Positions 1-64,000 of a stretch of 64,000 nt of DNA are shown one piece after another. The position numbers were made by a program, and so were the translations under genes. The stretch comes from an uncultured delta proteobacterium (GTDB lineage: Bacteria > Desulfobacterota > Binatia > UBA9968): assembly GCA_963745835.1 (NCBI GenBank), contig CAVUZH010000019.1:192001-256000 (forward strand). The letters are read 5' to 3'. The notes under the pieces are model-generated. The model did not search any database. It was not told the DNA's origin and was given only the letters and a program-made list of their open reading frames with translations. How positions within the stretch are numbered: the stretch's first letter is position 1; each line of letters opens with the position of its first letter.

Positions 1-258
1 CCCTCGGGCTATCCCTTCGATGGTGACATCGTCATGGGTCGGGCCTATGCCGCCGGTGGTGAAAACGAAATCGAATCGTTTTGAAAAATACGCCGCTTCC
101 TCACCGATGAGATCGATCTCGTCCTGAATCGTGGAAATTTTTTGAACCTCGACGCCAAGCCGTCGGAGCTCAACGCACAAAAAATGAGAATTTGTGTCGT
201 GGGTCTTGCCCGAAAGAACCTCATTGCCGATGATGATGATGCCGGCGGTTTTCGACAT
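1..258 (-). CDS. Molybdopterin-binding/CinA-N family protein (5' part; runs off the window)
   Basis: Not in the ORF track. Manual translation from ATG 258: MSKTAGIIIIGNEVLSGKTHDTNSHFL...VFTTGGIGPTHDDVT, containing the GNE.L.G...DTN and TGGIGPTHDD motifs. Confidence 0.9.
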   Translation of the reverse strand, partial: MSKTAGIIIIGNEVLSGKTHDTNSHFLCVELRRLGVEVQKISTIQDEIDLIGEEAAYFSKRFDFVFTTGGIGPTHDDVTIEGIARG

Positions 259-723
259 GACTAATCTTCTTTCTTAAGCGCGCCTGACGGGCAAGATCGA
301 TCAAAGATCGAATTCGCTGCAGCTCATGAAAAAATGACAATGGGAATTCGAGCAAAGGTAACGGCACTTTTGATTGAACATCCTCGAACCACAAATCGGA
401 CAACATTCCCACCAGCTTTGCGGCGTCTTGTCATCATCGTGAGCTGATTCTAATCGATGGGTAGAAGGTTCCATGACGACAATATAGCAACAAACGAGTA
501 GTGGAGAAAAGCTTTATCGTGGACACTCATCTGTCTGCATCCGCATATTGTTGCTCGATCGAAGATCGGCTGCCGAGTTTGCTAACTGGATGTTGATTCT
601 AACCGGCACAATCACGATCGCCGCCACTTACCGACGTTGGACATTGCCGCGACCGCATAATATATTTTCTACGCTCCTCTGATCGGAAGAGAACCGCAAG
701 CTGCGCGATGCCTTGAAGTCAAT

Positions 724-1029
724 ATGAATCAGGGTCCCCCCCAAACTCTTGAAGACTATAAGGCCGAGCGACGTCGTCAGCGCTGGGCTTATTTTCTGAT
801 GCCGTTCTTTACCGTTGGTTCGATCGTTATCTCGGTGGCAATGCTGATGTTCTTTGGAAAGGCTTGCCAGGATCGAATACCCGCCGACGCTCCCCTGCGC
901 ACCTCACCCCTGTTCAAGCAGTACCATCAGCCGCAAAAGCAACAGGGCGGCCTTGACGATCCCAGCAGGGCGCCTGACTCATTTCCAGCGGAGAACCGCC
1001 TACCCGCTCCCGCAGAAAAGAGCCAATAG
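724..1029 (+). CDS. Hypothetical single-pass membrane protein
   Basis: 101-aa ORF with one hydrophobic segment (WAYFLMPFFTVGSIVISVAMLMFFG) after a basic stretch. Confidence 0.6.
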   Translation: MNQGPPQTLEDYKAERRRQRWAYFLMPFFTVGSIVISVAMLMFFGKACQDRIPADAPLRTSPLFKQYHQPQKQQGGLDDPSRAPDSFPAENRLPAPAEKSQ

Positions 1030-1138
1030 ATCTCTGGCATCAATGACTGTTAAGTGGAGATGTCCGGAGCGCCGCATGTGGGAGCCTGGCTCACAGCGCC
1101 ATCGTTCCTGATATTGCCGGCTGTCTGCGCGTTCGGCC

Positions 1139-2917
1139 TCAATCCTGCTGAACTCCGAACCGGCGAGCAAACAGATAATAGCTCACCGCGACGCTCACCA
1201 AGATCGCCGTCCAGATCACACTGAATGCCGCCAGCTCGCCTACCTGACCATTTTCCCACAGCTCGTAAATAGCGACTGACACCACCGGTGTCTGCGGGCT
1301 TACCAAAAGAATCGACATGGAGAGTTCTTTGGCTGAAAGCAAGAAGACGAATACCCATCCGCCGAGAAACGACGGCATAATCAGCGGCAAGGTGATCCGG
1401 CGCATGCAGTTAAGCCATGAGGCGCCGGAAACATACGAGGCTTCTTCCAGTTCCTTGTGCAACTGCAGCAAACCTGAATGCGTATAGCGGATGCCGTAAG
1501 GGATGTACCTGGTAACGAACGCGAGCAATAGGATCCATAGAGTACCATAGATAGGTATCGGCACATTCAGATAAAACCGCATGATCGCCAACCCCATGAC
1601 GATCCCGGGAAAAAGTAGCGGCAGTGTCGTTAACAGGTCCAACAGCCAACGCCCGCGCAGCTTGCTCCGAACCAGTATCCACGATGCCAATGTCGTCAGC
1701 ACCATCACTACAGTCGCGCTCGCCAAGCCTAACAAAATGCTGTTCTTGATCGAGGCGGTGATTTTCGGGAAGTGAAGCGCCAGAATGTAATTCTTCAGGG
1801 TAAATTTTGAGATCGCCTCAAGTGATGGCTGGATATAGAACGGCAGCAGAGAAGCCCAGAGAATAATCAGAAATGGCAGCACCAGCAGGACGAACGCATA
1901 GAACAGCAACCCGGCAGCGCTAAGATAGCGCCAGCGGCCGAGCCGGATTAGCGCCGGTCGATAACCCTTTCCCGTTACCGTGTGGAATCGATCACCGTCC
2001 CGGGTAACTCGAAAATAAACATACAAAGTCGCCGCGACCACCACCATGAGCAGAACGGCGAAAGCACCGGCATTACCGTACTGCGGCGGCAGTCGTTGCG
2101 CATCCTGATAGATCGAAGTTGTGAGCACACGAATATCACCGGGAAGTCCGACCAAAGCCGGAATTTCAAACGATTCGAACGCGCGAATAAAGATCAGCAG
2201 GAGCACCGAAAAAAACGCCGGCAGCATCAAGCGCAGTGAGATTCGCCGCAAAGTCTGCCAAACCCTGGCGCCACAGGCAGCCGAGGCCTCCTCCAGCGAT
2301 GGGTCCATTGACCGAAAAGAAGCCGCCAGCATGAGGAATACGAACGGCGACCAAAGCAATGCTTCAATGAAGATCATCCCTGCCATCGAGTAAACGTTGA
2401 TCACCGGCGTGTTCTGATTGAACAGAATCTTCAACCAGTGATTGACCGGACCGGCTTTGCCGAGCAGCAAGATCCAGCCAATCGTGTACAGGATGAACGG
2501 CGTTCCAAAGGAGGCGAACGCGGTAAAGTAGCCGAGCCCGCGCAGCGGCGTGTCGGTGCGGGTAACCACCCACGCAACCATGCCGCCGATCAGCGTCGCC
2601 AATAACGCGCTGCCAATAGAAAAATAAATCGTATTAAGGAACGGCCCCAGCACCCGCAACTCGCGCAGCAGCTCTTCATAGTAGCGCAAAGTGAACTGAT
2701 CCAGTTCGCCGGTAAAAGTGGTTGTAAACAGGCTGGTCTGGATAACCGAGTAAAGCGGCGGCAGTACCAGATAGGCGGTGATCAACGTGACGACGATCAT
2801 CACCCAAGACTCGATCCCGAAGCGCGAGCCCATGCTCAATGGGAAAACCCGGCGGCGCGCCGGCACGGTTGCGGATTGCGCAGACAGATTAATGTCGGTT
2901 GATTGTTGCCGGTTCAT
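1139..2917 (-). CDS. ABC transporter permease, FbpB/Fe3+-thiamine type (two fused TM domains)
   Basis: Two EAA loops (MDPSLEEASAACGA; LHKELEEASYVSGA) and many TM helices. Start uncertain (2917 or 2959). Confidence 0.9.
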   Translation of the reverse strand: MNRQQSTDINLSAQSATVPARRRVFPLSMGSRFGIESWVMIVVTLITAYLVLPPLYSVIQTSLFTTTFTGELDQFTLRYYEELLRELRVLGPFLNTIYFSIGSALLATLIGGMVAWVVTRTDTPLRGLGYFTAFASFGTPFILYTIGWILLLGKAGPVNHWLKILFNQNTPVINVYSMAGMIFIEALLWSPFVFLMLAASFRSMDPSLEEASAACGARVWQTLRRISLRLMLPAFFSVLLLIFIRAFESFEIPALVGLPGDIRVLTTSIYQDAQRLPPQYGNAGAFAVLLMVVVAATLYVYFRVTRDGDRFHTVTGKGYRPALIRLGRWRYLSAAGLLFYAFVLLVLPFLIILWASLLPFYIQPSLEAISKFTLKNYILALHFPKITASIKNSILLGLASATVVMVLTTLASWILVRSKLRGRWLLDLLTTLPLLFPGIVMGLAIMRFYLNVPIPIYGTLWILLLAFVTRYIPYGIRYTHSGLLQLHKELEEASYVSGASWLNCMRRITLPLIMPSFLGGWVFVFLLSAKELSMSILLVSPQTPVVSVAIYELWENGQVGELAAFSVIWTAILVSVAVSYYLFARRFGVQQD

Positions 2918-3100
2918 GCGCGACAAAATACCTCGCTTCGAAGCTAGTCTCCGCCACAATCGAAAGTCAAGATGAATCGACGCAGATTACCCGGTTCCGG
3001 TGTTTTGACAATGTGTATTGATTAAGGGAACCTGGACGAGCTAAGGCACAGAACGAACAAGGTCATCATATCAGCCTACCAGCGAACCGAGGCAGCATAC

Positions 3101-3252
3101 TAACAGTTTACTAAAAACTCTGTATGCAGGGTGCTCAAAAGATATCAGAGGGAAAACGCGTGAAGCTCGATGAGCTGAGGCGTACGCTTCAGTACGTTGA
3201 AGCGAGTCGGGCGAGCGCAACGAACCCTATGAGTCTTTTCAGCAGCCTGTTA
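3101..3252. mobile_element. Degenerate MITE/REP-like element (~150 bp)
   Basis: Imperfect terminal inverted repeats TAACAGTTTACTAAAAACTC ... GAGTCTTTTCAGCAGCCTGTTA and an internal hairpin CGTAC-GCTTCA-GTACG. The right end overlaps the stop codon of the adjacent SBP gene. Confidence 0.5.
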
Positions 3253-4347
3253 ATTCATGAATTGCTTCTGAAAATAATCCACCCAGTCATTGCCTTTCTC
3301 GAACTGAGCTTCCGGGGTGATGTAGAGCGCTTTGTTGAAACGGCCGCCGCCCGGCTTTAGGTCCGGTTGTTTTGCCGGAACCTTGGGGTGGGACGGCAAA
3401 TAGTTGACCTGTTGAAATACCTTTTGTCCTCGTTCGGACAGGATAAAATCCAGGAAAAGCATCGATGCATGCGGGTGCGGCGCTCGTGAGGCGAGGGCAA
3501 TGGTATTGAGGGTTGCGGTGGCAGGCTCTAACGCCTGCCAATCCACCGGCGCTCCGGCGGTTTTGCTGATGTGAGCATGATGATTGAAAATATGCAGCGC
3601 GATCGGATACTCGCCAGCGATCACCAGGTCCAGTAGCTGTCGATTGCTGGCCGTGCTCTTGGCTATATTCTGCGCCTTTAATTTTTGCAGGTACGCCTTG
3701 CCGCCGCTATCTCCCATAGATTGCAGAACGTTGCCGATAAACATCGGCGCGCCGGAACCGCGGCTGGTAGACCACATCATCTGGCCTTTCCAACGCGGGT
3801 TGAGAAGATCTTCATAGGTTTTCGGCACCTCATTGGGCTTGACCAAACGGGTGTTGTAGCCGAGTGCAAAAAAGTAAACGTTGGTCGATGCCCAATTGCC
3901 TTGCGGGTCTCTTGTTTCCGCCGAATGCTCGGCCAGATAAGGTGAATGGAAACGCTGTAAGAAGTTGGCTCGCCGTATCATCGCTGCCGTCACCGTTCCA
4001 TCAAGCAAATCTACGTCGTAACGCTTGGCCTGGTACTCGCTAAACATCCTTTGGACGATCCGTTCGGAATTGGCGCGGAAGAACTCGACCTGAATGAAAG
4101 GGTACTCTTTCTCGAATGCTGCTGTAACCGGACGCACCACCTGATCGACGATCAGCGAAGTATACCAGGAAATTTTTCCTTCTTTCTTCGCTCCTTCGAC
4201 AAGAATCTTCTGCCGATCGGGCTTGTTGAGCAGGGCAATCTCTTCCACCGACGCGGCGCGCGCGCTCGGTAGTGTAACGGCTGCGAACGTAATCCCCAGA
4301 AAAAGGGTCGACACCAACAACTTGCTTGAGAGACGCGGATCGATCAT
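3250..4347 (-). CDS. ABC substrate-binding protein (AfuA/Fe3+-type, SBP_bac_6/8)
   Basis: Signal peptide plus AKKEGK.SWYTS, PKTYEDLLNPRWKG and APHPHAS.LFLDFILS..GQ motifs. Confidence 0.9.
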   Translation of the reverse strand: MIDPRLSSKLLVSTLFLGITFAAVTLPSARAASVEEIALLNKPDRQKILVEGAKKEGKISWYTSLIVDQVVRPVTAAFEKEYPFIQVEFFRANSERIVQRMFSEYQAKRYDVDLLDGTVTAAMIRRANFLQRFHSPYLAEHSAETRDPQGNWASTNVYFFALGYNTRLVKPNEVPKTYEDLLNPRWKGQMMWSTSRGSGAPMFIGNVLQSMGDSGGKAYLQKLKAQNIAKSTASNRQLLDLVIAGEYPIALHIFNHHAHISKTAGAPVDWQALEPATATLNTIALASRAPHPHASMLFLDFILSERGQKVFQQVNYLPSHPKVPAKQPDLKPGGGRFNKALYITPEAQFEKGNDWVDYFQKQFMN

Positions 4348-4380
4348 CTTTACACCTCCTGCGAATGAGAGCGACGCGTT

Positions 4381-5397
4381 TTACTTGAGAATGTCTTTTA
4401 GCTTGGCCACCACGTCCGGTTCGGCTCCATAGATTTCCAGCACTGTCTTCTCGAGATCTTCCCCGCTGAGCGGGCTTAAGTCGAGCTTTGACTTGGTGGC
4501 GTCGGCGATGAATTCCGGATCCTTCATCGTATCCATAAATGCCCTGCGCAGAAGAGCGATCCGATCCTTGGGAGTGTCAGGCGGGAGGACGTAGGGCCGG
4601 GCCACGGGATTATAGTTGTGCATGCCCAGGTGAATCACCTTTCGGTCGAGCTCCGTTTTGGCATAGTCGATCACCCGGCGCACGTTGGGAAGTTCCGGAT
4701 GCGGCTTTGCAATCGCTTGAAGAATCATGAGCACTTCGCCGGCGTCTACTTCCTTGCGCCAGGTTGATTTAAACGACTCCCAGGCGCTCGTGAGGCCGTC
4801 AATCTCGCCGCTGTTGAACGCCAAACGAACCTCCGCCGTGCCTTTGTAGCCGGAGACTACCTGAATCGGAGCGTTGATCGTCGCTATGGCGATTTTCGTG
4901 AGATCGTCGGTGGCAGAGCCGGCGCCGACGCCGCCGAACTTCACCATGGTTCTCGACGCCAGCCACTTGTCGGCATTTGTGATGCCTGATCTCTTTGACA
5001 CCGCGAGCATCTGACTGTCCTGTGCCGGCGCTCCGATATAGCCGAATTTTTTGCCGTCAAATTCGACGCCCGGCTTGCCTAAAACCTGTTGCAGGAACAA
5101 ACCGCCGAGAAAATGACCGATGGTGAGACCGTCAGGCTTGGCAACTTTGTATACGTGATTGGCTGCGATAAGACTTCCCGCTCCGACCATGTTTTCCACT
5201 ACAACGGCAGGGTTTCCAGGAATATGCTTGCCGTAGTGGCGCGCCACCGTGCGCGTATAGACGTCATAGCCACCGCCGGCTGAAAGACCTACGATGATAC
5301 GGATGGTTTTGCCCTTGTAGAACTGTTCTTGAGCCGACGCCTGCCCGGTCGACCACAAGCAAGCGAGCAAGCACAGAAGAAGACGTGTTCCAGGCAT
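4381..5397 (-). CDS. Bug/TctC tripartite tricarboxylate transporter substrate-binding protein
   Basis: FYKGKTIRIIVG.SAGGGYD, VENM.GAG, KPDGLTI and GYKG motifs. Confidence 0.9.
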   Translation of the reverse strand: MPGTRLLLCLLACLWSTGQASAQEQFYKGKTIRIIVGLSAGGGYDVYTRTVARHYGKHIPGNPAVVVENMVGAGSLIAANHVYKVAKPDGLTIGHFLGGLFLQQVLGKPGVEFDGKKFGYIGAPAQDSQMLAVSKRSGITNADKWLASRTMVKFGGVGAGSATDDLTKIAIATINAPIQVVSGYKGTAEVRLAFNSGEIDGLTSAWESFKSTWRKEVDAGEVLMILQAIAKPHPELPNVRRVIDYAKTELDRKVIHLGMHNYNPVARPYVLPPDTPKDRIALLRRAFMDTMKDPEFIADATKSKLDLSPLSGEDLEKTVLEIYGAEPDVVAKLKDILK

Positions 5398-5501
5398 TGC
5401 CCAGTCCTCCTCATTCCTCAGGTTAGATTCTCAACATACTTGCCAATTCGTTACCTGATTGTCTTGCGGCATCGATGATTTGCCGGTACCACGATCTCAC
5501 C

Positions 5502-5608
5502 CGGTTCAATCGCTTCGCTATTCAGCCGTTCAATCGTTCTACGTCAGATCTCCGGAGCTCTGTCTTTGAATAGCGCGAACGCGGTTGAATTTTTGAACCG
5601 TTGAACGA
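5502..5608. repeat. Palindromic intergenic repeat built from ~9-bp TTCAATCG-type units
   Basis: Left arm GGTTCAATCGCTTCGCTATTCA..GTTCAATCGTTC; right arm TTGAATAGCGCGAACGCGGTTGAA..TTGAACCGTTGAAC. Confidence 0.6.
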
Positions 5609-5992
5609 TGCCCTCATCTAGCGACAGAAATCCTTGGAGAGCTGTAGTTGAAACCAAAAAAGCTGTCAAGCTATGAGCACAGCGCCGAAATCGGAAAAAT
5701 GATTGGCTCGATTCGAGTCACTGGATAGGGGGATCATCTCTGAGAGGTGCAGCATCGTTGAGCATCGAACGATGAGCTGCTCTGCCAGTAGGTATCGCCG
5801 GGCGCGCTCACTATTAGTTTAGACGTTGTTACCCGGTTTTAGGCCGATGAAGTTATCCGCGAAGCAGACAATACAATCTTTGGCGGGAATCGTCAGGAAA
5901 TGGTTTGTCGACCGAGCCGCAACTATCTTGGTCGATCGTTTATACCAAGGACAGTCGCTCGGTCGAGTCTTTCACTGTCGTATGCCGACCGG

Positions 5993-7003
5993 TCACTTCT
6001 GCGCATAGAGTTTCTTTATGAAACCGCTCTTGTCCAGCTCGGCCATGAGGCTCGGGTCCATGAACTCCTCCGGTTTGCGACTGCGAATCTCCGGCCTGGT
6101 TTGCGCGACATAGTCGTAGGTGGCTTCGAGCCCGTTCATGATCGGATAAGGCACGGATATGAAATCCTGCCGAAATATTTCGTAGGAGCCTTCTAGAAGT
6201 TCCTGATCGTTGGTGCGCAGATATTTACCAAGAACTTTCATGCTGAAGTCCTTGTGTGTTTTAAAGTAGGCTATCGCTTCGACATGGGACCTGAGCATGC
6301 GCATCACTGTATCACGGTCGTCTTGTAGAGTTTTCCGCCGGGTGACGACTGACATCGACGGGTAGACCACCTCTTTTCTGGCGTCCCAAAGGACGTGATA
6401 GCCCAGCCGCAGCGCCTGGGCATCAATCGGATACGACAGGTCTGCGGCATCTGCCCGGCCCGACGACAGCGCCTGAAGCCGCTCCTGCGGCGTGCCGATG
6501 GACAGCCAGATGACGTCGCGCATCGGATCCATACCGTTCTTCCGGATGATGTACTTAAAAAGAAAATCGCCGAGGGATCCTATGCTTGAGGTCCCGATCC
6601 TTTTTCCTTTGATATCCTCGGGCCGTTTGATTTCCTGCTTCACGAGCAGTTTGCTCTGGACTCCCGGGACGGTATGAGCGATGTTCACCAGATCAGCACC
6701 TGCGAGATTGGCCAGCATCACTTGCGGAACGGCAACCGGCGCGGCAAAGAGGCTGCCGCCGAGAATCGCGCTCGACGTCTGGCCTGACCCTTTGACTAGA
6801 ACCAACTCGACATCGAGTCCATGCTTCTCATAAATCTTCGCGTCTTTGGCGATCCACGGAATCCAATTGGATGCGGACAAGGACGTGACTCCCCAGCTGA
6901 TCTTTTTCAGTTGCTTATCTTGCGCCTCGAGCGAACCTATCCCGCCAAGCGCGATTGTCAGGAGCGCGATTGAAAATATTTTTCCTGCCGATATCTTCGC
7001 CAT
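5993..7003 (-). CDS. ABC substrate-binding protein (SsuA/TauA/NMT1-like)
   Basis: Signal peptide, EKHGLDVELV, DIKGKRIG, C-terminal ELDKSGFIKKLY. Confidence 0.88.
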   Translation of the reverse strand: MAKISAGKIFSIALLTIALGGIGSLEAQDKQLKKISWGVTSLSASNWIPWIAKDAKIYEKHGLDVELVLVKGSGQTSSAILGGSLFAAPVAVPQVMLANLAGADLVNIAHTVPGVQSKLLVKQEIKRPEDIKGKRIGTSSIGSLGDFLFKYIIRKNGMDPMRDVIWLSIGTPQERLQALSSGRADAADLSYPIDAQALRLGYHVLWDARKEVVYPSMSVVTRRKTLQDDRDTVMRMLRSHVEAIAYFKTHKDFSMKVLGKYLRTNDQELLEGSYEIFRQDFISVPYPIMNGLEATYDYVAQTRPEIRSRKPEEFMDPSLMAELDKSGFIKKLYAQK

Positions 7004-7044
7004 GCTTCACAACCTCCGAATTTAGCGCTCCAGTTCGCCTTTAT

Positions 7045-8115
7045 TTAGCGCCGCGCCGCAAACTGTTTGCTAAAACCGCTTTCTTCTATCTTTTTGAGGA
7101 AACTATGATCGTAGAACTCCTCAGGATTCGCGTTCAGCGCCTTGGGATTGCGCGTTGCTAAAAACTGCAGGACCGCCTTAATCCCGGCATTACTCGCATA
7201 GGGCATCACCGGCATCATATCGACATAGTAATCGTAGCCTTCTTCGGCCCGGGATCGATCGCTGATGCGCATGTACTTCATGATTCCCGCGACCGTTTTT
7301 TCTTTTTGCGTGCGAAAAAAATGCAACGATTCGATGTAGCCTTTTAGAAATCCTTCCAGCGCGGCTGGATGAGCCTTGATGTAGGATCCAATGCCGGCGA
7401 TGGAGGTTCCCGAATACTCGATATCGGTTTTGCGCAGGTCGGACAGTTCACGGAAGCCTTGCTGCTTGGCGACAGTGCTGTATGGCGGCGGCAAAACCGT
7501 TCCCGCCACAACGCTGCGCACCAAAGCATTGAAACGCCCCTGCTGGCTATCCGCGACCGAAATGAAAACGACATCTTTATCGGGCACCAGTCCGTGGCTT
7601 TGCAGGTACAAACGCAACGCCGTATCCGCCGATGCGCCGGTTCGAGTCCCGGTGACGATCTTGCCCTTGAGGTCCTGCGGAGTCTTGACGTCAGGAGCGA
7701 CCATAACCGAGTAGTCCAGTTTATTCGATTGGACGGCAAACATGGTGATATCGATGCCGCCGATGCGCGCGCCAATCGTCGCGGTGGAACCCGCCGCCAG
7801 AAGCTGCACCGAATTCGATGTAAGCGCGGCAATCGAATTCATGCCGCCGCCAAAGTAAATTGGTTCCAGATCGATGCCGTATTTTCCAAACAACCCGTGC
7901 TGAGCGCCGATCGGTATCACGCTCGAGTTTACCGAGATCGAACCCAGAGCGACGCGCACTTTCTCCCGCTGCTGGGCATCGACGAGATTGGGAAACCACC
8001 ATAGTGAGAGCACTATCGAGATAATAAAATGGCGCCGCAGAGCGATAATGGCTCTCCTTCGGACAAGAGAATTTGAAATTATGTTGCTATGGAGTCTCAA
8101 CCGCATGACCTTCAT
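7045..8115 (-). CDS. ABC substrate-binding protein (SsuA/TauA/NMT1-like)
   Basis: KYGIDLE, DLKGKIV and KIEESGF motifs. Start uncertain. Confidence 0.85.
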   Translation of the reverse strand: MKVMRLRLHSNIISNSLVRRRAIIALRRHFIISIVLSLWWFPNLVDAQQREKVRVALGSISVNSSVIPIGAQHGLFGKYGIDLEPIYFGGGMNSIAALTSNSVQLLAAGSTATIGARIGGIDITMFAVQSNKLDYSVMVAPDVKTPQDLKGKIVTGTRTGASADTALRLYLQSHGLVPDKDVVFISVADSQQGRFNALVRSVVAGTVLPPPYSTVAKQQGFRELSDLRKTDIEYSGTSIAGIGSYIKAHPAALEGFLKGYIESLHFFRTQKEKTVAGIMKYMRISDRSRAEEGYDYYVDMMPVMPYASNAGIKAVLQFLATRNPKALNANPEEFYDHSFLKKIEESGFSKQFAARR

Positions 8116-8119
8116 TAAC

Positions 8120-10066
8120 TCACTCCTCGGCATATTGCTCTTTCAATTTTGCTACGACGTTGGCGTCCGCCAAGGTGGTGGTATCTCCCAACGCGCGGCC
8201 GTCGGCAATGTCACGAAGCAAACGGCGCATGATCTTACCGCTACGAGTCTTTGGCAGTTCCGCGGCAAAAAGAATCTCATCGGGCCTGGCAATGGCTCCG
8301 ATCTTCTTTGCAACATGGCTCTTTAATTCATCCATAAGCGAGTTGCCTCCGTTGACACCGGCTTTCAAAGAAACAAAAGCGCAGATCGCCTGGCCTTTGA
8401 TATCATGTTCTTTGCCAATCACCGCGGCTTCAGCGACTTTTTGATGATCCACCAGGGCGCTTTCCACCTCCATAGTGCTGATCCGATGGCCTGCGATATT
8501 CATGACATCATCGACGCGGCCCAGTAACCAAAAGTAACCGTCCTTGTCGCGCTTGCAGCCATCGCCGGCGAAGTATTTTCCGGGAAAGCGGCTCCAATAA
8601 TTCTCAACATAACGATCCGGATCGCCATAGATGGTGCGCATCATCGCCGGCCAAGGTTTAGTCAGGACGAGATAGCCGCCTCCTCCTTTGGGAACTGATT
8701 TTCCATTTTCGTCGACGACATCGGCCTCGATTCCGGGAAACGGCAGGGTCGCAGAACCGGGCTTCAACTTCGTAATACCCGGCAAGGGTGTAATCAAAGG
8801 ATGACCGGTTTCAGTTTGCCACCAGGTATCGACGACCGGGCAGCGATCACCGCCGATATACTTATGGTACCAAACCCAGGCTTCGGGATTGATCGGCTCT
8901 CCCACGGTGCCGAGCAGTCGTAAGCTTTGAAGATTGTGTTTTGCCGGAAACTCCGTTCCCCAGCGCATGAACGTGCGAATAGCAGTTGGCGCCGTATGGA
9001 AAATTGTCACGCCATACTTTGCGACAAGACGCCACAGACGATCCTTGTCCGGCCAGTCGGGAGTGCCCTCGTACATGACTTGGGTCGCGCCATTGGCCAT
9101 GGGTCCGTAGACTATATGGGTGTGTCCGGTAACCCAGCCGATATCGGCGGCACACCAGAAAACGTCATCCTCTTTCAGGTCGAAGACCCAGTTGTTGATC
9201 AAGTTCACCCCGGTAAGGTAGCCGCCGGTGGTATGAACGATTCCTTTCGGCTTGCCGGTGGTGCCGCTGGTGTAGAGGATATAAAGTATGTCCTCGCTAT
9301 CCACCTGTTCGGGTTCGCACCAAAGCGGCGCATCCGCCATCAGCTCATGCCACCATTGGTCACGGCCGCTTTTCATCTGTGCGCCGGACTCGCGTCCAAC
9401 TCGTTCCAAGACCACGACATGCTCGATGGAAGGCGTATCGGTCAGCGCCTCATCGACATTTTTTTTGAGCGGCACAATGCTGCCACGACGATAACCGCCA
9501 TCGGCTGTAATCAGGACCTTTGCTTGGGCATCATTGATGCGACCGCGCAAGGCTTCAGCGCTGAAGCCGCCGAAAACGACGCTGTGCGGCGCGCCGATGC
9601 GGTTACAGGCGTGCATGGCGATGACGAGTTCGGGAACCATTCCCATATAGAGACAAACTCGATCGCCCTTGCCCACGCCGAGTTGTTTCAGGACGTTGGC
9701 GAATTTATTCACTTCGCGCCATACGTCGCGATAAGTCAGAACCCGTTCGTCACCGGGTTCACCCTCCCAGATAATTGCAGCTTTGTTTTTTCGTCCGCTC
9801 TTGAGGTGCCGATCCAAACAATTGTAGGAGGCGTTAAGCTTGCCGCCAATAAACCACTTGGCCCACGGCGTGTTCCATTCCAGCACCTTCTTCCATGGCT
9901 TGAACCAGTCGAGCTCTTTGGCCGCCTTGGCCCAGAACGCCTGAGGATTCTTGCGCGCAGAATTAAAGACGCTCGCGTTCCTGAAGTTAGCTGTTTTCCT
10001 AAATGTTGGCGGCGGCGGGAAGTTCCGTTTTTCATTTAACAGAACCTCGATGGCTTTGTCTGCCAT
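8120..10066 (-). CDS. acs: Acetate--CoA ligase (AMP-forming)
   Basis: [20 protein letters not shown] and [12 protein letters not shown] motifs; 648 aa; GGAGG RBS. Confidence 0.97.
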
Positions 10067-10343
10067 GTATGCACCCTCCTGAACGATATTTCACCGGGAG
10101 TGAAAAACGAACGGATTCTATTTGAGGTTCAGCGGCTGCGCAAGAGGCCAATCGAAGCAGATCCCCACTCAGGTTTTCGATCGAGAGCGTGGAAGAACGC
10201 CAAGCAGTACGGTTGGTTCAATCCGTCGGGCGGCATCTGAGAAGCGATGACACGCGACAAAATAATTGCACAGCGATGCGAGTGCCGATGAGCTTCTACC
10301 CATCGTGTGAGCCAGCAACTGCTCGTCCCTAATCTCTACGTTT

Positions 10344-11969
10344 TTAATCGCCGGTGCCGAACCCATTGCGACCGAGAAGCGTATAGAAGATTCCAACCGT
10401 TCCTCTATCCTGAATCCTGTTGCCTACATCGCGGAAATCGAAGTCACGCCGGGACAATTGATATCTTATAGAGACCGCATGCTGGCGATGAATGCGCCAT
10501 GTGAGCGAGGCGTCTGTGCGTATGACATTGTCGTGACGGACGCCGCTCCCGGATAAGTCAGCGACAAAAAATTCGCGAGCGGTCAGGTCGATCGACGCGC
10601 GTTCGCCGAGAATCAACCGCAACGATAGAAGTGCCTGGGGCGCGATGCCGTATTGATTCGCCCGCTCGTCGGAGATTCCGCCGATGGTGCTGACGGTGGC
10701 GTAACCGACCCCCAACAGACCGGTTCCCTGCACCGCCAGAGAATCGGTAATCCGCCACTGGCCAGTGGTACCGAGGGAGAGCGCTGTGCTCGCCAGCCGA
10801 AAAATTTGCGGCGCCATGTAATTATAACCGCCGTACAGACCCCATATGCCGCGATAAGAGTTGCCAAGATCATAACCCTTTCCCAGCAAAAGCCCATGAG
10901 TCGAAAGGCTCTCAAAGCCGATCGCGGTCGATGCCGCTGCCTGAAAACTAAAATAGTCAAACGGACGGTTGTATGTATAGCCCGGCTTGCCAGGCAAGCC
11001 ATAGTCGAGCGCCACATCAACGATGCCTTCGTGGCGGTCGATTTCTCCCGACCCTCCGCTGCGGTCTTGCGTCGCCGAGACGACTCCGAGGTGCATCCGG
11101 CTGTAGTATTCCGGGTCTTTGCTCGGGAATATACCATCGAATCGTTGACCGAAGACGAGCCGATTAAAGCCCACAGGCGGAGAGATGGCGGCCGCGACGA
11201 CCTCGCGCCAGAAAGGCGATCCTATCTCCCGCTCGAGCCATAGGTTGGAGATGCGGAACAACGCCTCACCAAGGAAACTGCCGCCGATTCCGGTGCTGAT
11301 CTGGTCGTTTTTCGAGGGCCGCGTAGTTTCCCCAGCTATCTCCCAGAATATGCTCCCCACGAAGGTGTAGGCCAGACCTTGCCAATAATTCAAACCGGAG
11401 GCGCGGGCGAAGCCGTGGTAGATCGATCCTTGGTAGGGGTGCCCGAGCTGGTTGACCGTGAACTCGTCAGTGTCCTCGTCCCAGCTGCGGTGCAAATTGC
11501 GTTTGATAGACGAGAGATCGACGTCGTAATCGCAGCAGCCAAAGTAGGCGCGATTGAACAGATTAAGCAAAACATCGAAGCCGACGATCTCCAGCGCCGG
11601 GATTAGATAGCTTTTTTCCGTTCCCCATTGCGGCACTGGCGTGGTGAGATTGACGTTCGCCGCGGGCGAAGGCGCGTTGACGGTTTGAACCAGTAAAGAT
11701 TTGCTGCCGCCCAGGAGAGGCGCGCCCGAGAGTTTGAGCTCCGGAGAAAGAGTGAAGGGTGCTCGGTCCAAGCTAACTTTCGGTGCAGAACGTTGTGACA
11801 GAGTGAATCTGATCGGAGAATTGAGACTGCCAAATTCCTGAGGGAAAGCTGTGCAGGGCAACATGATCAAAAGGAGAACGACGGTAAATGATAATCTGCC
11901 GCGCTGTTTTGCCGACCTTGCGTGGCGCGCGCTTTGCCCGTTTGCATCGGCTGTATTTATCTGTGCCAT
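10344..11969 (-). CDS. DUF3943-like exported/outer-membrane protein
   Basis: NQLGHPYQGSIYHGFARASGLNYW...WEIAGETTRPSKND motif; beta-rich C-terminal half. Confidence 0.75.
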   Translation of the reverse strand: MAQINTADANGQSARHARSAKQRGRLSFTVVLLLIMLPCTAFPQEFGSLNSPIRFTLSQRSAPKVSLDRAPFTLSPELKLSGAPLLGGSKSLLVQTVNAPSPAANVNLTTPVPQWGTEKSYLIPALEIVGFDVLLNLFNRAYFGCCDYDVDLSSIKRNLHRSWDEDTDEFTVNQLGHPYQGSIYHGFARASGLNYWQGLAYTFVGSIFWEIAGETTRPSKNDQISTGIGGSFLGEALFRISNLWLEREIGSPFWREVVAAAISPPVGFNRLVFGQRFDGIFPSKDPEYYSRMHLGVVSATQDRSGGSGEIDRHEGIVDVALDYGLPGKPGYTYNRPFDYFSFQAAASTAIGFESLSTHGLLLGKGYDLGNSYRGIWGLYGGYNYMAPQIFRLASTALSLGTTGQWRITDSLAVQGTGLLGVGYATVSTIGGISDERANQYGIAPQALLSLRLILGERASIDLTAREFFVADLSGSGVRHDNVIRTDASLTWRIHRQHAVSIRYQLSRRDFDFRDVGNRIQDRGTVGIFYTLLGRNGFGTGD

Positions 11970-12559
11970 CAGGCTCGATCTTTAGGTTTCTGTAAAAGGG
12001 TCCTTGCGGTTGAAGCGCGATCAGAAACTCGCTGTCCTGGTACATCACTCGTTCAAGTTTATTGACCGAGCAAATAACCGAGCCTCGAAATCCTAGACCA
12101 GCTTCGATGGTTATCTGAATACAGGTTATTTCTCCAACAAAATACGATCGTGCAACTCCGCACTGCGCGCTTTCGTGCGGCTGTCACGCTATGCACGCTT
12201 ACTCGACCCTAAATAGATCTAAGGTGGTGTGCCGGTAGAAGTCTAGTATGTACGCAGCGGCGATAGACTCTCATTGCAGTAGTGATCTCAAACGATACGC
12301 AGTCACGGCAATTTCAAATGGAAGCACAATCGCACAAACGCGCTGGACTAGAGAGAGTTCCTATTCTCCAGTGCCGAATAGAATCGCAGCATGCCTCGTC
12401 GAGCTCATCGCTTTAACGCCAGATTTCGAGCTAACAAATGGCGTTGTATCTCGGTATAGGCGACTGCAGGCCGGAACAGGGTACTGGCGGAGAAGGACTG
12501 ATGTATAGAGAAATAGCGCGCTACGCGCCGGTTTCAGACGCCCTCTATCGCTGAACTAG

Positions 12560-13226
12560 GCCAAGCGTCGGATCCGATCGCCGGCATTGCACTTAGTCTC
12601 AGGTCGGGAGCCAGCCGAGACCACCGTTGGACCCACAAACGTAAAGCCTCCTGTAGCCTCTCACCTCCCTGATGCTCGGGAACTCGGAAGTATTCTCGTT
12701 CTGAGCGATCGCGAGCTTCTTCGCTGGCCTTGGAACGAGCATCGAAACACTTTGAGGTCGGACGCGAAGGACCTGCGAGCAGCCGCCTCGGCAGGGTCTG
12801 GCTGTTTGTCATTGCGATTACACTGCGCAACTTTCCTGAAGGGATGACGTCGGTGTCGGCTTTGCCGGCGAGGATGTCGCCAATCGTCTGGCGCTCGGGT
12901 TAGGCATCGGCGCGCAGAACATTCCGGGAGAACTGGCGGTGGCAGTCTCTCTGCTCGCGGGCGGCTACCGCAAGTGGCGCGCCTTCTGGATTGGCAGTCT
13001 GACCGGCCTCGTCGAACCTGTGGGCGGAATTATCGGCGCTGCGGCCATATGGCTCGCCGAACCTGCCATCTCGATCATCCCCGGCATTGCCGCCGGTGCG
13101 ATGCTCTTCATCATCAGCAATGAAGTAATCCCGGAGACTCATCGCGCGGCAGACAAACATCTCGCGACGTTCTCGTTGCTCACTGGCGTTGCGCTGATGC
13201 TCCTGCTGAGTGTTTTGCTCAAGTAA
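12560..13226 (+). pseudogene. ZIP (GufA/ZupT) metal transporter, degraded/frameshifted
   Basis: Pieces in different frames: RVWLFVIAITLRNFPEG / VGVGFAG...GIGAQNIPGELAVA...TGLVEPVGG...AAGAMLFIISNEVIPETH. The 5' boundary is approximate. Confidence 0.8.
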
Positions 13227-13826
13227 TATTGCGGTGGCAACTAAAAGACTTGGTCCTTAATCTGGTCAGCGAGTTGCTGTAGCTATTCTAGCGAATAGCG
13301 TTGCGAGCCTCGTGCGTGACGGGCGTCCATGAATGTCACTAAAACGCCCGTCGTCTCGCTCGCATCGTATCCTCACAGGAATTGCGAAAGTACAAACACA
13401 AGTATGAACCCGCTTGCTAATGCAAGCGCCGATGATTGTTGGCAATCGCGATCTTCGGCGTCAGGCAGCAGGTCACTGATCGTCAGGTATAAGATTCCGC
13501 CGGATTGCAGCCGTTTAGTTTGAAAAATTTAAAAGCACAATCACATTTGTCGCGCCCCAGCGACAGCAATTTGCCGACATGATCCAGTAGCGGAACAGAA
13601 ACTGCGCAGGATCTTGCGCACATTGGAAAAAGTTCCATCCGTGATCCGGACGTAAAGTATTCTTAACTCAACGATTCATGCATGAACGGCTGCGATCTTG
13701 CTTGGGGCTGGAAGCTGAGTCACCGCCGTGTTCTACTGGCTTAGCGAACGAATCTGCGCTCGTAGTGAGCCCACCCGGCGATTGGAGGAAGGAGCGCGCT
13801 AAAATCGCGCACATATTTAACGGACC

Positions 13827-14918
13827 ATGGAATCTCCACATTCAACAAACTTGCCCGGGCTCGAAGACAAAGTCTTTATATTGCTGGTTATTGCGGTATC
13901 GCTGGCATTCGCATGGATCCTCGGGCCGTATTACGGGTCGGTTTTCTGGGCCGCCGTCCTGGCGATTGTGTTCGCGCCGGCATATCGGCGGCTGTTGAGA
14001 TCGATGCGGCAAAAACGCACACTTGCTGCGCTAACCGCAGTGCTGATCATCCTCATGATGGTGATCCTACCGTTAACTCTGATCGGTGCGATGTTGGTGC
14101 AGGAAGGGTTCAGCGTCTACGAGAGGATCCAGTCGGGAGAACTGAATCCTGCGCAGTACTTTCAGCAGGTCTTTGGCGCACTGCCTCGATGGCTGATCGA
14201 TCTGCTGGACCGTTTTGGACTGACCAACCTCGGATTGATGCAAGAGCGACTGTCTAGCGGCCTGATGAAGGGCAGCCAATTCCTTGCCGCCCAAGCTCTT
14301 AGCATTGGCCAGAACACGTTCCAGTTCATCGTCAACCTCTTTATCATGCTGTACCTGCTGTTTTTCTTTCTGCGTGACGGTGACTACCTGTCCAGGCGAA
14401 TAAGAAATGCAATTCCGCTGCGCCGAGAGCAACAGCACGATCTCTTCACCAAGTTCACCACCGTTATCCGCGCCACGGTTAAAGGCAACGTCGTCGTGGC
14501 CCTGGTGCAAGGAGCACTCGGCGGCCTGATCTTTTGGTTTTTGGGTGTCCACGCTCCGGTCTTATGGGCGGTGTTGATGGCGTTTTTATCCTTGCTGCCC
14601 GCGGTAGGCGCCGGCCTGGTGTGGTTGCCGGTTGCGATTTATTTTCTGGTCACCGGTGCGGTGTGGCAGGGCGTGGTATTAATCGTCTTCGGCGTGCTCG
14701 TCATCGGCTTGGTAGACAACGTCCTGCGTCCCGTTCTGGTGGGTAAGGACACCAAGATGCCGGACTATGTTGTGCTGATTGCCACGTTGGGCGGCATGGC
14801 CATCTTCGGGCTCAACGGTTTTGTCATCGGACCGGTGATCGCGGCGATGTTCATGGCAGTGTGGGACCTTTTTTCGACATCGCGCTCGCAGATCCAGATT
14901 GAGCCGCCCAGTCCCTGA
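13827..14918 (+). CDS. AI-2E family transporter
   Basis: LFFFLRDG, VDNVLRPVLVG and GLNGFVIGPVI motifs. Confidence 0.92.
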   Translation: MESPHSTNLPGLEDKVFILLVIAVSLAFAWILGPYYGSVFWAAVLAIVFAPAYRRLLRSMRQKRTLAALTAVLIILMMVILPLTLIGAMLVQEGFSVYERIQSGELNPAQYFQQVFGALPRWLIDLLDRFGLTNLGLMQERLSSGLMKGSQFLAAQALSIGQNTFQFIVNLFIMLYLLFFFLRDGDYLSRRIRNAIPLRREQQHDLFTKFTTVIRATVKGNVVVALVQGALGGLIFWFLGVHAPVLWAVLMAFLSLLPAVGAGLVWLPVAIYFLVTGAVWQGVVLIVFGVLVIGLVDNVLRPVLVGKDTKMPDYVVLIATLGGMAIFGLNGFVIGPVIAAMFMAVWDLFSTSRSQIQIEPPSP

Positions 14919-15129
14919 AATTAAATAAAGTGCCGGTTAGGTTGATGGTCATGCCTAGAGAAACTCAGTAGTAATTTACGCTAAAGGTTTGTTTCTCTTC
15001 TGCCCTCATCAACCGGACTTGCTCTGAGTGCAGATTTACGGCACCTATAAACATGGAGCCACCGGCAGTGGGATTGGAAACTGATTAGCAATACTTAATT
15101 TGGATTTGTTTTGGAGAAAGGAAGTTTGT

Positions 15130-15378
15130 ATGCATTTAAGGAGATTTGCCCGATCGAGCGTTTGTCTTTTGATGTTGTTATTTGCAGCCGGCTGCACGAC
15201 GTATTATCGCGTCACCGATCAATCAACCCGCCGAGCTTACTATACAACCGATATCGATAGAACTGATAGCGGCGCGGTGCGGTTTTACGATGAGAAGGGC
15301 CGCGCAAGCGTCACGTTACAATCTTCCGAGATCGTCGAGATCTCTAAAGACGATTTCAACTCAGGCATCAGAGAGTAA
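15130..15378 (+). CDS. Small lipoprotein (YgdI/YgdR-like)
   Basis: Lipobox FAAG-C followed by TTYYRVTD; AAGGA RBS. Confidence 0.75.
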   Translation: MHLRRFARSSVCLLMLLFAAGCTTYYRVTDQSTRRAYYTTDIDRTDSGAVRFYDEKGRASVTLQSSEIVEISKDDFNSGIRE

Positions 15379-15545
15379 GCTTCAACCTTCGCAAAGTATC
15401 GGCAGGGATCTGCCGAAAATGCGATCGCCATGAGCGGCTAAAACAGCAGAGCCAAGTTGGCGCCATTTCGTGCGCGTCCAACTCACCATGCGTAATCTTA
15501 GTCTATGATATACCGCGATAGACCGCGCTCGCGTCAGCCTTCGCC

Positions 15546-16862
15546 TTATCCGTTACGCATACCGCCGGAAACTTTAGTTACCTCTCGCGCTCGATCGATC
15601 TGAAATTCCGCCCGCTGATACTCGGTAATGAGCGGACTCGCTCCTGCTCGCGTGAGATAAGCCCATATCCATTGCCCCATGACGGTAACGCGGCTGCGGA
15701 AACCGATGAGAAGAAAAACGTGAACCAGCGACCAGAGGAGCCATGCGATCACTCCGGAAAATCTCTTATCGCCGAATTCCGCCACCGCCCGGTGATGTCC
15801 GATGGTCGCCATCGTTCCCCGGTCTTCGTACTTGAACGGCAGACGTTTCTCGCCGCGAAGATCGCGCAAAATATTCTGCGCCGCTGCTTTGCCTTGTTGG
15901 ATTGCGGCCGCGGCGAGACCCGGCACCGGCGTGCCGTTCACATCGGTGAGCGCTGACATGTCGCCGATCAAAAAAACTTCGCCGTGTCCCGGGAGACTCA
16001 AGTCCGCCTCGATAGGCACACGGCCGGCGCGGTCGACTTTTGCGCCCAGCTCTTTACCCAGTGGCGAAGCGGCGACTCCGGTGGCCCAGAGAGTAACGTC
16101 GCTGGTGACCCATTCCTCGCCGACTTTGATCCGTCCCGGCTCCACCGCCGTGACCATGCTTTGGGTGAACACTTCGACTCCCAGTTCCTGCAGTTGCCGT
16201 TGGGCGCTCCGGGACGACTCTTCCGAAAACGTTCCCAGGACGCGCGGGGAACCTTCATAGAGCCGGACACGCGCTTTCCTGGTATCGATGGCTTTGAAAT
16301 CTTTAGCCAGCACCAGTCGCGCCAGGTCGGCGATAGCTCCGGCCAATTCTACACCTGTCGGACCGCCGCCGATGACGACAAAGGTCGGCGCTTCTTGTTT
16401 TCCAGATAACAGCGCGGCGCGCTCTGCCTTCTCAAATGCGAGCAGCAACCGCCGGCGAATCTCGACGGCGTCTTCAAGCGTTTTTAGACCCGGCGCCTCT
16501 TCGGCCCATTCGTCGTGACCAAAGTAGGCGTGACGCGCGCCGGCCGCGACGATCAGATAATCGTAAGCGAATTCCCCACCGCCGGTTAGCCTTACCCGCC
16601 GCGCATTGGTTTCGAATCCGGCAACCTCGCCGAGAATGGTTCGCACGTTGCGCGATTTGTGCAGGATATGACGTAGAGGCGAGGCGATCTCGGCCGGTGA
16701 GAGCACTGCCAGCGCCACTTGATAAAGTAGCGGCTGAAACGTGTGATGATTCTTGCGGTCGATCAGAATGACTTCGAGCGCTTCGTTGGACAATGTTTTC
16801 GCTGCATAGAGACCGCCGAAGCCGCCGCCGACAATGACTACTCGTTTAAGTGTTTCTTTCAT
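15546..16862 (-). CDS. ndh: Type II NADH dehydrogenase (NDH-2)
   Basis: VVIVGGGFGG, FQPLLYQVA, VVIGGGPTGVELAG and GTMATIG motifs. Confidence 0.92.
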   Translation of the reverse strand: MKETLKRVVIVGGGFGGLYAAKTLSNEALEVILIDRKNHHTFQPLLYQVALAVLSPAEIASPLRHILHKSRNVRTILGEVAGFETNARRVRLTGGGEFAYDYLIVAAGARHAYFGHDEWAEEAPGLKTLEDAVEIRRRLLLAFEKAERAALLSGKQEAPTFVVIGGGPTGVELAGAIADLARLVLAKDFKAIDTRKARVRLYEGSPRVLGTFSEESSRSAQRQLQELGVEVFTQSMVTAVEPGRIKVGEEWVTSDVTLWATGVAASPLGKELGAKVDRAGRVPIEADLSLPGHGEVFLIGDMSALTDVNGTPVPGLAAAAIQQGKAAAQNILRDLRGEKRLPFKYEDRGTMATIGHHRAVAEFGDKRFSGVIAWLLWSLVHVFLLIGFRSRVTVMGQWIWAYLTRAGASPLITEYQRAEFQIDRAREVTKVSGGMRNG

Positions 16863-17041
16863 GGAGTATTTCCCGTATCCATCGTTAAGACTAATTGACC
16901 CGGCTATTTGACCGCCTTAATGTGGAGTATGTCTCCAGTCGCGAAAAGCCCTGAAGTCACGAAGAAAGCAGAGACAATTTTCAGGCTATAACTATAAGCC
17001 GCTCAATCAAGTACGCCTCATGCGAATTGTCCACCACGTCG

Positions 17042-18619
17042 ATGAAACTAACCGTCAAGCAGTGCGCGCGTAGCGGCCTCGGGCTCTACATTTTATTTTT
17101 TTGCCTGAGCGCGGGGCCAGCAGGCGGATGCAGCACTTTGCCCTCGCTCGTCAATCGCGCGGATTCGACGGCGATTTTCAACACCGGAGATACCAAACTC
17201 GGCAGAACAATTTCGCCGCTGGTCGAATCTCATCCGGGAAAGTCCGGCATATATCCGCTGCCGGGTGCTCGCGATGCGTTTGCCGCGCGAGCGCTATTGG
17301 CTCAGGCGGCGGAACGGACTCTCGATCTTCAGTATTATATCTGGCACGGCGACATGTCCGGGACCTTGCTATTCAACGCCGTCCGCGATGCCGCCGATCG
17401 CGGCGTCCGAGTTCGCCTTTTGTTGGATGATCACGGCACGTCCGGAATCGACACGACTCTCACCGCGCTCGATTCTCACCCGAACATCGAAGTTCGGCTG
17501 TTCAATCCGTTTTTGATTCGTAAACCGCGCTCGATTAATTACCTTTTCGACTTCTTCCGGTTGAACCGGCGCATGCACAACAAGTCGTTTACCGCCGACA
17601 ATCAGGCCACGATCATCGGCGGCCGCAACATTGGCGATGAGTACTTCGGCGCCACCGACGGACTGCTCTACGTCGATCTCGACGTCATGGCTGTGGGTCC
17701 GGTGGTCAGTGAAATGTCAAAGGACTTTGACCGTTACTGGGCCAGCGAATCGTCATACCCCGTCGCTGGATTATTGCCGGCCGTCAATCCGGCTAAGATT
17801 GCAGAGCTGGCGTCGGCTGCGTCGCTGATTAAAGACGATCCCGCAGCCATTGCTTACATCGACGCCGTGCGAAATTCTTCTTTCGTCCGTGAATTGGTAG
17901 AGCGTAGATTGCCCCTGCAATGGGCGGCAACCCGCATGATCAGCGATGACCCTGCCAAGGGACTTGGTTTGGCTCCGCCTGAAGATCTGTTGATCCAGAA
18001 GCTCGAACAAACGCTTGGCGAGCCCAAGATTCAAGTGGATCTTGTCGCGCCGTATTTTGTGCCCGGCGCTGAGGGTGCTGATGCGTTCGTCGATTTGGCC
18101 AAACAGGGCATCAAACTCAGGATTTTGAGCAACTCGTGGGAGGCCACTGATGCGGTTGCACCGGTTCATGCATTCTATGCAAAGAGGCGCAAGCGGCTGC
18201 TCGAGGCCGGCATCAAGCTTTATGAGCTGCGGCGTTTGGCGCCGGTGGTCGAAGCGAGAAGAAACAGTGATCTCAAAAGCGGCAGCTCCAGCTCGAGCTT
18301 GCACGCAAAAACGTTTTCGGTGGATCGCGCGCGAGTTTTCATCGGCTCATTCCATTTCGATCCACGCTCGGTGGAGCTGAACACCGAATTAGGATTTGTG
18401 ATCGACAGCCCGGCATTGGCGCAGGAAATCGAAAACGCGTTCGATAGCAGGATTTCCGCCAATACTTACGAAGTACGGCTGTCGGATGACGGGCAGCTTT
18501 ATTGGATCGAGCAACGGCAAGGAGAAGTCGTGCGCTACGATACTGAGCCTGGCACTAACTTTTGGCAGCGTGCCGGCCTGCGCTTCGTGTCGGTGTTACC
18601 AATCGAGTGGCTGTTGTGA
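17042..18619 (+). CDS. Phospholipase D family protein (ClsC/YmdC-like)
   Basis: Two HKD motifs (RMHNKSFTAD..GGRNIG; LHAKTFSVD), DLQYYIW, C-terminal LPIEWLL. Confidence 0.9.
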   Translation: MKLTVKQCARSGLGLYILFFCLSAGPAGGCSTLPSLVNRADSTAIFNTGDTKLGRTISPLVESHPGKSGIYPLPGARDAFAARALLAQAAERTLDLQYYIWHGDMSGTLLFNAVRDAADRGVRVRLLLDDHGTSGIDTTLTALDSHPNIEVRLFNPFLIRKPRSINYLFDFFRLNRRMHNKSFTADNQATIIGGRNIGDEYFGATDGLLYVDLDVMAVGPVVSEMSKDFDRYWASESSYPVAGLLPAVNPAKIAELASAASLIKDDPAAIAYIDAVRNSSFVRELVERRLPLQWAATRMISDDPAKGLGLAPPEDLLIQKLEQTLGEPKIQVDLVAPYFVPGAEGADAFVDLAKQGIKLRILSNSWEATDAVAPVHAFYAKRRKRLLEAGIKLYELRRLAPVVEARRNSDLKSGSSSSSLHAKTFSVDRARVFIGSFHFDPRSVELNTELGFVIDSPALAQEIENAFDSRISANTYEVRLSDDGQLYWIEQRQGEVVRYDTEPGTNFWQRAGLRFVSVLPIEWLL

Positions 18620-18839
18620 CCGTCGGGTAAGGCCGGAGACAATCAGAAATCATTATCGGCAAATGGTTAAACGCCGAACCACCGCGACGATCCAGAATCA
18701 TGATCAAGGTTAGGACATCGGAGCGACACAGAGGATTGCGCAGTTCGGATCTCGAGCCCGACACCGAGATTCCCTGCGGCATTTCCCAACCAGCCACATC
18801 TACCTGTACTTTCGTCGACCAGCAGTTGGGAGAGGGCTA

Positions 18840-21143
18840 ATGTTATTCGCTGTATTGTCGGGCTTCGCGGCGGCGATCGTCGCGCCATGGGTTTATCGGA
18901 TTAACGGCCGCGTCGCAGGATGGTTGTTCGCCGCGGTGCCTTTTGCATTGGCCATATACTTTGTCGCTTCAATCACCGCTACAGCTTCCGGTACCGTTTT
19001 TAGTCTTTCACATGACTGGGCGCCAAGTTTAGGGATCAAGCTTTCTTTTCTTCTCGACGGGCTAAGCCTGCTTTTCGCGATCCTGATTAGCGGTGTCGGC
19101 GTGTTGGTGGTCATTTACAGTGGTGTCTACTTGGCCGGGCATCCTCATCTAGGTCGATTTTACGCCTACATCCTGATGTTCATGGGATCGATGCTCGGTC
19201 TCGTTCTGGCGGATAACCTGATCACGCTCTTTGTCTTTTGGGAGCTCACCAGCCTCAGTTCATATCTGCTCATCGGCTTCGATCACGAGCGGGAAACGGC
19301 GCGCGCCGCGGCGTTACAGGCGCTGCTGGTGACAGGCGGCGGCGGCTTGGCGCTGCTCGCCGGGTTTCTGCTGGTTGGCCACATCGCCGGCACCATGGAG
19401 CTTTCATCATTGTTGCGAAGCGGTGACGTGATCCGTTCTCATCCGCTGTACGCATGGGTAGTGCTACTCGTGTTGGCCGGGGCGTTTACGAAATCGGCAC
19501 AGGTGCCATTTCATTTCTGGCTTCCCAACGCCATGGTCGCTCCCACTCCGGTGAGCGCCTATCTTCACTCGGCAACGATGGTGAAGGCCGGAGTCTATCT
19601 GCTCGCGCGCTTAACGCCGATTCTTGGCGGCACAGAAACTTGGATGATGGCGCTGACGACGGCCGGCGCGACGACCATGATCCTGGGCGCATTTCTCGCG
19701 CTCAGGCAAACCGATCTGAAATTGATCCTCGCCTACCTGACCGTCAGCGCGCTCGGGATTCTGGTTCTTTTTATCGGGCTGGGAACGTCCGAATCGATCA
19801 TTGCGGCTGTCGTTTTCCTGCTCGGGCACGCCCTCTATAAGGGCGCTTTGTTTCTGGTCGTCGGCATCGTCGATCACGAGACCGGCACGAGAGATGCGCG
19901 GGAGTTAAGTGGTTTGCGCTCCGCGATGCCGCTCACCGCAACCATAGCAGCATTGGCGGCGTTGTCACTGGCCGCGTTGCCTCCCGCTTTCGGATTTATC
20001 GGCAAGGAGTCCTTGCTGGAAGCCTCGCTCAGCGCGGAAGCAGGAGCAGGGCTACTCACCCTGGCGCTCTTGCTCGCGAGCATCGTCTTTGTCGCTGCCG
20101 CGGGAATCACCGCCATCCGGCCATTTTTCGGTAAGAAGACCGAAACGTCGAAGCGCGCCCACGAAGCTCCTCCGCGTCTGTGGCTGCCGCCCATGCTGCT
20201 GGCCTGTTTAGGGATTCTCTTCGGCATCATACCGTCGTTAGTGGAAGGTCCGCTCTTGCGCTCGGCGGTTCAGGCGGTTGTGGGGAAATCCGTAAATTTT
20301 GATCTTGCGCTCTGGCACGGCTTCAACCTGCCGCTTGCGCTCAGCGCTGTTTCGGTGGCATGCGGCGCAGCACTCTATGCCGCGCGGCGGCACGCGCGTG
20401 ACGCTGCCGCGCGTCTGCAAATCACTTTCGCTTGGGGCCCGCAGCACTGGTACGACCACCTGCTGGCCGGCATGAATCATGTGGCGCGACGCCAAACGCA
20501 GCTCCTGCAAAACGGTTATCTGCGCTTTTATCTGTTGATCATCGTTGCCGCCACTGTCGCGCTAGCGGTTGCCAAACTATTCAGCGCCGTCGGTACCATC
20601 GATGTTACGAGGAAGCTCGAGGTGCGCTTTTACGAGTGGATCGTCGCCGGTTTGATTCCGATGGGCGCTCTGACGGCGATCATGTCGCGTTCCAGGTTGG
20701 GCGCAGTCGCCGCGCTTGGCGTCGTCGGTTACAGCGTTGGCTTCATTTTTGTTCTTTTCAGCGCCCCCGACCTCGCGATGACACAGTTCATGGTCGAGAC
20801 GCTCACGGTGATTCTGTTCGTTTTGGTGTTTTACCACTTGCCGCGCTTCACCGCCTTCTCCACGCGTATGGAGCTGGGTCGCGACGCCGTGACGGCTTTG
20901 GCTTTCGGCGCACTCATCACGATCATCGTGTCGACCGGCGCGGGGATCCAGCTCTACCCCAAAATCTCCGGCTATTTCATCGAGAATAGCCTGCCGCTTG
21001 CCCACGGCCTAAATGTCGTGAACGCCATTCTGGTCGATTTCCGCGGGTTTGACACATTCGGAGAGATCACGGTCCTGGCGGTCGCAGCCGTCGGAGTTTA
21101 TGCGCTACTCAAGCAGAGGCCGCGCAAGAAGAACAGATCATGA
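18840..21143 (+). CDS. mrpA: Mrp/Mnh Na+/H+ antiporter subunit A
   Basis: [48 protein letters not shown] and [10 protein letters not shown] motifs. Confidence 0.95.
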
Positions 21144-21553
21144 CATCGCTGATCCTTTCCACTGCGGCCCGTTATCTGTTGCCGCTGCTCTTGCTCTTTT
21201 CATTCTTCATCCTGATACGTGGCCACAACGAGCCGGGTGGCGGGTTTATCGGCGGCCTCGTCGCTGCCGCAGCCTTCGCACTAAATGCCATCGCGTTCGA
21301 TGCCCGCAGCACCCGGCGCACATTGCGCATCGATCCCCGGATGTTGATCCCAGCAGGACTCTCGATCGCGCTGGTGAGTGGGATCATCCCCCTTTTTTCT
21401 GGAGACAGCTTCATGACCGGCAAATGGTTCAGCATTTTTGTTCCCGGGCTCGAACAACTAGATATCGGTACGCCGCTGCTTTTCGACTGCGGCGTGTATT
21501 TGTTGGTGCTCGGGGTGGCACTGACGATGATTCTCACTCTGACGGAGGAATAG
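21140..21553 (+). CDS. mrpB: Mrp antiporter subunit B
   Basis: [14 protein letters not shown] and LLFD.GVYL motifs; ATGA overlap with mrpA. Confidence 0.95.
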
Positions 21554-21555
21554 CG

Positions 21556-21900
21556 ATGGAGATCGTACTGGCGTTCGTCATCGGCGGGCTTTACGCTGCC
21601 GGGTTGTTCATGATGCTCCGTCCCAGCGCGGTGAAGCTTATTATCGGCATCAGCCTGCTCGGGCATGCCGCCAATCTGCTGATCTTTACCATCGCCGGAT
21701 TGACCCGGGGGAAGCCGCCGCTCATTACCGGGGGTCTCACCACCGCGGCAGCCGTTGCCGATCCGATGCCGCAAGCCTTGATCTTGACCGCCATCGTCAT
21801 CGGCTTTGCCGTTCAAGCCTTCGCAGTGGTGCTGATCCAACGGGTGATTCAAATCGTTGGCACCGACGATCTGGATCAGATGAAGGCGACAGACTCGTGA
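21556..21900 (+). CDS. mrpC: Mrp antiporter subunit C
   Basis: [10 protein letters not shown]...[17 protein letters not shown]; true start is ATG 21556 inside a longer ORF-track ORF. Confidence 0.95.
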
Positions 21901-23411
21901 ACATCCTGCTGATTCTGCCGATCCTGATCCCGTTTTCAGCGGCGACGCTCTCACTGCTGGCCTGGCGCTCGCGGCGAAGCCAGCGGGTGCTGGGCGTGCT
22001 GGGAACGGCTCTGTTACTGGTTTCCGTGCTGATGTTGCTGCGATCGGTCTCGAGCGGCGGCATTCAAGTTGGTCAAATCGGCGCCTGGCCGGCGCCTTTC
22101 GGCATTACCATCGTCGCCGACCTTTTTAGCGCAATCATGCTGGTGCTTACCGGGCTCACCGGTTTGTCGGTGGCGGTCTATTCGACCGTGACCATGGATC
22201 GAGCGCGCGAGCGATTTGGTTATTATCCGCTCCTTCACGTCCTGTTGATGGGAGTCTGCGGCGCTTTCCTTGCGGGAGATCTCTTCAATCTTTACGTTTG
22301 GTTCGAAGTCATGCTGATGGCTTCTTTTGTGTTGATGGCATTGGGAGGGGAGCGCGCGCAAATGGAAGGCGCGATAAAATATGTGACCATCAATCTCATA
22401 GCGTCGGCTCTGTTTCTCGCCGCAGTCGGAATGCTTTACGGCGTGCTCGGAACGCTCAACATGGCCGATCTCGCGCAGAAGTTGAGAGATGCTCCGCGGC
22501 TCGATCTGCTGACCGCGATCGCCATGCTCTTTCTGGTTGCGTTCGGCATCAAGGCCGCGGTGTTTCCGTTTTTTTTCTGGCTTCCGGCCTCATACCATAC
22601 TCCACCCGTTGCGGTATCGGCGATCTTTGCCGGCCTGCTCACCAAAGTCGGCGTTTATGCGCTTATCCGCGTTTTCACTCTCTTGTTCGTTCAAGACCTG
22701 GGCTATACGCACACGATCATCCTGGTGCTGTCGGGGCTGACGATGGTCACCGGGGTTCTCGGCGCAGTGGCGCAGAACGAATTTCGCCGCGTCCTGTCGT
22801 TTCACATTATTAGTCAGATCGGTTACATGACTCTGGGTCTGGGGTTGTTTACGACGGCGGGCATCGCCGGATCGATCTTTTACATCGTTCACCACATCAT
22901 CGTTAAGACAAACCTCTTTCTTGTGAGCGGTGTCGTGTATCTCTTGCGCGGGACCTATGAGCTTAAAAATTTGGGCGGACTTTACTCTTCCAACCCCGCT
23001 CTTGGGATCCTATTCCTGATCCCGGCGCTTTCACTGGCCGGATTGCCTCCGCTCTCCGGTTTCTTTGCAAAGCTGACGATCGTGCAGGCAGGGCTGCAGT
23101 CCGAACAGTACGTCCTTGTTGCCACGGCTCTCGCGGTCGGCCTGCTTACGCTATTTTCCATGACAAAGATCTGGGCAGAGGTATTTTGGAAAGAAGCGCC
23201 CGATACGCCCGGCGCGGAGCAAGCGGCCGGAGCGATGGCGAAACGCGGGGGTTCAGGCTGGCTCCTCATAGGCCCGATCATTTCCATGGCGGCGATTACG
23301 ATTACCATCGGACTCGCCGTCGAGCCCGTCTATGTCTTGGCAACTCGCGCCGCCGAACAACTCATCGATCCGACCGAGTACATCGAGCGCGTTATGGAGA
23401 GGAGCTTTTGA
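21897..23411 (+). CDS. mrpD: Mrp antiporter subunit D
   Basis: [31 protein letters not shown] and GLPPLSGF motifs. Confidence 0.95.
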
Positions 23412-23412
23412 A

Positions 23413-23881
23413 ATGTTTCTATGGAATATCTCGCTGGCCTTCATCTGGGCGGCGGTCACGGGGCATTTTACCTTGAGCAATGTGGCCGTTGGTATGATCC
23501 TGGGCTACGCGGTGCTTTTCGTCGCACACCCGCTCATGGGACCTTCCAACTATTTCACGCGCATCCACCATGCGCTTGGTTTTGCGGCTTTTTACATGTG
23601 GCAGATGATCATCTCCAACTTTCGCGTCGCTTATGATGTGTTGACGCCGCGGGCACGCGCCCGCACCCGGCGTTCTAGCGATACCATTGGAGGCGAAAAG
23701 CGATCTAGAGATTACCATGCTGGCCAACTTGATTACACTGACGCCCGGCAGCGTGAGTCTCGATGTGTCGAGCGACCGGCGGTTTCTATATTTGCACGCG
23801 ATGTACATCGACGACGTTGATAAGTACCGCGAAAACATCAAAAAAAGCTTTGAGCGAAGGGTCCTGGAGGTTTTGCGATGA
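23413..23881 (+). CDS. mrpE: Mrp antiporter subunit E (one frameshift near 23650-23665)
   Basis: [17 protein letters not shown]...VAYDVLTP continues in the +1 frame as PGVLAIPLE...[17 protein letters not shown]. Confidence 0.88.
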
Positions 23882-24159
23882 CACTGTCGGATTTCGTTTC
23901 CAACGCCTCGTACATTGCGCTGTGCATGATGGGCGTCGCCATCCTGCTTGCGGCGGTTCGCCTCATACGAGGGCCGAGCCTGCCGGATCGAGTGGTCGCT
24001 CTCGACCTCATCTCGATCTTGGTGGCCGGCGCTACCGCCATCTATGCGATTGCGAGCGGGCAAGCGGTGTTTCTCGACGTGGCGACGATTCTCGCATTGA
24101 TCTCATTCCTGGGAACTGTGGCGTTTGCGCGTTACATCGAAAAGCAGGTGTCGCAATGA
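23878..24159 (+). CDS. mrpF: Mrp antiporter subunit F
   Basis: [16 protein letters not shown] and [10 protein letters not shown] motifs. Confidence 0.95.
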
Positions 24160-24981
24160 ACGAAGCGGTCAGCGCGGCGCTTGATGATCTTCGGCGCCGC
24201 CTTCGCTCTTTTGGCAGGCGCCGGGGTCGTGCGCATGCCCGACTTGTTCATGCGCATGCAGGCGGCGACAAAGGCTTCTACTTTGGGCATTGGCTGTATC
24301 GTGCTTGCGGTGGCCGTTCACTTCGGCGAGCTCGGCGTCGCGACCCGCGCCCTGGCGACCATCGTCTTTGTTTTTTTGACGGCGCCGGTCTCCGCGCACA
24401 TGATCGCGCGGGCCTCTTACTTCGTCGGCGTCCCTTTATGGGAGGGAACCATCATCGACGAGTTGCGCGGCCATTATGACCGCCGTACCCATCGTTTGGC
24501 GCGCCCGGATGATCCGTATGCCGTGTTGCCCGCGACCGTCGATGCTAATCGCCTGGCCGGGCACGTGGTAGTCGTCGGTTACGGCCGTGTCGGCGGGCGC
24601 ATCGGCTCCGCGTTGGCCGCGAACGGCATCTCGTTCGTCGTCATCGAGGACACTCGTGAAATCGTCGAGAAGCTGCGCGAGAGTGATATCTCGGCGGTGT
24701 TCGGCAATGCCTCCGAGCCCTCCGTCCTGGTTCAAGCGCATTTGCATCAGGCGCGCATGTTGGTGGTCGCCGTGCCCGATACCGCGGACGTGCGCCGTAT
24801 GGTCGAGACCGCACGCACCGTGAATCCGCGCATCGAGGTGGTTGTGCGCACCCACCGTGATGAAGAGTTGGCATCTTTTGAAAAGGACATTGCCGGGAAG
24901 GTGTTCTTGGGCGAGCACGAGCTTGCCGTTACGATGACTCGGTATGTACTGGAGCGTTATGCGGCGCGGGCCGATGATTAG
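24156..24981 (+). CDS. mrpG: Mrp subunit G fused to a C-terminal RCK_N/TrkA_N (YbaL/Kef-type) domain; 1-nt frameshift near 24180 or start at 24184
   Basis: [19 protein letters not shown]...[13 protein letters not shown] (MrpG) runs in frame into [11 protein letters not shown]...AVFGNASEP...[14 protein letters not shown] (RCK_N). Confidence 0.88.
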
Positions 24982-25152
24982 CTATGATCGAGAAATCTAA
25001 TCGGCTTGAATTAACCTTTGCGAAGGGACGGGCATTGCGCCGGTAGTCCGATGCTGACGGAAGGGGAGTCCGGAAATGAAATATCCTTGCCGCTGCAAGA
25101 CAACCTTTTTTGAATCCTGCACTGCGACTACGAACCGTAACGGAGGACGACT

Positions 25153-26049
25153 GTGACCGCGGCGCAGAATGTGCCGAATCTAAGTAGAATTCTCGTCGCG
25201 ACCGATTTGTCGCCGCGCGCGCAGAAGGCTATAGCGCGCGCAATTATGTTGGCGGCTGAACAGGGAGCAGCACTGACGATCCTTCATGTCCTGACGGCCG
25301 AAACAGGAAATAAGGTCCGTCAGCGGCAGGTCGCTCTACAAGTGGAGAAAGATTTGCGCCGCGATATCGCAACGTTATCTTCCGCGCAGGACGGAAGGGC
25401 AACTATTCGGGTTGTTACCGGCACGCCGTTTGTGGAAATTATCCGCCGCGCCAGACAAGAAGCAGCCGATCTCATTTTAGTAGGGGCGCATGGAGCGCAA
25501 TTCATTAAGGACTTGTTGGTCGGTACCACCATGGAAAAAATAGTGCGCAAAGGAGATCGTCCGGTGCTGGCCGTCAAACGGCCGGTTCGTGCGCCATACC
25601 ACCGTGTCCTGGTGGCAACGGATTTCTCCGACCCATCGCGACAAGCGCTGAGGCTCGGCCTGAGGCTTGCGCCCGGGGCTAAAATCTATCTCCTGCACGC
25701 CTATCAGGGACTTGAGGGACAGCTGTGGAGGGCCGATATGACAAAGTCCCAGATCCTGCGTTATCGTCATCGGGTGGCGCAACAGAGCCGAGAACAAATG
25801 AAAGATTTCATTCGGCGTATGGATCTGAACGGCAGGTCAATCGTGCGGCTGCTGCGATACGGGCGAGCGCCCCACGTTATCACCGCCGCCGCGCAACGTT
25901 TGCGCCCCGAGCTGGTATGTGTCGGCAGTGTAGGTCGAACGGGACTGCCGCAAATTTTGCTCGGCAGTGTGGCCGAACATGTGCTCCGGGAAGTCTCTTG
26001 CGATATACTGGTGGCGCGGTCCGGCTCGTTAAGTTTTGAACTGCCCTAG
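25153..26049 (+). CDS. Universal stress protein (tandem Usp domains)
   Basis: RILVATDLS...DLILVGAHG...VGTT, then RVLVATDFS...LLGSVAEHVLR. Confidence 0.92.
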   Translation: MTAAQNVPNLSRILVATDLSPRAQKAIARAIMLAAEQGAALTILHVLTAETGNKVRQRQVALQVEKDLRRDIATLSSAQDGRATIRVVTGTPFVEIIRRARQEAADLILVGAHGAQFIKDLLVGTTMEKIVRKGDRPVLAVKRPVRAPYHRVLVATDFSDPSRQALRLGLRLAPGAKIYLLHAYQGLEGQLWRADMTKSQILRYRHRVAQQSREQMKDFIRRMDLNGRSIVRLLRYGRAPHVITAAAQRLRPELVCVGSVGRTGLPQILLGSVAEHVLREVSCDILVARSGSLSFELP

Positions 26050-26327
26050 CCTAATAGCGCATTCCACCCGCTTCCCGAGGTCGCCACAAGCGCAATCGCG
26101 CTTGGCATGCGAGCACCACCGGAATCATCACTAAAGTTCGAACTAGTCATGGAGTATCCGCGGCTCAAATCGCCCCCTGGATGGGCACCGCTTCGGCAAT
26201 ACCGGACTTGAAGAGCGATTGTTCCCGGTCCGTGGAGCCGTCTAGAAAACCACTCTTAGCGTGCTAACTCATCTATGAGCTTCAGGTTCGCTTCTATGCA
26301 GCCTAGAAACTGGCATATGATGCGACA

Positions 26328-27443
26328 CTAAAAATCCAGGTGCAGCCCCGGTCCGAAATATTCAACCTTTCTGTTAAAGAACTGGCCGTTGGGAGAATGT
26401 CCCTTGTAATATTCAACCAGTAGACTGATCTTCCGGCCAAGCCTCTGAGCTCTTTCAAATTGAAGGCCGCCGCGGACCGAGACTTCCGTGCTCCAATTGT
26501 TCTCTTCCCTGTTTTGCAGGTCCAAGGCCGTAACGAATCGCGCTGAGTCCGCCCAAAATCTCCACGGCGTTTGCAGTTCGATACCGCCCTGTGTTGACCA
26601 GGGTTTAAGATCTGAGGGATCTCGGTGAACCAGGTAAGCGCCGCCACCGTAAAGGCGCAGCCAATCGAAAAGTGTGTAAGACAACTTCAGGTCCAGGCCT
26701 TCGAAGCTGAGATTGATGCGATCGATTCGGTTGCGCAGAAGGAACTCGTCGCCTAGATGCGAGCTCTGATGAAAGACGCGAAAAAACGTCGACAGATCAC
26801 CTATCCGGTACGTCGCGTACAGCCCGGCGAAAAAGTCGCTGTTGACCAGATCAAACGATGACGAGTCCAGGTCAAAGATCGAAAATACACCGGCCTGAAA
26901 GCCGACCTCCCACAGTCCGTTGTAAGGGCCGCGCTCACGGTAAAGGGCAATGGTTTCACCAAAGTTCGCCGAGGCCACATTTGTCGCTTCATCGGTAAAA
27001 TACCGATAACCGATCGAGAAGCGCGGCCAGCGTGGATCAGCAATCAGCGGCTCAAAAAGATTGCCGCCTGGCAGAAAGGCTAGCTCGTATTCAGGTTTGA
27101 CGGACTGCTGTAATGAAGCAGACTGTGTTGCCGATGGTTGCGGGATCGATGTGGCCACTTCAACTCCACGGGAATCGAGGATCGCAACCCGCTTAACTCC
27201 ATCGATCGAGGATAGAGCAGCGATGACCTTGCCGTGATCCGCTTCGGTCAGATCTCCGGATGTCACCGTAACGGTTTCGCCGGCAACGTTCACGAAGAAA
27301 CTCTTTAGGCGAAATTCTCTCGCCAAGAGGGCGGACGCATAGCCACGAATGAAATCATCGCTGGTAGCCGCCGGCACGACAAACGGAAAACACAGGAGCA
27401 AGATCACCAGAGCCTGAAAAAGTTTTGCCGGTTTCTGCGTCAT
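26328..27443 (-). CDS. DUF1207-like exported/outer-membrane protein
   Basis: Signal peptide; LFEPLIADPRWP, DLVNSDF, FHQSSHLGDEF and YYKGHSPNGQF motifs; ends in Phe. Confidence 0.8.
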   Translation of the reverse strand: MTQKPAKLFQALVILLLCFPFVVPAATSDDFIRGYASALLAREFRLKSFFVNVAGETVTVTSGDLTEADHGKVIAALSSIDGVKRVAILDSRGVEVATSIPQPSATQSASLQQSVKPEYELAFLPGGNLFEPLIADPRWPRFSIGYRYFTDEATNVASANFGETIALYRERGPYNGLWEVGFQAGVFSIFDLDSSSFDLVNSDFFAGLYATYRIGDLSTFFRVFHQSSHLGDEFLLRNRIDRINLSFEGLDLKLSYTLFDWLRLYGGGAYLVHRDPSDLKPWSTQGGIELQTPWRFWADSARFVTALDLQNREENNWSTEVSVRGGLQFERAQRLGRKISLLVEYYKGHSPNGQFFNRKVEYFGPGLHLDF

Positions 27444-27608
27444 TGCGTTCTCCTTGCTACAGGGGCGACGGTTGGTTTTTCTGCGATCCTTTCACTGGGT
27501 TCGATCATAGCGGCGCCGCGTCATGATCAAGCGCGCTTTTTTGAACTGTTCCGTAAAATCGCTGATCGATCGCGTCCTGCCAGCAACCGCAGAATCCTGC
27601 GGAGCACA

Positions 27609-27932
27609 TCACGACGACGCTTCGATCTCGCGAATTCGCTGCACCTTATCCAAGTCGAGGACGGTGATAATGCCGTCACCGCGATTTCCCGTACGCGCCG
27701 CGCGATCAATCTGATGATTTCGTCACAGCGCTCCTCCGGGCAAACTACTTCGAGCTTCAATGCCGCCGGCAAATGATGAATTTCGAATGGACGGTCGAAT
27801 AAAGAAACGTCGGCCGTTCACTGCGTATTCCATGCACCCGATAACAGGTAATTCCCCCGATGCCGGCGCTGTACAGATCGCGCATGACGTCGGCGGAGAT
27901 TCGGTGCGGATGTATGCGATGATCATTTTCAT
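27609..27932 (-). pseudogene. P-II family (GlnB-like) regulator, multiply frameshifted
   Basis: Pieces MKMIIAYIR / SADVMRDLYSAGIGGITCYRVHG / LKLEVVCPEERCDEIIRLI / ARTGNRGDGIITVLDLDKVQRIR lie in different frames. Confidence 0.8.
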
Positions 27933-28051
27933 GATTCACCCCTTCTCTCATCGAAAGACAGCGTCATGCTCATGGCTGTTTATCCGGAGCTTTAACTGCA
28001 GGAACAACCCCCCGGACAAACCGTGCTTTGTTTTACGGCCGGCGCAGATCA

Positions 28052-30490
28052 TCAATTTCGAACAGGCGCTTCGACGCCTGTGTCGATGTTGTCGCCTTCG
28101 GTTGAATCCAGATGAGCAGAGCGCTGTTTGTTCCCCCACGTCCAGCCGCTGATCTCGGGCGCGTCCTCGCCGTGCTCGTAGATGTATTCCTTATGATCGA
28201 TAAGCGCGTCGCGCAGCGCTTGTTTCGCGTAGGCCGCGCATGCGCCTAGCTGCGGCAGCCGATCGATCACGTCTTGCACCAGATGATAACGGTCCAGATC
28301 ATTGAGCACGCACATATCGAACGGCGTGGTCGTGGTCCCTTCTTCTTTGTAGCCACGCACGTGCAAATTGTCGTGATTGGTGCGCCGGTAGGTCAGGCGA
28401 TGAATCAGCCATGGGTAGCCGTGAAAAGCAAAAATGATCGGCTTGTTCTTCGTGAACAGCGCATCGAAGTCCTTGTCGCTCAAACCGTGTGGGTGCTCAT
28501 GCGACGATTGCAACGTCATCAGATCGACCACGTTGATGACTCTGACCTTGAGCTCGGGAATGTGACGGCGCAGCAGCTCTACCGCTGCAAGCGTTTCGAG
28601 GGTCGGCACGTCGCCGCAGCAGGCCATCACCACGTCCGGCTCCTCGCCGCGGTCGTTGCTCGCCCATTCCCAGATGCCGATGCCGGCGGTGCAGTGTTTT
28701 ACCGCCTGGTCCATATTGAGCCACTGTGGAGCCGGTTGTTTCCCGGCAACAATAACGTTGACGTAGTTGCGGCTACGCAGGCAGTGATCCGTTACCGAAA
28801 GCAGGCAGTTGGCGTCCGGCGGCAGATAGACCCGCACGACCTCGGCTTTTTTATTGACCACGTGATCGATGAACCCCGGATCCTGATGACTAAAGCCATT
28901 GTGATCCTGTCGCCATACATGAGAGGACAGTAAATAGTTGAGCGATGCGATGGGCCTACGCCAGGGGATGTCGTTACACACCTTTAACCATTTAGCGTGC
29001 TGGTTGAACATCGAGTCGACGATATGAATGAAAGCCTCGTAACAGGAGAAAAAGCCGTGCCGGCCCGTCAGGAGATAGCCTTCGAGCCAACCCTGGCACT
29101 GGTGCTCGCTCAGCATTTCCATCAGCCGTCCATCCGGAGCCAGTTTATCGTCATAGTCGAAGCGCTCCGCCATCCAAGCGCGGTTGGTTACTTCGAGCAC
29201 GTCTTGCCAGCGGTTCGAGTTATTTTCGTCCGGACTGAACAGGCGAAAATTCTTGCTATCGAGATTGAGCTTCATCACGTCGCGCAGGTATCGGCCTTGA
29301 ACCCGGGTGGCCTCAGCTGTTTCCGATCCCGGTTCTGATACTTCTACTTCGTAAGTTCGAAAGTCCGGAAGTCGCAGCCCTCTAAGCAGTATGCCGCCGT
29401 TGGTGTGCGGGTTCGCGCTCATGCGCCGCTCGCCTTTTGGCGCCAGCGCGGCGATTTCGCTCTTCAATCGTCCACCTTCTTCGAACAGCTCTTCGGGCTT
29501 GTAACTCTTCATCCATTGTTCGAGAATCTTTACGTGAGCGGGATTGCTGTGCATTTCGCCCATGGGAACCTGATGGGAGCGCCAGTAATCTTCCGTGCGC
29601 TTGCCGTCGATCTCCTTTGGACACGTCCAGCCTTTCGGGCTACGCAACACGATCATGGGCCAGCGCGGCCGATTTCCACTCCCCTTATCGCCTCTTGCTT
29701 CACTCTGGATCTGTTTAATCTCATCAACGACCCGGTCCAGGGTAGCGGCCATCAGTTGATGCATCTTTTCCGGTTCATGCCCTTCGACGAAATAGGGCGT
29801 GTAGCCATAGCCGCGAAACAATTGCTCCAGCTCCTCGTGACTGATCCGCGCCAGCATCGTGGGACTGGCGATCTTATAACCGTTTAGGTGCAAGATCGGC
29901 AGCACCGCACCGTCGTTGACCGGGTTCAAGAATTTGTTCGAATGCCAGCTCGTCGCCAATGCGCCGGTTTCCGCTTCTCCATCACCAATGACGCAAGCGA
30001 CGATCAGATCAGGATTGTCGAAGGCAGCGCCATAAGCATGCGCAAGGGAATAGCCCAATTCGCCACCCTCATTGATCGATCCGGGAGTTTCGGGGGCCAC
30101 GTGGCTGGGTATACCGCCTGGAAACGAGAATTGCTTGAAAAGCTTCTTCATTCCTTCCGCATCGGTTGAAATGTGAGGATAAACTTCGCTGTAGGTTCCC
30201 TCTAGATAGGCGTTGGCGACCAAAGCAGGTCCGCCATGTCCCGGGCCCGTGATGTAAATCATGTCCAGGTCGCGCGCCTTGATCACCCGATTGAGATGAG
30301 CATAGATAAAATTCAGGCCCGGCGTGGTTCCCCAATGACCCAACAGACGGGGCTTGATGTGCTTTTTGCTGAGCGCTTGTCTCAACAGCGGATTGTCATA
30401 AAGATAAATCTGGCCAACCGATAAATAATTCGCTGCGCGCCAGTAGGCATCCAGCAGCTTCAACTGTTCCTTGGATAATGTATCGGGCAT
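28052..30490 (-). CDS. xfp: Phosphoketolase (Xfp/Xpk)
   Basis: [26 protein letters not shown] and [14 protein letters not shown] motifs. Confidence 0.97.
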
Positions 30491-30791
30491 AGCGTCCTCC
30501 TCTCAGGTTCAATCTATCCGACACAGCCGCCAGAGCAACGGAGTTTCCAATCAATTGCCAAAAACTAGGATGCGTGAGCTCCACGGAACGAGTCGACATT
30601 CCATGCTTTCACCGCCATCGCGGGCCAGTAGCCGGCCGCCGCAACGCACAATGCCCGAGCAAGGATGGATCAACATTGGTTGGACAATTGACTATGATGA
30701 GGAGATGCCGGGGACGTTGTCACAACAATCTGTGGTGCGATTGCGCCGAAGTCGCTTCGATGGATTTCAATGTGACTTTTTTCTTTACGAC

Positions 30792-31742
30792 TTAATACCC
30801 CGGCAAGGCCGCCGCTGCGGGATGAAATAGCGTCGTATAATCGATCCGCGTCGGCGACAAACCTTGCTCATGCCCATATTGGGTCATCGCCTCCAGCACG
30901 GTTCTGTTATTCTCGATGTTGTACGCCCAATAGTTTTCGCCCATCAGATCACGCTGCTCGGCCACGGCAGCAGCCATCCACGAATAGATGATGATTTGCG
31001 GATCCGCGCCTTCGAGACGTTCAAAGGCGATGTCGCGCGACCGTCGAAACGCATTTAACAGCGCGACCGGCGCGCTTGGATTGCGATCGACGAATTCCTG
31101 CTTCAGTGTAACGATGTGGCTGGTGGGAAAAATCCCGGTCTTTCTAAAGTAATTTTGTTCCTCGCTGGGATAGTCACGAAATAGCCGGCGGGTGCGCGGA
31201 TCGCGCACCGAAATTGACCGAAGAATATTGGGGCCGATGACCGCGTCGATCTTTCCTTCGACGAGCAGGTTGTCCAGGATGGTATCGGCATCGCCGGCGC
31301 CGTCGAGCTTCTGGATGCGAATGCCCTCGGCCACGCCTTCTCTCGTCACGCGCGGCGCCAGCCAGTCGATATTTTTTAAGTCCACGCCGTAATAATGCTG
31401 CAGCGCGCCGCGCGCCCACACCCCCGCCGTGTTGTCCCACTGCATGATGCCGACCCGTCGTCCTTGCAAATCTTTCGCCGTCTCGATGCCGGCTTTGCTG
31501 TTGACGAAAATATAAGCCAGGCGAAATTTTCGATTGGGAAATGCCGGGATGGAGATATGCGGCACTGCCTGGGCGTAGTCACGCACTCGCGCCGCGAAGC
31601 CGCAGTCCCAGGCGTCAGCCGCCCCTTCATTCGGCACGAACTCCCAGTCGAAGCCTTCGATTTTCACTGTGCCGTCGGTGATCGGAATGTTGGTGTCGAT
31701 GGTCGGCTCACGAAAATAAAATTTCAGTTTCGGATTGGCCAT
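30792..31742 (-). CDS. 4,5-dihydroxyphthalate decarboxylase-like protein (PBP2 fold)
   Basis: IPAFPNRKFR, TAGVWARGALQHYYG.D, EQNYFRKTGIFP.SH and NRTVLE....HEQGL motifs. Confidence 0.75.
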   Translation of the reverse strand: MANPKLKFYFREPTIDTNIPITDGTVKIEGFDWEFVPNEGAADAWDCGFAARVRDYAQAVPHISIPAFPNRKFRLAYIFVNSKAGIETAKDLQGRRVGIMQWDNTAGVWARGALQHYYGVDLKNIDWLAPRVTREGVAEGIRIQKLDGAGDADTILDNLLVEGKIDAVIGPNILRSISVRDPRTRRLFRDYPSEEQNYFRKTGIFPTSHIVTLKQEFVDRNPSAPVALLNAFRRSRDIAFERLEGADPQIIIYSWMAAAVAEQRDLMGENYWAYNIENNRTVLEAMTQYGHEQGLSPTRIDYTTLFHPAAAALPGY

Positions 31743-31999
31743 GGTCTTGTTCTCCTTCCGTCGATCATCGCAAAGGTGCTGCGGCAACGGTCAGCTTTTA
31801 TCATCTAACTTTTCCGGCGCAAAGCCGGTCTGGAAAATTGTTTTCTTTTCGGATAGCTGTTAGCCGAGCATGAGACAGATTGATCCGATCGGACGCCATA
31901 CCAGATCGATCTTCAAGTCGGATACTGGAGGATTTGGTTTGTTCCGGTAATCTGCGGCATAAACTCAGCGATTGGCACGTCAACAAAACGGAGAAGCTC

Positions 32000-32890
32000 A
32001 TGGCAACCCTAGCTGAATTACAAAAAACCGTGAAGGGATTGGTGATGCCGATTCCGGCAGTATTCGATGGCAAGGGAGAACCGGACCTGCCGATGATGGC
32101 AGAGCTAACCCAGTGGTATCTCGACACCGGTGTGCACGGATTTTTTATTCTCGGCTCGCAAGGCCAACGCCCCGCCACCACCATCGAACAACGCAAAGCA
32201 ATTGTGAGTCGGTCGTGCGCCGCGTCAATAAACGGCTTCCCTGCATCGTTCAGATCGGCGCTGTCGAACCTTATATCAGCATCGAGCTCGGCCACCATGC
32301 CAGAGAGATCGGCACCGACGGCGTTGGCATCGTTGGACCGTACTACTATAGCGATCGAAACGAATGGGAGATCATCGAGCATTTCAAGGCCGTCGCAAAG
32401 AAGTCAACATGCCGATCCTGCTTTACAATAATCCCGAATACTCCGGTTATCCGATCCCGCCGGCGATGATGAAGAAAATGCGTGACGAGATGCCGAACAT
32501 CTATGCCGCAAAGCTTGCCATGGGCAACATAGATTTGGCAGTCAATTACCTGCGCTTGCTGTCGCGCGACTTCGTCATCTTCATTCCAATCACGCAGATG
32601 TTGCCCGGCATGCTGATCGGCGTCGCCGGCAGTATCGCCGCCGGCACCCCGTTACAGCTCCGGAAGCCGGCGTGCAATTGATCGAAGCGATCTGGGCCAA
32701 GGATTTTAAAAGAGCGCAGAAAATACAAGTCTTGCTGCTCTCGAGGATGGCGAACGGATAGCGCTGTTGTCGGCGGAGCATATGACGCTTTACCAGGAGG
32801 CCATGGAGCGCTTCCTCGACGAGCTCGCCACACTCACCCCGGCGCCAAAGAAAAAACTCGCGGTGTAGAGCGCCAATCATCGATCGAGCG
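32000..32890 (+). pseudogene. DHDPS/NAL-family class I aldolase, several frameshifts
   Basis: GVHGFFILGSQG / GTDGVGIVGPYYY / PILLYNNP...IYAAKLA (Schiff-base Lys) are split over at least 3 frames. The end is approximate. Confidence 0.8.
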
Positions 32891-32921
32891 TAAAACTGGG
32901 AAAGGCGAAAGGACTAGAGAA

Positions 32922-34076
32922 ATGGCTCGTCAGTACAAATGCATCTCCGGCGATGGACACATCGATCTCAACCCGGATATCTGGCGCGATCGTGTTCAAG
33001 CAAAGTATCGCGAGCGCGCGCCCAAGCGCGTGAAAATGCCCAACGGCTCGGACGCGGTCGTCATCGACGGCGGCAAGCCCAACACCATCGGTATCACTCG
33101 CAGCGTTCGCGTCGCTCACGCCGACCTTGCCAAGCAAGTGCCTACCTTTGAAACCTGTGCCGGCACGGGCACGCCGGAGCAACGACTCGCCGAACAGGAT
33201 CAGGACGGCATAGATTGCGAAATCCTTTTTTCGCAGATCACTTTCGTTCTGCGCCAGACCAAAGACGATGAGTTTTATAAAGATTGCATACGCGCTTATA
33301 ACGAATTTCTCGGCGAAGAGTATATGGCGCCAGCGCCGGATCGTTTGGTTTGCATGGGCACATTGCCCGCTACCGGCGTCGATGATGCGATTAAAGAAAT
33401 GGAACACTGCGCCAAGCTCGGCATAAAAGGCGTAAAGCTCGACCGCTATCCGAGCGGTAAAAGTTATCCGACGCCTGAAGACGACAAATTCTGGGCGGCG
33501 GCGCTCGAGATTGGCATGGCGCTCACCAACCATAACACCGGCACCATGGGGTCTGGGAAAGGCGAGCCCGATTATCTTTACCCGAAAACTCCAGGGCACG
33601 ACGTGCACCAGAAAGACGCCTTTAAATTTTTCACCCGCTTCACCAACGATGCCATGACCGGGACCCTGCAGATGGCCTTCGCCGGAGTGTGGGATCGCTT
33701 TCCCAAGCTGCAATTTTATTGGGCGGAAACCATGGTTGGGTGGTTGGAATATGGTCTGTGGCAAATCGACGATCATTACTGCCGCTACATTGGCATGATT
33801 CACGACAACTGGGGGCTCAGTAAATTGGACCGCGTCCCGAGCGAGTACATCAGAGACCGCAACTACTGGGGATTCCTTCACGATCCCGTCGGCGTCCGGC
33901 GTCGCGCTTGCATCGGCTATGACAAAATCATGTGGGGCACCGATTTCGCCCATGCCGCCAGCGAGTTTCCGAATTCACAAAAGCACTTGGAAGAAGACTT
34001 TAGAGGCGTGCCGGAAAATGAGAAGCACGCGATGACGGTGGACAACTGCGTTAAATATTTTCGCTTGAACGATTGA
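32922..34076 (+). CDS. Amidohydrolase_2 family protein
   Basis: ISGDGHI, DRFPKL...AET..GW and IMWGTDFAH motifs. Confidence 0.9.
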   Translation: MARQYKCISGDGHIDLNPDIWRDRVQAKYRERAPKRVKMPNGSDAVVIDGGKPNTIGITRSVRVAHADLAKQVPTFETCAGTGTPEQRLAEQDQDGIDCEILFSQITFVLRQTKDDEFYKDCIRAYNEFLGEEYMAPAPDRLVCMGTLPATGVDDAIKEMEHCAKLGIKGVKLDRYPSGKSYPTPEDDKFWAAALEIGMALTNHNTGTMGSGKGEPDYLYPKTPGHDVHQKDAFKFFTRFTNDAMTGTLQMAFAGVWDRFPKLQFYWAETMVGWLEYGLWQIDDHYCRYIGMIHDNWGLSKLDRVPSEYIRDRNYWGFLHDPVGVRRRACIGYDKIMWGTDFAHAASEFPNSQKHLEEDFRGVPENEKHAMTVDNCVKYFRLND

Positions 34077-34081
34077 ATCCA

Positions 34082-34150
34082 AACGACTGGAACTGCTGAA
34101 ACAACTGAAACTGTTCCAATAATTCCAACGGTTCCAATCGTTCCAATCGA
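34082..34150. repeat. Inverted arrays of 9-bp units
   Basis: CTGGAACTG-CTGAAACAA-CTGAAACTG followed by TTCCAATAA-TTCCAACGG-TTCCAATCG-TTCCAATCG, just after a stop codon. Confidence 0.7.
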
Positions 34151-34185
34151 CTCGGAAGGTTTGCTGCGGTTGTAGGAGTCACTTA

Positions 34186-35208
34186 ATGAGCGATGTAGGA
34201 ACGACGCACGAAGATCTCGAGCGCTTTCTCGCCGAGCATCATCTGGTCGGCGCTGGCCTCAAACGTGACGGGCGCGCCGCGCCGCGCCAGGGAAACACGA
34301 CTGCGCACTGGGAGTGGGATGGGATTTACCGCGGCCTAATGCGCTCGGGCGAGATCGTCACGGTCGGTCCGAACGGCATGACCGGCATGCGCTCGGTCGT
34401 CGGTATCGAAGCGCGTAAGTTTCCGATCTGGATGAACGCGCAGATCCTTATGCCCGGTGAGCGCACCCAGGCGCATCGCAACTTGCGCAGCGAAACTCGC
34501 CTGGTCTGCCAGGCGCCGAAGAATGCTGTTTTCGTGTGCGAGTATGAAGCCTACCCCATGGAGCGGGGCGACGTGGTGATCAGCCCCGCCTGGACATTCC
34601 ACGATCATTGGAACCAAGACACGACGCCCGCGATCTGGATTGACGGTTACGATAACGGCTACAACCCCAATGTAAACATCAACGAGCGCATGCCCAACGA
34701 TGAGCCTTACGAAGAGATAAAAAAGCCGCCGGCGTACGGCCAACGCACGCTTGGGCTGGCGCGTCCCCTATCCAACGCTACACCGTTTCCACTGCCGCCG
34801 GTGCGCTATCCGTGGGCCGATACCCATGCGGCGTTGACGGCGCTTAGCGAAAACGGCGAGAGGGATCTTTATGATGGAATCATGATCATGCTCGCTAGCC
34901 CGGTGGACGGTGGACCGACCTTGCCGACGATTGCCTGGCAAGCTCAGCTATTATCAACGAAACAAAAAACCCTGCCGCACCGGCACAACAGCACCACCTT
35001 CTATTTCGCCTTCGAGGGTGAAGGCGCGGTGGTCATCGAAAACGAGCGCCTCCAGTATCATCAGGGCGATATCTTCGCTGTGCCCGCCTGGACCTGGCAC
35101 CACCACGAAAACACCAACGACAAAGACACGATTCTCTTTTCCATCGATGACTGGCCCGCCATGACAAAGCTCGGTTTCTACATGAAGGAAGAAGCCAAGG
35201 GATTTTGA
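34186..35208 (+). CDS. Bicupin protein, gentisate 1,2-dioxygenase-like
   Basis: QILMPGERTQAHRN...GDVVISPAWTFHDH; GGPTLPTI; PHRHNS...GDIFAVPAWTWHHHEN. Confidence 0.85.
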   Translation: MSDVGTTHEDLERFLAEHHLVGAGLKRDGRAAPRQGNTTAHWEWDGIYRGLMRSGEIVTVGPNGMTGMRSVVGIEARKFPIWMNAQILMPGERTQAHRNLRSETRLVCQAPKNAVFVCEYEAYPMERGDVVISPAWTFHDHWNQDTTPAIWIDGYDNGYNPNVNINERMPNDEPYEEIKKPPAYGQRTLGLARPLSNATPFPLPPVRYPWADTHAALTALSENGERDLYDGIMIMLASPVDGGPTLPTIAWQAQLLSTKQKTLPHRHNSTTFYFAFEGEGAVVIENERLQYHQGDIFAVPAWTWHHHENTNDKDTILFSIDDWPAMTKLGFYMKEEAKGF

Positions 35209-35335
35209 AAGCCGGCCACAGTTAAGATCAGTTGCCCATCGGGGAGGGGCCGGTTTGAAACCTGGCCTCCGTCATTCAGATGTTCACAGTTTCCCCTAGA
35301 GTCCTGAACCAGTTTCGTATAAGAGAAACAGCACC

Positions 35336-36511
35336 ATGAGCCTTGCCGCATCCAAGCCGACTGTTTCTGCGGCTCCTGCCAAAGTCGCCGTGCGTCTGGC
35401 GGCGTTGTGGAAAACCTATCCCGGTGGCGCAAGCCCTGCGGTCAAGGATCTTTCCCTCGACGTACTGCACGGCGAGATAGTCACTCTGCTTGGTCCGAGC
35501 GGCTGCGGCAAGACCACGACATTGCGCATGGTCGCGGGGTTGGAGACCCCCGACGCCGGCGATATTTTTTTCGGCGAGCAAGCGGTCGTTATCAGCTCGC
35601 GGCGAATCTCTCTGCCGCCCAATAAGCGCAACGTCGGAATGGTCTTTCAATCCTACGCCATCTGGCCGCACATGACGGTGGCGCAGAACGTCGCCTTCCC
35701 CCTCAAAGCACGCAGATTTCCGAAGAATGAAATCAAAGATCGCGTGCTGCGCGCGCTCGATCTCGTCGGCCTGACGGGATACGAAGATCGCCCGGGCCCG
35801 CTCCTGAGCGGCGGCCAGCAACAGCGAGTCGCGTTTGCCCGCGCGCTGGTTACCGAGCCGCGCGTTCTGCTGCTCGACGAACCCTTCAGCAATCTGGACG
35901 CCAAGCTGCGCGAGCAGATGCGCATTAGCGTGAAGCTCTTACAAAAACGGCTTCACATTGCGATGTTGTTTGTCACCCACGATCAGATCGAAGCGCTGAG
36001 CCTGTCGAACCGCATCGCACTGATGAATTTCGGAGTCGTGCAGCAACAAGGCGATCCGCGCCTGCTTTACGAAAAGCCCGTCAATGAATTCGTGCGCGAC
36101 TTCGTCGGCAGGACCTTGCTCTTCAAAGGCACAGTGCAAACCAGCAATCCGTCCGGGCAGATGGCGATTGCACTCGCCGGTGCGCGCGACTGCGTCGTCT
36201 TCGGACGCTGCTACAACCCGGGCGGCATGAAGAATGGCGCATCGGTGTATATTGGCGTTCGTCCCGAAGATATCGACATTCAGGCTGCGCTCGGCGCCGA
36301 CGCCCCCGCAGGCATGATCGGCGGCATAACCCAGGCCGCCCTTTTCGTCGGCGAGCGCATCGAGTATCAGGTGGAGGTCGACGGCCAGGGAATCATCATG
36401 ATCTACGGCGAACGCCACAAGCCGGTCGATGAAGGCAGTAAAGTATGGTTGAAGCTCCGCCCCGAAGGCCACACGGCCTGGCCATCGGATTGGTCGCACA
36501 AAGAAGAGTGA
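35336..36511 (+). CDS. ABC transporter ATP-binding protein (PotA/FbpC type, TOBE domain)
   Basis: GPSGCGKTT, LSGGQQQR, LLLDEP and VTHDQ motifs. Confidence 0.95.
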   Translation: MSLAASKPTVSAAPAKVAVRLAALWKTYPGGASPAVKDLSLDVLHGEIVTLLGPSGCGKTTTLRMVAGLETPDAGDIFFGEQAVVISSRRISLPPNKRNVGMVFQSYAIWPHMTVAQNVAFPLKARRFPKNEIKDRVLRALDLVGLTGYEDRPGPLLSGGQQQRVAFARALVTEPRVLLLDEPFSNLDAKLREQMRISVKLLQKRLHIAMLFVTHDQIEALSLSNRIALMNFGVVQQQGDPRLLYEKPVNEFVRDFVGRTLLFKGTVQTSNPSGQMAIALAGARDCVVFGRCYNPGGMKNGASVYIGVRPEDIDIQAALGADAPAGMIGGITQAALFVGERIEYQVEVDGQGIIMIYGERHKPVDEGSKVWLKLRPEGHTAWPSDWSHKEE

Positions 36512-36566
36512 TTGGCTTTGGGTATGCCACAGGCCCAAGGTAATCGGAATCTTTGGAGGAAGACTC

Positions 36567-37790
36567 ATGCTGGATAATCACGCGCAAAGACACCACCGAA
36601 ACCTCGATACAAGGATTGGGAGTGTCGCGGGGCGTTGCCTTACCCGCCTGCTCGTTTTGCTGCTGCTTTTCTTTTTCAGAGCGCCTGCGGCATTTGACGC
36701 AGCCGCGCCGCAAGCATCCACCAATTTCGAGCAGGAATGGGCGAAGCTGATCGCTGCCGCCAAGCAAGAAGGCACGCTTTCGGTCGCTTCCGGAGGCGCT
36801 CCCTCGCGTCAGTACCGGCCAGTAATGGATGCCTTTACCAAGAAGTTCGGCATCAACGTCGAAGTGTCCACCGGCAATGCCATCGACACGGTCAATCGCG
36901 TGCTCGCCGAACGTAAAGCCGGCAGATACACCGTCGACGTGGCTTTGATCAGCGTGCGCGAAAACCAGCAACGGCTGGTGCCCTCGGAATCTGTGATGCC
37001 TTTTGCGCCATTGCTGATTCATCCCGAAGTAGTGAACACTTCGCTTTGGTATGGCGGCAGGCATTGGTACGGCGACAAAGATTCAAAGTTCGCTTTTATC
37101 TATCATGCGGCGGTCGAGGACCAGTACGAAGTCTGGTACAACAGCGACAAGCTCAAAGAAGTCGACATCCTCAGCGTCAAGAAACAAACCGACATCTTCG
37201 ACCCGCGTTGGAAGGGCAAAATCCAGGGCCAGGGAATGGGCGATCCATCCGGGATTCGCCAGATGATCGATTCCTACTTCGAGCCGGACCGCGGTCCGGA
37301 TTGGGTTAAAACCTATCTCACCAGCGCCGGCGTAACCTTCTCCGACGACCGCAGAATTTTGGAGACCTGGCTGGTCGGCGGCCGATTTTCCGTGCAGTTC
37401 GTCTCCACCGCCGAGGAAGAGCTGCGCGCATTGGCCAAGAAGGGTTTACCAGTCAAGCAGGTGTTCTTACCCAAAGAGGCGGGCATGATCCGGGCCGCGG
37501 GATCCGGCTGCTGCATCTCTGCTTTCGCCAACCCGCCCCATCCAAACGCGGCGAAACTCTTCGTCAACTGGTTCCTGTCCAAGGAAGGCCAAACGCTCAC
37601 CCACATGATGATTCCCAATATCGACCGCTCATCGTTGCGCACTGACGTGCCAGTCGGCCAAGTGGTCGCCGATCAACAACGCAAGCCCGGCAAGCAGTAT
37701 ACCTTCCCCGACGCCGAGCCCGGCATCGGCGCCAAGCACGAAGAAGCTCAGAAGTGGATCTTCAAGATCTGGGAGTCGAGGCAGAAGTAA
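36567..37790 (+). CDS. ABC substrate-binding protein (AfuA-type)
   Basis: AAAKQEG, DPRWKGKI and PPHPNAAKLFVNWFLSKEGQ motifs. Confidence 0.88.
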   Translation: MLDNHAQRHHRNLDTRIGSVAGRCLTRLLVLLLLFFFRAPAAFDAAAPQASTNFEQEWAKLIAAAKQEGTLSVASGGAPSRQYRPVMDAFTKKFGINVEVSTGNAIDTVNRVLAERKAGRYTVDVALISVRENQQRLVPSESVMPFAPLLIHPEVVNTSLWYGGRHWYGDKDSKFAFIYHAAVEDQYEVWYNSDKLKEVDILSVKKQTDIFDPRWKGKIQGQGMGDPSGIRQMIDSYFEPDRGPDWVKTYLTSAGVTFSDDRRILETWLVGGRFSVQFVSTAEEELRALAKKGLPVKQVFLPKEAGMIRAAGSGCCISAFANPPHPNAAKLFVNWFLSKEGQTLTHMMIPNIDRSSLRTDVPVGQVVADQQRKPGKQYTFPDAEPGIGAKHEEAQKWIFKIWESRQK

Positions 37791-37796
37791 AACTCC

Positions 37797-37837
37797 TGTT
37801 CCAAATGTTCCAATCGTTTCAAACGTTCCAATTGTTA
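37797..37837. repeat. Tandem 9-bp repeat x4
   Basis: GTTCCAAAT-GTTCCAATC-GTTTCAAAC-GTTCCAATT, immediately after the SBP stop codon. Confidence 0.75.
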
Positions 37838-37891
37838 GCCCGATAAACTGCATCGATCAAAACACCTGAACATTGGATTGGAACTATTTAA

Positions 37892-39694
37892 TTGCCCGTG
37901 GACCAATCCCCCACCCTAGAGCAATTGACCATCGCGCGACGCGCAGTGGCGCCGCGCCTGACCAAGGGCCACCTCATCATGGCCGTGGTCCTCATCTCGC
38001 TCGGCTATTTTCTCATCTGGCCGGTGCTCATTCTGTTAATCAACAGTTTCAACGCCGCCAATGACTGGTTTGTCGAGCCACGGCGGTGGGGAGTAGATCA
38101 TTGGATCAACGCCTTTCACCGGCCCGGCCTGCTCACTTCGCTGGGCAACTCATTGCTCGTCTGGTCCTTGACCGTCACCATCAGCTTTCCCCTCGGCGTC
38201 GCCATCGCCTGGCTGCTGGCGCGCACCAAAATTCCCTTCAGCCACACGTTGGAATTTCTTTTCTGGGTTTCTTACATGGTGCCGGCGCTGCCCACGACGA
38301 TCGCCTGGATTACCTTGCTCGATCCCGATATCGGCGTGATCAACGTCGGATTGAAGAATGTTTTTCACTTGGAGCACGGACCGTTCAATATTTTCAGCGT
38401 GCCGGGGATCGTCTGGGCCAACTTGATGGGCCACGGCATCTCGATCAAAGTCATGCTCTTGACCCCGGCGTTCCGCAACATGGATTCCACCCTCGAGGAA
38501 GCCGCCCGCGTCGGCGGCGCAAGCAATTTAAGAACGCTTTTCAGAGTCACCCTACCGCTGATGATCTCGCCAATGATGATGGTTTTCGCCCTGCAGCTGC
38601 TGCGCGTATTTCAATCGTTTGAAACGGAATACCTGCTCGGCATGCCCTTCGGTTTCTTCGTCTATTCGACCAAGATTTTCGCCTTGGTGCGAAACCAGAT
38701 TCCCAACTATGGCGAGGCCACCGTGCTGGCGAGCCTCACGTTGCTGATGATTGCCTTGATCATTCCGCTCCAGCGCTGGATTTTACAGCGGCGCCGCTAC
38801 ACCACGATCACCGGCAGCTTTCGTCCCGGCCTGATCGATCTCGGTCGATGGAACTACGTTACCTTCGGCGCGATCGCCTTGTTGCTCGCGCTCTTGACGG
38901 TGGGGCCGTTGGCGATCCTGGTGCTGGGTAGCTTCATGCAGCGGATCGGCTACTTCGTCTTGGGATATACCCTCGATCACTGGCGCTTCGTATTGAGCGA
39001 TCCGGTGTTCGTCAAGGCATTGCGGACGACCCTGATACTGGCCGTGACAGCGGCGGTTTGCAGCCCGCTCATCTTCTCGGTGCTCGCTTATATTCTGGTG
39101 CGCAGCCGTTTGCCCGGACGGGGCGCGCTGGATCTGATGATCTGGAGTGCCGGCGCCATTCCCGGCATTCTCGCAGGGCTCGGCCTGTTATGGGTTTTCA
39201 TCGGCACGCCCGGACTGAACTTTCTGTTCGGCACTATCTGGGCGCTGATCATCGTCGTCATCCTGCAAGGCAAGACCACCGGCGTCAACATCATGAAGGG
39301 CGTGCTAGTGCAAGTAGGCGCCGACATGGAAGAGGCTGCGCGTGTCTCCGGCGCCGGCTGGATCAGAACCTATTGCCGCATCTGGCTGCCGCTCTTGATG
39401 CCTACCCTGATTTTGCTGGCGGTGATGAATTTCGTCAGCGCCGCGGGCGCCACCAGCAGCATTATTTTGCTTGCTTCCCGCGACACCATGACGCTCTCGC
39501 TGATGGCATTGGAGTTGTCTTCCGCGGCGGTCAGCAATCGCGAAGCCGCGAGCATCATCAGCATTTTTATAATTCTGTTTACCGTCGCCGGCGCTCTTGT
39601 CGTCCGCTATTTCGGTGCCCGCCTGGGGGTTCGCCACGACATGCATGCTATTGAAGGCGCTCCACAAGCGGCCCTTCAGATGCGAAATCAGTAG
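37892..39694 (+). CDS. ABC transporter permease (FbpB type)
   Basis: MDSTLEEAARVGGA and DMEEAARVSGA EAA loops. Confidence 0.92.
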   Translation: MPVDQSPTLEQLTIARRAVAPRLTKGHLIMAVVLISLGYFLIWPVLILLINSFNAANDWFVEPRRWGVDHWINAFHRPGLLTSLGNSLLVWSLTVTISFPLGVAIAWLLARTKIPFSHTLEFLFWVSYMVPALPTTIAWITLLDPDIGVINVGLKNVFHLEHGPFNIFSVPGIVWANLMGHGISIKVMLLTPAFRNMDSTLEEAARVGGASNLRTLFRVTLPLMISPMMMVFALQLLRVFQSFETEYLLGMPFGFFVYSTKIFALVRNQIPNYGEATVLASLTLLMIALIIPLQRWILQRRRYTTITGSFRPGLIDLGRWNYVTFGAIALLLALLTVGPLAILVLGSFMQRIGYFVLGYTLDHWRFVLSDPVFVKALRTTLILAVTAAVCSPLIFSVLAYILVRSRLPGRGALDLMIWSAGAIPGILAGLGLLWVFIGTPGLNFLFGTIWALIIVVILQGKTTGVNIMKGVLVQVGADMEEAARVSGAGWIRTYCRIWLPLLMPTLILLAVMNFVSAAGATSSIILLASRDTMTLSLMALELSSAAVSNREAASIISIFIILFTVAGALVVRYFGARLGVRHDMHAIEGAPQAALQMRNQ

Positions 39695-39790
39695 GGTGCT
39701 CCCAGCTGTAAAACTGTGCTTGCTACTCTCGAAAAGCGCTTCCGGTTTCTGTTTACAAGCAACCGCAATCAGGAGTAGTATCCGGCGCAA

Positions 39791-40811
39791 ATGGTGGGAA
39801 TTTTATCGTTGCTAATTTCGCTTTCTGCTCGCCTCGACTGCCTTGGCTAATCCTTATCTGGCCAAACCAGGGGAAAAGCCTCTTTCAATGCGCGTATCCA
39901 CGTGCGCGGTGTCCGGCGGTTTCGTGCACCTCTACACCGCGCTGGACAATGGCCTATTCGACAAATACGGCATCAAGCTCGAGAATATTTTTATCCGCGG
40001 CAGCGCTCAGAATCTCACCGCTCTTGCCACTGACGAAGTCCAGTTCACCTACTGCGCCTCGGACGCGATCATCCCAGGTATGGCAGCCGGCATAGACGTG
40101 AAAATCGTTGCCTCGCCTCTGGTAAAGCTGCCTTACGTGCTGGTCACTCGCAAAGAAGTCAGGCGGCCTGAGGATCTCACAGGGAAAGCGCTCGGCATCG
40201 CGCGCGCCGGCGACCTGAGCGACCGCTTGTCGCGGGCAGTCGTGAAAAGATTAGGCCTAGCGCCTGAGGCCGTGACGATCCGGCCCATCGGCGGCAGCCA
40301 AGGCGAGCGCTACCAGGCGATGGCTGCAGGGATCGTCCATGGCGTGATCATCACGCCGCCCCTGGACGTCCGCGCTAAGAACGAGGGCTACAACGTCATG
40401 TTCCGCTTGATCGAGTTGAACATCCCGTTCATCTATAGCTCGCTCCATACCAGTCATAAAATGCTGCGCGAGCGTCCCGACATTGTCCAGCGCATGGTCG
40501 CGGCCTTCGCTGAAATTATCCATTTCGTCGAAAAAAATCCCGATAAAGCCAAAGCCTCCATCGGCAAAGCCATGCGCACGAAAGATCCGGAGGCGCTGCA
40601 GTCCGCCTATGACGTCTACGCCAGGGAGATTCTCGATCGCACGATGGTAGTTCCCGGTAGAGCGGTGGCCGATACCATCGAGCTCACCCGCGAAAGCGGT
40701 GCGCCTGTCAGAAGGAAAGCGGAAGAAATCTACGACAACAGTTTTGTGAACAATCTGGAGAAAAGCGGGTTTTTAAAAGAGATCTGGGGTAGCGAGAACT
40801 ACAAGCGTTGA
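39791..40811 (+). CDS. ABC substrate-binding protein (SsuA/NMT1-like); 1-nt frameshift in the signal peptide
   Basis: Removing one T from CTTTCTG (~39812-39814) gives MVGILSLLISLLLASTALA-NPYLAKPG; C-terminal LEKSGFLKEIW. Confidence 0.82.
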
Positions 40812-40938
40812 TCCAGCCGATCTCGACGCGCCCGCATTGCAGCGCTAGTTGTTTCAGTTGGTAGAAGTTTTACCTGTAGCTTCTATCTTGAGGGTGCCGT
40901 CGCAGTAACGATTATTCCCCGGATCCCGGCATCGGCGC

Positions 40939-41265
40939 TCACTTTTGCACTTCAAGCGCATTAATGACGCTTTGCACACCGGGCGCATTCCACGCGATCT
41001 TGACCGCCTGCTGACGTGCATCCAACGACTGCACCGTTCCGCTGAGGTAGACTGTCCCTCTGCTCGATACCACCTTGACTCCGGTCAAATCCACTTTCTT
41101 ATCGGCGAGAAGTCTATCCCGCACCGACTTCGACAACGCTTCGTCTTGGGGAGTTTGCGCAGTCGGGATTTCCACGGTAGCTTCGCTTCTCATCATTTGA
41201 CAACCCGAAACAAACGGTAGAATTGAGACCGCGGCGGCGAACGCAAAGTGACCGGCGATTTTCAT
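40939..41265 (-). CDS. BON-domain lipoprotein
   Basis: Lipobox VSG-C; V...GTVYLSGTV...A..IA...PGVQSVINAL. Confidence 0.9.
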   Translation of the reverse strand: MKIAGHFAFAAAVSILPFVSGCQMMRSEATVEIPTAQTPQDEALSKSVRDRLLADKKVDLTGVKVVSSRGTVYLSGTVQSLDARQQAVKIAWNAPGVQSVINALEVQK

Positions 41266-41620
41266 AGCTTCTCTTTATCACATGCAGAAATTTTAGCGTA
41301 GCTTTAGTGGATCACTAGGCTATTACATATCAAAGGGCTTAAACGTGAGAACGAAGCATCGAGTGTGAATCAAGCGGATTGCCATCGACATCCCAACAAA
41401 GATTGCCCATCTGTTCCGTAAGTCCGATGTGGCGCGAGTAGAGAACAGTGTCCGAATTGATAGCACTAACAGTTCATGAGAAGGTTTTTTACCACTTCGG
41501 AACGTAGCAAAAAACATAGGGCATGATTCTCATACTGATCGGCTTGAAGGATTTGAAGCTCAAACTTGATCGGTCACTCGCAACGAAATTATGCCGAGTA
41601 GCTCGAGAATAGAGAATTCG

Positions 41621-42592
41621 ATGATTGAAATGGAATCGCCAGTGCAGCCTAAGCTGCCGATCTGCGACGCGCATCATCATCTCTGGGAACGGCCACCGAG
41701 CGGCTATATGCTCGACGATTTGCTGCAAGATTTGCGCGCCGGGCATAATATTGTCTCGACTGTGGCGGTTGAATGCCGCTACGGTTATCGCAGGGACGGC
41801 GCGGAAGAATTAAAGCCGGTTGGCGAAGTCGAATTTCTCGAAAGCATAGCCAATCGAGTTGCCACTGATCCGACGATCTCACCTCGCGTTGCCGCCGCGA
41901 TCGTTGGACATGCAAATCTCCTTTTGGGCGACGCCGTCGCGCCGGTACTCGAAGGGCACATGGCAGCCAGTCCGCGCCGGTTCCGCGGCATTCGTCACTC
42001 GACCACATGGGATGCGAGCGATGCGTTGCGCAGCGAAGCGCCACGAGGGCTACTTGGCGATGGCAAGTTTCGCCAGGGCTTTGGTTGGCTTGCAAAGTGG
42101 GGCCTCAGCTTTGATGCGTGGGTATATCACCCACAACTGACGGAGGTTGCAGAGCTGGCGCGAGCGTTTCCGTCTGTGCCGATCATACTGAATCATATTG
42201 GCGCGCCGCTTGGGGTGGGCCCGTATGCCGGGAAGCGCGCTGAAGTTTTTCAGCTCTGGAGCAGCGGCATCGTCCAACTTGCCAAATGTCCCAACGTGGT
42301 GGTGAAATTGGGCGGCGTCGGTTCAACGCGTTCCGGTTACAACTGGCATGAGCGGGCGGTCAAGCCGTCATCGCAAGAGCTAGCGAAAACTCTACAACCG
42401 TACTTCGAGCATTGCATCGAGAAATTCGGTGTTGATCGCTGCCTGTTCGAGAGCAACTTCCCAGTGGAAAAACTTGCCAACACCTATGTCAATCTTTGGA
42501 ACGCCTTTAAGCGCATGACGGAAAGTTACACTATCGCTGAACGAGCGGCGCTATTTCATGACACAGCCGCGCGAGTTTACTGCATTGGCTAA
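41621..42592 (+). CDS. Amidohydrolase_2 family protein (lactonase-like)
   Basis: CDAHHHLW, RFRGIR, LNH.G, VKLGG and FESNFP motifs. Confidence 0.9.
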   Translation: MIEMESPVQPKLPICDAHHHLWERPPSGYMLDDLLQDLRAGHNIVSTVAVECRYGYRRDGAEELKPVGEVEFLESIANRVATDPTISPRVAAAIVGHANLLLGDAVAPVLEGHMAASPRRFRGIRHSTTWDASDALRSEAPRGLLGDGKFRQGFGWLAKWGLSFDAWVYHPQLTEVAELARAFPSVPIILNHIGAPLGVGPYAGKRAEVFQLWSSGIVQLAKCPNVVVKLGGVGSTRSGYNWHERAVKPSSQELAKTLQPYFEHCIEKFGVDRCLFESNFPVEKLANTYVNLWNAFKRMTESYTIAERAALFHDTAARVYCIG

Positions 42593-42754
42593 CCCCCTGA
42601 AGTCGTGTTTAGTTAACCAGGGTCTCGAGGAGTTCGTTTGTTCGTTGCTCGACAATAATGAACTCAACTGACGCGCCACCTCGTCAGCCGTACTCCGGCA
42701 CTTACCATAATTTGCCCAATGTAGTATGGAAACGGTCAAGACCAGGCCAACTGA

Positions 42755-43231
42755 ATGAGAATAGGACGATCGATCTTTCGCGCATTGACAGGATGCCTCC
42801 TCACAGTAGTGTGGCTTACCGGTTGCGCTAAATCGATTAAGCAGGACGAGAATCTCGCCGCCCAAAGAGGCATCGAGTTCGCCCGCATCGTGCTGATCAA
42901 CAAGGACTTCGATCAAGGCTACGAGTTACTTTCCGATAACGGCAAGCGCCATATCTCGTTGGCAAAATTCAAAGAGACCATGATCCGCCTGCATCCCCGC
43001 GGTTTTCCCGCCCGCGTGACGGCAAAGGAATATCAACCTATGCCCGGTGAGAATGCATTGTGGATTTATCTGATCGGAGAGAACCCCGAAATGCATTACC
43101 GCATGACGATGGAAGCCACCCCATCCGGGGATTACAAAGTGCTGGGCATTGACAGTGGAGTCGTCGGTCGAATGTTCTCGTCCACTAGTGACAAGAAAGA
43201 ATTCCCAGAAGTTATCAGCACCCGGCCCTGA
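42755..43231 (+). CDS. Hypothetical lipoprotein
   Basis: Lipobox LTG-C; 158-aa ORF. Confidence 0.7.
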   Translation: MRIGRSIFRALTGCLLTVVWLTGCAKSIKQDENLAAQRGIEFARIVLINKDFDQGYELLSDNGKRHISLAKFKETMIRLHPRGFPARVTAKEYQPMPGENALWIYLIGENPEMHYRMTMEATPSGDYKVLGIDSGVVGRMFSSTSDKKEFPEVISTRP

Positions 43232-43739
43232 GTTTTTCGCGTGCGTCATACCAGCCTATGAAGCGCTCGCGCCACCGCGAGAAGCCCGCGCCTTCGGACT
43301 CGAAGGTAAGTCAACCGCAATTGCGAGACCAGCACCCAAACGCGGCCGCCGATTCTATTCACGCTCTCGCCAAACCAGCGGGTCGTTAATCTCCTCCATG
43401 CTAGTCTAGAAATAATTGCGCAGACTTCTCATCCGAGGCGCGCGAAACCGGCCAACTCACCTTGAGCGCCAGATCAGGCGGCTACGCCAAGGTTGTAGCT
43501 ATTCCACGGCAATCGCCAGTCCTCGCAAGTGCAGGTGAATGTCAGCTCGTCGCGTTGTAAATTTTTTCAGAATGGTTTCATCGCCGAATGTAAAACCGCG
43601 TTCAGAGTAAACCAGTAGGGAATCAAAAGCCTTATGAGCGCGAGGAGAAGTAATCCCGTGAAGGGAGCTCCCACAGTAGGCTAACAATCGCGTTCCTGTC
43701 TTGTAGACTAGATGGATCTACTCAAACTGAAAGGTTGTC

Positions 43740-45005
43740 ATGAACTTCCCATCGGAGCACGACTTTGGGCTGCTGTTGTTTCAGCTCTTCATCATCTTGA
43801 CGGCCGCGCTAAGCCTCGGCGAACTGTTTCGGCGATTCGGTCAAGCGCCGGTCATCGGCGAAGTCACCGCCGGCATTCTGCTCGGCCCTTCAATCCTGGG
43901 AGCGCTTTTTCCCGCGCTATACGGTTCTTTGTTTCCACCTTCTCAAACTCACCTGTTAGGCACGCTCGCGTGGCTCGGCAGTGTTTTTCTGCTCCTGGTT
44001 GCCGGTATCGAAGTTGATCTGGCTGCGATTCTCCGTGAAAGGCGAGTGATTTTTTCGACAAGTTCCTTCAGCATTTTAGTGCCGTTCGCATTGGGATTCG
44101 GCTTTGCCATGGGGCTTCCGGACGGTTATCTGAGAGATCCTTCCCACCGGCTTACTTTCGCTCTTTTTGTTGCCACGGCGCTCTCAATCTCGGCAATCCC
44201 TCTGGTTGCAAAAATTCTGATGGATTTAAATCTCCTGAAGACATCGTTGGGACAAACCATAATAGGTTGCGCGGTGATTAATGATCTCGTCGGATGGATA
44301 TTTTTCGCGATAATTTTGACGATGATCAGTAAAAGCGACGGCAGTGAAATATCCGTAATCGGAATTGCGCTCCTCACTTTGGGTTTCAGCTTCGTGACGC
44401 TCACGGCCGGAAAACACCTGGCACAGCGTCTTTTTGCAGCTTTTCACCGTCGCGGCTTTCCTTACGAGGGAATTTTGGGACTGGCTGTCCTGGTAGCATT
44501 TTTTTGCGCCGCGGTGACGCAGTGGATCGGCATTCACGCTATCTTCGGCGCGTTTCTGGCAGGCGTGATGATTGGCGAGACCGGCGAGATCATCAACAGC
44601 ACGCGAGAGACGTTGCGCAATGTTTCCTTCTACGTCTTCTCGCCGGTGTTCTTCGCTTCAATGGGATTACAGGCAAACTTTATCGCCAATTTCGACTGGC
44701 TCCTGGTCGGTAGCACGATCGCTCTAGCCTGTATCGGTAAAGTGAGCGGCGCCACCTTGGGCGCGATTGTCGCCGGTAGGCCGCGCCCCGAGGCGCTGAC
44801 CATCGGCTTCGGGCTTTTACCACAGGGGGCCATGGGGATGATTCTGGCCTTTTTGGCCTTACAATACGGATTAATCAGTGACCCAATTTTCGTTGCGCTC
44901 CTGCTTGCGGCCATCGCTACTTCTGTACTTGCAGGACCGCTCATCCAGGCCATGGCCCCGGCGTTGAAACGGACACTGAGAGCACATGAAGGACAAACTA
45001 AATGA
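43740..45005 (+). CDS. Cation:proton antiporter (CPA2)
   Basis: GQAPVIGEVTAGILLGPS, AVINDLVGW, GIHAIFGAFLAG and PVFFASMG motifs. Confidence 0.92.
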   Translation: MNFPSEHDFGLLLFQLFIILTAALSLGELFRRFGQAPVIGEVTAGILLGPSILGALFPALYGSLFPPSQTHLLGTLAWLGSVFLLLVAGIEVDLAAILRERRVIFSTSSFSILVPFALGFGFAMGLPDGYLRDPSHRLTFALFVATALSISAIPLVAKILMDLNLLKTSLGQTIIGCAVINDLVGWIFFAIILTMISKSDGSEISVIGIALLTLGFSFVTLTAGKHLAQRLFAAFHRRGFPYEGILGLAVLVAFFCAAVTQWIGIHAIFGAFLAGVMIGETGEIINSTRETLRNVSFYVFSPVFFASMGLQANFIANFDWLLVGSTIALACIGKVSGATLGAIVAGRPRPEALTIGFGLLPQGAMGMILAFLALQYGLISDPIFVALLLAAIATSVLAGPLIQAMAPALKRTLRAHEGQTK

Positions 45006-45029
45006 GGCTCGGAATTCCGATACACAACC

Positions 45030-45385
45030 GGCGAGCAGATTAAGAGAGAAGGTGATCGAACAGTTTGATGTCTCTACTCGACAGGTCTCATATGGCAAAA
45101 GACGTGCTTGTCGATGCTGTCTTGGCGTGGGATCTTTTGAAACCGGGCGGATACATTATCTTCGACGACTACAACTGGTATGGGCCTCGATCGCGGCTCG
45201 TCCCGAATTTCACGCCTAAACTCGCTGTGGACGCATTCGTAAAGATCTTCGACCCATATCTGGAGCTGATACACAAAGATTATCAGTTAGTAGTTCGAAA
45301 GACGATGAACCCTGATAACGTCGCACTCGACACCTACAAACAGCTTCGCCCCGTCGTCATTGAGCTCCAGCAAGCGCTTAGATGA
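45030..45385 (+). pseudogene. C-terminal remnant of a class I SAM methyltransferase (Methyltransf_24-like)
   Basis: FDV / DRSHMAKDVLVDAVLAWDLLKPGGYIIFDDYNW resembles FD.IYIDGSH...LKPGG..IFDDY; the N-terminal SAM-binding half is missing. Confidence 0.7.
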
Positions 45386-45562
45386 CAAGATCTACCTGTA
45401 AACTCCCGAAGAATCTTGTACTTATTGTCAGCTAGGTTTCGGTGATTCGCCGATAGCTAATAAAATCTCTGGCGGCGACCCGTCCGCGTGGTTCCAGCAC
45501 ACACGCCCTCTGTCAATGCCCATAGCTCCAGGGTCCCCAGCCGCCCTCGCTTGTCACCGTGC

Positions 45563-46468
45563 TTACACGTTGATATCAACGAGATCAGTCGCGCAGGGGG
45601 CGGTCTCTAGGAAATCCCAGCTCTTCATCCATTCGTAGGTGCGTTGGAGCTCGTCGGCCGGAATCGGCGCAGGATCGACCAGATAGAGGCGGCTCTCGCG
45701 CAGATCGTTGACGGTGAGCTGACTGATCTGCGGATCTTTATCGCGATAGTAGTCGATGAAGTAGTGCATATAGGCGCGCTTGTTAGCCATGATGCGCCGG
45801 ACGGCTTCGCGAATCGCGCGGTTAAAGGCGGCGTAAGTTTCGCCATCTACACGATCGGACGCGACGTCGGTGCCGTGGTGGAAAGCCGAGATGACGACAC
45901 GGCAGCCCATTTTCTCCGCCAGCGAAATGTACGGTTCCGTCAGAGTCGTCGCTTCGATAGTCTTGTCCATGAGCATTTTGAAGCGGTAGTTCGAGCCGTT
46001 CGGCACGCGGCCGATTTTGATCAGCTCGCGCGGCACGAAGCCTTCGAGCATCTGCAAGCAGAGGTAATGCGTGCCGCTGTACATCGGCACGCCGATCTGG
46101 ACGTTGGCGAATTGTTGCGGCACCTGCACGGGCGAGTCTGCGCGAACGATGATGCCGGCAAAATTCACCATCGATCGACGGCCAACCTGGCGGCTGCCGA
46201 CGTTGGTGGTTTCAACGCGCGAGAAATTGCCCCATTCGCAAGCGTTGTAGAGGTCAGCCTGGCCTGATTCCATCATGCGCCCGTGGCTGGTATAGCGAGA
46301 GGCGTCCTTATGATCCGTGATATGCAACTCGGGGCTTTTGTCGAGGCCCTTCTCGCGGTCCATCCACTCAATCTGGATGCCTTCTTTTTCGAACAGACCC
46401 TCGTCATAGGCGACGAGCTCGGCCAAGCCTTGAAATGGCGCAGTGGTTTCCAATCGCAGTGTCTTCAT
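45563..46468 (-). CDS. ABC SBP-like (PBP2 fold) protein without obvious signal peptide
   Basis: VAYDEGLFEKEGI and ATTLTEPY motifs; GAGG RBS. Confidence 0.75.
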   Translation of the reverse strand: MKTLRLETTAPFQGLAELVAYDEGLFEKEGIQIEWMDREKGLDKSPELHITDHKDASRYTSHGRMMESGQADLYNACEWGNFSRVETTNVGSRQVGRRSMVNFAGIIVRADSPVQVPQQFANVQIGVPMYSGTHYLCLQMLEGFVPRELIKIGRVPNGSNYRFKMLMDKTIEATTLTEPYISLAEKMGCRVVISAFHHGTDVASDRVDGETYAAFNRAIREAVRRIMANKRAYMHYFIDYYRDKDPQISQLTVNDLRESRLYLVDPAPIPADELQRTYEWMKSWDFLETAPCATDLVDINV

Positions 46469-46886
46469 AGATCCTCTCCGTGGGGCGTTAGTTAATTATA
46501 TTCTATACAATGGCTGGCGATCTAACTTCTGTCAAACGCCCTCATGTGGAGAAAGCTCATCGCGATCCCGCTGGACGCTTAACGTAATCCCAATCCGATG
46601 CCGGCGCGAAAACTAGTACTTTCTAGCTAACGAACTGATCAAGCAGTGCAGCACCGATTGCCCATTGCTCAATAACAACCGACTAGGAGAAAGACCAGCG
46701 GTTTGCTGTTACAAAACTTCTATTTGAGCGTAACTTCTGCCTCAGCGAAGCTGACGTTTTTGTCCAGAATCTTCTTTGTCATGACTTTCCTTCCGTAGAG
46801 ACAACCTCTCCTACCGTGGCATATTGCTTGCTCACAAGCAGTTGTCCGCCAGGATATTTACGAGATCAAACGACAAAGAGGTTGCT

Positions 46887-47423
46887 ATGGCAGCTGAAGA
46901 AACCAGACACGATTTGTGGCTCAAAAGAATTAATACGTGGATTGCGATTCTTGGGGGCTCAGTCGCCTCGGTCGCCGGAACCTACAATTTTCTTCCCTCT
47001 TTCTTTCCGCCTGCTCCCGGCCACATCGCGGCTGTCGTCCGCGAGCAAGGTGGAACTCCGGTCCCGCGCGCGCATGTGGAGCTTTTAAGTTCGGACAATG
47101 TTTTGCTCGCTACCTCTGAGACGGATCGCAACGGCCGCTTCATCAGAAAGGACCTCGAGGCCGGCAGTTACATTGTGAAGGTAAGCAGGGCAGCCTTTGA
47201 GCCGCAGACTGCGAAAGTGAGCATCGCTTCCAAAAAGACCACGGATCTGGATTTAGTTTTAAGATCGCGAAGCCGCGCTCAAGTCCCCAACACTCCCCAA
47301 CCAGCGGCCATTTCGAATCCGCAACCGGCGGCCATTTCGCAGCCTGACGGCAGTGCCATTCGCTCGGCGCTCGAAGAGACCGGCGCCGCCTGGATTAAGA
47401 ATCTCAGCAACCCCCGAAGGTAA
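46887..47423 (+). CDS. Membrane-anchored carboxypeptidase-regulatory-like (Cna-B fold) domain protein
   Basis: N-terminal TM helix; G.P.P.A.V.L...TDRNGRF...L.AGSY.V.VS; internal PQPAAIS x2 repeat (~47295-47340). Confidence 0.75.
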   Translation: MAAEETRHDLWLKRINTWIAILGGSVASVAGTYNFLPSFFPPAPGHIAAVVREQGGTPVPRAHVELLSSDNVLLATSETDRNGRFIRKDLEAGSYIVKVSRAAFEPQTAKVSIASKKTTDLDLVLRSRSRAQVPNTPQPAAISNPQPAAISQPDGSAIRSALEETGAAWIKNLSNPRR

Positions 47424-47820
47424 AACTCAAATGCCGAAAGTACGGCAATGCATTTTTTGCCACTGCTAAGCTTCTCTTAACTTTACAACGCGTCCTCTCG
47501 TTGTACTCTGCTATCCTCCGGATAGGTCCAATCACAGGGCAGAAACGATTATTCGCCCCACTGTTAGAATTCAATCAGAACATCTTATCTTGATCGTCCT
47601 CGTACCTAGAGAAAGATTCGTCGCGGACTCCATCCTGAGCTTGCAGGCTGGAAAGAAGAGTTAAAAACAAGCTAACAATTCATAGTTGACCGAACACTCA
47701 GATGGTTCGGAGGAATAATCAGTGCTGCTGCGCTGACCGAAAACGGTAGCCGGGGCCGACATAGCGGCGACAACGCATGGCGCATTACGAAGCTGGATTG
47801 TAGGCTTCATTTCCTGTAAC

Positions 47821-47866
47821 GAATTGAACTGAGCGCAGCGGTTGAACGGGTGCAACGGTTTGAGCA
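47821..47866. repeat. Copy of the TTGAAC/9-bp repeat family
   Basis: TTGAACTGAGCGCAGCGGTTGAACGGGTGCAACGGTTTGAGC resembles the right arm of 5566-5608. Confidence 0.55.
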
Positions 47867-47888
47867 AATTCCTATAAAGACTGGAGGC

Positions 47889-48650
47889 ATGCAGATGCGG
47901 GAAGCCCAGCAAATCAGTCGCCGAACGTGGTTGGCCCAAGTCGCCTTGGGCGGTTTCGCAGTATGGAGCGAGCTCAATTTCGGCCTGGGACGGAAAGGAT
48001 GGAGTGTGGCTATCGGCGGCAGCGAACTCGCTAGCGGCATCGCTCACGCTCAGAACCGGGAACCGGCCAAAGCCCTTCAAGTCAACCTCGGCTTCGTCAA
48101 CGCATACGTCCTCATCCGCGGTAAGGAGGCAGCGGTCGTCGATACCGGTACGGCTGGCAATGCGTCGAAGATCGCCGATGTCGTTCGCACAGGCGGCCTG
48201 AGTTGGGACGCGGTGCAGCATGTGATGCTAACTCACTATCATCCCGATCACATCGGCAGCGTCGGGGAGGTACTGGCGGCGGCGAATAAGGCGACGGCGT
48301 ACGCAGGCGCAGCGGACATCCCGCAGATCAAATCGCCGCGCCCGCTCAAAGCTGTCGGCGACAACGATGAAGTGTTCGGTTTGCGCGTGATCGCCACGCC
48401 CGGTCACACGCCGGGTCACATCTGCGTGTTCGATCCGGCTGGCTCGCTGCTCATTCTCGGCGATGCCATGAACCACACCGGCAACAAACTCGCTGGCCCG
48501 AATCCCCAGTACACTACCGACATGGCCGAGGCGCATCAGAGTGTGAAGAAAGTGGCGAAACTCGAGTTCCAGCGCGCCGTCTTCGGCCATGGCGAACCGA
48601 TCGAGAACAACGCATCACAGGCGATCGCCAAGCTGGCCGGCACTCTCTGA
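47889..48650 (+). CDS. MBL-fold metallo-hydrolase with Tat-like signal
   Basis: SRRTWL; THYHPDHIG, TPGHTPGH, GDA and FGHG motifs; GGAGG RBS. Confidence 0.9.
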   Translation: MQMREAQQISRRTWLAQVALGGFAVWSELNFGLGRKGWSVAIGGSELASGIAHAQNREPAKALQVNLGFVNAYVLIRGKEAAVVDTGTAGNASKIADVVRTGGLSWDAVQHVMLTHYHPDHIGSVGEVLAAANKATAYAGAADIPQIKSPRPLKAVGDNDEVFGLRVIATPGHTPGHICVFDPAGSLLILGDAMNHTGNKLAGPNPQYTTDMAEAHQSVKKVAKLEFQRAVFGHGEPIENNASQAIAKLAGTL

Positions 48651-48941
48651 GGATTCATCAAGATCGAGTTATTGGTGCAACGGAAGTTCCTTTTAATAGT
48701 CTCACGAGAGAGTGCTCTAGGTTTCGCCTTCTCCAATGAGACCATGAATCACGACGCGATTTCTGTGACCGCGCCAGCTCGCCGCGGAATGGAAGCCCGT
48801 GCTAAAGCAAGTGAAGCATTCATTTGCGCTTTTGACACCGGTGGGAACTTTTTCCGGCCGCGCGTACCTGGAGTAATTCGACACTATGGAAGCTGCTTCC
48901 GGCGATCGGGGCAGTGAGGCCTTAACCCAATGGAGGCGATC

Positions 48942-49130
48942 ATGCGATTCATCAGACCCTTATATTTACTTCTGGCGACTGTCCTGCTAAGCGGTTGCGT
49001 TCTCACCAAGCTTGTGAGTGTGCCGATGCGAGTGGTCGGCGCAGTCGTTTCCATCATTCCCGTGGCTGGCAACGTCGCCCATGACGGCATCGACGAGGTC
49101 GCCGACGGCGTCGATAATTTGCCCATTTAG
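48942..49130 (+). CDS. Small lipoprotein (DUF6726-like)
   Basis: LLSG-CVLTKLVSVPMRVVGAVVSIIPVAG; GGAGG RBS. Confidence 0.75.
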   Translation: MRFIRPLYLLLATVLLSGCVLTKLVSVPMRVVGAVVSIIPVAGNVAHDGIDEVADGVDNLPI

Positions 49131-49164
49131 GTGAGCAGCCATACTGTGCAGGCCCCCGACCATC

Positions 49165-49290
49165 TCGCTCCACCCGGCGTACAGGTGGTCCAAGGGCTCA
49201 AGTTCGCTTTTTGTGTCCGATACCCCTCCGGCGCCCAGAGGGTTTTTATGAATATAGCGGACCACCGATAAAAAATATTCCTCAGGGGGG
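49165..49290 (-). mobile_element. Remnant of a REP-associated/IS200-like Y1 tyrosine transposase
   Basis: EEYFLSVVRYIHKNPLGAG matches the catalytic-Tyr helix motif YIHxNPxxAG; the rest of the gene is absent. Confidence 0.6.
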
Positions 49291-49519
49291 CTGCACAAAT
49301 TCCCCCTCAGACAAGCAACCTGATCGCGGGAAGGTTAAACGGCTACGGCTGGTTAGTTAGATGGGTGCCGGTTTTGTCTAGGGACGCGATCCAAACTCTA
49401 CTAGGTGCTTCACCGACTTCCGATTTCACGGAAAGAATGGATCGAAATCAGTGTGACAGCGAAGCTTCGGACGCCTTGATTGTCATGCGACGAGACGCCG
49501 ATCCAGAAAGGAAGTGTCC

Positions 49520-50632
49520 ATGGCACAAAATAGTGACGTGCGATTAGCCGTTCTCTCGCCTGGTGATCGTGAAGCGAGGCGGAACGCAACCGCCGAGAAT
49601 AGCCGGTTCGCAGATTTGTTCAGGGCCTTTGCTGGCAGGGGGATTCATGTCGAGCCCGCGATCTATCACGATGATTTCTGCGAGAAGGTTCGAGAGCAGC
49701 TCATGCGGGTTGACGGCGTTCTGGTATGGGTCAATCCGATTGAAGGAAGGCAGGACAGATCCGTGCTCGATTCTATGCTTCGGGATGTTGCCGCCGCTGG
49801 TGTATTTGTCAGCGCCCATCCCGAGGTCATCCTAAAGCTAGGGACAAAGGAGGTTCTGTATCGCACGCTTAATCTCGGATGGGGCTGCGACACAGATCTA
49901 TACGCCAGTTTGGATGAGATGGTTCAAAAGCTGCCTTTGCGGCTGGCAACCGGCAAGGCCAGAGTCCTCAAGCAGCATCGCGGCAATGGTGGAAACGGCG
50001 TATGGAAAGTTCAACTGGCGATAGACGACTTTGCCAATCGAACAGACGCCGATTCCGCTGCGTTGCCGCAGCCTGAAACCGTCATTCGTGTACGACATGC
50101 TTTACGTGGTTGCAGCGAAGAGGAAATCAAGCTCGGCGAATTTTATCATCGCTGCGAGCCTTACTTTTACGCTGACGGCCTGATGATTGATCAAGAGTAT
50201 CAAGAGCGTCTGCCGGAAGGCATGATTCGCTGCTACCTCGTGCATGACACCGTAGCGGGTTTTGGCCATCAGGCTATCAACGCGCTATTTCCCGCGCCCT
50301 CCGGCGCGCCTTCAACCGAAGCGCCCCCGCCCGGGCCGCGTTTATACCATCCGCCGTCCATGCCTGCTTTCCAGACTGTCAAAAGCAAGCTGGAGCAGGA
50401 GTGGGTGCCGTCAGCGCAGCGGCTGCTGGGCATCGAGACTGAAGATCTTCCTATTCTCTGGGATTGCGATTTCCTGCTCGGTTCAAAGGGCGACAATGGC
50501 GAAGATCGCTATGTATTATGCGAAATCAACGTCAGCAGCGTTGCGCCGTATCCTGAATCTGCGGTGCCTTACATAGTCGATGCAGCCGTTGCGCGGGTGC
50601 GGGCAGCGAGACAAAGACGCCGTCCTGAGTGA
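49520..50632 (+). CDS. Cj0069/DUF6815-like ATP-grasp-fold protein
   Basis: DGVLVWVNP, KLGTKEVL, RVLKQHRGNGGNGVWKV, WDCDF and LCEINVS motifs. Confidence 0.8.
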   Translation: MAQNSDVRLAVLSPGDREARRNATAENSRFADLFRAFAGRGIHVEPAIYHDDFCEKVREQLMRVDGVLVWVNPIEGRQDRSVLDSMLRDVAAAGVFVSAHPEVILKLGTKEVLYRTLNLGWGCDTDLYASLDEMVQKLPLRLATGKARVLKQHRGNGGNGVWKVQLAIDDFANRTDADSAALPQPETVIRVRHALRGCSEEEIKLGEFYHRCEPYFYADGLMIDQEYQERLPEGMIRCYLVHDTVAGFGHQAINALFPAPSGAPSTEAPPPGPRLYHPPSMPAFQTVKSKLEQEWVPSAQRLLGIETEDLPILWDCDFLLGSKGDNGEDRYVLCEINVSSVAPYPESAVPYIVDAAVARVRAARQRRRPE

Positions 50633-50927
50633 TTCTTCTTCCCGAATAAGATTGCCTCGCATCGAGGATTGAAGCTCGCGTCGAGTCTCGTTTAACTGCG
50701 CATGCCGAAAACCATTGACCATAGATCTCCATCAGCAACCGAAATGATTCGCCATGAATGTAGGCATGACACATTCCAGATGTCGCGAGATACCGAGGTC
50801 AGCGCCAGTCTGACGAACAACGCGATGCTGTCCGGCCAAAACAGTTCGCGGCAAAACAAATCAATACGACATTCTGATAGCGGTGTCGTCCGCGGCAACG
50901 AACCCAATGGACGGCCGTCTAAAGTCC

Positions 50928-52163
50928 TCAGCCGACCGGCTGCGTGCGGTCCACGGGCGTGCCGCGCAGGATTACCGTCAAGATCCGTCGCGTATTGGTG
51001 ATGTCGTCCAGCGGGTTTGCATCCAGGACGATGAAGTCGGCGCTCTTTCCGGCCTGCAGGGTGCCGGCGTCGGCGAGCCTGAGAAACTCGGCCGAATTGC
51101 GCGTAGCCGCAACGATGACCTGCATCGGCGTCATTCCAGCCATGACCATGTCCAACATCTCTTCGTGCGGACCCCACGGGCGATTGCCGTCCGTTCCGAG
51201 AACGATGCGAACGCCTGCCGCATTGAGCTTCGCCAGATTGCGCGCCTGGATCCCGTAGAGGGCCTGCACTTTGGGCCGGTCTGTGTTAGCCGCTTCGAGC
51301 TTCTTGAACTCGTCTTGCGGAAGGCTGGCGCGCAGCCAGCTTATGTCCGCTTTTACGCCTCGATCCGGCAGGTTCGGCGTGAGAACCAGGTTCGGACGCT
51401 GCTTGAACATGGCCACTAATTCGTCATCGATGTCCCTGTCGCGAATGCCGTGCGCGAACGCGTCGACGCCGGCACGGATCAGCCCCTTCGCATCCTCGAG
51501 TTCGAAGATGTGCGCGGTGACCCGGAGCCCGCGCTTATGCGCCTCGTCAATAATGGGGCTATATATTTCAGGGGTGAGCTTCTTGTACTTACCGTCTCGA
51601 TCATCGACCCAGATTTTAACGATGTCGACCTTGTGCGCCGCGAGCTCCTCAACCGCTTTCCGGCCTTCCGCCGCGCTCGTCACCCAGTAAGGCACTTTTG
51701 TTCGCCCCGGCTCGGGCATCGTGATGCCGCGCCCGGCGCTGCGATACCGAGCGGCCCCGGCGATCGTCTGGCTGTGCAGGTCGAGCACTTCGTAGCCGTC
51801 GGTGCCGAGACTGAGCACAGCGCTGACGCCGTAGTAAGTGCGCATTCTCAAGTCGCGGATGACCGCCTCGCGCGTGTCACTGAGATGGACGTGAGTGTCG
51901 ACTATCATCGGCATCACGGTCTTGCCGGCGAGATCCACGCGGGTGGCGCCAGCCGGCACACGAACGTCGGCCGCCCGGCCGACCTGCGCGAGTTTTGCAT
52001 CCTGCACGACCAATGTCGCGTTCTCGATGACTTGCCCGTCACCGATGATCAATCGGGCGCGTTCGTATGCGGTGACGGACGGCTCGGACACCGGCACCGC
52101 GCACCCGGCAAGAAAACCACAGATGATCAGTGCCGCAACTGCGATCAATTTCGCTCGGTGCAT
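50928..52163 (-). CDS. Amidohydrolase family lipoprotein (HutI-like fold)
   Basis: Lipobox LAG-C; DTHVH, VKIW, AHI, AHG, GTD and G.LQAGKSADFIVL motifs. Confidence 0.9.
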   Translation of the reverse strand: MHRAKLIAVAALIICGFLAGCAVPVSEPSVTAYERARLIIGDGQVIENATLVVQDAKLAQVGRAADVRVPAGATRVDLAGKTVMPMIVDTHVHLSDTREAVIRDLRMRTYYGVSAVLSLGTDGYEVLDLHSQTIAGAARYRSAGRGITMPEPGRTKVPYWVTSAAEGRKAVEELAAHKVDIVKIWVDDRDGKYKKLTPEIYSPIIDEAHKRGLRVTAHIFELEDAKGLIRAGVDAFAHGIRDRDIDDELVAMFKQRPNLVLTPNLPDRGVKADISWLRASLPQDEFKKLEAANTDRPKVQALYGIQARNLAKLNAAGVRIVLGTDGNRPWGPHEEMLDMVMAGMTPMQVIVAATRNSAEFLRLADAGTLQAGKSADFIVLDANPLDDITNTRRILTVILRGTPVDRTQPVG

Positions 52164-52495
52164 GAAACCTCCTGAATACGATACTGAGGACGATCATTGA
52201 GTGAGCGGCCATCGACCGACCGCAAAAAACCTCTGCGCCTAATCTCGTATGAGGTTGCAATTCGCAACCCGAAAATATCCTCCGCCTCGCCCAACCTGTC
52301 AAGATGTTGTGAACGCGGCGGAATACCAAAGACTTCATGAATGATCCCGCGGAAAATGTCCAGCAAAGGACTGCGCGCATGCGGCTCGATTAAGCGAACC
52401 GATTTCACGCAAGATATTCGCTAAGCCTTCGGATAGGTGTCCGTTATGAAATGTTCTCCGTGGAATGACGCGTTGCGCTGTCTCGACATAATCAG

Positions 52496-53257
52496 TCATT
52501 TCATATTCGCCAGGAGCTTTCCCCAACCTTGCACCGGCGGGATGATGCCGGGGCGCACGAGATCGTTCCATACTTCAGCGCTCATGTTGGTAAAAGTCGG
52601 TTTGCCATATTCTTCCTCTATCGCAGGGATGACGTGCAGTGACATGGCGGCGCCGCCGGGCACCGAGATCGCTTCTGCGTCGGGCCAGGTTGTTGCCGCT
52701 TCACGGCCGACATCGAGGGCCATTTCCAAGCCTTGTTCCAAAGTCATGGCAAAGGAGTCCGATGCCCACTGGTTTCGTTTGGTGATGCCGACGACCTGGA
52801 GCCCGGCAGCCTCGAGATACCGTTTGATTGCCTCGTTGACAGGATCCGCCCAGCGGCTGCCGATCGCGAGCTTCGTCAATTCAAGATGATTCATGGCGGC
52901 AATCAGCGCCTCGAGCGGAGCGTCGGCAGATACTCCGGTTCTTTCTTTCGTTTCGCGCAGCAATTCGAGCACCCTCGGGCGGGTCAGCATCGCGGAAATA
53001 GGCGCGCCGCTGAAGATGATATGATCGACCTTCTCTTTCACCAGCCGGTCGACACAGGTCCAGTAATTCTGAATCGCCTTCTCGACGCCTTCTTTCGTAT
53101 AATTCTCGAGCCCGAGCCCCGTGGAGATCTCGATAAAATCGAGGGGCAAGAGCCGATAGAGCTGATAGCTTCGCGCGCGCTGTACTTCTTCGTGGGCGCG
53201 CGGCTGGATCACTCCGTAACGAAAACGCGGCAGAAGTTTATTCACGTAGTCGGTCAT
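52496..53257 (-). CDS. Maleate isomerase/arylmalonate decarboxylase (Asp/Glu racemase superfamily)-like protein
   Basis: Family layout (G.I.P...; ..N......YLE..G..V; IEEEYGKP.FT) is present but the catalytic Cys positions are not. Confidence 0.7.
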   Translation of the reverse strand: MTDYVNKLLPRFRYGVIQPRAHEEVQRARSYQLYRLLPLDFIEISTGLGLENYTKEGVEKAIQNYWTCVDRLVKEKVDHIIFSGAPISAMLTRPRVLELLRETKERTGVSADAPLEALIAAMNHLELTKLAIGSRWADPVNEAIKRYLEAAGLQVVGITKRNQWASDSFAMTLEQGLEMALDVGREAATTWPDAEAISVPGGAAMSLHVIPAIEEEYGKPTFTNMSAEVWNDLVRPGIIPPVQGWGKLLANMK

Positions 53258-53321
53258 AAGCAGCTCCTTGAGATTCTTGGTCGATGCGACGCCGGATACC
53301 TAGCGAGCCTTAAGTTTCCTT

Positions 53322-54359
53322 CTATTTCTCGTGCAACCGTTTGACGAAACCGCTCGCCTCGATTTCCCGCGCGATCTTGTACGAGACGAATTGTTCCGGA
53401 TCGGCGTTCTTCGCCGCCGGCGTGGTGCTTGAAAGCTCCGTCAGAATGGTACGAATTCCCTCCAGTGTTGGGATCGGCATCGCCAGATATTTTTCCGCGA
53501 TTTCATTGTAGTTATGCTCCAGCACCTCGCGATCGTCGGTCCGGGTATATTTTTTCAGCACCGCCAAGGCCGCTTCTTTATTGCGCTTGAAGTCATGGAT
53601 CGCCTCGATGTAGGCGAGCATGAATCCTTTTACCGTCGTTTCGTTTTTTTGCAGATAAGATTTGGTGGTGCCGATGGCCGACGTCGGATAATCGAGGCCC
53701 AGATCCGCGAGGTCCCCCAGTTCGCGAAAGCCCGATTTGCGCGCGATCAGCGAGGATGTGCCGCTCGTCACCCCGGCGTCAAGCATTTTGGCCTGTAAGG
53801 CGCGTGCCGTGTCCTGGGATGTGCCGATTTGAAGAATATTGACGTCGCGCTCCGGGTTCAGCCCCCATTTTTTAAGCGCCAGCCGGATCGCAAAATCGGA
53901 TGTCGCACCGTAGCGGCTGACGCCCAATTTCTTGCCCTTGAGCTGCAAGGGAGTGGAGATTTCCGGCGCACTGAAGACCTTGAAAACAAATCCATTAATG
54001 AGAGCAGCGATGAGAACGGTGTCGGCGCCTTGCAATGCCGCTTGCACCAGACCGGAGCCGGAAAGCGAGGCAATTTGCAGATCTTTAGCGATCAGCGCCC
54101 GCAACGACACTGACCCGGTACCCATACCGACCAGCACCACGTCGAGACCGTGCTTCTCGAATAATTTGGTCTCCTTGGCAAACCCCAATACCGCAACACC
54201 GCCATCCGTAGAACCATAGCCGATGACCACTTTAACGAGCGGCTTGGCCTGGCCCCCCAACGCGCTCGGCGTTTGGACGCAAAGAAAAAGAATGACAAGC
54301 GCTGCGAGCAATAATCCATGAAGACGCTGCGGCAGTCGTCCGAAGCGAGAGATGGTCAT
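53322..54359 (-). CDS. ABC substrate-binding protein (SsuA/NMT1-like)
   Basis: FEKHGLDV, LKGKKLGVSRYG and EIEASGFVKRL motifs. Confidence 0.88.
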   Translation of the reverse strand: MTISRFGRLPQRLHGLLLAALVILFLCVQTPSALGGQAKPLVKVVIGYGSTDGGVAVLGFAKETKLFEKHGLDVVLVGMGTGSVSLRALIAKDLQIASLSGSGLVQAALQGADTVLIAALINGFVFKVFSAPEISTPLQLKGKKLGVSRYGATSDFAIRLALKKWGLNPERDVNILQIGTSQDTARALQAKMLDAGVTSGTSSLIARKSGFRELGDLADLGLDYPTSAIGTTKSYLQKNETTVKGFMLAYIEAIHDFKRNKEAALAVLKKYTRTDDREVLEHNYNEIAEKYLAMPIPTLEGIRTILTELSSTTPAAKNADPEQFVSYKIAREIEASGFVKRLHEK

Positions 54360-54800
54360 AATTTCGCACCGAAATTTGTCACAGCCAGCTTTTCCGTGCT
54401 GAGCATCACCGTTCTCGGTCAAACGTATTCGTTGATCTAATGACTGTCAAATTCACTGATCTGATCATTGTTATCTGAAGAAGCTAAACCCCACCCCGGG
54501 TGGAACGCAGGAACATAACATCGATTAGCTCGCAGGATGTGAGAGTCACTACATCACTGAAGGGATTGACTACCGACTGGCGCACTCCCAAAAAATCTGG
54601 CAATCACCTGCTTCCCAGCTCCCGCTACGCCGATCTGACAACCGAAAGATCCGCAACATAACCCAGAGAAACTTAGCGAAGCGCGACTCGAGAGGTCCGA
54701 TGACAAGAACCTAATTTTCCTTGTCGGATCGATGCCAAGATGCTCCACGAGTTAGTGGCCAGCAATGCCCGGAACTCGTTTTATGAATCAGGCCATTACT

Positions 54801-55112
54801 TCAGCGCCACTCCGAGTCGGCCGGGATTAAGTTCTTTCCGAAGCGGCGCTCCGGGGCCGCGGCCAGCCAGGGCGAAGTCTTCTCGACGTAAAGTTTGAAA
54901 TGAGGCGATTGGCGATGCGCCTCCAGCGCGGCCTCATCTTTATAGACTTCGTAGTAGTAGAAACGGTTAGCATCATCCCGGTCTTGAATAACGTCGAACC
55001 GCAGGCATCCAGGCTCGTCTTGCTCTGAATGCTCCGCATCGTGACGCACCGCTTCCAAGTATTCGGGCACATGCTCCGGTTTCACCTGAACAGTGACGTG
55101 CAATATGACCAT
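54801..55112 (-). CDS. ABM-family putative quinol monooxygenase (LsrG/YgiN-like)
   Basis: EPGCLRFDV and YEVY.DEAALEAHRQSPHF motifs; GGAGG RBS. Confidence 0.9.
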   Translation of the reverse strand: MVILHVTVQVKPEHVPEYLEAVRHDAEHSEQDEPGCLRFDVIQDRDDANRFYYYEVYKDEAALEAHRQSPHFKLYVEKTSPWLAAAPERRFGKNLIPADSEWR

Positions 55113-55444
55113 AGATCACCTCCGGTTTGTCTATCGTGACAAATGACGATCACTTGAAATAATACCACCTGATCAGGGCCAAAATGCAATTGAGAAAATC
55201 AGAGCAATACGGCAATACGGCGATGGCCTGCGGAATGATCGGATTTTCCGGCGCTCTGACCTTGACGACATGGCGAGACGGACAAACCCAAAGGTCGAAA
55301 TACAAAACATGACCTCGACGCTAGTGGTCAGGTGTTTGTGCCGCCAAGAGACGTAACCAGAGCTCGCTTTGGGTGGACTAGGCAGATCGCCCGACGGGTG
55401 ATAAGAACGTTAATATTCAGACCAAAATACGGGAGGTAAACACA

Positions 55445-56050
55445 ATGGCCGACTTAAAACTCGGAACGAAGGTGTCGGATTTTGAGCTCGAAACGTACGA
55501 GCCGACGAAAGGCGACTTTGGCAAGTTCAGCATGCAGGACCAGATCAAGAACAAACGCTGGACTATCCTCTTCTTCTATCCCGCGGATTTCACGTTCGTC
55601 TGAGCGACCGAATTCGCTGCTCTGGCAGAGCAGCACGATCGCTTCGTCAAAATGGGCTGCGACATCGTCACGGTGAGCATGGACACCAAGTTCGTGCACA
55701 AGGCGTGGCAGGAGAACGAAAAGGAGCTGGCCAAGGTCAAGTACCCGATGGCGAGCGATCCGACCGGCAAGGCCGCGCGGATGTTCGGCGTCTACGACGA
55801 GGACACCGGGCTTGCGCTACGCGGGACCTTCATCATCAATCCCCAGGGCGTCCTGATGAACGCCGAGACCAACTTCTACAATCTTGGCCGCAACATTGAT
55901 GAGCTCATGCGAAAGTACAAAGCGAACATCTATCTCTCCAAGAAAGCCGACGAGGCCTGCCCTTCAAAGTGGAAGGACGAGGGAGACAAGACCCTCACCC
56001 CGTCGGCAAAAATGGTGGGCAAAGTGCACGAGGCGCTGCAGCAGAAATAG
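55445..56050 (+). CDS. prxU: Selenocysteine-containing peroxiredoxin (AhpC/Prx1 type), U53
   Basis: GGAGG RBS then ATG 55445: MADLKLGTKVSDFEL...FFYPADFTFV[TGA 55601-3]ATEFAAL...LRGTFIINP...EACPSKW...TAG. The TGA is exactly at the PxxxTxxC peroxidatic Cys position. Confidence 0.92.
55601..55644 (+). promoter_or_regulatory. Bacterial SECIS-like hairpin
   Basis: Perfect 8-bp stem GCTGCTCT (55616-23)/AGAGCAGC (55627-34) with a GGC loop, after a 12-nt spacer from the UGA; lower stem GCGACCG/CGATCGC has one mismatch. Confidence 0.8.
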
Positions 56051-56238
56051 CTGTTTTCTCGTTTTTTCAAAAGTGATTGGGCTAGCGAAGCTCGGGGTCG
56101 GATCTTTATTTTTCACGTTCCAGAGGAAAAAAAGATTCTGCGACCAGGGCGAGCGGTTAAGAAGGCGGTCAGAGAACCGCTGCGTTGTGATGGACAAAGT
56201 CGCCGGCTGGTGTTTCACGTCCGTACAACATGAATAAT

Positions 56239-56450
56239 CTATTGTGGGATGTCTTCGACCCAAAGGAGATGCGCCGAGAAGGGTGTTTTGCTGAGGGCAC
56301 GATAGAAATTTCGCATCGGCGGTGACCAACCGGGACTCAAGCGCTATCGGCAGCATTATGCGCAGCGGCATGGCCGCTGATATTCTTCAACGCATCGAGC
56401 TTGTGTCGCATCAATGCCGAGGACATTTTCGCGCTTCGTCCGACGGGATT
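56239..56450 (-). pseudogene. VapC/PIN-domain toxin remnant
   Basis: IALESRLVTADAKF then, after a frameshift, YRALSKTPFSAHLLWVEDIPQ*; resembles the PIN C-terminal LVTAD motif. The 5' boundary is approximate. Confidence 0.55.
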
Positions 56451-56451
56451 C

Positions 56452-58158
56452 TTAACTTGTAACCTCGGAGCTCTTGCGGCGGGTGTTTGGCGAGCCGCTC
56501 GCCGATAACAAGCGACTCTCGTCACTGATGGCGTACACAATCAGCGGTTCCCGGCGATTCCTGACGTTAACCTGATGCCGCGGCGAACTCTGCATTTCGA
56601 TTCCGGCCCGTGTGGCGACCTGCTCGGAAATAACAAGTGCGCAGTCGTATTCTTTCGTTAGCTCCTGCAGCCTACTTGCGACGTTCACCGTGTCGCCCAC
56701 GGCAGTAAGATAAGTCCCCATACCATAGCCCATCTGTCCAACCACTGAAGGTCCGGTGTGGATGCCAATGCCTACCTTAAGAGATGACTCTAGTTCCTCG
56801 GAAAGCATATCGCTGAGCTGCGCAACGCTGCTGAGAATCTCGCGCGCTGCTGCGAGCGCGGACTGGCATCCCTGCACCGGCCCCGTCTGGACTCCGAACA
56901 GGGCCATGAGGCCGTCGCCCGTGAATTGGTTCGGCATCCCTCCCGCGCGTTCGACCGCGGTGCCAACAATTTCGGCATAGCGGTTTAAGATGAAGACCAG
57001 ATCATACGGCAATTTGCGTTCTGCTATGGTGGTGAAAGAACGAAGATCCGCAAACAGCACAGCCATGTCGCATTCTTGCCCCGCCAGGTAGGAAGGCTTA
57101 ACGAAACCGTCGCTTGCATTTGCGTCTGCGGGAAGCAAAGGCACGATGGAAATATCGCTCGTCGGTTGCAGCTGACAGGCCAACCGCACATTGGCCGGCG
57201 CGCCGATGCGGGCGAGCACTTTCAGTTCCGCCGGGCTTGGCATGGGGACAGATTCCAATCCTTTAATTATGCGAATTCTACAGGTGGAACACCGGCCCCG
57301 TCCGCCGCACACGGACGCATGAGGAATGCGCGCAAAACGGCTCGCTTCCAGGACTGTGAACCCGCGCGGCACCTGCACCGGACGGTTGTCCGGATAGGTG
57401 ATTTGAATTCTGCCTGGGCGTTCGAAGACATGGCGCGCCGCGCGCGCCACCAACACCGCACCAAGACATGCCCAAAACCCATAGATAATTCCATCACGCA
57501 GATTGACCAGGTCTTCGCCCTGGCCAGGGCGCAAAACGTTGGTTCGCTGATAGAGCTGCTCGATCCACTCGGGATTGCGGGCGATAAGATAATCAACTTC
57601 ACGCCCGGCCTGGACGAAGCCAAGCAACGCGAACACCGGCAGCAGCAGTACAAGCGCATAGAGCGCCGCGGCGTAGCGCGGATACCATGGCCGCAGCCTG
57701 AGCCAAAAGTACAGGCCGATACATCCATGCGTCCACGCGATCAACACCAACGAGGCTTGGCGCAGGCCGTTGATCGGATTCTGGCGCCACAAGCTCAACA
57801 CGGTCTTGGCGTACATGTCTTCGATGCCGTACCACTCGTAAGCCATGCGGGTGCCGACGAAATGAGTTGCCAGCAGCAGCGGTATGCACAAGCCAAGCGT
57901 GAGCTGGAGCGCCTCCCAAAACGGCATACGCAGGTGCCGTCGTTGATAAATCGCGTAGAGCGCCAAACTGAAATGGGTCAGGAGCGAGCCATAGAAGACC
58001 GAGGTGCCCAAAGGATTGCGCCACAGAGCCAGAAACCATGTGCGGCCGGCTTCCATGGCATCGAGCGAAATCAATCCGAGAGAATGATTGAGCAGATGGG
58101 TGGTGAGATAAGTAAACAGCACCAGACCCGTGGCGATCCGCGTGCGCCGAATGTTCAT
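56452..58158 (-). CDS. Class III adenylate/guanylate cyclase with His-rich 4-TM domain and 2Fe-2S ferredoxin (CyaC-like)
   Basis: TM His residues (THLLNH, THF, THF, THG); CGGRGRCSTC...RLAC; FADLRSFT, TGDGLMA, GIGIHTG and GDTVNVASRL motifs. Confidence 0.9.
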   Translation of the reverse strand: MNIRRTRIATGLVLFTYLTTHLLNHSLGLISLDAMEAGRTWFLALWRNPLGTSVFYGSLLTHFSLALYAIYQRRHLRMPFWEALQLTLGLCIPLLLATHFVGTRMAYEWYGIEDMYAKTVLSLWRQNPINGLRQASLVLIAWTHGCIGLYFWLRLRPWYPRYAAALYALVLLLPVFALLGFVQAGREVDYLIARNPEWIEQLYQRTNVLRPGQGEDLVNLRDGIIYGFWACLGAVLVARAARHVFERPGRIQITYPDNRPVQVPRGFTVLEASRFARIPHASVCGGRGRCSTCRIRIIKGLESVPMPSPAELKVLARIGAPANVRLACQLQPTSDISIVPLLPADANASDGFVKPSYLAGQECDMAVLFADLRSFTTIAERKLPYDLVFILNRYAEIVGTAVERAGGMPNQFTGDGLMALFGVQTGPVQGCQSALAAAREILSSVAQLSDMLSEELESSLKVGIGIHTGPSVVGQMGYGMGTYLTAVGDTVNVASRLQELTKEYDCALVISEQVATRAGIEMQSSPRHQVNVRNRREPLIVYAISDESRLLSASGSPNTRRKSSEVTS

Positions 58159-58294
58159 AAGTTGCGCCAATCTACTACGAGGCAAGCATGGCGTCTATGC
58201 GCCGCAAGCGCGGGTGATTGGCACCCGCGATAGGGAGCGCCTGTGAAAGACCCAGTGGGTGAGCAAGCACCGCAACTGCCGATCAGCGTGCAAT

Positions 58295-58375
58295 CTTTCA
58301 AACAGTTCCCAACGGTTCCAATCGTTCCAGATATGCGGAACCATTTTTAGGCTCTGGAATCGTTCGGCTGAACTA
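58295..58375. repeat. 9-bp repeat array with partial inverted arm
   Basis: TTTCAAACA-GTTCCCAACG-GTTCCAATC-GTTCCAGAT ... GGAACC..TGGAATC..TGAAC. Confidence 0.6.
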
Positions 58376-58582
58376 TACTTTTCTTGTTCTTTAACCCGTC
58401 GCGTGTTTTTTTCGAGGTGAGTTTCACAATGACGATTAGAGGACCTACCGCCAAAGTTAATGCATCCGCTCATGCTATAAATAAGCGAGCAAATCGTCAT
58501 CGCCAGCAGCATTTCTAAGGAATCGAAAAAGAGGTTAGCCTGGGCTAGTCGAACTCACAAAGACCGTGCATGGAGAAAATTC

Positions 58583-59293
58583 ATGAACCAAACGATCGTC
58601 GGAGATCTTGTAACTGCCAGCCACATTCTTGCGGACCAGGGCGTGCTCGATGGGCTCGGCCACGTCAGCGTGCGCCATCCGGACAACCCGCAGCGTTACT
58701 TGATGTCGCGTTCTCTCGCACCGGCATTGGTGACGCCCGCGGACATCATGGAATACGACCTCGATTCAAACGCCATTGACCGACAGGGTCGATCGCTTTT
58801 CCTCGAACGCTTTATTCACGGGGAAACCTACAAGGCCCGGCCCGACGTTTTCGCGGTGATCCATAGCCATTCGCCGACTGTCATTCCGTTCAGCATCAGC
58901 CAGACCCCATTACAGCCGGTATTCAACGGCGCCGCATTTCTGTCTCCATCCGCTCCGGTATTTGACATTCGTAAAATCGCTGGCATGACGGACTTGCTGA
59001 TCGGCACTGGCGAATTGGGCAAGGCGCTCAGCGCTTCTCTCGGAGAAAGCGCAGTCGTGCTCCTCCGCGGGCATGGCAACGCCGTCGTCGGAGAAACTCT
59101 GCGGCAGGTTGTTTACCGAGCCATTCAAACGGAGCTCAACGCCCGGCTGCAGCTTCAGGCGATGATGCTAGATGGGCCGTTGATCTACATGGCGCCGGAA
59201 GAAGCCGTAAAGGTGAACGCCCGCTCAGGACCCGACGCGACTCAGATAGGTCGTACCTGGGAGCTTTGGAAGGAACGAAGCCGTCGACAATGA
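58583..59293 (+). CDS. Class II aldolase/adducin family protein
   Basis: GHVSVR, ERFIH..Y.ARPDV.AVIHSHSP and LLRGHG motifs. Confidence 0.92.
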   Translation: MNQTIVGDLVTASHILADQGVLDGLGHVSVRHPDNPQRYLMSRSLAPALVTPADIMEYDLDSNAIDRQGRSLFLERFIHGETYKARPDVFAVIHSHSPTVIPFSISQTPLQPVFNGAAFLSPSAPVFDIRKIAGMTDLLIGTGELGKALSASLGESAVVLLRGHGNAVVGETLRQVVYRAIQTELNARLQLQAMMLDGPLIYMAPEEAVKVNARSGPDATQIGRTWELWKERSRRQ

Positions 59294-59505
59294 TTAGCCT
59301 GGATGAGCTGCGAACACACTCGAGCGAAAGATTAGCGAGATCTAAAAGTCTGGCCTGCATGTTTGATTTTTGTTCGGTCGGACAATCCGATCTTCCCGCT
59401 AACCAGCTTGTCTTAGTGCACTTCGCGGTGGTATGCATTTGATATCGCGACACGAAGAAACTTGAGTTCGAGTTCGATCTATCAACCAACAAAAAGGAGA
59501 GGTCT

Positions 59506-59898
59506 ATGGCATTCTTCAGTAAGATACTCGAAAAACTGGGATTCGGCAGCTCGGCGGGCGCTGCGCCTCAGCAAACCACAGCCACGCCGGGAAGTTCGGG
59601 TGCGGCTCCAACGGAAGCGGCGCCCAAGCCGGTCGCGGTCGTCGATGTGGTCGCACAACTCGAGCAACGCGCGGCGGCCAATCCACAGAAGCTCAATTGG
59701 CGGACTTCCATCGTTGACCTGCTGAAGCTTCTTGACATCGACAGCAGCTTCAACGCCCGTAAGGAGTTGGCCACCGAGCTCGGCTGCCCCGCGGATCTGA
59801 TGGGAGATTCGGCAAAGATGAATATGTGGCTACACAAGACAGTGCTGCAGCGCATCGCTGACAACGGCGGCAATGTGCCCAAGGAATTGCTCGACTGA
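59506..59898 (+). CDS. DUF3597 family protein
   Basis: LNWRTSIVDLLKLLDIDSS..ARKELA.EL and DSA.MN.WLHK motifs. Confidence 0.88.
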   Translation: MAFFSKILEKLGFGSSAGAAPQQTTATPGSSGAAPTEAAPKPVAVVDVVAQLEQRAAANPQKLNWRTSIVDLLKLLDIDSSFNARKELATELGCPADLMGDSAKMNMWLHKTVLQRIADNGGNVPKELLD

Positions 59899-59935
59899 GC
59901 AGCGGCAGGCAACTACCAACTAAGGAGTCACACAC

Positions 59936-60538
59936 ATGCAGATCACCGATATACTCGCACAGATGGGTGGCCTTCAATCGATGGCCCGGGAGCTGGGCGT
60001 CAGCGAGAACCAGGCGGCGAGCGGCGCGGAGGCGCTCATCCCGGCGATCCTCGGCGGCTTCAAAAAGCAGGCGCAGTCACAGCCGTCGGGGGCCGAAGGT
60101 CTTGGCGACTTGTTCGGACAGCTCGGCGGCGGCGCGCTTATGGACGACGTGCTTTCGCCGCAGCCGACGCACGTGGATCGGGGCGATGACGTCCTCGGAC
60201 AGATCTTCGGATCCAAAGACGTGAGCCGCACGGTCGCCCAGAACGCGGCATCGCAGTCCGGTCTCGATCCATCGCTGCTCAAAAAGATGCTGCCGATGCT
60301 CGCCATGCTCATCACAGGCTACATGGCGAAACAAAGAAGCGGCGCTAGTCCGGCGCAGGCGTCGCCGACGGGCGGCGGGCTCGGTGATCTGCTTGGCGGT
60401 ATGCTGGGTGGGCAGGCGAGCGGAGCTGGCAGGACGATGTCAGGTGCCGGCGGCGGACTCGGCTCCCTGCTCGACCTGAACGGCGACGGCAACCCGCTCG
60501 ACGACATCCTGAGAATGGCCGGCAAGGTATTGCGCTAG
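59936..60538 (+). CDS. DUF937 family Gly-rich protein
   Basis: G.DVLGQIFG, KKMLPMLA and C-terminal LDLNGDGNPLDD motifs. Confidence 0.85.
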   Translation: MQITDILAQMGGLQSMARELGVSENQAASGAEALIPAILGGFKKQAQSQPSGAEGLGDLFGQLGGGALMDDVLSPQPTHVDRGDDVLGQIFGSKDVSRTVAQNAASQSGLDPSLLKKMLPMLAMLITGYMAKQRSGASPAQASPTGGGLGDLLGGMLGGQASGAGRTMSGAGGGLGSLLDLNGDGNPLDDILRMAGKVLR

Positions 60539-60558
60539 CCGACAGTCCAGACCACGCT

Positions 60559-60624
60559 GTCAGACTTGCCTCAAGAACCAGACGCTGGCGTATCGCGCGA
60601 AGTCTGGAGCTAGGCAAGTCCGAC
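60559..60624. repeat. Long imperfect hairpin downstream of the DUF937 gene
   Basis: GACTTGCCT...AGGCAAGTC outer arms with inner CCAGAC/GTCTGG. Confidence 0.5.
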
Positions 60625-61289
60625 ACCAATCTGTCCAACACAAATCTCTCGGCTCGATCGTAAGTTTCCACTACACTAGCGCGACCTGCAGCAGATAAAA
60701 CCATGTGGGCCTATACAGGCGATCAACGCCCGTCCTCGCCGAAACACCGGCGACTGGACAGGAGTCGGTGTGGGATTATTCGCGCCCTCCTAAACTGGTC
60801 GTAGATCATCGGCGGATCGTCGTCTAACGCGGCGATTTATTAATCGCCGACTCCCGTGAAAATTATCGCATCCTCGAGAGTTTTCCAGCTCCGGCCATAA
60901 ACTCGCGCCTGCTCAAACGGTACTGCGACTCTCGGGCGCTGAACTCTTCTATTTCTTCACGGCTCGAAAGCTGCCGCCGCTCGCGGAAATCCGCGGCCGC
61001 GACGATCCTATGTAAACTTCAAAACCACGATGAACCTGCCATAAAATACTTCCGGAGATCGACTCGCAAGCGATTTTACCCGAGGCGCGCTGGAGCATAA
61101 AGAGCCCGAAGGCGCATATGGCTACCATCGGCGAGAAAAAGAGGTCGGGAGTGTTTCGCCCTGGCTCCCATGAAGTGCGATGCGCGATACTGTGTGTGTT
61201 CAATGCGGTCCGTTGAATTCGGGGGAAGTCAGGATTTCTCTTTTCATGGGTGTGGAAATCAAATAGGAAGCTACTCTAGAGGAGGCAGC

Positions 61290-61694
61290 ATGAGTGATGA
61301 AATTATCCGCAATCGCGAATATCTCAAAGGCAGCGTTGAGACGGACCGCAGCTACTCGATCGCGGTCAGTGCTTTCGGACAAAGAACCATCTATGTATCC
61401 GGCTTAGCCGCATGGGAGGATGAGACAGGAAAACCGCTTCCTGGTGATTTCGATGGACAGACCAGAGTTGTATTTCGTAAATTGCGGCAAATTTTGGAAA
61501 CACTCGGCGCCACATTGGATGACATCGTCTCCATGACTGTTTTTGTCACCGATATGCAGTATGGAAAGATGTTCACTGAAATTCGGAAGGAGTATTTTAC
61601 CCAAGACTACCCTGCGAGCGCTCTGATCGGTATAAAAGAGCTTGCGCGTCCTCCGATGATGATCGAGATTCAGGCTACTGCAGTCACTGATTGA
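61290..61694 (+). CDS. RidA/YjgF family protein
   Basis: YS.AV, IYVSG, YPASALIG and IEIQATA motifs; GGAGG RBS. Confidence 0.9.
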   Translation: MSDEIIRNREYLKGSVETDRSYSIAVSAFGQRTIYVSGLAAWEDETGKPLPGDFDGQTRVVFRKLRQILETLGATLDDIVSMTVFVTDMQYGKMFTEIRKEYFTQDYPASALIGIKELARPPMMIEIQATAVTD

Positions 61695-61732
61695 AGTCGT
61701 ATTCCACGCGGTTAGGAGTTTAGGAGGGTTAG

Positions 61733-62767
61733 ATGTTTACCGACGTTCTAAGGCTGATCGTAGCGGTTATTCTCACTGTTGCGGTCCATGCCAGTTTTGC
61801 ATCTGCGGACACGCATGACTTTTACAAGGGAAAAACTATCAGGATCGTCGTAGGATTTACCGCGGGCGGGGCTTTCGATGTCTATTCCCGCACAATCGCT
61901 AGATACATGGGGCAACATATTCCGGGCGCTCCCACAATCATTGTGGAGAATATGGCCGGAGCCGGTAGCCTGGTTGCCGCCAACCACCTCTATAAGGCCG
62001 CGAATCCTGATGGACTCTCCATCGGGAATATAATCGGGGGACTGTTTGTCGGCCAAGTACTTGGCCGGCCGGGAATTGAGTTCGATGCACTTAAGTTCGA
62101 GTATCTTGGTTCTCCGATGAGAGAGAACACTGTCTGCGTCACGACGAAAGGCAGCGGAATAACCAATGTTGAGAATTGGAGAAAGGCGAAGGTACCGGTC
62201 AAGCTTGGCGCGACGGCTCCAGGCGCTACTACTCACGACTCTGCCGCGGTCTTGAAGGCGGCTCTGGATCTCCCTGCTCAAATCGTCTCGGGCTACAAGG
62301 GAGCGCCGGAGATTCGTTTGGCTATGCAGAACGGTGAGCTTGATGGGACATGCACGTCATGGGAATCGATACGGGTCACATCGCGCAACGAAATACAATC
62401 CGGCGACGCAGTGGTCGTGCTGCAAATTACGCCAAAGGCTCATCCTGAGCTTCCCAATGTGCCCGTAGCGATTGAGTTTGCCAAAACAGAACGAAGCCGC
62501 CAGCTCATACAAACAGGCATTCACGACGTCAGTTTAATCGTCCGGCCGTATGTGGTCCCGCCGGGCACTCCAAAGAACAGGGTCCAGTTACTTCGGAAAG
62601 CTTTCGTAGACACTTTACAAGATCCCGGATTTTTGACAGATGCTAAGAAGTCCAACTTAGATCTCGAACCGATTTCGGGTGAAGAGCTGGAAAAAACCGT
62701 GGCCAAGCTGTTCAAGGTATCACCCGCCGGAAAGGAAGAATTATCTAAGGCGTTGCTTGCGAAGTGA
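61733..62767 (+). CDS. Bug/TctC substrate-binding protein
   Basis: FYKGKTIRIVVGFTAGG, VENMAGAG and GYKG motifs. Confidence 0.9.
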   Translation: MFTDVLRLIVAVILTVAVHASFASADTHDFYKGKTIRIVVGFTAGGAFDVYSRTIARYMGQHIPGAPTIIVENMAGAGSLVAANHLYKAANPDGLSIGNIIGGLFVGQVLGRPGIEFDALKFEYLGSPMRENTVCVTTKGSGITNVENWRKAKVPVKLGATAPGATTHDSAAVLKAALDLPAQIVSGYKGAPEIRLAMQNGELDGTCTSWESIRVTSRNEIQSGDAVVVLQITPKAHPELPNVPVAIEFAKTERSRQLIQTGIHDVSLIVRPYVVPPGTPKNRVQLLRKAFVDTLQDPGFLTDAKKSNLDLEPISGEELEKTVAKLFKVSPAGKEELSKALLAK

Positions 62768-62885
62768 TACGGTGGAATTCCACGTTTGCGGAATCTCGTA
62801 AACGTAGAATGCAACTTTGTGCAGTCGCACCAGCGAAGTCAAAGATTGGGCATGCCGCTCATCTTGATGATGCGTGGGCTATCGG

Positions 62886-64000
62886 TTAATGGACGCCGTA
62901 AAGGCGAGCGCAGTTGTCCCAGAGAATTTTCCTTCGTGAATTGCTCGGCATCTCCATCGCCATAAAATGATTCATCGCATCCGGCCAATGGGAGTCGGCG
63001 TGCGGATAGTCCGTGGAGATCACCACGTTGTCGTCGCCGATTCGTCTGAGCACGTCGCCGAGCAAGTCCTCTTCAACATCCACCGAGATAAAGCATTGGC
63101 GCATAAAATAATCACTCGGCTTCATGCTCATCGGTTCGTTGCAGTACCCCTTGCGCATCTCCCAGCGTTCGTCCAAGCGATAGAGCGCCCACGGTAACCA
63201 GCCGCAATTGCCTTCGAGAAACGCTACCCGCAGCTTGGGGAATCGCTCCAAAACACCGCCGGCGCAAAAACTCCCAACCGCCAGCATCAGCTCCACGGGA
63301 TTGCGAAAAGCGTTGATCAGCACCGCTTCATTGTTATGGCCTTTGAAACGATGCACCACCTGGTCGGTGTTGGGATTTGCGGCCGGATGAAAACACACCG
63401 GTACACCGAGCTTCTCCGCTTCGCGCCACACCGGATCGTAGTAGCGATCGTGTATGTGGCGCCCGTTGGCCGGCTCCGGCACCAGACATAAACCAATGGC
63501 GCCTAATTCCGTGATCGCGCGGCGCGTTTCGTCCACCGCCAGATCGACATCATGAAGCGTGATCAGCGCCGATGGTCGGAGCCGCTTGGGATCAACTTTG
63601 CAAAAATCCGCCATCCAGCTATTCCATGCGCGGCACAGATCGTTGGCATATTCCGGCTCCAGGCTGTCGTCGCAATGCAGAGGAAAAGTCCGAAACAACA
63701 CCGCCACGTCTAAACCCTCCACGTCCATCGCTTCCAGCTGCGACACCGCATCGTAATCCCGCGCCAACGCTCTCTCGTAGCGGTGCGCTACTTCCGCTTC
63801 GCCGGGGCAGCTTCATTGACGTCTTCGATGGGTTTTCGAAGTCGCGCTGGGGGAGGCTTGCATGCCCGGATTTTCGTAACGGCATACCGATCGCCGAACG
63901 AAAAATGCATCTGGCCGTGCCTTTTTCGCGGGGTTGTCCACGCGGTATCCGATCACCCCACTTTGGATCCATATAATTTCAGATACAGATCATGCGGCTC
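62886..64000 (-). CDS. Amidohydrolase_2 family protein (5' end outside the window; frameshift(s) at ~63800-63930)
   Basis: MDVEGLDVAVLF, ERFPKLRVAFLEGNCGW and STDYPH motifs; upstream ...MDPKWGDRIPR lies in another frame. Confidence 0.88.

Follow-up and report, generated by a model that had tools for sequence, protein, structure and literature searches.

A peroxiredoxin gene split at an in-frame UGA in an uncultured Binatia bacterium: comparative evidence for an AhpC/Prx1-type enzyme with a putative peroxidatic selenocysteine

Two short open reading frames in a genome fragment of an uncultured bacterium of the Binatia raise a simple question: are they the remains of a peroxiredoxin gene broken by a stop codon, or the two halves of one working gene in which UGA is read as selenocysteine (Sec)? 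The whole stretch of DNA that was analysed, here called the window, comprises 64,000 nucleotides (C19:192001-256000 of the source assembly G000, which has 7.28 Mb in 25 contigs, is 97% complete and carries 9.3% estimated contamination). In a table-11 ORF listing the gene is cut into a 52-aa ORF (55445-55603) and a 132-aa ORF (55652-56050), while translation with TGA as U gives a single 201-aa plus-strand frame (55445-56050, terminal TAG at 56048-56050 included) that reads ...YPADFTFVUATEF... and contains zero other stops. An earlier note, written from the letters alone, had proposed a Sec/Cys peroxiredoxin at this place, and its account of the layout holds: a Shine-Dalgarno-like GGGAGG, read off the sequence at 55431-55436 (+), lies 8 nt 5' of the ATG at 55445; 201 codons with one in-frame TGA, codon 53 (55601-55603), continue into the 132-aa ORF without a frameshift; and the resolving Cys is kept, as residue 172 (codon TGC, 55958-55960) in EACPSKW. 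We consider it very probable that 55445-56050 forms a single intact gene encoding an AhpC/Prx1-type 2-Cys peroxiredoxin, with a peroxidatic Sec specified by UGA and decoded through a 3' hairpin and SelB.

The gene is flanked in the window by divergent minus-strand ORFs; the downstream one (577 aa, 56452-58185, minus strand, convergent with prx) presumably carries, as judged by eye, multiple hydrophobic segments near its N-terminus together with a CGGRGRCSTC ferredoxin-like motif, and has a C-terminus resembling class III nucleotide cyclases. Flanking ORFs at 78 genome loci, 146 in all, showed no conserved synteny, the biggest cluster having 6 members. A promoter scan of the region returned one site with 0.9 expected, which is chance level, and a terminator scan returned two with 1.6 expected by chance, which is not significant; a weak terminator-like hairpin with a T-rich tail (5 pairs, 3 of them G-C) spans the stop codon at 56038-56064 (+) and is an uncertain assignment.

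The protein carries an AhpC-TSA domain (PF00578, E = 2.5e-36, residues 7-137, 124.8 bits against a Pfam cut-off of 26), and among solved structures it lies closest to AhpC from Salmonella typhimurium and E. coli (PDB entries including 1yf1, 1yf0 and 4o5r; E = 3e-49, residues 7-194). The peroxidatic Cys of FTFVCPTE is the counterpart of U53, and in the AhpC chains 1yf1/1yf0 Cys172 is matched by the Cys in EVCPAKW; the Thr of DFTFV and the Arg of L-x-R-G/A-T-F align as well; unlike AhpC, the present protein has a putative Sec in place of the Cys, and Ala in place of the Pro that follows. The peroxidatic motif, P46-A-D-F-T50-F-V-U53, conforms to PxxxTxxU, with Cys forms among the homologues, and the resolving Cys lies in a (V/A)CP motif about 120 residues past the peroxidatic residue. 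Because both redox residues align with those of AhpC, we regard the protein as a typical 2-Cys peroxiredoxin with a putative Sec at the peroxidatic position.

The gene belongs to the established Sec-peroxiredoxin (TxxU) family and is not a new kind of system: it combines the PF00578 domain, a peroxidatic UGA in PxxxTxxU, widespread Cys homologues, a candidate SECIS directly 3' of the UGA and a host with Sec machinery. It does not differ in kind from other members; the present clade reads U-A-T-E-F-A-A-L-A-E-Q. The family is described in the part of a 2026 review that we compared, where Prx (PF00578, TxxU) stands among the experimentally verified prokaryotic selenoproteins, the PxxxTxxU motif is given and PrxU of Eubacterium acidaminophilum is cited (PMC13188914, citing Sohling et al. 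2001); Table 1 of an earlier survey counts 12 Sec-Prx in genomes (PMC1794560). In the passages compared, nothing specific to this clade or to the Binatia was found.

The earlier note had called the protein class known and had given PrxU as the name of Sec-peroxiredoxins in some anaerobes; the first part stands through TxxU family membership, and the second calls for a correction. The best NCBIfam models are AhpC (TIGR03137, 195.6 bits, cut-off 272) and PrxU (NF040737, 177 bits, cut-off 270), and the protein misses both equivalog cut-offs. PrxU, which NCBIfam names thioredoxin-dependent, is likewise a Sec peroxiredoxin of AhpC/TSA fold, and the match to its profile has E = 4.7e-52 over residues 4-198; the present protein differs in covering profile positions 36-229 of 233, without the first ~35 positions. 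By these profile comparisons, the protein is best placed in a separate AhpC/Prx1-like clade inside the wider Sec-Prx family and outside the PrxU equivalog.

The hairpin described in the earlier note, 8 bp and perfect with a loop that starts with G, is found at 55616-55634 (+): a stem GCTGCTCT (55616-55623), a GGC loop (55624-55626) and a stem AGAGCAGC (55627-55634), separated from the UGA by a spacer of 12 nt (55604-55615) and coding for A-A-L-A-E-Q plus the first base of a His codon. The MFE fold and the centroid fold both have it at their core; the extended lower stem of the MFE fold was considered and dropped, as it is not conserved and RNAalifold keeps only the 8 apical pairs. A 71-nt single-sequence fold shows no excess stability (z = -0.74; 47 of 200 shuffles were equally stable), so the case for a hairpin beyond chance rests on comparative data. 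An Rfam scan of 55300-56200 with E up to 10 found no SECIS family, and its four hits all fall far short of their gathering scores. The SECIS of E. coli fdhF is a hairpin within the coding sequence, about 11 nt 3' of the UGA, with an apical loop that starts with G. The present hairpin resembles it in lying in the CDS at a short fixed distance from the UGA and in its G-first loop, and differs in sequence, in its 3-nt loop and in having no bulged U.

Comparison of orthologues supplies this evidence. Synonymous codon use was analysed in 138 unique 210-nt segments drawn from 152 full-length TGA forms, and the six hairpin codons, +5 to +10 relative to the UGA, are nearly fixed: GCT in 135/137, GCT in 137/137, CTG in 138/138, GCA in 136/137, GAG in 137/137 and CAG in 137/137. 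Their synonymous entropy is 0-0.11 bit, compared with mostly 0.6-2.1 bit in degenerate codons elsewhere in the segment, among them the neighbouring codons Ala+1, Thr+2, Glu+3, Phe+4 and Arg+13; the other Ala, Thr, Glu and Arg codons there use two to six synonymous codons each, and GCT and GCA are rare Ala codons in the rest of the gene. The RNAalifold consensus of 130 distinct 57-nt sequences consists of exactly these 8 pairs and nothing more. Of 1040 cells, 99.0% are paired; sliding the 3' partner by 1-3 columns lowers this to 12.8-63.2%. Covariation is minimal: a single compensatory C-G to A-U change (L049) occurs among the 130 sequences, and the closing pair undergoes G-C to G-U changes. 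Our alignments thus show a hairpin that is constrained at the RNA level, and it is the invariance of synonymous sites, not covariation, that supports this constraint.

A frame split under table 11 is also what would be seen in a pseudogene, that is, a dead peroxiredoxin whose Cys codon had mutated to TGA, and the distribution of the TGA bears directly on this explanation. Matches at E <= 1e-30 were found in 11 of 41 relatives, and the close orthologues in G004, G001 and G014 (96%, 97% and 81% identity) each have one TGA, at the same codon and followed by A-T-E. Among 401 sampled genomes of the phylum, 37 have a match at E <= 1e-45; 29 further loci from this sample divide into 6 that read U-A-T-E (L042-L046 and L049) and 23 with Cys followed by Pro or Ser. 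A one-genome-per-species scan yielded 80 loci, of which 78 have TGA-GCN and the hairpin, one (L136) is a Cys form and one (L142) has no recognisable motif; a metagenome scan seeded with the Cys-form protein P0002 yielded another 80, comprising 72 TGA forms and 8 Cys-Ala forms. In the pooled set the motif is present in 177 of 182 scanned loci, 154 of them TGA-Ala and 23 Cys forms, and the hairpin retains at least 7 of its 8 pairs in all 154 TGA-form loci; a looser motif added 4 TGA loci beyond the 154. Two entries, L071 and L072, apparently duplicate the contigs of L022 and L023. The comparison of orthologues proposed in the earlier note therefore came out in its favour: both the codon position of the TGA and the spacing to the hairpin are preserved, and the remaining homologues have Cys there.

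The TGA forms are also spread widely. The MAGs that carry them are labelled Binatia, Methylomirabilota/Rokubacteria/NC10, Acidobacteriota (including Terriglobia, Vicinamibacteria and Thermoanaerobaculia) and Nitrospirota/Thermodesulfovibrionia, with at least six phyla overall; single MAGs are labelled Gemmatimonadota, Verrucomicrobiia, Planctomycetia and Desulfobacterales, labels that may be binning errors. In the Cys-Ser forms L050, L051, L053, L056 and L058, a short Cys-rich stretch (e.g. ...DEDCCCG...) is encoded in the frame directly upstream of the conserved VGQ with which the domain begins, and may be part of the N-terminus of C-S-T-E peroxiredoxins.

Against a pseudogene stand the same TGA in 154 + 4 orthologues, down to about 57-66% identity, the conservation of both halves at the protein level, orthologues free of other stops, frameshifts or relaxed constraint after the TGA, a hairpin invariant at synonymous sites and the presence of Sec machinery. 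One metagenome copy may really be broken: in the TGA form L207, a CAG to TAG change in the 3' arm of the hairpin turns a G-C pair into G-U and creates an in-frame amber stop. This could reflect true gene decay, an error in sequencing or another cause. For the gene in the window, we judge decay to a pseudogene very improbable.

The earlier note had also asked whether the TGA could be a misread TGC or TGT. Four sequencing runs, each from a separate study, give Logan contigs that span 55601-55603 with the TGA unchanged: X1 and X8 are DNA runs, and X15 and X16 are metatranscriptomes. These are assembled contigs rather than raw reads; contig records 4 and 20 show zero differences from the window, and the 3 differences in record 25 and 4 in record 9 all lie at other positions. 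Congeneric MAGs carry the same TGA. A sequencing or assembly error at this codon is accordingly the most improbable of the explanations weighed here, to the point of being negligible. The X15 and X16 contigs indicate presence in RNA libraries, not proven transcription or translation.

If the UGA is read as Sec, the host must be able to make and insert it, and the earlier note had predicted that selA, selB, selC and selD would be encoded. All four are present in G000: a tRNA-Sec (74.2 bits; called SeC with anticodon tca by ARAGORN), selA (608.6 bits), selB (394.3 bits) and selD (383.4 bits), with selA, selB and selD (L009, L010 and L018) mutually adjacent at C22:65479-70161. The selD gene has an in-frame TGA of its own (...KAAGUAAKLGP...) and is of the Sec type; the Ala codon after its UGA is GCC, and the hairpin downstream is a different one, without a G-first loop in the MFE fold. 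Because the Sec genes sit on contigs C22 and C13, not on the contig of the window, the 9.3% estimated contamination is a caveat on this assignment. Among five other genomes with a TGA orthologue, selA is above cut-off in five and selB in four, the exception being G001, which is 84% complete; in G063, selB and prx share a contig. The Sec/Cys peroxiredoxin reading of the earlier note is thus supported by the machinery, by the conserved TGA and hairpin and by the TGA in independent contigs.

G000 also contains, outside the window, four more peroxiredoxin-like thioredoxin-fold ORFs with an in-frame TGA at the redox position: L038 (C15:231441-231878), L039 (C14:457061-457438), L040 (C3:958171-958545) and L041 (C14:479622-479966). 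Their redox motifs are WTPTU, FSPTU (twice) and FTGGU, and some hairpin lies 3' of the TGA in each. The organism appears to be rich in selenoproteins. A further TGA, near a gene resembling that for thioredoxin reductase, was considered as a Sec codon; with its position at residue 2 of the match, it is more likely to be simply the upstream stop.

It may also be asked whether the UGA is decoded as something other than Sec, or not as Sec alone: near-cognate read-through could insert Trp or Cys, translation could terminate when selenium is scarce, and the hairpin could mainly tune the yield of a 52-aa peptide relative to the full-length protein. Termination competes with Sec insertion in all bacterial systems, which lends this explanation some plausibility. 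However, Trp at the peroxidatic position would inactivate the enzyme; the 52-aa fragment amounts to less than half a thioredoxin fold; and SelB-dependent Sec insertion is consistent with the geometry of the hairpin, with a loop that starts with G and with the presence of selA and selB in genomes that carry the gene. The genetic code is standard as well: among the window's frames that span 250 codons or more between stops, 22 of 41 end in TGA, the commonest stop there, which excludes a code in which TGA is a sense codon. We take these alternatives together to be improbable, though less so than a pseudogene or a sequence error, and the catalytic residue is almost certainly selenocysteine.

How would such an enzyme be made and work? 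We propose that SelB-GTP-Sec-tRNA(Sec) binds the 8-bp GGC-loop hairpin 12 nt past UGA-53 and delivers Sec to the ribosome, where termination would otherwise occur. In the folded protein, the selenolate of Sec53 would attack H2O2 or an organic hydroperoxide and be oxidized to a selenenic acid, which Cys172 of the partner subunit would resolve to a selenenylsulfide; this would most likely be reduced by thioredoxin and thioredoxin reductase. We favour this reductant because no AhpF partner reaches its cut-off in the genome, a difference from the AhpC of Salmonella typhimurium and E. coli: the best hit in G000 scores 209 bits (cut-off 503) and covers only the half that resembles thioredoxin reductase. 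Thioredoxin reductase itself scores 418 bits in G000 (cut-off 343), and the gene neighbourhoods, which share no synteny, give no hint of a different partner.

The residue after the putative Sec calls for a separate remark, as the earlier note had singled out the change from Pro to Ala in U-A-T-E. Proteins without Sec have it too: among the 120 best-matching full-length homologues from the database, at 61-74% identity, 116 have C-A-T-E. Since Cys-form relatives share it, the Ala is a signature of the clade, as judged from these alignments, and so is the F-A-A-L-A-E-Q stretch. A strict coupling of Sec to Ala is ruled out by the abundant Cys-Ala forms and by another Prx clade that reads FVUPTE. 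That second type of Sec-Prx, with Pro retained, occurs in the same family of genomes, at L027 (G011:C28) and L028 (G015:C113), which read FTFVUPTE and have a hairpin, CTCCGACA-ggt-TGTCGGAG, 20 nt past the TGA that differs from the hairpin of the main clade.

The Cys forms within the clade raise the question of which residue came first. Among nine Cys-Ala loci, six (L136, L206, L223, L225, L227 and L228) use other codons for AALAEQ or a closely similar peptide and have lost the hairpin, with 3-4 of 8 pairs left, which makes Cys-Ala forms a natural control for the constraint on the RNA; three from metagenome contigs (L151, L217 and L219) have TGT or TGC and the full 8-bp hairpin; the latter look like relic SECIS elements left after conversion of Sec to Cys. 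In a FastTree phylogeny of 216 rows (176 loci plus one in three of the 120 database proteins, after removal of rows whose flanks were short), proteins reading x-A-T-E-F-A-A-L-A-E-Q form one clade (support 98) in which Cys-Ala lineages are basal; a 173-leaf subclade is mostly Sec with about eight nested Cys-Ala groups, and at least 10 Sec/Cys changes are needed. A quick IQ-TREE analysis of 94 rows, with 12 motif and hairpin columns removed, needs 9. The root is not established in either tree, and neither fixes the direction of change at the base of the clade. L151, with TGT and an intact hairpin, is nested beside the TGA forms L084, L152 and L153 (support 95), a placement that suggests that Sec was recently replaced by Cys and that the SECIS survives as a relic.

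A pair of loci outside the main clade bears on the same question. L049 (G042:C1) has TGA-GCA (Sec-Ala) and L048 (G088:C9) has TGT-CCA (Cys-Pro); they come from two species of one genus, their proteins are 96% identical, they differ here at two adjacent bases, and they have in common a hairpin, GCTGATCT-ggc-AGATCAGT, identical to that of the main clade except for a compensatory change in one pair. Both FastTree and IQ-TREE place them outside the main clade (support 98 and 74), whereas a position as sister to that clade is not rejected by an AU test (p = 0.406). The order is represented by these two genomes only; with selA and tRNA-Sec in both, the direction cannot be read from loss of the trait. 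It could be that Sec arose independently in the L049 lineage, with convergence both on the SECIS design of the main clade and on its Pro-to-Ala change; if so, the residue after Sec would be functionally constrained. As an established event such an origin was set aside, since joining the pair to the main clade is not rejected by the AU test.

It is possible, although we lean somewhat against it, that Sec and the near-invariant 19-nt SECIS are ancestral in this Prx clade, and that Cys forms arose repeatedly and recently; L151, L217, L219 and L048 would then, as part of the same tentative reading, be Cys forms with an intact relic SECIS. If true, this would run opposite to the Prx conversions in the one table compared from the 2006 survey, which gives 0 Sec-to-Cys and 5 Cys-to-Sec (PMC1794560, Table 1).

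In conclusion, our analysis identifies a member of an enzyme family that is already known and is common in soil bacteria, and its main value is for annotation, as a correct annotation rescue. The expectation of the earlier note that annotation would easily miss the gene is confirmed by public protein collections, where the 132-aa and 52-aa pieces are separate entries, in 90%-identity clusters of 133 and 110 members, respectively, named AhpC, peroxiredoxin or redoxin domain-containing protein. A detector built on the near-invariant signature TGA GCN ACN GAR, one more codon and then GCTGCTCTGGCAGAGCAG would be simple and specific, and the relic hairpins in Cys forms would provide a small, clean data set on the direction of Sec/Cys exchange. 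As gene callers routinely split the gene, the enzyme, and with it the dependence of peroxide defence on selenium, is systematically under-counted in common lineages of soil and sediment.
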